Of a DNA stretch of 64,000 bases, positions 1-64,000 are shown in pieces. The DNA comes from Lobosporangium transversale (taxonomy: Eukaryota): NCBI RefSeq assembly GCF_002105155.1, contig NW_019028979.1, forward strand, positions 1-64,000, read 5' to 3'. Each line of letters starts with the position of its first letter. The first letter of the stretch is position 1. The notes beneath the pieces are model-generated. The model ran no database searches and was not told the origin of the DNA. It worked only from the letters and a program-made list of their open reading frames with translations. Position numbers and translations under genes: made by a program.

Positions 1-54
1 TTACAATTTTTTTAAGACGAAGGCCTTTCTGGACCTAGTCATGTTTTGTAGTAG
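1..54. repeat. Terminal inverted repeat at the 3' end of the Fanzor gene
   Basis: ttacaatttttttaagacgaaggcctttctggacctagtcatgttttgtagtag matches the reverse complement of 3325-3377. Confidence 0.93.
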
Positions 55-62
55 ATTGTGTC

Positions 63-2926
63 CTACTGCTGTTGCCGGCTTGTCTCTCCCCCTCCTCCTG
101 GACCCAGCAAAGGTCCTTTCGGTGGTCTTGATCCCTCTACTCCTCCTCCTCCTTCATCTGAAAATTTCCTTTTTGTGGGTCTGCTACTACCACCACCACT
201 GCCACCACTGCCACCACTACCTCCACCGCCGCCACTACCGCTAGAAGCTTGGCCTTGAGTTCCTCCGTCCGGCGGCATATATTTTGCAGGTCGTTTTTGC
301 TCTCTTATCTGCGACTCACAGACCCTTGCGATGTTCTCAGCATCAACAGCATCTTAATCAAAGTATGCTTTACAATTTCGACAGTACTTGGATCGAAAAG
401 GAACATTCTCCAATATACTGTCACAGTGAGGCCGTGGACACTTGGCAGATGTGTAGTATTCATGACAACCTACAATGGGGTAGTCTAGAGATTTTGCCTG
501 TTCGAGCCAGATTTAATACTCGTTAAAAAAAAGACTCAAAAATTAAATGTCATTAATCAAGGGAATTTTTTTTTTTTTTTTTTTTACCTTTTCAACAAGC
601 TTCTTCATCAATATCCCATGCTTCGATACTTGTCCTCGGTTTGTCTTGAATGATCCTCGTCCAATACAGATCACTGCATTCGTATTGGCATCTCTTCTTC
701 TTCCATTGCTTCCGCCCGCAAGCTTCAGAATTGCCTTGATCACATAATCAACGTATCCGTTCTGTGCTTTTCTATTATCCCAGCTATTCCGAACAAACCA
801 CCTGTCATTATAGAAATCGACAAGCGCCCTATATGTAGTCTCCCTATTGTCGTCACTGGTCTCAGATCCACTGCTACTACTGGCCTCAACTCCACTGCTA
901 CTACCGGTCCCTGCTCCACTGCTACTACTGGCCCAACCCCACTACCAGAGAAACTACCTCCAGTACTTGATGGAGCTTGATTTGGCAGCAAGCTCATATA
1001 GCGAAATACTGTGTTAAAGTAGGCCTGAGAATGACGGAATATTGCTTTCAATCTCTGTAATTCCTCTTCTAAGCTTTCGCCTCTCTAGCTCGACCCTGAA
1101 ACTTCTTGGATGGTTTGTAAAGGTACGCTCTAGAAATCCGGAGGATCTCACGTTCGTTAGGTTTCCTTGTATCCAACTTTGCAATTGTCATCGAGTACCT
1201 CTCGCCTGGATCGATCCCAATGATAATGGTACTTTCGGGGGGAGGGCATGCTGCCTGGGTGTCATATTTAACTTCTACATTCTCGAGGAGACGGGATCTC
1301 TGCTTCCAGTTGATCTCACGCCGGGAACTGGGACTCACCGGGGACAGTGGATTTGTGCTCGATGTACCTTCTTCAGCTGCTTCTTCTCCCTCGTCGCCAT
1401 CTAAGAATGGTTCATCAACTTCCAGCAAGTCAATATCGCTGATACCCAGCAAGATATCGTCATCTTCATTTCCGTCGTCGTCTCCATCATCACCACCATG
1501 GCCTGCACCATGGCCTGAAGACGAGGATCCCTGCTGAGCACTTGAAGAAGCCTGGACTGCTTGAGATCTTTGAGTATCCGAAGGTTGGGCAGCTTACGAA
1601 CCTCTACCTCTTTTTTGCTTCGATCTGTCATAGGCAAGAAGTGTTAGGGTAAGGCCGTTTGTAAAGAACGATGTCCGTAGTTTCCTTCTAGGGCTATCAT
1701 CAGATTGCAGTCCAACGTCCTTGTATCCTTTCAAGGAAAACAGCTCCTGCAACAATATCCCCTTGTGGTTAAGGATCTTGTCCTCTGCAGCCCCCTTGGT
1801 ACTCATGTTTAGTTCCAACAATTGGACTATTTCCTCTCGAACTGTTGGGTTAGACCATAATATATCCAGGAGACAGGCTTCCGTTAGGCAGAGAGACCGA
1901 GGCGAGAAAGCAGACGTAGGGAAATCCAGATATTTTTTGGCAGTTGCATTTTGCTCAAAAAAGAATTGGATGGAACTTCTTCCATTGCCTGGAATATCTA
2001 TGTCAAACTAGACATTATATTGAAGAAATGATTAGGAACATTTCTTTAAACATATTATATATTTACCTGCGCATTCCGATAGTGAGACCTTAGCGCTGCT
2101 TGAACAGGGACCATGACCATCCGAGACGACTTGCTGATCACCAAATCGGGATAGATCTGGTTTAAAGGACCAAGCCCTGTCTTTGCATAGAAGTTTCGTA
2201 TGCTTTGAGCTGGGACGGCTTGGCTACGTTCCCTTCGCCTTTTTTCTTCACTTCTCTGCTATACCTAGATAATGGACTCATCACTCCGTGATACAACAAC
2301 GCAGCAAGGCCGTAAATAAAGTCCCTGCTATCAAGAACTTCATCTAGGAGTTGTGGGAGATCAGCTGGATTGGATGGCCCAGTGGTAAGCAGGTTATCGA
2401 CCACAAGGCGCAGGCCCAGAAAGCTCAATCCGTGCCTCATTCAACATTTTAATAAATGATTGAATGAGCCCTTGAATTGTTGCAGCAAGTTGCTCGGGAT
2501 TGAGATTGGGATCGGAAGTAGAGTCCAGCTTGGCAACTACACACGTCTTTAACGTGCCCAGAGTTAATGCAGCAGTGGGTGGGCCCTCTTCAACCGTCGG
2601 TCCTCTGCAGTAGCCTCCTTCACTTTCCTGGTCTTATCAGTCTTTCTGATATACTTGGCCTTCCCTTTGTTCTTCTTTTTTTTCTTCTTTTCCTCCTTAA
2701 CCTCCTCTTCTTTCTCATCCTCTTTTTTTTCTTTTTCCTTTTTTTTGGGGGACTTTCTTTGACGGCTGGAGCTGACGGGACGGTCGTGTTGTTTGCAGTT
2801 GGTCAGGTCATATTTCTTAGGGGAAAGTTCCTTTTTCTGGGTAGGGAAAACAGGCCGATAGCGATTCGGCTTTGCGCGTTTAGGGATATAGAATCTAATT
2901 AGGAACAACAATGTCAAGGGTTAGAT

Positions 2927-2960
<34 letters not shown>

Positions 2961-3120
2961 TATATGCTTTGGAAAATGTTCATTTGAAGGAGCTTACCTG
3001 GATTGAGGTTGATTATTTTTATTCTGGTACCTAGCAGATATCGCAGTCCTCATTCTATCATGGTAATGAAGGAATCTTTCAGCGGTTGCTTGCTGCGAAG
3101 CCTGGGTTTGGATCCAGTTG
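63..3120 (-). pseudogene. Fanzor1 (TnpB-like RNA-guided RuvC endonuclease), spliced, disrupted by frameshifts and nonsense codons
   Basis: Stitched minus-strand translation gives SFFTNGLTLTLLAYD, RuvC-I IIIGIDPGE (D at 1210-1212), GITEIESNIPSF, LVDFYNDRWFVRNSWDNRKAQ, VICIGRGSF, RuvC-II VGCHEYYTSAK (E at 459-461), Zn finger CPRPHC...CRNC, and RuvC-III FD*DAVDAENI...RP (D at 351-353). GT-AG introns at 498-587, 2008-2066 and 2895-2997. Stops at 354-356 and 1594-1596. The 5' boundary is uncertain. Confidence 0.88.
867..938. repeat. 3 x 24-bp tandem repeat encoding an SSSSG linker inside Fanzor
   Basis: tccactgctactac(t/c)gg... repeated three times. Confidence 0.85.
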
Positions 3121-3324
3121 CATATTTCACAGTACACGTGTTATATGAAAATTTATAATACAGACATACTAACAGCTCTATGCCCCATGGTGCCCGAGAC
3201 AAACTTGCAGTTTTATTTTGATACAAATTTGGATAAATGTCCCATGGATGTGATGTGTGAACCCACATCCTATTCTCACTTCTGCTCCCTGGTTACTATT
3301 TGTCTGTCTAAAATTTTTCATGAG

Positions 3325-3377
3325 CTACTACAAACATGACTAGGTCGGGAAAGGCCTTCGTCTTGAAAAAGTTGTAA
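3325..3377. repeat. Terminal inverted repeat at the 5' end of the Fanzor gene
   Basis: ctactacaaacatgactaggtcgggaaaggccttcgtcttgaaaaagttgtaa, 49/54 identical to the reverse complement of 1-54. Confidence 0.93.
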
Positions 3378-4084
3378 GTATTAGCTTGACAGTGCTTTCT
3401 TGACTAATCTCTTTATTTCTATGCTTGGTCTAGATGGTGTTTTTTTATGGGGAGGACTATTTAGACAGCATATAGACCCCACATATCTTAATCATAATAA
3501 ATTGGTTTGGTGGCATTGTTGTAAAAAATATCTTTGCTTAAGGGACAGAAAGATAGACACAATCAGGAAAAGGCAGGACAAAGAGTGTCAACAAGATTGA
3601 CAAGAGAAAATAGAGTCAAATAACCTTGACTACAAACAGCGCCATAGAATGTCAAAAGAAAAGATAGGAGCTTTATAGGTGAGCTCACAAACTGAGTTAC
3701 CGGAAGACAAATGCTTGTTGTGAAAAGGGGAAAAAGATAAATGGCAAGACGAACTGCGGGTGAAGAATAAGACATGTGGGGAAAACTGAAGACTTTATTA
3801 AGAAGGAAGTTTCTTTGGCTTTTATACTCGGTAGTTTCTAGGTGAGGCGGACCCGCCTATGACTACAAAGGCTTTGCGCAAAGATTAAGCTGGTTCGACA
3901 GATTAGTGGATACAAAATAAACCGAAGTTAATTTTAATGACCAGTCACACCACTTGCAATAACAAGCGAGTCAATTGGCTGCCAATACATTTAAGAGTAT
4001 TCAAAAAATATAAGGGATCGCATTTAATAAAACTCGAATGTCCTTTTTTCTTTGCTGTTGCATTCATTCCAAAAAAGACAAACT

Positions 4085-4432
4085 ATGGAAGCACCCATCG
4101 ACTTGGACTTGTCTACTCTTAACGCCCTCTCCCCTGAGGTCATTTCGAAGCAAGCAACTATTAACATTGGTATGAAAATATTCTTATCTTTCTCTTTCCT
4201 ACTAATTAAGACACTCATACCAGCACTCTTTTTAACTTGTCTTTCTACGCAATTTAGGTACCATTGGCCATGTTGCTCACGGTAAATCTACTGTCGTCAA
4301 AGCTATCTCTGGTGTTCAGGTATACAACAAACAGCATTGACTGAACCAAGAAGTCAAGAAGGCGTGTCAAATTTTATCTGAGTGATCCGTCAACCGTCAA
4401 AAGGAGATTATTAACGTTACTGGTGCTTTTTC

Positions 4433-4465
<33 letters not shown>

Positions 4466-6245
4466 AATTCTAGACTGTTAGATTTAAAAACGAGTTGGAA
4501 CGCAACATTACCATCAAGCTTGGCTATGCAAATGCAAAGGTATTTTGCTCTTTTTTCTTCTTATTTTTATTAAAAAATAAACTTTAAATTTGCTTACTGC
4601 TAATCTTTAGATTTACAAATGCCAAAATGAAGCCTGCCCAAGACCAGGGTGTTATAAATCATACCGCAGCAATATGGAGGACCATCCAAAGTGTGAGCGT
4701 CCCTTCTGTGGCGGGATCATGAAATTGGAAAGGTATTATTAGAAACCTTTTTCGTTCAAAAAAAAAAGAATTAATTTGTGCACTAGTATTTGAGTCATAG
4801 TTCGTCACTCATGTATACATTGGCTTAGTCATTTTGAGTAAAGCAGCATGGATATTGACTTGACTCTTCTTCTTTGCTTCCTTCCTACAGACATGTTTCA
4901 TTCGTCGATTGTCCGGGTATGAAGATCAGATCTACTAAAATTTGTAGTCCATGAGCTGAGCTTAAAATATGGTGGCGTTTTATTGTTTAAAGTTTGATCT
5001 GACAATTTTTTTTTTTTTTTTTTTTCTACAAATAGGACATGATATTCTCATGGCCACCATGTTGAACGGCGCTGCTGTCATGGACGCCGCTCTCTTGTTG
5101 GTTGCAGCCAATGAGTCTTGTCCTCAGCCTCAAACTAGTGAGCATTTGGCAGCTATTGAGATCATGAAGTTAGAGCACATCATTATTCTGCAGAACAAAG
5201 TAGATCTAATCAAGGAATCGGCAGCAGAAGAGCACCACCAAAGTATTCAACAATTTATAAAGGGAACTATTGCCGATTCAGCGCCCATTATCCCTATCTC
5301 AGCTCAGCTCAAGTACAATATTGATGCCGTCAACGAATATATTGTCAAACGTATTCCTGTCCCTGTTCGTGACTTCACCGCAGATCCTCGTCTGATTGTC
5401 ATTCGCTCGTTTGATGTTAATAAGCCAGGTGCAGAGGTTGAGGGCTTGACAGGAGGCATTGCTGGAGGCTCTATCCTTAGTGGAGTATTGAAGGTAAGCC
5501 ATGACAGTTTACAATACTTATGAATGGAGAGAGGAGAGACTTCAGTTCTAAAACTACTAAGCAATTTTTCGACTGGTTTCTTTCGGAAATAGCTTGGAGA
5601 CGAAGTTGAGATCCGTCCTGGTATTGTTACCAGGGATAATGAAGGGAAGATTGGATGCAGGCCTATCTTCTCCCGTATTGTCTCATTACTAGCCGAGAGC
5701 AATAATCTAAAGTTTGCTGTCCCCGGTGGACTGATTGGTGTTGGTACAAAAATCGACCCTACGCTCTGCCGTGCAGATCGTTTGGTTGGTCAGGTTCTTG
5801 GATCTGTTGGCAAGTTGCCAGAAGTCTACTCCGAGCTGGAGATCCAATACTTTTTGCTCCGTCGTCTCTTGGGTGTTAAGACCGATGATAAGAAGCAGGC
5901 TAAAGTCACCAAGCTTACCAAGAACGAGGTCCTTATGGTCAATATTGGCTCTACTTCTACAGGTGGACGTGTTATTCAAGTCAAGAACGATATCGCAAAG
6001 ATTGCCCTTACAGGCCTTGCATGCTCAGAGTATGTATCATATTAGTAATTCATTGATACAGTCTTTAGAGGAATTGTTTTTTTTATTTCTAGCCCTTGTA
6101 TTGGTTGCTAATGTTTCTTTCTTTCCTTTATATATATATATAAAATAGAGCTGGCGCAAATGTCGCACTTTCACGTCGTATTGCAAACCACTGGCGTTTA
6201 ATTGGATGGGGCTCCATCACTCGAGGTTCCTCTGTACCTATCTAG
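4085..6245 (+). CDS. GCD11: Translation initiation factor eIF2 gamma subunit (multi-exon)
   Basis: [69 protein letters not shown]; canonical introns. Confidence 0.97.
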
Positions 6246-6382
6246 GCAAAAATAATTGACCTTAGAGAAATAGAAATATCACTATCAAATAATAGACCGA
6301 AGTCAGAAAAGGCATCACAAAATAGAAAGACAAAAAAAATTTGATATTACTTCTGAATGAAAGGTAATGTTTTTACAATTTT

Positions 6383-8389
6383 TTATTGTTTTGCTAAGGT
6401 GCCAGACAACCTAGCAGCACGGAACAGAGATAGTTTCTTTGGCGGCAAATTCCTATCGTCTATGGCAATTGGTTTCTGTTCGCTTTTCCCCCCCTCATTA
6501 GTCTCTTCATTATCCTCATCTATATCTTGGGATTTATTTTTAGCTCGCTCTATTTGTTGTGGTTCCGGGATGATCATGCCCGGAGGAATCACAACTTGCT
6601 GCTCCCACATGCGTTCAATATCCTCACGATTGAAAGCACCGTGTTTGGCAATCATAGCTTGTCTGCGCTCTTGATATTCAGTGACTACCTAGAACATTAC
6701 AAAAGACAACGGAAGGAGTTAGTCAAAAAAGGCGTTTTTTTTTTTTGTGCCTCCTTTTCTTCACAAAGTACCTGACGCATTAGCATATCATCCTCGAGCT
6801 CATCTTCATCCACTGGCTCAAACTCCTCATGTTCCACTACAGCGCCTTTCATTAAAGAAGTATCTCTTAGTTTCGAGCTGGCAGCGACAGGGATGATACG
6901 TTTTGCTGGATCAGCAGGTATAATCGGGCCCACATCATTTTCAGATTTTGGCTCTGAAGGGCTTGTAACAGGCTCTTTAGAGGCAGATGATGAAATCGAT
7001 CGGGCTGACACTACAGTGGGGATAGCCTTAACAGATCGATATTCCTTGATATCATTATCGTCGTCAGGGTCCACGAAGCTAGCCTCTGGCACTGCTGGCT
7101 CTGGTTCCAAGTGGTTTATTGCTTGATTCTGCTGTTGTCGACGAAATAAGGAAGGCTTTCTGCGACTTGGTAGCGGCTCTTCAAATCCTTGGGTAGTGAG
7201 GTTAGAGATGGATGATTTGCCAGGTGTAGCTTCCTTAACTTCACTAACCATTGCTTTCGAGAGAAGGCGAGACTCGGAGATAGAAGGTATTGCTGGTGAT
7301 ACATTCCGCTCGACAACCTCAGAGGCTTCAGGGATGTTCATTTTGTTCTTAGCTTGTGCTAATGGCGACACTGGCAGCTCGACAACATTTTTCTCGGATA
7401 CATTCTCCGATGCTCCCATTACTGCCGGCTTGGCCAATGTAGTATTAGCCGAAGTTGATTTCCCTGCAGCTGCACGATCTCTGGCAAATTTTGATAGTTT
7501 CTTAGGCGGGATATCCTGAGCAACATCGATAGACTCTACAAGGACGGGGGTGTTTTTTGTCTTTTCTTCTGCTTCAGCTCGCATCTGCTTGAACAATGAT
7601 GTCTTTTTTGGTGGTGGTTTCAATGCGGATTTGAGGGGTGCTGGTTCAGGCTTATTTTTCTCCTCAAAAACTGGTGCTTTGACACTGGGTGGGACGGTTG
7701 TCAAGTTGGCAAATGTAGACTCCAAATTAGCCATGTTTACAATTTGCTCCGATGTGGCAGCTGACCTAACAGCTTGCTGCTTTGCTTTCATCTGATTGAT
7801 TAGATCTGAAGGCGATTTGGCCTTCGTTGCTGAAGGGCTTGTTGTGGTAGGAGCTGATACTGATGGTGGTGCTACGAGAGTTGACTTTGAGTTTGATTTT
7901 GACTTTATAGCCTTAGCGACTTGATCTGCAAAACGAACAGCTTTTTCTCCAGGCTTTCTAGATGTACCCTCATAAGCATCTTCCTCATCCTCATCATCAG
8001 AATGCTCCCAAACCTCTTCCTCGTATTCTTCATCAGAATCGAGCCCTTTTGGTCTAAATTCATCTGCGCTATCTTCATCGTCGTATTCTATTGGAAGGCC
8101 ATTATCATCTGAATCTGTCTCCTCTTCTGATGTCACAATCTCCCCAGCCTCTCTGCGACGTTCTCTCTCTTCATCCTCACGTTCAAGTTCTGCAATTCTA
8201 TCCAAAATTGCTCGATCTTCAGCTTGTTCCTCAGGTGTTTTTTGAGAGAAGGGCAAGAGAGCTGGCTGTTTTGATTTTTCATCTTTGTTTTCTTCATCAT
8301 CTGAGAAATAAGGTTCCGTGATCTCGACAATGGGAAGACCTTCTTCGTTATACTAATGTGATAATCGTTAACCAAATTAAATATAAATG

Positions 8390-8438
<49 letters not shown>

Positions 8439-8612
8439 TAAATAAATAAATTCTTTACACATGAATGCTTACTTCTTGACCACCTAACAGTCCCGGGGCT
8501 ATTCCACTCTTTGATCGAATTTGCTCCTCCTGTGCCTGTAGCTTTGCAAGATTTTCATGGACAACTGATCGGATATTGATTAGATCACTGTATCAGAAAA
8601 TTCCATCTCTGT

Positions 8613-8647
<35 letters not shown>

Positions 8648-9110
8648 CTTACATTCTATTCGCCTGTCCACAATTTCGGCAGCCTGAACGGCAGACCGAT
8701 CTACAAACCAATTATCTCCAAGCATGACAAGAATTTCGTTTGTATGCACTAGTTTTCCTGGCATAAAGGCTAAATTACCGATAGGAACCTGATTATTACA
8801 AAAAAAAAAAGAAAAAAAAATCAAACTTCATCCTATAATAATAATAATAATGATAACGAACTCTACAGAGGGAGTCAGAGGATTATGTACTAATTAGAAA
8901 TATAAATACCATAACTGAATGCGTAGTTTCCTTTGGCAAGTCTAGTAGTGTAGATTTAAGAGCCCTATAATCCTCTTCATAGCCCTTCCATCGAGTCAAT
9001 TCCTCCTCAATCTGTGTCAACGCTGCCGAGAACTTTGCAAAATACGTAGCCAACTCCGTGGCCTCCTCTTCGCGTGCCTTCCCTTTTCCTTTTGCATGCA
9101 ACTGATCCAT
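6383..9110 (-). CDS. BUD27: Unconventional prefoldin RPB5 interactor URI/Bud27 (multi-exon)
   Basis: Prefoldin-alpha N-terminus (VMVPIGNLAFMPGKLVHTNEILVMLGDNWFVDRSA), acidic middle region, C-terminal KKLSLFRAAR box. Confidence 0.88.
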
Positions 9111-9247
9111 TCTCGAACCAAGTAAAGTAATGGTTGGTCATGAAATGAATTAGAAAATGTAAAATGTATTCATGATAAACATTCGCCAGGCAGTCACTTT
9201 TTTTTTTTTTTTTTTTTTTTTTTTGACATTTATTTATTTTTCAGTCT

Positions 9248-10879
<1,632 letters not shown>

Positions 10880-10884
10880 TCAAT

Positions 10885-11900
10885 CTCAGTTTTTAACCTC
10901 AATGGGCTGAATGCTGGATCCTAGTGATATGGAGAAGTTTCCAAAATGGTGTGATCGCCATATTGTTGTGCGATATTCCAGCCTACGCTTATCTCGAGCT
11001 CGATGTGGGCGATTAGCTCTGCTTTCACTAGCCCTACATCGGTATCTTTCGCACTAACTGCAAACCTATAGTTATACCTTGCATTCTCGTATGACACTCT
11101 TTTTTGCACTGGGATTAGGCTTCCTGTCTGGGTTGTGAAAACGGTATTTGGTGCCGCCCATGTGGATGAAGCATTTTCCCAATCCCATTTCAACCAAGTT
11201 GTTGCAAAGCTTTTCAAACAAAGCTTCAAACACTGTTTGGTTGAAATAACCATGATAATCATGATTAGCGGTTATTACTTCCCTACGATCATCCGTACTC
11301 TCTCCATTGTGCACTGCTTATGGTTCATAGTCTGACGCGTTGTTTCCCCGCTCCTGTCCCAAATGTGGATACTGTCGTTGACGAACTTTCCAACGGCTCT
11401 CTTTTCATCTTTGTCATAATACACCGTAAAATGTAATATGACAAGGAGTGATTGCTGAGGAGGTCTACATATAGTGCCATCACTCTTTACTCGTCGATTT
11501 GATGAGGAATGGTCCAGGCGACAATATGACTCGTCGAGAAATACCTCAGCCCCTATAGAGAAATACTCACTATATTCCGTTCTAAGATTGGAAAACATTC
11601 TTCAACGCCCTTGTGTCGGAACCTTACATTCTATGGGGTGTCATGCAACATTGACCTGGGATACATTCGTCCCACTAGAAGTTACTGGCTCATAGGTAGC
11701 GATGCACGGTGGACTTTGACAGTTTGATGTGGTGGATGCCCCTGAGTTCATTTCTCTCAATCCGCACACTGCTGGAAGTTCGAGTTTTTTTTGTTGGCCT
11801 TTGTCACAATTTCCTCGAGATGGCTCTCAACGGCCGAGTCTGGCTCCTCCTTTTTATCACTACGATCAACACCCATAGTGCCCTGCGTTTTGTCTCAAAG
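10885..11900 (-). pseudogene. Decayed IS630/Tc1-mariner-superfamily DDE transposase
   Basis: HTH-like IKLSKSTVHRYL*, first Asp in VFLDESYC, DYHGYFNQTVFEALFEKLC, CFIHMGGTKY (second Asp apparently lost), GDHTILETSPYH*...IQPIEVKN. Several stops and frameshifts. No TIRs recognised. Confidence 0.8.
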
Positions 11901-12091
11901 TGCATCGAAGTGATCTTCCCTACATATGACCTGTTGGTGAATTGCTCAGGCTTGGTATTCTAGCACTTCGTAGAACAAAAACCAAAAACCAAAAAAAAAA
12001 AAAAAAAAAAAAAAAAGCGGCTTGGCTGACCTGTGGGATTCAGATGAATGGGTCATTTGTGAGATAATTACAGTACTTTATTAGCGCAGAT

Positions 12092-13627
12092 CTAATTGCC
12101 TCCCTGGTTCGCTTTCTGCTCCGCCAAACTCGGGCGCTGCAAAGCCGGGGGTAAAGTAGCAAACATGAGGTACGATGTGTGGCCACGCTGTTCCATAGGA
12201 AGCTTGGTAACAGTTATGTTTTGAGGATCAATTCTCTCCCTTGGCTCTGGTACTACATCAGCTTCTGTTGTTGATAATGACATAGTCGCTGATGTACTCT
12301 CTTCAGAATCTAATCCAGCTGTTGAAGTGGGGGTTGCAACAGTCGATGAAGTGTTACTGTCGTCAACAGATACCTCGGTCCTTGCGCTCTTGATCTTGGA
12401 GCTGACTTCCTCTTCTATATTTTCATCCTGTTCTTGGTCCTCCCCTTCATCTTGCTCCTGCTCCTGTTTTGCCTGCTCCCCTTCACGTTGTTCCCTCTTT
12501 TCCAGTTCCTTTTTGACATTCTCACGCAAGACTCGTGGTACGGCACGCTTCCTCTTCTTTTCAATGGCTCTCTGTTTCTCCATTGCTTCATCAATAGTCC
12601 ACATTGGAATGACACGGATCTCATTGAACCGGATCAAGCACTCGTACATCTGAATATCAACAAATCCATTCTCACTGAGTGAGGTAACTGTCCTGGAAAT
12701 TTGTTCAATGCAGGGCGAAAATGTACAAATCTTGCCAATTTTATCCTGCTTGAATGCCTTTTTAGCAGATGCAACAGCCTCCCAAGGTGCTGGAAGGTCC
12801 AAAAAAACTATTTCAACAAAATATTTAGCAGCCGGCAGAGAAAAGCTTTTTCTTTTTAGATCTGTGGCTCTGTAATAAACATTGGATTTTTTTTATTTCT
12901 ATTTTTTTGTTTTTTGTTTTTTTACCTGCATCAACCATGTTCTCCAGTCCAAATCCGTCTTTACAAACATCTCTGCATTCCACGGTGATCAAGTCCGATA
13001 ATTCATGCTGTGCAAATTCCTTTGTGGCCGCATTGGCGCGTTCTTGATGGTACTCGAACGTGTACAAATGCCCTGTTGGCGCTAGAGTACGAGCAATGGA
13101 ATGCGAGAACGATCCTGATCCTGTGCCTGACTCAATCATAGACATGCCCGGTCTCAAATTCAAAAAATTCATCACAAACGAGATATCTGCAATGTAAAGG
13201 ATCTGTGTACGATGAGGCAAGACCAAGGTCCAGAGTTCGGGTGTGGGGTATAAAAGGTAGAGGAATCCACGACCTGTACTGGAACCGAGCTTTGTCCCGT
13301 ACTCTAGGCCAATCATATCTGCGTGCTTGTATGTTCCAAATTTACAATTGAAATATTCTCCGTCTTGGACTCGAATGATGACCATATTTTCTTTGCTCTA
13401 GATGACCAACAAGTATCCAATAAAAAACATATATAAATAAACAGCCCAATAATCTCATGAACTCACTAGTTAGTCTTTACGATCTTGGTATAGCAATCAA
13501 AAGGTCAAATTTTTCTTACCAGATATACGACAACAAGGTCCCCCTCCTCAATGATATTATGAGCCTTATATCTGGCAAAGCTCTGTTTGACCACTGGTAC
13601 ATTCTTTTCTATACTGGATTCACTCAT
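12092..13627 (-). CDS. TRM61: tRNA (adenine58-N1)-methyltransferase catalytic subunit (3 exons)
   Basis: PTPELWTLVLPHRTQILY, ESGTGSGSFSH, TFEYHQERA, VFLDLPAPW, FSPCIEQ, GHTSYL. Confidence 0.96.
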
Positions 13628-13860
13628 ATTGTTGGTAATGATGAATGGAGTTGCTGATGGTATACAGTTATGAAGAATTGTTTTAGCCAAAGAGAAAGCA
13701 GTCTATTTGTTTTTTTTTTTATTTTTTTTTTTTTTTTTTTTAACAAATCTGCTACTTTGGACAAGTGGCTGAGTGCTTGAAAAAAAAAAAAAAAAAAAAA
13801 AAAAAAACTTTAACCACTCTCAACTTTTCACTTTACATTGTGGTTGACAACATAAAAAAC

Positions 13861-15120
13861 ATGGCCGATGCATATGCACGTCTCGACTTTCTCTGGAAAG
13901 CATCATATACACTACTCAGCACATGTCCAGGCGCATCTTCTCATTATATGGCTCAGTTCCTCGACCTTGCCAACGCCCGTGATTTGAAGCTACATGAAGA
14001 TATCCAAACCAAATCGTGTGCTGCCTGCGGATCTATCTTTGTGCCTGGAATCAATACTAAAGTCAGAGTTGTTCCTGTCCATGAGACACGCATCGAACGC
14101 GAACGACGGAAAAAGCAGGCTCGGAAAAGGGCAAAAAAGCAAAATATGTTGTTGAAAAGCAAGGATAATGATGAATCCTTTTTGGGTGCTGACAAACTGG
14201 CGACGACGAGGACGACGGTATCGACAGCAAAAGAGGAAACTATGAATTACCATCAAACCACAGCAACAATGGAGTATGATGAGGGAAAGGAAACGAAAAA
14301 ATCTATCAACGTCAACCTTGCTACAATAACAGCAACAACAAAAGTACTTCCTACATCCAATCCACAAAAGCAATCAAGCACACAACCTCAACAGTTGTTA
14401 CGCCCTCGAAAGATCATTCGCATCACCCCTCATACTGAAATCATTCAGCAACAACAACAAATGCAACAACAGTTGCGGCGCCAACTGATGGCAGATGGGA
14501 AGCCATCCAGAAAAATCGATAAGCGTGCAAATCAGGTTCTCAACCATATCATCTATTCTTGTCAAAGATGTAATAGAGATACAGAGCTTCGAGGAACAAA
14601 AGAAGGCTATTTGACTTCGCATATCAAAGCCAAGAAACTTGGGTCACAAAGACGCAAATTAAAGAATATGAAGCAGGATCTTGCTTCCACATCAGCTGAA
14701 GCAGCAATCGATTCAAAATCACAACCAATACAACCTGTGCCATCGACGCTCAAGTCAGGGCCTAATCTAGTAACGCATGCCACTGCAGTTGGCAAACGAT
14801 CAGCATCACCACTCCCTACCCACATACAACCCAATACCAAGCAATTTAAAAACGCTACATCATTGCCTCCCTCTCCTATTCGTGGACTATCAAAGGCTTC
14901 TTCTGCTGCGTCTTCAGCAGCGAGCTCGCCAGTATCATCCCCTCGTTTAGATAATGCCAAGTCAGGAGGCAGTAGTGGCAGCAGTAGCAAAAAGAAAAAG
15001 AAAGGAGGGCTGGCAAGTATTTTGGCTAGTCAGAAAGCAAAGGATCCTCCTCCTGACCCTAATGATGGCGCAGGATCTAGTGGAGATAGCTCACTAGCCA
15101 ATTTCCTCATGGGATTATAG
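13861..15120 (+). CDS. Rpr2/Rpp21/Snm1-family RNase P/MRP subunit with long insertions
   Basis: ARLDFLWKAS N-terminus, CAACGSIFVPG, second CxxC (YSCQRC), Lys/Ser-rich tail; single exon. Confidence 0.8.
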   Translation: MADAYARLDFLWKASYTLLSTCPGASSHYMAQFLDLANARDLKLHEDIQTKSCAACGSIFVPGINTKVRVVPVHETRIERERRKKQARKRAKKQNMLLKSKDNDESFLGADKLATTRTTVSTAKEETMNYHQTTATMEYDEGKETKKSINVNLATITATTKVLPTSNPQKQSSTQPQQLLRPRKIIRITPHTEIIQQQQQMQQQLRRQLMADGKPSRKIDKRANQVLNHIIYSCQRCNRDTELRGTKEGYLTSHIKAKKLGSQRRKLKNMKQDLASTSAEAAIDSKSQPIQPVPSTLKSGPNLVTHATAVGKRSASPLPTHIQPNTKQFKNATSLPPSPIRGLSKASSAASSAASSPVSSPRLDNAKSGGSSGSSSKKKKKGGLASILASQKAKDPPPDPNDGAGSSGDSSLANFLMGL

Positions 15121-15228
15121 GCTATGTCATCATGTAAAACACTTAATAAAAAATTGCTATTTTTTTACTTTATTTTTTTTATTGATTATTACTTCTGGCA
15201 TAAGAGTAAAAATGATGGTGTTATTTGT

Positions 15229-15252
15229 TTATGGGAATGCACGGCCAGTGAA

Positions 15253-15290
<38 letters not shown>

Positions 15291-17729
15291 TGAAAAATGA
15301 ACGATACCATATTATTAGAAGGGTATCTGACAATAACGTGGAGATCCATTGATCTTATTTTTTTCCTCCCTTCTTACCTTGGGTACAAGCAGGTGTCGCG
15401 AACGGTATAGAGGTTGAGCATCCAGGCAATATAGCGTTCGATTCCCAAACCAAATCCACCGTGCTCACTAGTACCAAACTTGCGTTGATCAGTGAACCAG
15501 TAGTAAGGGGAGGGATCAAGACCCTCGCGCTTATATGCAGCCATGAGCTCCTCCAAATCAGAGATACGCATCGATCCTCCGACAATCTCTCCAACACCGG
15601 GCATCAAGACGTCAACACTCTCGGTCAATGCACGGTTCTCAGGGCAACGCTTCATGTAGAACGCCTTGATCTCTGCAGGGAAGCGGCACAACAAGATAGG
15701 GCGATTGATCTTGTCTGTCATAGCACGCTCAGGAGCCTCAGGGATATCTTCGCCAACTTCATAGAAAGTGCCATCTTCCTTCTTGATGTCGTTATCCTTC
15801 AAATACTTTATAGCGTCAGAGTAGTCCATGCGCATAAATGGACGTTCGGGTCTCTTAAAATCTGGGTTAAGCTTGTAGACAATATCAGCAGTCGGTTTGT
15901 GGGCTAATGTGCGGTCAATGACATCACAAATCATATCCTCGATCTGATCCAATAGATCATCGAAGGAAATGAAAGCCATCTCAGCTTCACAGTGAGTGTA
16001 TTCCGACAAATGGCGACGGGTGTGAGACTTCTCTGCACGGAAAGATTCAGCTAAGCAGTAGACATCTCCCAATGAAGGCAAGCAGGTTTCCAAGTAAAGC
16101 TGGGAAGACTGAGTCAAGTAAGCCTTTTTTTATGGTGTAAGAAAAGAAAGAAAAAAAGGTTAGATTACAATCTCACTGACCCGAGACTTTCCAAACTATT
16201 TTTCTTGTATATTGTAAAATAACATACCTTCTCATTATAGTAGTTAAGCTCAAATAGAGTTGAACCACCCTCGACTGAGGTCTGGACCATGCAAGGAGGA
16301 GTGACTTCATAGAATCCACGGCTATCAAAATGGTCACGGAAAGCCTTCAGGACTTGAGAACGAACCTTCAAAATGCCCGACGCTCTCTCCTCACGCAAAA
16401 CTAAGTGACGAAGATCATACTTGACGGAAGGATCAGAGTTCTCGTTGACCTTGTTGCTGATAGCATCGTCACCACCGGGCGCCTTTCCAATGCATTCCCA
16501 GTAGTCAACAGTCAACTCATGGTTATCAGGTGCCTAATCAATAATTAAAATATTAAATGAAAAGAGTTGTTAGCAATTTAGTGTATCTCTCTTCCTCACC
16601 GACGGAAAATGAAATAATATAAAATAAAATAAAACTTACAGTCTTTCCAGCAGGGAGCTCGTTAATGACACCATACACGATGATAGTAGACTCGAGGGTG
16701 AGAGTAAGTGCATCGTATGTTTGGCACTTATGTTGGATTCAATCAAAATTAATAATTGTCAGCTATACATTATTTTCAATCGACATAGGAAAATACAAAA
16801 AAAGTTTTTCTTTTCCTTCACTTACGAGGTTATCGGTGAGAACGCATTGAAGGTAACCAGTACCATCTCTCAAAATTACAAACATCATGTTCTTTCCTTG
16901 AACGCGAAGGCGATGAACCCATCCTGAAACCTTAACACGCTTTCCTCTGTTATCAACACCGTTTCTAATCTTAATCTTGGTTGCAATCGGCAGGGAAGGA
17001 TCCTCCTTAAGGACAACCTTCTTGGCGGCTTCCAAAACACGCTCACGTTCCTCAGCAGCAGCCTGATCTTTGGCAGCTTGTTCTGCAGCCTGTTCAGCCA
17101 ACTTCTTGTTTTTCTTTTCCAGCTCGGCTACTTTCTTAATGGCCTTCTTCTGTGCAGCTCCAGAGATAGGGACAAAGCCAGAGGTCTCGCCTTCAGCAGT
17201 AGCAGCCTTCCAGACTTGAATCTTGACAGATTCGCCGTGGGCCTGAATGGCCTTGACAGCGGATTGATAAGGAGCTTCAATGGAACCATTGCCGGCTTCA
17301 TCAGAGCCCTTGGTCTCGTCGACATGAGCGACGACTAAGCCCACAACCAAAGAGCAGAAAGCAAAACAAGAGCAGAACAGCGAAATATGGATTAACAATT
17401 GATCATTTCGGAAAGGTTTAAAATAACACCATACCACACCCAACCAAGGTCTAGTGACTTCAATTGATCCAAATTAAATTGATACCAGTGAGCCCTAAAT
17501 TCCTCTTCAATATGTTGTCCCCCTTTTTTCTAAGGGCAAAAGCCTTCCTGCCCTGAGTGGCAATAGTCAATAGCTCTTTTGACAAAAAACTACAAAAATA
17601 AAATGTTTTAAAATAATATGTTCTGTGCTTCCTTTTTTCTCTTTTTTTTTTCTCATGGCTCCATGAAGTATAAATGAATGAATTACCAGCAGCAATAGAG
17701 AGTGAATCGACAGGTAATGTGTCAGCCAT
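15229..17729 (-). CDS. DED81: Cytosolic asparaginyl-tRNA synthetase (multi-exon)
   Basis: GWVHRLR...[71 protein letters not shown]. Confidence 0.97.
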
Positions 17730-18080
17730 GGTGAGAGGTGAGGAAAAAAAGCGGAAGAAGTGAAGAAAAGTAAAATGGAGGTTTTTTTTTATTTATTTCC
17801 ATTACTTTGTGATCAGCCACGTGACTACCCACTGAGTCACTCGTAAAAAAAAAATAAAAAATGCCCTTTTGGATCAAGGAGGAATACCAAATGTGTTGGC
17901 TGTGCGTCATGTTGGATACAAACAAGACATATTCAAGTGCACAGCAAAAACGTATTTCTCTCATTCTATGAACCCGATGAGCAAAATCTGCGGTCTTAGA
18001 ATTAATTAACTTTTCATACATTTCTATTGACTAAGCAAAACAGAGCAGTATAAGACGGAACAAAATAGAGTAGGGCCACC

Positions 18081-19494
18081 ATGGACAATTTAAACCATGA
18101 CGCCCTCCCAGAAGAGCGCATGGAGGAATCCGTCTCTGCGATACCAACAACGACACGAGAATTTCAACAACCATGGTCTTCACATAACTATTCTAGTCTT
18201 CAAGATATATCTAGCTCACAAACTCACGAGAGATATCCAGGGGGAGTACAGACTCGTCAAGGCCGACCCAATGTTGAAGAGCTGGAGGCACAGACAGAAG
18301 CGGAACGAGAAGTATATGATGGCCAGGACGGTTGGAATTATGAAGCACCATTTTCCCAACAGACATTTTTCCAGCACGCACAACGCGAACAACAGGTTTA
18401 TGTTAGGGAGGTTTTGCAAGGCCGCCCCGCCCTCCTTGAAAGCCGCGCTTTCCCTCAGGAATACTACACACCCGAAGAAATGTGCCACATCTATGGCATT
18501 GGCGATGAGGATGATTTCGTGGATAGTGAGGAATCCACGTGGACCGAATATGGCCATTCAGGACCTATTAACCCTTTTTCTGACCCAAGGATCTATGAAC
18601 AACTACGATGGACTAACGAATCTGGAGACCAAGGCATGACAGCGAGTGCGAGTGCGAGTGCGACCGAAAAGAGCAATATGAGTAAGGAAAATGACGGAAC
18701 AACAACAGCAACATCAGCAAGGCATAGTTATGGTATGGCTCCAGATCCACCAGATGTTAGAAACAAGCGTGACTTCATTACCGCCATAGAGTTGGGTATG
18801 CGTATTCAGAGACAGCAACAATTGCGAGCCATGCTCCGATCTAGAGATGCTCATGTCTTTCGCGATCAGGACAGCGCTATTGAAAGGGAGAACAAACAGC
18901 GTGCAGCTAATGCGTTATTCGATCACTCGACTCTGCTTCTTCATGCTCTGTCTATGAATGAGGTATGGATAGCGTTTTTTTTTTTTTTTTTTTTTTTTTT
19001 TTGATCCCAGTAGCATCATACTCCATGTATATCGCGTAAAAAAGGCCAGATGACTTAAGCAAAAGTAATATAAATGCCTGCTGTTGCTTTTTTCACTTCA
19101 TAGACGCCTGCTAAAGCGCGGATGCGAATGTTTCGGTATGAGTTGCTTTTTTGCTTGCTGAGGAAGATCAATTACAACGACAAAAAAAAGTAGCTTCTTA
19201 CTTCCAATCTTCTCTTTGACACCAATAAACCTTTGGCCCTAATGTCTACATCAAACATTCGTTTATCATAGCCATTTAACAGGCATGCCACAGCCTCAAC
19301 ATAGCTATACGCCTTCGAAGCAAAAGTGCAAGGAAAAGGAAAATGAAAATGCTTCCTCATCTACATCTCGCACCCCAGGATCTTCTCGGGGAACATTACC
19401 TCAAGAAGCGACAGCTCATCGTCCGCGCCGTGATAACGTTCCTCTGGATGATGAGTTCGCTCACACATACTTTCAAGGTCCTCGGTCATATTAG
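18081..19494 (+). CDS. Hypothetical protein (3 predicted exons)
   Basis: Long ORF to a GT donor near 18963, short exon 19104-19135 (TPAKARMRMFR), last exon from 19272 in frame; no domain recognised. Confidence 0.6.
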
Positions 19495-19743
19495 TGCTTT
19501 ATCAATCATCTCATTTGTAATCTTTTTTTTTTTTTTTTTTACATTTTTCACTTTGTACACTATTAAATCAATAAAGCTTTCAAGCTTGTGGAAACAATTA
19601 GTGGGATGAGCCATCATGAATGACAAGTGGGATAGCTAACGCCAATCAGCTCTGTGTAATGAAGCTCACCCCCTATTTCAGCCGCAACTTGCTTCATAGT
19701 TAATCAAAGCCGTGTCATTCCCATAGAGGAGGATAGTATAGAG

Positions 19744-21741
19744 CTATCTTGTCAACTTTTGCTGTTGTTTTTTGTTCATGTATTCTGCTACCTTGCCCTC
19801 GATTTTGACCATAAGGTTGTCTGCGCGCCTTATCAGCTCCTTTGAACGGTATTTGTTGTTACCCTTGATAAACGCCTTCTTGATATCCTCAGGGTCTACA
19901 ATCTTCGCTAAGCTACTTTCAATCCTCACCAAAGCTCTGTCAGCCGATTGGAGGATGATGGCCTTGTTAAGCGGCCTGGGTCTGTGTTTTTGGGGCTGAG
20001 TGGGGCTCGGGGCGTTGGTGTACCTTGATAGAGATTGGGAGAGCTGCTCCAATGCCATAGGGAGACCAGTGTGCTGTGAAGGAAGCCTTTGATGATTGAG
20101 TGAGCGTGAATGACAAGGAGCCAAAGATATAGACTTGGGCTTATGCGATCGTTGTTGTGGTTTTACGATTTGTGGTTTTCTCTCCTTGACGAAATCATCA
20201 GCACTTCTGTAGACAAGAGCGGGAACAGCTCCAGAAGCATGCGTCGCGACTGCATTATTATGATGTTGACGCATTGCTACCTTTTTCTCAAAACGACCAT
20301 CAGCTAAGTTAAAAAGGGAACCCAAAGCAGTGTCGCCAATCTTCATCATATATGTAAATGCGGTCTGCAAATGTGTAAGTATTGTTTGAATGTAACAGTA
20401 AAATCCTGGTTGAAGCCCCGTAGGTCCTTGTTCTTTTTGATATTGATTTGTTGGTTGCTTATGCCGCTGACCGAGGATTATGCGCTTCGAGTCAATAGGT
20501 TTCATCAAATTGTGATCCTTTGTCTCGTACGTTGCCTTTGGCCACACGAGCTCCTGTGGTGTACCTCGAATTCGCGTTCCGTCCAAGAACCACAGATGTA
20601 AATAGTACTTCGGCTTTTTCAAACGTTCCCACGGCCATAATAATCTTTGGTACTCTTGTTGGCGTAGCTGTGTCACTATGATCTTGTAGGTTCCATTCTG
20701 CAAATCCTGTACAGCGACATCACGAATAGGTAGAAGGACAATGGAATGAAGCGGTCTCTGCGCATCCAGATCCATCTGGTTCTTGTCGTTGATCAAGATT
20801 TGGAGGTAGAACATAGTATTAGGAAAGCCATATCCCTGCTTGTTGGTACAAAGGGGTTTACCATTGGATGTATAGAAATCCAAATGGACAATCTCTACAT
20901 ATGCATCGGCTGAATATCGAATTGGTTGAAGGACGGCATGAGGCAGTCTAGGGGATGAAAGACTGTATCCAAGAATCATGCTAAGGAGCAAGGCTCCTGT
21001 TGTGACAATGATTGCAATAAGGAAAGTCGTGATAATACTGTTGTCAAAAGGGGACTGAAGCCTATTGTTCCAGAGCTGGCTAGGAGACATAAGCTTAGGC
21101 AATGAGTTATTGACCGAGATGGCGGTGGCTATGACATGCCTGTCAATGGTATCGCATATATTGATGGAAGAAAGATCCTGGAGCGAAACACAGGATCGCA
21201 GGATGGTTTTGACGAGCTGTGTATAATCTACAGCATCAATACCATCGCTGTATCTGGACTGGATTAATTGGAACTGTGCATTAAGGCTATTGCGGATGTC
21301 AATCACGGAAAGTGGGTTGACAAAATCATCGCCACAAACCACGACGAGGACTGGCAGAGACGCGGATACTTGCATAAGGGCAACAGCGTCCTCCTCCTTC
21401 ACACCGTACACAGTTGAGAGTACGTATACACACAGATCCGCTTCCCCAATCAGCTGCTCGGTAATCGGGCTGTGAGCCCGTGCGAACCGTGGTTGCGTGA
21501 CATTGTCCATACCACAAAGACTTAAGGAGCATCTGCGATGAAGATTTGATGTGATCTTTTCACAGACCTTGGTATACTTTCCGTCTCCGAGAGTCCATCC
21601 AACAGCCATGATACATACTTCGCATTTCTGGTCAGAATGGGTAACTACGGGCTCTGATGGCGCTAGAGGAGACGTGAAAGAAGAGGAAAGGGTCGAAGCT
21701 CGGATGTTGAACCGGACATCACTTGTCAACCTGGTTTGCAT
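19744..21741 (-). CDS. Predicted single-pass membrane protein with a degenerate septin/GTPase-like N-terminal region; may continue upstream into ORF 21726-22070
   Basis: 665-aa ORF. ADLCVYVL...EDAVALMQVSASLPVLVVVCGDD resembles a septin core. TM segment IITTFLIAIIVTTGALLLSMILG. Confidence 0.6.
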   Translation of the reverse strand: MQTRLTSDVRFNIRASTLSSSFTSPLAPSEPVVTHSDQKCEVCIMAVGWTLGDGKYTKVCEKITSNLHRRCSLSLCGMDNVTQPRFARAHSPITEQLIGEADLCVYVLSTVYGVKEEDAVALMQVSASLPVLVVVCGDDFVNPLSVIDIRNSLNAQFQLIQSRYSDGIDAVDYTQLVKTILRSCVSLQDLSSINICDTIDRHVIATAISVNNSLPKLMSPSQLWNNRLQSPFDNSIITTFLIAIIVTTGALLLSMILGYSLSSPRLPHAVLQPIRYSADAYVEIVHLDFYTSNGKPLCTNKQGYGFPNTMFYLQILINDKNQMDLDAQRPLHSIVLLPIRDVAVQDLQNGTYKIIVTQLRQQEYQRLLWPWERLKKPKYYLHLWFLDGTRIRGTPQELVWPKATYETKDHNLMKPIDSKRIILGQRHKQPTNQYQKEQGPTGLQPGFYCYIQTILTHLQTAFTYMMKIGDTALGSLFNLADGRFEKKVAMRQHHNNAVATHASGAVPALVYRSADDFVKERKPQIVKPQQRSHKPKSISLAPCHSRSLNHQRLPSQHTGLPMALEQLSQSLSRYTNAPSPTQPQKHRPRPLNKAIILQSADRALVRIESSLAKIVDPEDIKKAFIKGNNKYRSKELIRRADNLMVKIEGKVAEYMNKKQQQKLTR

Positions 21742-22418
21742 GCAAGCACTAGTTTTCGTGAGGACATTTGCAACGGTTGCTTAATATAAGGCTTAGGACT
21801 AGTCTCATATTCCATTGCATTCTCAATATTATACACATCAAAGTACCTCTCGTCTCGTTCGAGGTCACTGACTTCCTCCCCATCATCTTGTTTATGATTT
21901 GGCTGCCCAGATAAGCCAAGTGATGACTGTGTTTGATCCAGTTTGAGAGAGCTCAACTTTGATTCAGATAGGTAGAAGAACTCATCAGTTTCATATCCGT
22001 CTAAATCATCGTCGCCCGATCCCTCGCCGGCTGAGGACCACGAGTCAGGGAACCCGTGCATAAAATACACTTTGGGCGAAATGTGAGGTTTTTTGTAAAA
22101 GAAGGCGCAGTGTGATAGGCGCGGTGATCAAAAATTATATGAAGGGAAGGAAGGTGAAAGGATAGAATGAAAAGTGAAGACGAAATGATAAAAAAAAAAG
22201 AGAGAGAGAGAAAGAGAAAGGAAGAGAGAGAAAGCGTGAATATCGCGTCTTAGTGAATTCGTGTCTACGTGGCCATTTCTCACCATATGAATATGATGTG
22301 CACAGGCATAAAATATTTTATTTGCACACATTGTATAAACATCAAATTGGCACGAATAATGAAACGTCCACATCCAATAATATGATAAATATTAGCGTTC
22401 TCTCTTTATTAGCCTGGT

Positions 22419-24172
22419 TCATTCTGGAAGTAAGCGGAGCGTTGGCTTCAATAATGCCCTGTTGAAATGCATGCGAGGACCCTGTGTTGTAGGAATAGTA
22501 GTCTTAATCCACTGACGTACAAAGTACAGACGCGCCAACAGTTGTGTAATAGAGTCTTCGTTCCCAATAGTAGAGGAAAGGGTAATGCCGGTGTAGACTT
22601 TGTATAAATATTCATGATTGACCATCCTCATGAGGGAAATCTCTACTTCTCTACCAACAACAAAGAATCCGATGACGGCGAATTCATCCTCACTCTGTGC
22701 TTGAATGATACGCTCATGAAGGGCTCGTTTCATGAACTCTGCTATCCTAGCACGATCATCATCGATGGAGGCTCTTGACGCTGAAAACGGCTTAATCTCA
22801 CCGCAACCAACTGGGACGCCTTTATGGGTTAAAACGATGTCAGGTCTCTCTAAGCTACTTCCATTGAGCCTCGTATCCCTTATACATTCATGAGAAATGG
22901 CTTATTGATCAGGAAAATGGATTGAACTCAATAAGCAAACTGCAAGATGCACACCTGTAGTCATTGCATTTCATACCACTTGATAGAGAAACCTTCGTGG
23001 GTATTAAAGATCGTGTCCCAAATGGTACAGACATGGTGGATAATAAAGTTCATTTCTTGATTCTTTGATCTACAGCAGGCTTCTGAAGTGCTAGGGCCAT
23101 GCGACTGAGAAAGGCAAGACAAAATAGTGTATATTTCGAGCTCCATATCATTAGTCGCGCGAGGAAAATAATATCGTTTCCCTTCGTCTTGAGCCACTAA
23201 AAAAGTGTCAATAGCATCCCTGCATGAATTCGGAAGCTGATAACGGATAGATCTAGGAAATGCCTCATGCTGGTCTACAACTTGAATTGATGACAGCAAC
23301 CTACATAGAGACCCATCCAATAATTAGTGTCAAAACAAAAATTTGCCATTTGCCATTTTTAGGCGAACGCAACAGTCAAAGTCATGACATTTTTGTTTTG
23401 ATATTTGAAGGGCACATTGATACACTAAATTAAACTAGAGGTCTTTTTTCTTTTTCTTTTTCTTTTTCTTTTTCTTTTTTTTTTTTTTTTAACTTGTAAT
23501 CTATCGGTTGGCCAATTCTTACCATCGCTCTTCTAAACTGGCAAAGTTGTCAAGAATGTGTACTCTTCTCTCCACGCCTGTATGAGATACACCCGTTAAT
23601 TCATTCATATCCAATACAAACCGCTCACGCTCGATCAAATATTCTTCTGGAGGGTCGGGCGATAAAGTCGGAGGTTCATAAAAGGATTGAGAGGATAGCG
23701 GTTCATCGTCATCAGAATGTAAAGAAGATGTCGCGCCGGCATATGAAGGGGGAGCGTCTTCTGAAACACCTGGACCTGGGAAGCCAACAACAGAGGACGG
23801 CATTCGTAAAGTGTTGTCGATTTCATTATTGCTACTGCTTGCTTGCTCCCGAATTAGCTTTTTTGCGATATGTTCACCTCCTAAAGCCAATTCTTTTGCT
23901 GTTCTCTTTGTAGAGATTGATACCTGTGCTGAAACTGCCACAGAAGCCCAATACTCATCTCCATTGTTGCGTTGCCAAACGTCATAGTCTGATTGCAAAC
24001 GCGTTCGTATTCGCTTAGAAATGTCTGTTACAGAAATTAGGGCGGAAAATGCGGCATGTGCATCTTTTTCAATAGTAAAGTTAAACGCTTCGTTGAAACT
24101 AGGCATTGTGATCGATTCTTGGTTCTTGAGCCTCTCTAAGAGCCACTGGAGAGGCGTAGTTGTACTCCCCAT
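22419..24172 (-). CDS. PD-(D/E)XK restriction-endonuclease-like domain protein (3 exons)
   Basis: Exons about 24172-23523, 23300-22977 and 22878-22419 splice in frame. The last exon reads WDTRLNGSSLERPDIVLTHKGVPVGCGEIKPF...DRARIAEFMK. Confidence 0.7.
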
Positions 24173-24981
24173 TGTCAAGTAGGCTCTATTTTGAAGGCAC
24201 CACATGAGGAAAGAACCTCAAGCATGTTCAGTATTATGTCTTCGGGCCAAGTTTCAAATAAACAAAAAAAAAAAAAAAAAAAAAAAAACCAGCTCTTTAA
24301 CATATAGAAAGGACAGAGTTTTTATTGCCAATTTAAAAAAAAAAAAAAAAAAAAAAAAAGTCTACACTCTTCTCTCCGCCTCTCTGCTGCTGCATAGCAC
24401 CTAGACAGAGAACCTAAGAAAGAACCAGTGTATATTGTCAGTATGCTTTAAGCTCGACTTGACAAGTTATTCAGTGATCATCTAGTTTATATCCTGCTGC
24501 ATTCTTCTTTCCGCCCTCCTGCCGCTGCACAGAGCACCTGAGCAGGAGACCTAAGAAAGAACCAATACATGATAGCAGAGTTTGACTAAATGCCAAGAAT
24601 CGAGTCAAAGGTGTCAGATACTATATGTATCTCTATTTTTCTTTTCATTTGACCAGCATCTAAGGTGGAGTGAAATTACAATGAATGAAAGATAAAAAGA
24701 TTGAAAAGTTTCTTATTTTCGTATGTGTGTTAGAAAGCTATAAAGACGTAGAATGATAAAGTGATGGTGATGGTCTTTGACCACTAAAAATAAAAATGAA
24801 AAACCAGGTCTACGTAATTTGAGCAAAATAAGAATAATTAAAAAATTCACAACCTCTTCAAAGTAAAATGTGCAAAAAAATTTTACAAGATAAAAAGTGC
24901 TTACAAAAAAATATCCGCGGTTTGTATATAAAAATATATTAGAGCATGCATGCACATGCATTTCACTTTCTTTCTCTCTCT

Positions 24982-25015
<34 letters not shown>

Positions 25016-25698
25016 CATTTAACAAGTACTGTATATACAGTGAAGAGAATGATTGGACTTTATAGGGATATATGAGCCTTTTCTTCATTTCCTTTAATTC
25101 CTTTCTTTATTCCTCTGGCATCAGTTTAGCTATTGCTCCCTTTGTTATTGAAACAAGACATGTTCAACAATCTTTATTGCAATTGACCTGCAAGGGTTGA
25201 TTTTTTTATCTTTTAGCTTAGCGCATCATATCTTCATTAGTTTTCCCATTTAATACAAAACAATGCTCCATGAAGCATTGGGTGTGGATGTTAATTTACT
25301 GTTTTAAAAAGAAATAGGCACAGGTTTATTAAACAAAACTTTTTTTTTTTAACTGTCTGTTTTTGTCTTGTCTGTTTTTTCTTCTTCAGCCATGGCTCAT
25401 TCCTTTCGCTCACTTTTCCCATCCATTCTTCAATTCTTTCATTCCTTCATTCCTTCCATTTCTCTTTCACATCCTCTTTGTGCATGACTCTCAATTGTCT
25501 CCTCACTATCCTTTCCTCTCCTCTCCTTACCTTTCAAACGCATACAGCAAGCAACGAAACGAACATCTCTTCTTCACACATAATACTCTAACTGAAACTG
25601 TGCTCTACTTCTTCTTGCTTGCTACTTAAACCTCCTCTTCCCATCTTCCTTCTTCTCCTTCTCTTGTGCTTTGCACAACATCTTGAAAGGTATCAATC

Positions 25699-27883
25699 AT
25701 GTCTTCGGCACCGACCACTGAGTCGGGTCCATCGCCTCCTGTCCCCACTTGCAACGCTAGTGATAAGCTATGCCCAGTATGTAAGGAGGGCGAGATATGC
25801 AGACTGTCAGTGATCGAGGCTTCATATCAATGTCCAAAGGCCGAATGTATCAAACTTTCATTTGACACTGGTGCAGACAATGACGAGGACGGCAACACAC
25901 CAGATTCATCCTCGGGTGGTAGCTCGGCTCTTGCTCCAATCCTCGGTGTAATAGCTGGTCTGGGCTTTATAGCATTGATTGCGTTTTTTGTAATACGGCG
26001 TAGACAACGGCGCAAGAGGGCCATGATGTTGGGACAAGATGACTCTCTGGACTCTTTTTCTTCAAAAAGATGGGACTCGGTAAGCCAAGTCAAAGCTCCC
26101 CTCCCCCTTTTTTCTTTATTGTTGTTGTTTTTCAGAGTGAGAAAGGAGGATCGAGTGGTCTCCTTTCAATTGATGACTAAGACGACAAAAAAAAGAGAAA
26201 ACCTGAACACCTGCGCCAACAAAGCAAAAAAAAAATAAAAAAACGAGAAAAAGGGCGACTGTCGTACAGAAGGCAGTTCTCATCTCTGCATGGTCTCTGA
26301 CAACAACGAAATTTTGGCGCTAAAAATATACGTTCCTGACCAACCAAAGACGACAGATCCAAAGAGCAAGGTCACACAGCCTTTGATTTGCATGGACATG
26401 AAAGAGAAGTAAAAGGAAAAGAACGAGAGAGAGAGAGAGAGAAAGGGAGACACCAATAGCCAAAATGGATGACAGAAGCAATAATAATAATAACAATAGT
26501 CGAGGGGACATATATTCGGAGACATATTTTATTCGGGCGTTGAGACTAAAGCAAAAGTCAGGAACAAGAGCGTTTTATTTTTGTTTTTTGTTTCTTAAAA
26601 AAGAAAGCATTGTCCCTGGATCATTTCTCTCAGAGGTCTCACTCAGTATCAAACACTAACTTTTAATTATCTTACAAAAGATTTGTCTTCTCACTCACAT
26701 ACTTTTTTATTTTATTTTTATTTTTTATTTTTTATTTATCTCATTGATGGGGATATTCAATAGACTGGATCTGCAGGACATAAGGATGTTATTAGGATTG
26801 CATACATTCCTAGTATGATTAGTGATAGCAGCATTGCAACCCCAGAGCCATCTGTTCAGACAGGTGGAGGTAAGTACCTTTTTTTTTTTTGTTTTATGTA
26901 TTATTTTAATCATTGTTACTTTACATTCTAACTTTATTTTTATTCTTTCCCTCATTTTTTTTATATCTTTTCTCTCCCCTCTTTCTTGATAAACCTCAGT
27001 ACTCAAACCCGATTTCACGTCGCTCAGAGAGGATCAGGACCGCAACAAACATGATTCGTTGGCATCGCTGGACGAAGCTGTTGTCATGGCTGTTACGGCG
27101 AAGGCAACACCACAGGTCATGAAGCTCAACACAATCAAATCATCTCAAACTGACCTCATTCAACGATCCAACGTACTTCATACCACAAATTCGATTAAAC
27201 GTTCGCAATCACAACGCCGGTTAGCAGATGTTAAAGCAAATGGTAGCACTAAGGCAACGTCATCTCCATTACGGGATGAACAGTATGATGACGAGGATGA
27301 CTCGGATCAGGAGACTGTTGAAGATCATAAGGTGGCAACGAAAAAACCATCAGTAGGACCCATGTCGGAGAGAAATAATCAGGATAATCCATTCATGACC
27401 GAGGCTGAACTAGCGGTGGCGTCCACAAAAGCGTCGTGCACGGACAATACCCGGAGCAACGATAACAATGACAATGACAATAGATCCACTACACGGTCGT
27501 CCAACCCCTTCCTTTCAATAGCAGAGTCAACCGTAGTTGGCTCTTCTACAGGGCCCAACACACCTATGTCACCTTCGTTCACCAATTACTCTTCACGACC
27601 AGAGACGCCTATGTCACCCATGTCTGAAACAACTACGACGGCATTCACTTCCGGACCCATTAACCATTCTGGCCGATTGATGAACGAGGGTGCCGGCAGT
27701 TATGATGATCCATTAGCTGGACTTCCAACGCCCAACTTGAGACCGTGGGCATCTTCGTCTGGAACGGGTCCTATGCGTGACTCGACTTTCTCGACTATGT
27801 CTGATTCACGATCCTCAACAAGAGGTGATGGCGAAGAGATTATGATTTTCTGGGATGGACAACGAGACTCCAAAGCCATGTAG
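25699..27883 (+). CDS. OPY2: Opy2-like membrane anchor protein (3 exons)
   Basis: Cys-rich ectodomain (CNASDKLCPVCKEGEICRL...CPKAEC), TM helix followed by RRRQRRKR, middle exon with VIRIAYIPSM motif, S/T-rich tail. Confidence 0.75.
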
Positions 27884-28286
27884 AATAAACAATAACTCGA
27901 TTAAAGCCTTTTATATATATTATTACTATCACTACTTTTTTTTGCCCTATCCATTTGTTTGATCTATGTATCAAACATTTATATCGATATGCGCAGTATA
28001 TGTATATCTTTTGTCTTGTTCAGGTCAAGGGCAAAGGATGAACTTTAAAGTATTAGGAAAGTAAAGGTATTTTATTGTGTTTGTGCGCATGAAAAATGAA
28101 GTATGAGATATGAGATATGAAATGAGGATGCAAAATGATATTAGGGATGAAAAGAGTTAATCAAAAGAAAGTCTATTTACAAGGTTGGAATATTATGAAA
28201 ATGCTATTCGAATGAAAGGTAAGAACGATTAAAAGGAAAAGGGGGATTGAGTTAAGCTTATTAGGCTTAGTTTGTTATATAGTTAA

Positions 28287-29565
28287 TTAAAGGAAACTCC
28301 ATGTAAGCTGGAGGACACCAACGTTGAGATCTGCAAATTTCTTAAAGGCAGCTTGAGAGAGATCAAGGGCTCCAAAGTCGCAGTGCTCGCTAGGGCACAT
28401 ATCAACAACCTTGACCACCACCTGAACATCAGATCCCTTGGCAGTCACCAGAAGCTTTTTACCACACAAGTCCTTTCCACGTCCCATTTGGGCTATTTTT
28501 TTTTTTTTTTTTTTTTTGCAAAAAAAAAATAAATCGACGTTAAAATTCAGAACGAATGCATCTTTACATTCATTTATTAATAAGATACTTTTCTTTTTTT
28601 TTTTTCCCATCTTTCTTACCTTCATTAACAGCAACAATCAGATCAGATTGAGAGTAAGATTCCTCGCATTGTCCGAAAGTGTCCGAGTACCAGGTAGCTC
28701 TGCCAGTGAACTGCTTTCCGCTAGGCTTAGGAGCAGGGGGATCAGGTTTCTTGGATGGAGCTGGAGATGGAGCTGGCTTTGTAGGCTTGGGTTCTTCGGC
28801 CTTTTTAGTACTAGTAGTCGTAGTTGAAGTTGAGGTGGCTGTTGGGGTTGGAGCAGAGGAGATGGCCGCAGGAACCTTGGGGGCCGGAGCATCCGTCAAC
28901 TTCCATGAAATTTTAGCCAGGTTCTTGGGCGAGATCACAGTTGTGGCCGCGGGCAAGGGCTGCATAGGATCAGTCAGGTTAGCAATCGTCAACTCGGCTG
29001 TGGGATCAAACTTGATCTGATCCCATGGCAGCTTGGAGATCACTAATTCTTCCAAGGCTCCCAAGCTCAACGAGACTGATCCATATTCACAATCGTCGCA
29101 GACACCGGCAATCTGAGCAAGAGTCGATTGCTCATTGTTCTCACGGTTCTGGATCTGGATCCATTCACCGCAAGTCGTATTCTGAGAGGAAATATCACCA
29201 AACTGGAGAGGATTCATGAGCGCAACATTGTCGGAGGAAATGAAAGTTCGGTTGTTACAGCCGATGAACGTATCCGGCTTGTCACCAAAGAACACGAGTG
29301 AAGGGCTTGTTGGGGAACTAGGGCCGCTAGTAGGCGTGGTGGGCGAAGGCAAAGAGGATGATGAGGTTGTCGAAGTGGGTGAAGAAACAGGTGTACTCTC
29401 AAGAGTGAGGTTTAAGAACGAGGCAGAACCTCTGTACTCTGTTCCCCATACAGTGGCGTTGGTGCCGTCCGATGGAGGAGTACTATTGGGGCTGGAAAAA
29501 GCCCCAATGAGGGCGCCTGTGATGATGGATAAGGGGCCAGCGGCGAGACGTGGAATGGGTGCCAT
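28287..29565 (-). CDS. RlpA-like double-psi beta-barrel (expansin/loosenin-like) protein with two DPBB domains
   Basis: GRATWY...DLIVAVN|..CGK...VVDMCPSEHCDFGALDLSQAAF, plus an upstream copy (VALMN...CGEWIQI...GVCDDCEYGSVSLS); P/T-rich linker; one intron. Confidence 0.85.
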
Positions 29566-30723
29566 ATTTGAATTGTTGTGAGATCGATCTCTGCGTTGAT
29601 CGCGATTGTAAGTTGTTTATAAAGCGAGTGTAAGATCTGGAAATGCCTATGGAAGGGTATCAGTTGTAAGCAAAAGAGAGAAAGGAAAGACTTGAGTGAA
29701 TTTGAGGCGGAATGGTGGGAGGAAGGTGGAGAAATGCAGCCAAGAAGGAAGGAGACGAACAAATGCGTTAAGGAAAAAAAGAAAGGGAAAGAGAGAGGAG
29801 GTAAGGGAAATATTTATATAAAATGATAATGCGCAGGTTTGAGGAAGATCATAATTCAGGACGCATCTGTTCCTGTTTCTGGTCCTTACAATTGAAGAGA
29901 TGCCGAGGGCGTTGTGTGGTTTGATTGTCACTGAAATGAATTGGATTAAATAAAATATATTGCCTGTCTTACTTTTATGAAATGCATTTAATACAATTTA
30001 TCTTCGCTCGCATGGGCATGGGCATGGACAAGGGCAAGGGTGCAAATGAATTAGTTTTGAGTTGATTGCGTTATGAGGCAGGAGTTAAAAAGTAAAGTTT
30101 ATGTGTGAATGTGGTATGCGGTCAGTTCCAAATCGGGGTTGTTGTTTGTAGTTCAATTCATTCGGACGTTAATTAAATACTCTCTCTAATATATTCGCGT
30201 TTATCACTCGTTTCACGATGAATCGAAAGAATAAACAATAAACAATTTTCTGTACTGAATGGTGTGAGAGTCTTTTTTAGCCTCGCACGGATTAGCGTTC
30301 CTGTTGATAACGATTGGAGCAACGAATGAGAGTGAGAGAATGGTCTGGAAATGAAAATTTTCCATCAGGTCTCTTTTTAATATACCGCGCTCTTCTCCTT
30401 TAGCGGATCAGATCAAATGCAAGGACGGACAGGCCGTCGGGGTACATGAACACACAAAATGAAAGTTCATGCGATAGATCAAAGCCAAAGCGGAGCATTC
30501 CAGGGGGGGTTTTTTTTTTTTTTTTAATATTATTATATACTCTCATTCTATACATCTTGATTGTATTCTATTTATCTCCTTCCCTCTGTTGACGACATGA
30601 AATAGATAATAAATGAACCTCTCTCTTCCTCAATAAACCACAAGAAACTGAATATATTCTATTAAGCAAAACATTCATTAAGAACTAGGCGAAGAATAGC
30701 AACACCTTGCAAGATGCGTGGAT

Positions 30724-30798
30724 CCATCAGTTGAATTTACATCAACCATCAGTTGAATTTACATCAACCATCAGTTGAATTTACATCAACCATCAGTT
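30724..30798. repeat. Perfect 22-bp tandem repeat, 3.4 copies
   Basis: ccatcagttgaatttacatcaa x3 + ccatcagtt. Confidence 0.95.
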
Positions 30799-32384
30799 TC
30801 TGGCATTATGTATAGTATTTGGTTAGATCATGGCTAACGCATCTTTTCGGAACAAATATGAAAAAGAACAATTTCGTAGATTTGCGTGTGGTAGTGTGCA
30901 GGGTGCGCGTCCCCCAACCAAAGTCCAAGACAGACCCAGCCTCAAATCCATAATAACTGTGATGTAAACAAAAAAAAAAGGCTCTCATATTCATTTTTCT
31001 TGTAAATGGAAATGATGCGCATGCTATGACAACAAGAATCTGTTTCATTAACCTTATTTCTGTCTTTCAGATGGTTTTTGTGTTATGCCTTGTTTTTTTT
31101 TTTTCCGTTGGGAAGGAACGAGTAGAGAATGGGACAATTGGCAGTGCTTGGCGTCACGAGGAAGGGATCGAACAGAGATATGGTTAGAAAAATCTGTACT
31201 CACAATATGATATATACATATACAACGCGTATACAAGGAGAAATGGGAGGCGTATGAAAACGGTAAATGGCGGAAGAAGATCAAGAAGATCTTGACTGAA
31301 AATAAAAGAATGGGAGTATTGTGCAGTATATACATATACACTAGGTATGTCAAATACAAACACCAGGACAGATTCTTATTGAACCCAACTCTGTGTTGTG
31401 CGAAGTAGGAACAGAAAACGTGATTTTCTTTCCTTGTTGTTGTCTTGATTGTCCTTTATTTTTAAGACTTTGACGCCACTGATAGTGTGAGAAAAAGAAA
31501 AGGGTCTTGCGAAATGGACCAACTGTCAGTCTATTTCAGCCAACCTCAAGCTTTCATTGGCTTCTCATCGCAATAAGGATGGCTGATGATCTACTTGTAG
31601 TCTAAATCGAGTTATGCCACGAGTTGCTAGTTGAAGGCAACAACTATATTGCTCCGCGATCGTTATTGTATGCCGGGTCCAAAGGTTCACACGCTAGTAA
31701 TGCATCTGGATGGATAAAAAAAACGCGTCCCCTGATTAACCAGATGTTTCTTAATCTGGGGGAAGAGGGGATAGTAAGGGTTACTGTTGTTTTTTCTTTT
31801 TCGTTCTCGCCGCATTATTAATTTTTTCTAGACTCCGCTCGGTGACTTTTTTACTTGCAAGAAATTTCATGGCCGACAGAAGTTGATGTTGATGTTGGTG
31901 TTAGTATCAAATCCATGGTGACACTTCACACGTCGAAATGACATCGTTTGCCCTTGCGTACTTAACGGTCAGGGTCCGCGTCGTGAAGGGTTCCCAGCAA
32001 CCGAATCTCTCAACATAAACAAACCCACCTTTAAACAAAATTCTATCTTCTATTTTCTTTGTTGTCTTCGTAACGTTGAATTACCAGAGAGCATATGTTA
32101 TTCATAAGAGTGTGAATAGTATACATAATATAATAACTCATTCCTTCTTCGTTCATATGCATTTTTACACATTGCTTCCTTATCATAAAAAAAAGGGGGG
32201 ATCAGACCTCCTTTCCCTGTTTCTTGTGAATTTTCTAACGATCTTTTTTTTTTTCATCGTTGTTGTAACACAAGGCAAACCACAACTTTTGCCTTTTATT
32301 TTGAGGCTGGGCAAGGAAAGGGCATGCAATTATATATGTATCAATCGTTCTTATTAACATTCATGAATGTGTGCGTTGCATTCA

Positions 32385-32420
<36 letters not shown>

Positions 32421-33694
32421 GCGCCCGGTCCCAACAAAAAAAATTTTTTTGGCGGTGCGTGATGGCCAAGGCACAAAAGATCTCTTCGACCCCAGATCAC
32501 ATCATAGGCAGCAATAACAATAAATATATATATATACATACATACGCATACGCGTAACAACACACCGTCTCTTTTTATTTTATCAATGTTCAGTCTCCGC
32601 CCTTCACTTATCGCTTGATGTTTAATGATGGCGTTGAACGCCTACATCGACAAGTTTAACCATTTAACCAAAAAGAAAAAGAGTTAATGTGTTAGGGTGA
32701 ATGTGGTTTAATTTCTAGATTCATAAGTGGCGCAATAGGTGGAATAAAAGCAAATGTGTAAAACATGAATGGACATGTGAAGAAGAATAGAGGTAGAGTT
32801 CAAGCCACATGTGCACGAGCCTTATCTCAGTTCTGGAAATACGCCCCATTTCAAACAACACTCGAACAAAAGAATAGGCCCCCATCCACATGGCCATAGT
32901 GGTCTGGAGCCCTCTATTTCCTTACTTTATATCCATCTATCCAAAAAACAAATAAATAAAATAAAATAAAGCCCAAACAGAAGCCGAAATGCATGAAGAC
33001 AAGATAAAGAGTCCCAGAAACCACATGCACTTGGACTAGGCTTGATGCCACTTGTCTAATAACAAAGGGCATCTATGCTATTTTTAATTTAACGTGTCTT
33101 CAAGCTATCCGAATCAGGAGGATGACATCCATTCCTGGGAACCATTCTGTTGCCAGGTTTAGTGAATTCTATGATCTCCTAGTGCTTTTTTTTTTTTTTT
33201 TTTTTTACCTCAGAACAGAAAGGGAGAAAAGATAAGATCAAAGCGCAATAAAAAAAAAAAAAAAAAAAAGTGCCTAAGAGCGATATGCCACTAAAGGCCG
33301 ATCTTGTCTCAAGTTAATTTCTGGCTCCGCACGTTCTCTCCAAGGACTGGGGTTTCTAGTGACGCACATCTAATGTCATCATTTTTAAAGGTGTAAAAGA
33401 AAAATGTATTAAAGTATAAAAAAAAAACTAGCCTTCCATTCTTCGGCTATATTACACTATGTCTATGTTGCTACTACCAAGGGAAAAAAAAAAAAGAAAA
33501 AAGAAAAAAAGCGAATAAAAGATAAAACAACAAGAAAAAAAAAGAACCCCTCATGGTTTTCTACCCATTCGATTCTTTCGCGGCTCTATTCTGCAGCTAT
33601 CGCCTCTGTCGACATCGTAATCATCCTCCCCTTCCATCTTTTATAGGCTTTCTCATCTTGGTAGTCAATCAACAATAAGATTTGTTCATCACTT

Positions 33695-36600
33695 TTAAGC
33701 CTGAAAGCTGTCCCAACCACGTCCGACTGTGCGGCACAAGTCCTCTTCACGTGGGATCGCGCCTGTAGTGAAGTAACCCGCAGCAATCTTGGCATCCATC
33801 TCCACCTTGGAATCTGGAGGGATCATCTCGTCGGGGATTGGGACACGCTCCAAAATCTGGATAGGATGATATTGGGAATTTTTAAAAAGTTGGTGGATTA
33901 TTATACGTATTTGTCATCTATTGCGACCAACAACAAAAAAGGATATTCAGATATCAAGTTTCATAACGATGTGATGACAGTTTACCTTAATGCCAGCATC
34001 AACTAGAGCATCATGCTTCATGTTAGACATAGACATGAAGCGATCAATCTTAGTGACACCAAGCCAATGGAAAACGTCTGGCATAAGCGCCTGGAATCGC
34101 ATATCCTTAACTCCGGCAACATTCTGCGTGCGTTGGAAGTACTTGGAGGCAGAGTCGCCACCTCGTTTACGAGCATTATACACAAGGTACTTTGTTACCT
34201 CACCCAGCGCGCGTCCTTCCTTACGGACTATGTCATAAAGTATAGGTCGTAGATAAAGAATAAAAAAAGAGATAATACAATCAACATATGTTCCTCCCTG
34301 TCATTCTGTTCACTTTCTATTCATGAGTGCCCTGTAACTTACAGTAGACGATCAGGCCAACGCCGCCGTTCTGGGCCTCCCTGATACACTCAGTCATACC
34401 ATAGATAAGGTATGGACGACAAGTACAGATGTCAGATCCAAAAACATCAGAACCGTTGCACTCGTCATGGACACGAACTGTCAGACGAGTATTTGGGTCT
34501 GAAAGCAGTTCATGATTGCCAAATATATAGACAGTAAGACCACCGATAGGTGGTAAGAAAACTTTGAGGTCTGGTCTTGAGATAAGTTCTGGGTACATTC
34601 CACCAGTATTCTCACTGAAAAACGAAGAGAAGGAGAGGAAAGGATTAATAAGCTTTTTTTTTTTTTTTTTTCTTTTTTTTTACGCATATGATTTGATGTT
34701 CCATATAAAAAAGGCTTACAAAAGAGATCGACGCAAATGATCCTCATCGACCTTGAGGCGCTCAGCGACTCCGGGCAAGTACCAAACAGGGTCTACAGCA
34801 GCTTTATGAACGTTGAGCTCTCCGGTCTCATTCACAATTACTTTGCCGTCTACCTTCAATCCTCCACGTGCGAGCTCGGCCTGGATCTCGGGAACGATCA
34901 TGTGAGCACGGGTGATGGAGATAGTAGGGCGGATGTCTAGTCCCTGCTCTATCTCTTCTTTGTAGTAATGGCTCGTCAGATGGCCAAAGGGGTCCATGGA
35001 AACAATCTTGGTGGTGTCTGCCCATTGAGGAAGCTGCTTGATCTTGATTGGTGGCTCCGTATGCTCGAAATTGGGTTTGTGCTGTAGCGCAGATATGCAA
35101 GTCCAAAATAAGGTTAAGGGCACAGGTCACACGCCTTAAGATTTATTGGTGCACAAATATGTATTTGTATATTTAAGACTTACATCTGCAGGCAGGTCAC
35201 CCATGGCAACTGCAAGAGAGCGATAAACAGAGTATGGACCTCCATACGCACCGATAGCATTACTATTTGTTCAATTGTGAAAAATGTTTTTTTTTTTTTT
35301 TTTTTTTAGCTTACTCCTATTCTTTCCCAGAACTGATATTGTTTAAACCCGCCAATCAAGACATTTGTATTTACCGAAGGTTAATCTGGTTAGCTAGATG
35401 GGAGACGACAATGGGGCCGCGGGTCTTGGGATCAGACTCGCCCCAGTTCATTCTAGTAGGGTGAATACCCTTTTGTCCAGTATGAGCTGGTTGTTACAGT
35501 ATAATTATTTGTATACAAACACAGAGTATTAACGACAACAATATTAACAGTATTTTTTTTTTTCCCCTTAAATGATATTCAATATATTCAATTTCTTACT
35601 GGTTAGAACAGGTTTCTCAGTATAAATGTCGGCATACGGAGCTGGCGCAGCTTCAAGCGTAGGTGAAGCAACGGTGTCTCCATCAGAGTCAGATTGACCT
35701 ATGATAAGCGATATCAAAAAGCGCAGATGAGCGCGTGAGCAATAAAAAAAGAATCCCACCAATAAACGGGTTAGCATCAGTAGTTGGATGGAGAGAGGTG
35801 GCTGTCGAATTTGGGCAAAGCACAACGTTGGTGGTGTTGTGTGGGTTTAAATGACACGAATGTGGTACAAGCTGTGCACGAAGCAGTTATGCAGGACAGT
35901 ATATAAACATTTCACGAGCGTCTTACTTCTTTGTATCATCTCATCTCATCCCATCCTATCCCATCCCATCAAGTCAGTAGTTTGCTCTAATTTTTTTTTT
36001 TTTTTTTTTTTTTTAGAAGTTCGCTCTTATTTGCTACTGCGATATTATACTGACATGGGTGCATATCACACGTCTTTAACAGTTATATTTTTGGTTGGCC
36101 TTTCTTTGTTAAAATGCTAGGGGTAGAGGAGTACATAGAAGGGGTTGGGAGTGAAGTGAAGTACTGTGGGGCAAACATAGAAAAAAAAAGAACATTTTGT
36201 TTCTCCCGGGCGTCTTTGTTGAACAGTAAATACGGAAAAGCAATGGGCGGCATGATGATTAATTATCCTAAACACCTGTTCCTAAATTACGTTGGGCGTG
36301 TGTCCACAATGTCGTCACTTTTGTTCTCTCCCCTTTCCTACCCCTTCTAACCCCTCTCTTTCATATCTCAGCTCTTTCACTCTCTTTCTCTTCTCTTCCA
36401 CACTCTTCTCTATTTTATACAGTATACAAAGTGGGAATTGTATTCTTACCAGGACAGTTGTGATAATGGGCGACCTTCTGCAACAGCTGGTCATTCTTGG
36501 ACAGAGCGGCATCAACTTGCATCTTGTCAACCTAGAAAAGATAAAGTGTGTGTTCGAGTTTTTTTTTTTTGTTTTTAGTTTACAACATTACGCGTATTGA

Positions 36601-36794
36601 ATAATAGCTCCAGGTAACCATTTCAGCCAAAAATAGCAAAAGTGTGGGGAAGAGAGAAATGGACAGAGAAGCAGTACGCTGAAATGAAATCAATCAAAGA
36701 GACTCGTCCTTCACAATACCTTATCAGCAAGAAGTTGCTGGCTTGTCTTGAGGTCAGCAATAGCGACTAGGATCTGGGATAGTATATCGGACAT
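33695..36794 (-). CDS. urg1: Urg1-like GTP cyclohydrolase II family protein (multi-exon)
   Basis: NAIGAYGGPYSVYR, KIVSMDPFGH, DPVWYLPGVAER, VFLPPIGG, RVHDECNGSDVFGSDICTCRPYL, RKEGRALGEVTKYLVYNAR, SMSNMK, DAKIAAGYF. Confidence 0.92.
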
Positions 36795-37009
36795 TGCTTG
36801 TTATTATGCTTCTGGAAAAGAGAGGAAAATGTCTTGTAGAAAAAAAAACGCGCTTTGGTTCGGAGTCTACGGGCTTGAAGGTTTAAACTTGCTCGAGTAT
36901 CTTTGATGTGGTAGAACTAAATGGAAATGTTGGGGGAGAGAGGGCCTGTGAATATATGAAAAAGTTGTAGGTGGCAATGGAAATGGGCGAGGTCGCAAAG
37001 GAAAGAAGG

Positions 37010-37075
37010 GGAAAGGGAAAAAAGGAAAAAGGAAAAAGGAAAAAGGAAAAAGGAAAAAAAGAAAAAAGAAGAAAG
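37010..37075. repeat. GGAAAA-like purine microsatellite upstream of urg1
   Basis: Run of ggaaaaa units. Confidence 0.8.
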
Positions 37076-38645
37076 AAGGAGAAGAGGAGAAAGCTTTTTT
37101 CAGACTGGAATTGGTGGTTTATATAGTCCTCAGAAATGTATGAATGGAAGGAAACATGACCTCTCTCATGCACGGAGTGCGCTTCGCAAAAGACAGACCA
37201 GGACCAATGCAGAAATGCAGTGCATACGCTATAAGCCTTTTATATTTATATATATTCCTCACTTTAGAGGCGCAAAAGTGATAGGATGATGATGATAAGA
37301 GTGATGATGATAATGATAGTCCGGGTCTCTCCTTTACTTTTCCTTGCCTTTGTTCATCATCGCTTTCTCTCTTTATGCATGCTGCTACTAGCGTTAGCTC
37401 ATCCTAGTAACTAAACTGGTTGCTCTCTGTGTCATCTCAGGGGCCTAGGATTAGACACCTGCTTATGTTGTGTTCATTTCTGTATTAGGAAGAATGTCTT
37501 GGAAATAAAGATACTCACTTCCATTAAATAGCAATAACAATAATAAAAGGGCGATGAGTCCTCTCCGTATCCTTCCTTTTCTTTTTCTATGCCTTCATGC
37601 TATAGTATATACTAAATTTTGTATTTTGCTCTATTTCCTTGCTCTATTTCTTTGCTCTATTTCCTTGTTCTTGGGATGCTAGTTGTGGGGAAAGCCTTTT
37701 TACTTTTTAGTTTTTTTTATTTGTCAAATCCTCAACAAAGTTTGCTTTGCGTTATGGACTCTTTTCTTATAATTTTGACCTGACCCAACTTTTTTTCTGT
37801 TCAATAATGCAAAAAAAAAAAAAAAAAGTTTATCCACACTACTAAATCATGCATGACCGAAGTATATATCCGGGGACCCTGCCTGTGTTCGCAATGTGTC
37901 TCAATTCAGCCGCTGTAAGAAGTGCTTACGGTGAATTCGTTGAGAGGCGATTGTATTCATGCGTTAATTTTTTTTTTTTTTTTTTTTTTCCGTTAATTGA
38001 AATGTGCCAACTATTGCTTGAAATTATGATAAAAGCCCGTAATATCCAGATGGCATCTTGTCCCAGTGCGAACATGGCTATGAATGCGAGCATAAAATCA
38101 TGAGTGGGTGTTGAGGACGATGGCTTCGCCACAATATAGTTTATTACAGCTGGATGGTATAGGACCTTTTACCAAACACATTATGGGATGGCTTGTTTTG
38201 TCCCATTGCTTACTACTTTTCAACGGGCGGGAGAAAATCTCACTAACCTTCCCATTTACAAGTTGATACATACACATCCCCGCACCCTCTCTTTCTCTCT
38301 TTCACTCTTACTCTCTTTTCACAGTCTCCATACACATCTATCATTACATTCATTCATTCTATCATATATCAAATCTTATTGCTATGCCTCTTGTATGTGT
38401 GCCCTGAATTATCTGTTCTAAAAGTCACCTGGATGAATAGAATGAACAGAAGGAGGAATGGTCAACCAGCAGTGGGAACATGACTGATCCTCTCTTTTTC
38501 CTCATTAACTCATTCACTCATTCCTAATTCATTCTTCAATCGATTTAAAAAATAATAATAATATAATATTAATAAAAAAAAAAAGGAATTCGCCCATCAA
38601 CACAAGTAATGTTTTTCTATGACCATTTGTCCCTGACCAAACGAC

Positions 38646-51661: not shown

Positions 51662-54600
51662 CTATGGATTGAATTTGTAGATGTTCTTCATGTAAAAGTC
51701 TCCTTTGAAGACTTTAGCCTGACCTACAATCATCGTCATGCGCTCAATCAATGGTTCTGGTACTTGCTTGCTATTTTTAAGTAGTCCAGTAGCTCGATCA
51801 TGTCTCTTGCGGCGCGAGAACAGATCCCTGCTCGTATCTTTTCTCAGTCGTGTCTTTTCAGTCGATTCATCATGCTCATAGCCATCATAATGGTTATGGC
51901 TTTGGTGTTGCTGCAGCTGAATAGGTACACCATTACAACATTCCCTATCACTTTCATCTTCATTGGACACAAATGTATCATCATCTGAAACGACAGGCGA
52001 GACACTTGCTTCTACCCATGGCTGCTCTAGAGGATCGCCCTCCACGACAACACCTTGCTTTTGTTGAGCCATCCGCTTCTGCCTCATTATCTCAGCCTGT
52101 ACAGCAAGTGCTACTGCTCGTGCTTCCACTTGCTCCGAGACAGTAATTTTTAATGTGCCCATGTGTCCAGAGACCCTCAAGAATCTGTATCCTAAACGCT
52201 CCACAGAGACATGACTCTTGTACCCTTGCGGAAAAGAAGATAGCGCAGACAATGAAGACGAAGGCGAGTTCGATGTAGCGTCTGATATGGTGCTGTCTGC
52301 TGAGACATATGACGATCGCAAACTGATCGTAGACGAAAATTGTGGTAACATCGAGATCTTATTGTGTCCTGTCGCTGTCGCAGTCTTTGTCCCTGACGAA
52401 ATAAGCTCATCTCCTTCAAGCCGACTTATCATCTTAATGCCAATTTTGTCACGCCACCAGCGAAGCTCTGCGGGATCCTCAATCACTGTCCACTGTACTA
52501 GCGACGATCCATAAAAAGAAGCTCCAGTATCGAGCTCTAGCTTTTGAAGTCGCTGATGAACTGTCACAAAGAGGTGTTGAAATTTAAGACCTGCTTGGTT
52601 GCCTGCACGCCTAATAGAGCCATACGGATTAGACGATGATGTGGATGGGGTAGAGGGTGGCGAAAATGTTGGTGTTGCTTGCGGTGAAGCCATTCCCATT
52701 CCCATTGGAGTGGAAGGCGAGCTAGGAGGATGTTCTAAAACAGATGATCCACGACGAACTGGCGCCTGAGGAATATCGACTGCAGTGCTTTTCTGTGCCG
52801 AGGGGGAATATAAGGGCATACTAAGGCCAGTTGAACAAGAGTCTTCGGCGGCAGCAGTATTGGCGATAGTAGTCGACACTGTAAGTGATTTGTTCTTGTA
52901 ATCATTAGGATTATAAGGCGTGACGATAGCTCGAGACGTCCTTGACGGAACAGCTGGCGCCGAGGACGACGAGGGCGATTTAATTGCAGCGACTGCCTTA
53001 GATGCAAAACCTGAGATCACTCGTGGCTTCTTCTTCAAACTGAAGTAATCTGAGCCATCCGTATTACCACTATTTCCAGGTGTTGGTGTAGGGTTCGTTG
53101 ATGATCCAAAGATGCTCTTAGTCGGACTAACTGGTGTAGTCGTATCATATGAGTTAGCTTGGCCAGAAGATGAAGGTTCTTTGCTATGCCCATTGCTTCC
53201 TGAAGACCCATAGAAACTCGGTGTGGCCACGGCAATTGATCGTTGAAGGAGTAGCTTGGCCCCAAGTGTAAAACTACTGGCAGATTTAGCAAGGGCCTTA
53301 TATTCGGTGTAGGTCAGCAGGGTGTGGCGGCCCAGGCGAGTTACAAACACTCTTCGGCCCCCTGTGGATCTTGTTGAACTGAGAGTACTCTTGCTGCGTG
53401 AGCTGTCGCTACGGCGAGGCGGTCGGTTGGTATCTACAAGCGTAGCCACAGTTCCAGAGCTGGTGCGACGACCGATGGGTGGCTGCGGGAGCGTTGAAGG
53501 ACGCAGAGGCGATATAATATCTGTACCATGAACATCGAGGTCGGGTTGACGTTCGGCTGCTAAGGGGTCCATGAATGTATATTTTTTAGAAGCCTCAACA
53601 AAGTGAAGTTCGTTATCTTCCATTACATCAAACTTGAACTTGAGCCCATTCCGACTATAGATATGTAGCTGGCTGACTGCCTGCTTTTTGAACTGCGGTG
53701 ATGGCCCGTCTGTGGCTTCAGAGCCATGTTTATCGTACCCTGGCCCGTCTGTCGCCCCATTATGAGCTCCGTTAGTGCTGTTCCCAGAAGCAGAAGGGAT
53801 ACTTCCCTTTCGCGACGGCGTGCTCATGGAGGAACGTCGTTGGGCAGCCTTGTACTTCTTCTTTGAAATGAGATTCATGCCGTCGTAGCGCCCAGTCGCA
53901 TATACTCCTCTTCTTTTCTCCAATGTCTCTACGTCCATAGCATCCTTGTCTTTCGAAGTATATTCATTCTCACTATCAGGATAAGAGAACATTGAAGAAG
54001 GGGCTGGCTCTGAAAACTTGTGGGGTTGGTTATTCAACAAGCTCGCCCATTCTTCACGGTCCCCCTTTAAACAGTCGACCGCATCAATGACTTCCAAAAG
54101 AGATGAATTGAGGTTTTGTAGGCTAGTGTTGTTGTTTGACATGGTCAACAGTGCTTCAAAGTTTTCATCTTCCTCGCTATCTAAAGAGGATGGCACTTTT
54201 CGCTGTTTCTTGCGCTTTTGCAACAGCAGCTGTCGCTTTAGTTTCTGCGAGACCGAAACAGCCTCCAAGGACTCGAGAATAGATGTAGGAGTAGCATTGG
54301 TGGGTGATAATGAAGCTGGAGAGGCACTCAGCTCGGTGTCCAGCAGTGTAGATGAAATCGCTATCATAGAAGGGTCTTGCTTCTTGTATCTCCTGACGAG
54401 CTTGAACAAGAAGAACCCGTTGGGGCCATCCTGCTCCAGATCTAGATGAAATTGTTCAAAAACTTGCTCCTTTGTCAAGATCTGATGCGACTCGAGACGT
54501 TGATGATGGATGCCATCCTGATGCCAGAGCCAAGGCGCATTCCTGGTTGTTTGCTGCTTAAGGGATTTCGACGTAGTGTGAGATAATGATGTAGACGTGG

Positions 54601-56347
54601 GGAGTGCGGGCGAGCCTAAAGCTGCGTTCACGGACATTACTGTTTGGTCTGATGGCTTAGTATGTTTGACAGCTTCAATTTTTGGCCCCTCATTGGAAAC
54701 CTCTGGAAGCACAACTGGTGGATCGATTGGAGATTCCGGTGAATCAACTCCTGGCTTAATTAGGGGTACTCCAATTGTTGGTTTAGTAGGCGTATTCACC
54801 AGCGCCTCGCCATGCGGCCTATCAGGGAGCGGCTTTGACGGCTGTTGTACGAGAAGCTCAACAGGCAAGGGTCCCGAAAGAGCGCTTACCGTATGAACTG
54901 GAAAAGTACCAGGGAAGGCCCCGGGGAAGGCCCCAGGGAGAGCGCCTGGGGATGATGACACAGCCATAGACTCGTCACGGATAGATTGTGCAACTTTGTT
55001 AACAGGGACAAATGATTTTGGACTCGCGCCTGGGAATGAACCTGGCAATGAAGCGGCAATAATGGCTTTCTGTGTTGATTGAGGTCCCTCTGAATCCTGA
55101 TAACTCCCTAGGTCGGCAACTGTCTCTTCGAAGCCTTCCACCACAATATCTTGCCGAGTCCTAGCAGCGGGCTTGACCGAGGATTGTGTTGATATGACAT
55201 CTGCCTCGGGCGCTCCAATTTGATCAGCATTAGAGGTCTGCGTTAAGTTGACATCGAGCTCAATATTAAGCCTAGACGTATTAGAGGAGAGCATTGGTGG
55301 CGACTCGAAACCACTCGCTGCGTTCTTGTTCTGAATTTGTTCCGCAGGTCTAGATTGTTGGGCCTCATCTGAATTAGCAGTGGCGGAATGGGGCCTATCA
55401 GGTTTGTTTGCAGCTTTCGAATCTTTGCTGCTTCTATCTCCATCTTTGTCTGTAAAGATATCCTCCATGCTTTTTCGTGTAACTTTAATTGGTGATGATG
55501 GAGATTGTGAAAGGGACTCTTGATGACTATTCTCCAACAGCAAAGTATTGGATGCTGTGGGCAATACGTTCACAGTAAGGTTATTGCTGTCCTGCAAGGT
55601 TGGACGGCTTGGTGAAGGAGGTAGAAGAGACGTCGATGAAAAAGATCGTCCTTTGACTTCAATATTCCCTGCATCCTTGGTCGCCAATCCAGTATGTATT
55701 TGTCCATCAGTCAAATCTGTCACAGCTGACGTTGCCTTTTCTTTTCCCTTTATAGACCTCCTTGCCTTCGAGGTCGATGAAGTCGAGGATGATGCTATTG
55801 AAGCGGATCGCTGCTTTGAATGGGATATAGTGGACTGAGTAGAGCTGATCACTGAAGGATGCCCCAAATGCGGCTCCTGCGTCACACGTGGTTTAAATGA
55901 TGCTGAAGAGGCTGCAGATGACGATGTAACAGACAAAGTGGATGAAGCAGAGGTAATTGATATGGATTCTAATGGGCCTATTGTTGCTGTATCTGTTAAT
56001 GCTGTCGCGACGAAAGGCTCTCCCGAACTAAGCAATGGCGAGTGTAGCGTTGGGATCAAGCGATCTGGCGACATAGGTGTCTGCGCAACAACCATGGGGG
56101 CATGGTCCGCACTTGTGGGCGGCATGGCCATGTAGATGATAGAGTTGGTAGCCTTCTTCAATGTCTTCGTCCAACCCTTCTTCTTACGGTCACTTGTTGT
56201 CTCTTTTGAAAGCTGACTCGCTGTATCAGATGATGGTGTTTCCAATAGTGGATCTGCTGTTGAACCTGTAGTAATCTCATCTATAACCTTTACAGACTGT
56301 TGTTGTTGATGCTGCTGGGTAGATTTGTCAGTATCACGTTTCGCCAT
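51662..56347 (-). CDS. Large intronless Ser/Pro/Thr-rich hypothetical protein (1561 aa)
   Basis: Uninterrupted 4.7-kb ORF; no family recognised. Confidence 0.85.
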   Translation of the reverse strand: MAKRDTDKSTQQHQQQQSVKVIDEITTGSTADPLLETPSSDTASQLSKETTSDRKKKGWTKTLKKATNSIIYMAMPPTSADHAPMVVAQTPMSPDRLIPTLHSPLLSSGEPFVATALTDTATIGPLESISITSASSTLSVTSSSAASSASFKPRVTQEPHLGHPSVISSTQSTISHSKQRSASIASSSTSSTSKARRSIKGKEKATSAVTDLTDGQIHTGLATKDAGNIEVKGRSFSSTSLLPPSPSRPTLQDSNNLTVNVLPTASNTLLLENSHQESLSQSPSSPIKVTRKSMEDIFTDKDGDRSSKDSKAANKPDRPHSATANSDEAQQSRPAEQIQNKNAASGFESPPMLSSNTSRLNIELDVNLTQTSNADQIGAPEADVISTQSSVKPAARTRQDIVVEGFEETVADLGSYQDSEGPQSTQKAIIAASLPGSFPGASPKSFVPVNKVAQSIRDESMAVSSSPGALPGAFPGAFPGTFPVHTVSALSGPLPVELLVQQPSKPLPDRPHGEALVNTPTKPTIGVPLIKPGVDSPESPIDPPVVLPEVSNEGPKIEAVKHTKPSDQTVMSVNAALGSPALPTSTSLSHTTSKSLKQQTTRNAPWLWHQDGIHHQRLESHQILTKEQVFEQFHLDLEQDGPNGFFLFKLVRRYKKQDPSMIAISSTLLDTELSASPASLSPTNATPTSILESLEAVSVSQKLKRQLLLQKRKKQRKVPSSLDSEEDENFEALLTMSNNNTSLQNLNSSLLEVIDAVDCLKGDREEWASLLNNQPHKFSEPAPSSMFSYPDSENEYTSKDKDAMDVETLEKRRGVYATGRYDGMNLISKKKYKAAQRRSSMSTPSRKGSIPSASGNSTNGAHNGATDGPGYDKHGSEATDGPSPQFKKQAVSQLHIYSRNGLKFKFDVMEDNELHFVEASKKYTFMDPLAAERQPDLDVHGTDIISPLRPSTLPQPPIGRRTSSGTVATLVDTNRPPRRSDSSRSKSTLSSTRSTGGRRVFVTRLGRHTLLTYTEYKALAKSASSFTLGAKLLLQRSIAVATPSFYGSSGSNGHSKEPSSSGQANSYDTTTPVSPTKSIFGSSTNPTPTPGNSGNTDGSDYFSLKKKPRVISGFASKAVAAIKSPSSSSAPAVPSRTSRAIVTPYNPNDYKNKSLTVSTTIANTAAAEDSCSTGLSMPLYSPSAQKSTAVDIPQAPVRRGSSVLEHPPSSPSTPMGMGMASPQATPTFSPPSTPSTSSSNPYGSIRRAGNQAGLKFQHLFVTVHQRLQKLELDTGASFYGSSLVQWTVIEDPAELRWWRDKIGIKMISRLEGDELISSGTKTATATGHNKISMLPQFSSTISLRSSYVSADSTISDATSNSPSSSLSALSSFPQGYKSHVSVERLGYRFLRVSGHMGTLKITVSEQVEARAVALAVQAEIMRQKRMAQQKQGVVVEGDPLEQPWVEASVSPVVSDDDTFVSNEDESDRECCNGVPIQLQQHQSHNHYDGYEHDESTEKTRLRKDTSRDLFSRRKRHDRATGLLKNSKQVPEPLIERMTMIVGQAKVFKGDFYMKNIYKFNP

Positions 56348-58358
56348 TATGATTTATTTTTAAATAGATACAGCTGTCTGGCACTGATACTTGTAATGGA
56401 CGGTTCTTCTGTTTTTCCGTTTAACCACACTCGTGTTTCTTTCTTTGATCGTATACTGTATAATTTTGTCCGAGAGCTCTCATACTATCGAATGTATTGA
56501 ACAGGATAAGCATAAAGGCATCAGAAATGAATAATGGAAGAAAGATAAAGTGGGCAAATGGTTCAATATCACAAAAGCAATATGAGCACTTTTCTTCCTC
56601 TTCTCTCTTGCCCCCAAGTTGAAGGTGTAACATTATAGGTACAAGAAAATGCTCATTGTTGCACTGTTTGCATTGCCTCAAAATGTGCTCATGTGTCAAC
56701 ATGCTTACCACTAGTATATTGAATCGCCGTCTCTTCCTTTCTGGTACACACTTGCTATCGTTATAGCTGCTTTGGTGATTAACAATTTGTCGTTTTGACG
56801 CTTTGTTGTGCTGTTATGCTTCGCCTCAGAGGTCTCACTTTGTGTGGTTTAAATTTTCCCCTGCGCCTTTTTTTTCTTGCGTTCGAAGGCTCGAGCTGGA
56901 AATGACAGTGCAAATTAGAAGGAGAGCAGCAGATCTCAGTCAGCAATGCTTATTCTCATTCATTCTCCATCTAAAGTCAATGTCTTCAGCATGGAATGCT
57001 TCCAATGGCTCAAACTGAGCAGCAATGAAGCAACAAACGTCGTGCATATATGAGCTCGGAAATGTTTTATAAGACATGTAGTATCTTTACCCAGATCCTT
57101 GGTTTGGATTCAATTTTTTTTTTTGTTTCAATGTACACACGTTGAGCTCGGGGCAGAATAAGGATAAAACGAGGGAAAGAAGACGAGACTTTTGTATAAG
57201 TCGTTGGTGTGAATTTGTGGGTCAGGCTGTGAGGTGCTGTGGAGATGCAGAGAAGGAAGAACAATAAAACTGTTGTTGTCGTGTGCGTGCTATGCACTAC
57301 AAAAAAAAAAAAAAAAAAAAGGGATTGGTGCGGGAAAGTAGAAGAAGTGGAGAAAGAAAGAAAAGGAGATATTCATTTCTTTCCCTCCACTTCTTCTTCT
57401 GGGATTGCATCTTCCTCTCCACAACCAGTCGATGCATGACAAGTCTGAGAGCTTTCTCTTTAGTGAAACTGTAGTTTGTTGGTTTGTCAGAAAACAGCCA
57501 AAAATGTATTTGTGTATATACTTTGGGCGACAATCTCTGTATCAATCTCTGAACTTTGCGCACTGTCTTTTTCATGATCAGTAAATTATGGAGTATAGAG
57601 CCTTCTTCTCGTCTTTGTCTCATGATTCTATCGCCCAATTGACACAAGCATGTCTGCTCTCTTTCTTCATTCTATTACTTCTTCCGCACTATTCTAGCTC
57701 GCAGAATGCTCTCTTACCGACATCCTCCGCTAATCATCTCATGGATGGTTGACTTTAGGAATTGAACTGTAGCTGTATATACTGTCCATGAGTTTTTTTC
57801 TCAACGGTAGCCATCATTTACACATTGGGCGCACATTTAGACATAGAGGCTGCATTGGGACTCCTCATAAATAGGGAGTCTTTGCGAGCTTTTTCTGGGT
57901 ATGATGACTGACCCAAATAGAAACAAACCAATAAAGTAAATAGAAACAACGGAAACTTTCTCTCCACAACAACAATCCGTTGCCCCAAGCGCGCGTCTAA
58001 ACAACAAGGCCTTTGGGCAGAAAGAGAGTCTCATTACGTTTATTCACCAAGGGGAAGAGTAGCATGAAAAGAACTTGGACACAAATGCACATGCAATAGC
58101 CTCTCCTTCGTCACAGACAACAGAGGGAGACGTTAAATGAGCAGAAGCAAAAAAAAAAAAAAAAAAAAAAAAGTTACTCACTCTAAAGAGAACATGATAA
58201 AAAAAGAAATAATTGCCTCCGCAGTCAGGGTCCTTTTTTAAATGTAGAATTAATGAATATAAATTTCCAAGGCATGTGGAGAAGTCGAAATAACAACACA
58301 CCCACTGAAAATTTAAATGAAAGCATGAAGGCATTCATGCTATTTCTGCACACAAAGA

Positions 58359-60799
58359 TCAGTAATGTGCCTCGATGACATCCTGCAATAAGGCTGCTCT
58401 TGTACGCAGTAATTGTGTGGCAAAGGCTTTGGCCCCATAAGCTGCTCGCTCCCCACAGATCACTATAAATACATAATAGACAATATACTTTCAATGGTCA
58501 GGCACAATTTAGGCACAATTTCAGGCATAAAAAAGAAGCCTATTACATTTCAATAGGAGAAGGTCGCGCGAAGCATAGTCTCGTTGAAGAACTGCTGGGA
58601 AATCGAGGGGTGAAAAGTCTTGAATGTCGTCTTTGACCGCAATGGATACGCGATATGATTGAGCTTCGGACGAATTATTATTTGGTATAGGTTGAACAAT
58701 ACAAATGATGTCTAATGTCGAAGAGGTAGTTTTGTATTACACAATATGTATATGCATGAATACTTTAGTCTAATATTGACCAATGGATCAGAGTCATAAA
58801 ACTATGCAACATTAGGCAATCAGAAGAGAAAAAAAAACACAAGTGTATTCATACGGTTTTGACGCGAGCTCACGCTACTGAGATCGAACTGCTCTTCATC
58901 ATCACTCGCCTTGAACACAATAACAACCTGTTGTAGGGATGGTGCGAAGAGATTAATTTTCTCTGAAACGAAAACAGAATGGTATTTTTTAGCTCTACAC
59001 ACACAAAAATCTGTTTACAATATCATTCCCGATAAAGCGGCGGCGTTCTACTTGCTGCTGGTCGTTAGGGTTAAAAGGCATGAAGGGTGCACAGTGAAAC
59101 ATTATCTGATATCCGTTCCAATTTGTAAAAATGGATGACTCTCCTGTCGTGTTACCTAGTCATGCACCTTGATACAAATCAGCCCAATTTTTTTTTACCC
59201 TTGTGATCAATGCATACAACAGTAGAAGAAAACAACGAAGGTCACTAATACAAAATGGCTGGTTAAGCCTGCTTCTTTTACCTATGACATCTAGACCAGC
59301 TCTGTATCCCTTCCAGCCCTGAAGTCGAATTGGCTCACCAAGCCAGTGGAGAAAGTCCATGAAAGCAGGAGTACAAGAATCTACTCGGTATTTATTCAAG
59401 GTAAAGAGTTGGAGATGTGAATAATGTTAAGTTGTCTGCACTAAGGGACACATTGATGAGGAGAGCTCAGTCCTGAACACTATTTGCGTTAAACACGCTG
59501 TCCTCTTTTTCCTGAATGCAGCTATTTGTTCATGAAATTTTGTAGGTCTGATTGTGATTCTCTCGATTCAACCCATACGTGGAGTTTTGTAGATGGAAAG
59601 AAAACAATGATAAAACACACTCGCTCTCGATTCATTCGCTTTTCCATGTAGTCAACCTAGGACTCTAGCTTTCAAATAAGAAAATAAAAAAAAATAAAAA
59701 TAAAAATAAAAAAAAGAACCTCATCCATTACCACATGGGTTGGACAATCCTTGGTGCTCTAATGTTTGTCCTGGCAACAGGTGAAATATTCCAAACTTGT
59801 AACATTTGATGATCTGTCGTTCTTCCATGCGTATCAATTCACGAGGCAGATTTGGATGTTGACAAAGCTTCAACGTGTTAATAGGCATTGTCGGGCAGAC
59901 TTGAGTTAGAATGAAAAGACCGGATATTCCAAAGAGTCTCCTAAACCAGGGAAGATCCAAATCCGAAATTGAGTGTTCTATTCTTTCGCTGCCCTAAGAA
60001 CAAAAAAAAGTTTATTAGTGGTTTCTGAAATTAAGAGTAGGGACAATGACAATCATTAAAGTTGCTGTCCATTACCTGTGTAGTTCTAGAAAGAATCCTA
60101 ATACAACCTTCATGGTCAACAATTACGGAGACTATAATCGGTCCTTGTTCGGATGTCGTTGCCATGTAGTTATAATGGGCTTGACAGCAACAACAATGCC
60201 ATCGTCATCGCCATCACCACCGCCATCATAACCATCATAACCACCATCAAAAGAAAAGAATAAAATAAAAGAATGGGACGGAGGAGAAGAGAGGAAAGAA
60301 AATGAGAGACTTGTAAGCTTTTTATACTTGCGCATTGATATAAACTGTATGCCATCTTCAAGCAAATCATATCAAATATCGTCTTTACGTTTATCATAAA
60401 AATATGTCTGATAAAACTCCAAGTCGTTTTCTCGGTCTTGTAAAAGTATGGCTCGGTCGACAACAGCCTTGTTGGACGATATGGATGACGAAAGACATGT
60501 CGATTGTTGGAGAGTGCTGGTAGAAACCGATTGTTTTACAAAGTAGTTGGTGAGGTATCGGAAATTGGATGTTGAGGATGTAGTGGAGATTGAAGAAGAC
60601 AAAACAGTAGCAGCAGCAACGGTCATTCCGATGGATGGATCTCTATGACCTAGAAAAGATACATCACCCCGAAAAGAAAAAAATTGAAAAAGAAACCCCC
60701 CTCACTTATGAAGCCACTCTTTTTTATAGATTATTGTTGGTTTTGAAGCGTAACTTGGAGTGAGGACTGGAAGTGTTATCAGAAGGAAAAGGATGAGCG

Positions 60800-60832
<33 letters not shown>

Positions 60833-61130
60833 GCAAACGAGAGAAAGAGCAGGAAAGTTGTTTCGACAGCAACGACTGAATGAGAACTGAATAAACGGAA
60901 AAAACGGGCACAATGCATTCCAATAAGGATGAAAATCAGGGGTGAAATATCATGCATCGATCCCTCACCCTGCTTTTGGACATCAAGAACTTGGTCTCAA
61001 TACTCTCCGAGCAATGCATCTCCAGCTTTTCATCAGACAGTAGATGTTGCTCATATGCTGGTAAAAGCTCATGCGAGAATGACAGCAAAACTTTTATAGG
61101 AGTGGGTGGAAAAGTTAAGCAATACATGAC
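58359..61130 (-). CDS. Rap/Ran-GAP domain protein (multi-exon; 5' end uncertain)
   Basis: HYNY...GPIIVS, YKFGI, FLHWLGEPIRLQGWKGYRAGLD, IMFHCAPFMP, QQVERRRFIGNDI|VVIVF (Asn thumb), ICGERAAY...RTRAALL. Confidence 0.88.
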
Positions 61131-62258
61131 TAATAAAGGCTTTTGAAGCAAACACAGCCTTTTTTTTTTTTTTTTTTTCTTAACACATTCATTAACTTTT
61201 GAGTATTGAGTTTTTCTTTTATAATATTTATGCATATTATTATATCCGTAACGATGACGATAAGTTAAATACAATTCAATGACGTGGTAAAGGAGCTTTT
61301 ATGCTTGCTTCTATCTCCCAGGTAAAATGAAAAAGTGTATGACCAAGAAATGGCAACACATCCTTGTGGCATATCGTTCGCTCCTTTTTAGGAACAATAT
61401 AAATTTTACACCCTTCATTTGTATCGTCTGTATCATTTGTAAACAATACAACAAATAAAGAACCCTCTATCCACCGCGCGAGTGGACGCGTTGTGGTTGA
61501 AAGCAAATCCTTACACAACGTTTCTTAGTTTCACACAAGATATTAATTACATAAACTCGCCCACCAATGAAGAAATAGGAAGTCGAAAAGGGCGTTGCTG
61601 GACACACGTGTGGAGTGGCAAGCCACAAACAGAGATGACAAGATAAAGTTTGTACGCAAATTAATTAATGAGAAATATAAAATATTCAGCGAAGTGTGTG
61701 AGAAAGAGTCCAATCATTTACCCATTCACTGTTCTGTACCTGAACCTGATAAAGATAGAATTATACTCCGGCTACAATAAAACCCATTATCAAATATCAA
61801 ATCAGAAATATAATAAATAAATATGATCCTATAGCCCTAATTTATTGTTGTGAACTTTTTCCTTGCCCCCATTCGCTCAACAATGTCGAGGCTTCAGTTA
61901 CACGGCGGAGACTTTGTTCCACTGCGTAGAAACATATTTATCAGCAGTGAAAGGGATCATCATGTTTGGAATACACTCTGTACTTCGTACTCCTCATGTG
62001 TATTCAAATAATATTTAACAGTTCATTATACATCTGGTTTCTTTAACGTTCTGTTTGTTTTGTGAAGCACTAGGTGGTTCATTACTGCTGTTTAAGCTAG
62101 TCTTCAAAAAACCCCCGTTCAGGGCTCTATTACTTTAGTATAAAAAAAAAGACGTTTGCCATAAACATTCTAATTTGAGCTACAACATGTACATGTACAA
62201 TAAAATCTTCAATCCGTTGATTCACACTTCTAGTGTTGTCCTAGGCATGTCATGGAGA

Positions 62259-62295
<37 letters not shown>

Positions 62296-64000
62296 GAATA
62301 CTGTACATGTATAATACATGATGCATTTCTAAAATATCTTTGCTCGCGTTTTTGAGAGCTTCACCAGAAATGTACCCTATGCTTAAAAAAATGTTTGTCA
62401 TGGCAAAGCGAGAACGCTCATAATGATGATGGCTATCATAGAATTTTTATTCTATTCTATTTATCAATATAATAAATACACGTTCAACATTAATGAAGTT
62501 CCATTACATCGTGAGGTAAGGCTTCATCCGGACTCTCGGGTAAAAAGAAAAAAGTCGGACCAAGCTATTTGGTGTACGAACGCTTGAGGTTATAGTGAGC
62601 GTGCACCGTGAAATATCAGTATTGCTTGGCATTTGTCTCGACAAGTCAATAGTGAAATAGAGCCATTCTCAGATTGTACTACAGCCCATTAGTCGATTAA
62701 TGAAATGAACTGTTCCACAGTTTGACATTCCTTGAAGGTTGGAACCATGCAATTTTTCAAACAGTATGTACATGTACTACATGCAAACAAATATATACAC
62801 ATTTGATACTTCCATATACTTTATATTAATACAATTGGCATAATATACATAAAAAAATAAGCATTTCAGGCAAGAAAAGGAGAGACAAGTGAGAATGCGA
62901 AGGCGAATGAAGAGTAGCTTTAGACTCATGGTATGGAATGGATTTCGTCTTTTTTTTTTTTTAAGGTTGCCTCTTTTTTATTTTTGTCCCTTTCCTCTCT
63001 TCTTTCATTTCCTTCTCTCCTTCTCTTTCCTCCTTCGCTCTCTCTTTTGCACAACCCTCTTCTTTTTTCTTTTATTCCTTCCTCTCTTTTCAGGAAACAC
63101 TCTCTCGGGCGCTTGATCTTCTACCCAGTCAACCCTCTCTCGTCCACTCCTAATTCTCACTATTATCGCTTAACGCCTCTTCCGTCTTATATCCAGGCCC
63201 CTATTTTTTGTCGACATAGTCCTCTTTATCTCTCTCTCAACCACTTTCGACACCTTCAATATCCAGACCAACAATTTCTTGTTTTGGCCCGATAGCCGTT
63301 GTCCATCCTAGAACAACCCTTCCTCCTTTCCTTCATCCTACGTACTTTACAGGATATCAGGTTAATCTTTTCTCTGTTCGTCAGCCAGAAAAGCAGGTGC
63401 GTGAAATGATTTGCAAACCCGACCCAGTCTAATTTGGATTTAATTTAGTGGTCAACCCACAGACAACAATACAGGAACAAAGTTACGCCTGGTACAACAC
63501 GACACAAATATAAAACAGGGGCAAAAGGAGTGAGAAGCGAAACAGATTGATCATTAATCCAAATAATACTCCAATGCATATGCACTTGAGGAAAAAAAAG
63601 AGTAAAGAGACCAAAAGAATACTGGGTTGCATATCTATTAAGGGATATACAATGGTTTGAGATGCACCTTTCTCTGCACTTGGACCACTCTTTTTGATAC
63701 ATTTTTAAACTGCGGAGGAGGTGGTGAGAATCAATACCTGAATTCCTTCGTTTGATATCCATAATCATAGGAGGATGTCATCCAATGCAACCATGTATCA
63801 CCGACTCTTCAACACATGGGCACTCTCTATTTCCAATAGTCTCTTGCTCTTTTTTCTGCACCTAATAGTGCTATTTCAGTTGGGATCAAAATCTGAGAGC
63901 GTTACCAGAGACAGGGCGAAAAAGATACAGTTTTATTATAGTTATTATTATATTTTTATTATTATCAGTGTGGGAGAGCTCACATCTTATTTCCGATTTC

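Follow-up and report, generated by a model that had tools for sequence, protein, structure and literature searches.

Organisation of the locus

The stretch of DNA analysed (the window) comprises 64,000 nucleotides at the start of contig NW_019028979.1 of Lobosporangium transversale. Positions 1–4021 are best read as one copy, dead and deleted internally, of a multi-copy L. transversale element with a Fanzor1 gene. The gene is read from the minus strand and the features of the locus are given below, where P0012 is a sister gene model (XP_021884711.1) and X2, X3, X5 and X7 are runs with contigs that match the window.

1–54, no strand: arm of the inverted repeat that lies at the gene's 3′ end and reaches the window edge
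63–497, minus strand: last exon, with the RuvC-II E, C4 zinc finger, RuvC-III, Gly-rich tail and stop codon (65–63)
362–333, minus strand: RuvC-III, FD*DAVDAEN, with a stop (356–354) just ahead of the D (353–351)
440–372, minus strand: C4 zinc finger, CPRPHC (440–423) and CRNC (383–372)
464–447, minus strand: RuvC-II, HEYYTS, with the E at 461–459
498–587, minus strand: GT-AG intron, 90 nt, the removal of which gives a gap-free alignment to P0012
588–2007, minus strand: exon with the remainder of REC/WED, an acidic low-complexity insert, RuvC-I GIDPG and bridge/REC2 helices
1218–1204, minus strand: RuvC-I, GIDPG, with the D at 1212–1210
2008–2066, minus strand: GT-AG intron, 59 nt, skipped in a contig of run X7
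2067–2894, minus strand: exon encoding a basic linker and then the first part of the Fanzor WED/REC lobe, with four frameshifts
2895–2997, minus strand: GT-AG intron, 103 nt, phase 2, skipped in an X7 contig
2998–3115, minus strand: nuclease remnant, the final ~38 residues encoded by a nuclease exon of the FEN1/XPG type
3115–3116, no strand: junction where sister copies have at least 906 nt more, read as an internal deletion; in X2, X3 and X5 each side of it shows loose ends
3116–3536, minus strand: 5′ region common to the family, likely 5′ UTR, covered by unbranched high-depth contigs and holding the second inverted-repeat arm
3325–3377, no strand: second arm of the inverted repeat, lying internally, 640 bp or more inside the right boundary of the repeat
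3537–3700, minus strand: a fourth intron (GT-AG, 164 nt) that lies upstream of the coding part and is skipped in an X7 contig; its ends were checked
3701–4021, minus strand: 5′ end module, of which 3960–4021 is common to many more contigs

The exon at 588–2007 contains four frameshifts and a stop codon (1596–1594), and its domain layout is drawn also from an AF2 model of P0012. The introns at 2997–2895 and 2066–2008 are skipped in X7 contigs and retained in three DNA runs; the intron at 587–498 is not among the X7 joints listed. X7 is taken to be RNA by guess, from spliced joints that are lacking from the three DNA runs, as no run is recorded as RNA. The X7 contigs carry family alleles and therefore give no evidence for expression of the window copy. 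The phase-2 intron at 2997–2895 has a counterpart in the same place in a metagenome locus (L001), right after the nuclease exon of that locus. Much of this architecture had been proposed in an earlier note made from the letters of the DNA alone: its three GT-AG introns, the order D (GIDPG), E (HEYYTS) and D (FD*D) of the triad and the CxxxxC/CxxC zinc finger between RuvC-II and RuvC-III are all found as described, and the several frameshifts that it reported number eight, with two stops, when counted against P0012.

Lesions of the copy and its sisters

An 85-residue piece of the window is 100% identical to gene model BCR41DRAFT_417737 of L. transversale (Mortierellaceae). Eleven further L. transversale gene models, which share a locus-tag prefix, belong to this Fanzor family and the six of these that were aligned with P0012 are 94–98% identical to it. 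The spliced window frame is identical to P0012 at 782 of 812 codons (96.3%) and, because of the eight frameshifts and two stops, the window copy is dead. Seven of the eight frameshifts are single-base losses, many within short runs, in a pattern like that of long-read errors. At both stops and at all eight frameshift sites the family contigs carry the alternative letter. One stop (356–354) takes the place of the Arg of the RD motif, the D of which is kept; this Arg is intact in 8 of the 10 L. transversale models checked. The DPG motif, the E, the zinc finger and the RD motif are all kept in five of 10, such that sister gene models with an intact triad do exist, as had been anticipated. Decay of the kind caused by RIP was also considered. 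Among the 24 family-to-window changes listed, 13 are C>T or G>A, five of them at CpG, which leaves it unsupported.

The gene belongs to the Fanzor1 group

A profile of 56 relatives led by P0012 matches SpuFz1 with an E value of 1.3e-10 and the mimivirus Fanzor2 with 4.1e-6. In the profile alignment the E and the D of the RD motif fall on E541 and D606 of SpuFz1, 65 residues apart, rather than on non-catalytic positions; the RuvC-I D lies outside the displayed alignment and is assigned from the DPG motif and the fold. The catalytic E lies six residues upstream from the zinc finger, the first Cys of which is at 440. The GIDPG at 1218–1204 contains the DPG that is given as a mark of the Fanzor1 RuvC-I in the available text of Yoon 2023 (PMC10711439). 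Single-sequence searches of the PDB returned either no match or only noise from the Gly-rich linker and, being uninformative, made profiles necessary. Pfam Cas12f1-like_TNB is matched at 0.0055 by the last exon of the window and at 7.6e-8 by the sister P0012.

The fold points in the same direction. With the AF2 model of P0012 (pLDDT 77, pTM 0.74), Fanzor1 structures occupy the top seven rows both in Foldseek (best E 2.9e-11) and in VIA, where the Z scores run from 19.2 to 14.2. The best of these is PpFz (Z 19.2, rmsd 4.1, 470 residues aligned), with SpuFz at 16.5 and GtFz at 14.2. TnpB (8H1J, Z 11.2) and Fanzor2 (9B0L, Z 10.2) score below them. Profile and predicted fold thus support the earlier assignment of the window gene to Fanzor1, with Fanzor1 ahead of Cas12f/TnpB and Fanzor2. 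The same note had seen in it a new, uncatalogued and lineage-specific family. This does not hold, as P0012, to which the window copy is 96% identical, is already an FZ1 row (XP_021884711.1) in the accessible Supplementary Table 1 of Saito 2023 (PMC10432273). A scan of metagenomes with P0012 gave 592 pattern matches, none of them confirmed, and a scan of viral contigs with profile A4 gave 69 pattern matches, again with none confirmed, so that a viral source is unsupported.

A FEN1/XPG-type nuclease domain in the relatives

The most interesting feature of the lineage, which was missed in the first reading, is a predicted FEN1/XPG-type domain at the N-terminus. In the relatives found with P0012 the N-terminus is longer by about 300 residues. 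A profile built from 20 of these domains (A6) finds RAD2/XPG/EXO1/FEN1 in 31 of 35 PDB rows, with a best E value of 5.6e-6; the other four rows are Vav, at 0.095 or worse. The AF2 model of the domain from one relative, P0066 (pLDDT 93), matches FEN1/EXO1 with an E value of 1.8e-9 and TM scores of 0.62–0.64, and among the matches listed for it all are of the FEN1/EXO1 superfamily. Profile and model both indicate a PIN-like core with a helical arch and an H3TH region. Seven acidic positions are conserved (in 12/13, 15/17, 19/20, 19/20, 20/20, 20/20 and 18/18 rows), as is an Arg on the arch. On human FEN1 numbering these acidic columns correspond to the metal-binding residues, and the Arg to that of the arch. 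P0066 itself has N and V at two of the acidic positions, and several other relatives have decayed sites. Pfam names no N-terminal domain in the single fusion proteins, and among the 20 domain members XPG_I appears in five, with a best E value of 6e-4, below the Pfam cut-offs. From the profile and the model, the N-terminal domain of the relatives is predicted to be a 5′ nuclease of the FEN1/EXO1/XPG type.

The segment missing at 3115

In the window the nuclease profile matches only at 3116–3003, with positions 299–336 of its 338 (iE 0.016, the best in the window), such that the FEN1/XPG catalytic core is lacking from this copy. The match begins at the deletion junction. P0066 matches the same remnant at 47% identity (E 2.5e-6), and remnant and linker form one open frame of 148 codons from 3113. 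The chain is continuous in P0171 from Mortierella sp. AD010, where nuclease, linker and Fanzor start follow one another; the part of it after the nuclease domain matches window 2896–2261 at 40% identity (E 1e-40). In the sister copies, contig 28 of run X7 carries an additional 906 letters ahead of the point where it joins the window, and it then splices 2997–2895 to the Fanzor exon. These 906 nt are about what the 300 codons of a nuclease domain need. Of the missing segment itself only 30 letters are known, the loose letters behind 3115. When these are translated by hand in the phase of the window, five of the nine residues are the same as in the final nuclease helix of P0171. It would seem very probable that the segment missing at 3115 is the body of a FEN1/EXO1-type nuclease in the sisters, and likely that the window copy has lost its N-terminal nuclease by deletion. 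An ATG at 3188 was considered as the start of the nuclease but is unsupported, with no tblastn match found upstream of 3115. The nuclease domain is present in no fetched NCBI model of the close (90%+) family. There is no intact full-length sister among the fetched models, as these are without the nuclease, and P0012 starts in a shifted frame.

Among the contigs listed, none bridges the 3115 junction of the window or links its two loose ends. The deletion could therefore be a fault of the assembly, with 3116–4021 a separate repeat. The locus would then be a composite, in which a 5′-truncated Fanzor copy (1–3115) abuts a ghost-like repeat (3116–4021) containing part of a Fanzor 3′ end in inverted orientation. 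Consistent with this, window 55–85, which encodes the last codons of the gene, is similar when reversed to the loose letters before 3115, and the X3 depth of 2058–2920 is about 0.6 of that of 3115–3528, depth being only a rough guide and not a copy number. On the other hand, the intron at 3700–3537 lies in the orientation of the gene, and the relatives L001 and L002 have an acceptor-like TAG directly before the nuclease ATG. The 5′ module and the 3′ part of the gene are also alike in X3 depth (193 versus 196–199), as would be expected if they were the two ends of a single element in which internal deletions are frequent. We consider a composite unlikely. The reading that we prefer, with a probability of roughly 0.75, is that the locus is a dead, deleted copy of a Fanzor1 element whose full frame probably begins with a FEN1/EXO1-type 5′ nuclease, as in the relatives.

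The inverted repeats and the ends of the element

The 54-bp inverted repeat that had been noted around the gene exists: a search of the window pairs 1–54 with 3325–3377, with 49 of 54 positions matched (91%), one gap and an E value of 6e-14, and there is no further copy of it within the window. That its arms are the two termini does not stand. Contigs were compared with 1–4200 for four runs and with 3270–4110 for two, and the statements here apply to the contigs listed. Contigs cross 3377 unbranched and at high depth (3115–3528 at depth 193 in X3; 3117–3709 at depth 2601 in X5). The high depth persists to 4021 and then drops, to 103 in the X5 contig covering 3992–4200. The family sequence crosses 3377 without interruption and reaches 4021 or beyond, which makes the right arm internal. 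Past 4021, six X3 and three X7 contigs go on with letters in common (agreement 0.75 and 0.72) that are absent from the window, and the window copy therefore stops short of the 5′ end of the family. On the left side, contigs diverge in at least three ways beyond bases 1–7. Two motifs at the loose ends seemed to resemble Mariner/Stowaway ends, a reading that was dropped.

The earlier description of 1–3377 as a complete TIR transposon with defined ends has thus to be given up. As a non-autonomous element of this extent with a stand-alone Fanzor1 it would have precedent in SPu-1, which has such a layout in the consulted part of PMC3627910, and the 91% inverted repeat would fit. It is nevertheless highly improbable, given that the family contigs end near or past 4021 instead, that at least 906 nt are missing at 3115 and that a nuclease tail is kept upstream of the Fanzor lobe.

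The arm at 1–54 occupies the place where the scaffold of a Fanzor omega-RNA is expected. Its folding is not significant (z about -1.6 in a rough shuffle), and no Rfam family was matched at the 3′ arm.

Breadth and stability of the fusion

A phmmer search with P0022, a single chain of 1,183 aa in which both catalytic sets are intact, gave 832 representatives at an E value of 0.001 or better. The nuclease domain is present in 58 of the 167 stored proteins, RuvC in 96 and both in 21, counts to be read in the light of a query that itself held both domains and of the many matches that are fragments. All 14 of the stored proteins of at least 1000 aa have both domains. Single chains with both domains recur among the Mortierellaceae. 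As hosts, Benniella, Mortierella, Entomortierella, Linnemannia and Dissophora are named. By eye only, similar N-terminal motifs are seen in the rows for Podila, Actinomortierella, Lunasporangiospora and the basidiomycete Tilletiopsis in the accessible part of the Saito table.

Across 14 fusions (88 pairs) the identities of the nuclease and Fanzor domains co-vary (rho 0.62, Mantel p 2e-4), at a median identity of 27–29%. An alignment of 144 fragments (A5) was poorly aligned and was left out of the analysis. At the level of sequence this co-variation shows long joint inheritance and stability of the two domains. It is expected from shared descent alone and does not speak for cooperation.

The nuclease–Fanzor fusion is apparently undescribed, though the Fanzor1 clade itself is catalogued. 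It is described nowhere in the open full-text literature searched, a body of text that excludes subscription papers, Repbase and bioRxiv supplements. It is absent from the available portions of PMC3627910, PMC10432273, PMC10711439, PMC10530073 (Jiang 2023) and PMC11423790, and likewise from those of Altae-Tran 2023 (PMC10691335), PMC5499597, PMC10799480 and the review PMC13565253. Fused sequences sit unremarked in the tables of Saito 2023 (PMC10432273), with KAF9574392.1 as an intact single-chain example, and of Yoon 2023 (PMC10711439), as far as the accessible parts of these extend.

A possible role in homing

In Fanzor1, the cut by RuvC is guided by an RNA that derives from the element's 3′ end together with its flank, according to the consulted text of PMC10432273 and PMC13565253. 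TnpB and IscB are shown to home into sites that have been emptied, and the same is proposed for Fanzor, in that portion of PMC13565253.

For an intact protein of the present lineage we predict a cut in DNA at a site specified by RNA. By analogy with SpuFz1, the omega-RNA would be produced so as to span the 3′ end, at base 1 or to its left. Enzymes of the FEN1/EXO1 kind trim flaps at 5′ ends and also resect such ends. The fused domain might then resect the 5′ ends of the Fanzor break or remove flaps, and either activity could bias repair towards copying of the element into the cut DNA. A role in homing, in which the element enters empty sites by way of tethered resection or the removal of flaps, is put forward tentatively, at somewhat less than even odds. 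An old, stable fusion to a nuclease that processes 5′ ends points to homology-directed homing. The idea is testable with two active-site mutants of one protein, and intact-looking single-chain relatives such as P0022 are ready candidates. Editors have been engineered as fusions of a nuclease with an exonuclease, to which the natural fusion is a counterpart.

No transposase is seen, and new insertions would therefore likely rely on an enzyme supplied in trans. The protein with its two nucleases could instead be the mobiliser, reaching new sites without a transposase through a guided RuvC cut, flap or 5′ processing and host repair. In favour of this, no transposase is found in the frames present in the 4-kb copy, nor in those fusion chains that were scanned; the fusion of the two domains is old and stable, the inverted repeats do not form the termini, and the 906 nt known to be missing are about the need of the nuclease alone. 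The deleted part may, however, exceed 906 nt, a flank-derived guide can target only such sequences as resemble the current flank, and transposase-less Fanzor1 elements are read as non-autonomous in the available text of PMC3627910 and PMC10432273. Such self-mobilisation seems to us improbable, and a transposase acting in trans is preferred over it. It would likewise be a long shot that widespread fungal transposase-free elements are spread by a two-headed enzyme, in which Fanzor1, guided by RNA, opens the target and a fused FEN1/EXO1-type nuclease resects ends or resolves flaps, with the element then copied in. If true, the two-headed enzyme would be a natural RNA-guided cut-and-resect editor.

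Comparison with known systems

The gene shares with SpuFz1, PpFz1 and GtFz1 the DPG in RuvC-I, a relocated E six residues before the C4 zinc finger, the RD motif and introns, as well as the overall fold (Z 14–19 over about 470 residues for the P0012 model). It differs from these in that the window copy is dead and in that the lineage adds a predicted N-terminal FEN1/XPG-type nuclease and a basic linker. Compared with FEN1, EXO1 and XPG (Rad2), the N-terminal domain of the relatives has the predicted fold and the seven acidic active-site positions, but is only 12–14% identical and is fused to an RNA-guided nuclease within a repeat; the window keeps only its last ~38 residues.

Amongst the elements that carry Fanzor1, the SPu-1 and ghost loci of Spizellomyces punctatus, as described in the accessible parts of PMC3627910 and PMC10432273, are also multi-copy, with no transposase of their own seen, an inverted repeat beside the stop codon and deleted derivatives. 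SPu-1 has terminal repeats of 30–33 bp, whereas the 5′ arm of the present element belongs to a 5′ region that is spliced and sits 640 bp or more within the element. MCi-2 and MCi-5 of Mucor circinelloides (consulted part of PMC3627910) are likewise fungal Fanzor1 elements that fit no superfamily and are without true terminal repeats, but they have pieces of a Crypton or Harbinger transposase and defined TSDs; no such pieces are seen in the window copy.

Two further differences concern the protein itself. The fused lineage is about 1,150–1,300 aa long, compared with 600–700 aa for most Fz1 in the available text of Xu 2024 (PMC11423790), and its WED motif is TNG, where that of Yoon 2023 (PMC10711439) names TDG.

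The 5′ end of the element and the neighbouring GTPase gene

The 5′ module of the dead, internally deleted Fanzor1 copy ends at window position 4021. A translation GTPase gene starts just beyond it on the opposite strand, with its ATG (4085) 63 bases away; this gene has a Pfam match to GTP_EFTU and presumably resembles eIF2-gamma. The element and the GTPase gene are thus arranged head to head, and the element is located inside or beside the promoter of that gene. Far more contigs match 3960–4021 than match elsewhere in the element, with a depth in the DNA sequencing run X3 of 945–1433 as compared with about 200, and these contigs differ in their letters upstream. This segment is an end module common to several repeat families.

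The 5′ region of the element (3116–3377) carries the 3′ end of the gene in inverted copy, in two blocks with a gap of 210 bases between them:

3325–3377, first inverted block
within the part deleted from this copy, second inverted block, resembling reversed 55–85

A transcript begun above 3701 would contain sequence complementary to the element's own predicted omega-RNA region.

Deletion derivatives among the contigs

One derivative, in which 517 bases are skipped (3460–3978), is at single-copy depth in the DNA runs. The joint that it forms is the deepest (depth 458) of run X7, which from its spliced joints we take to be RNA, and the derivative is possibly a strongly expressed ghost copy. A form skipping 304 bases (1297–1602), with CT..AC ends, is present in the DNA runs X3 and X5. 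The skip takes out most of the acidic insert, the low-complexity stretch of the Fanzor exon, and the form is either a derivative produced by deletion or the result of an intron-like loss.

Other genes in the window

12092–17473, cluster of housekeeping genes: GCD14 tRNA methyltransferase subunit, Rpr2 RNase P subunit and class II (D/K/N) tRNA synthetase
22419–24217, minus strand, two frames without a Pfam match
50957–51472, minus strand, DUF4326 protein (E 2e-25)

One of the two frames at 22419–24217 has what we take, by eye, to be a PD-(D/E)xK-like motif; these frames may represent a nuclease or effector-like gene specific to the lineage.
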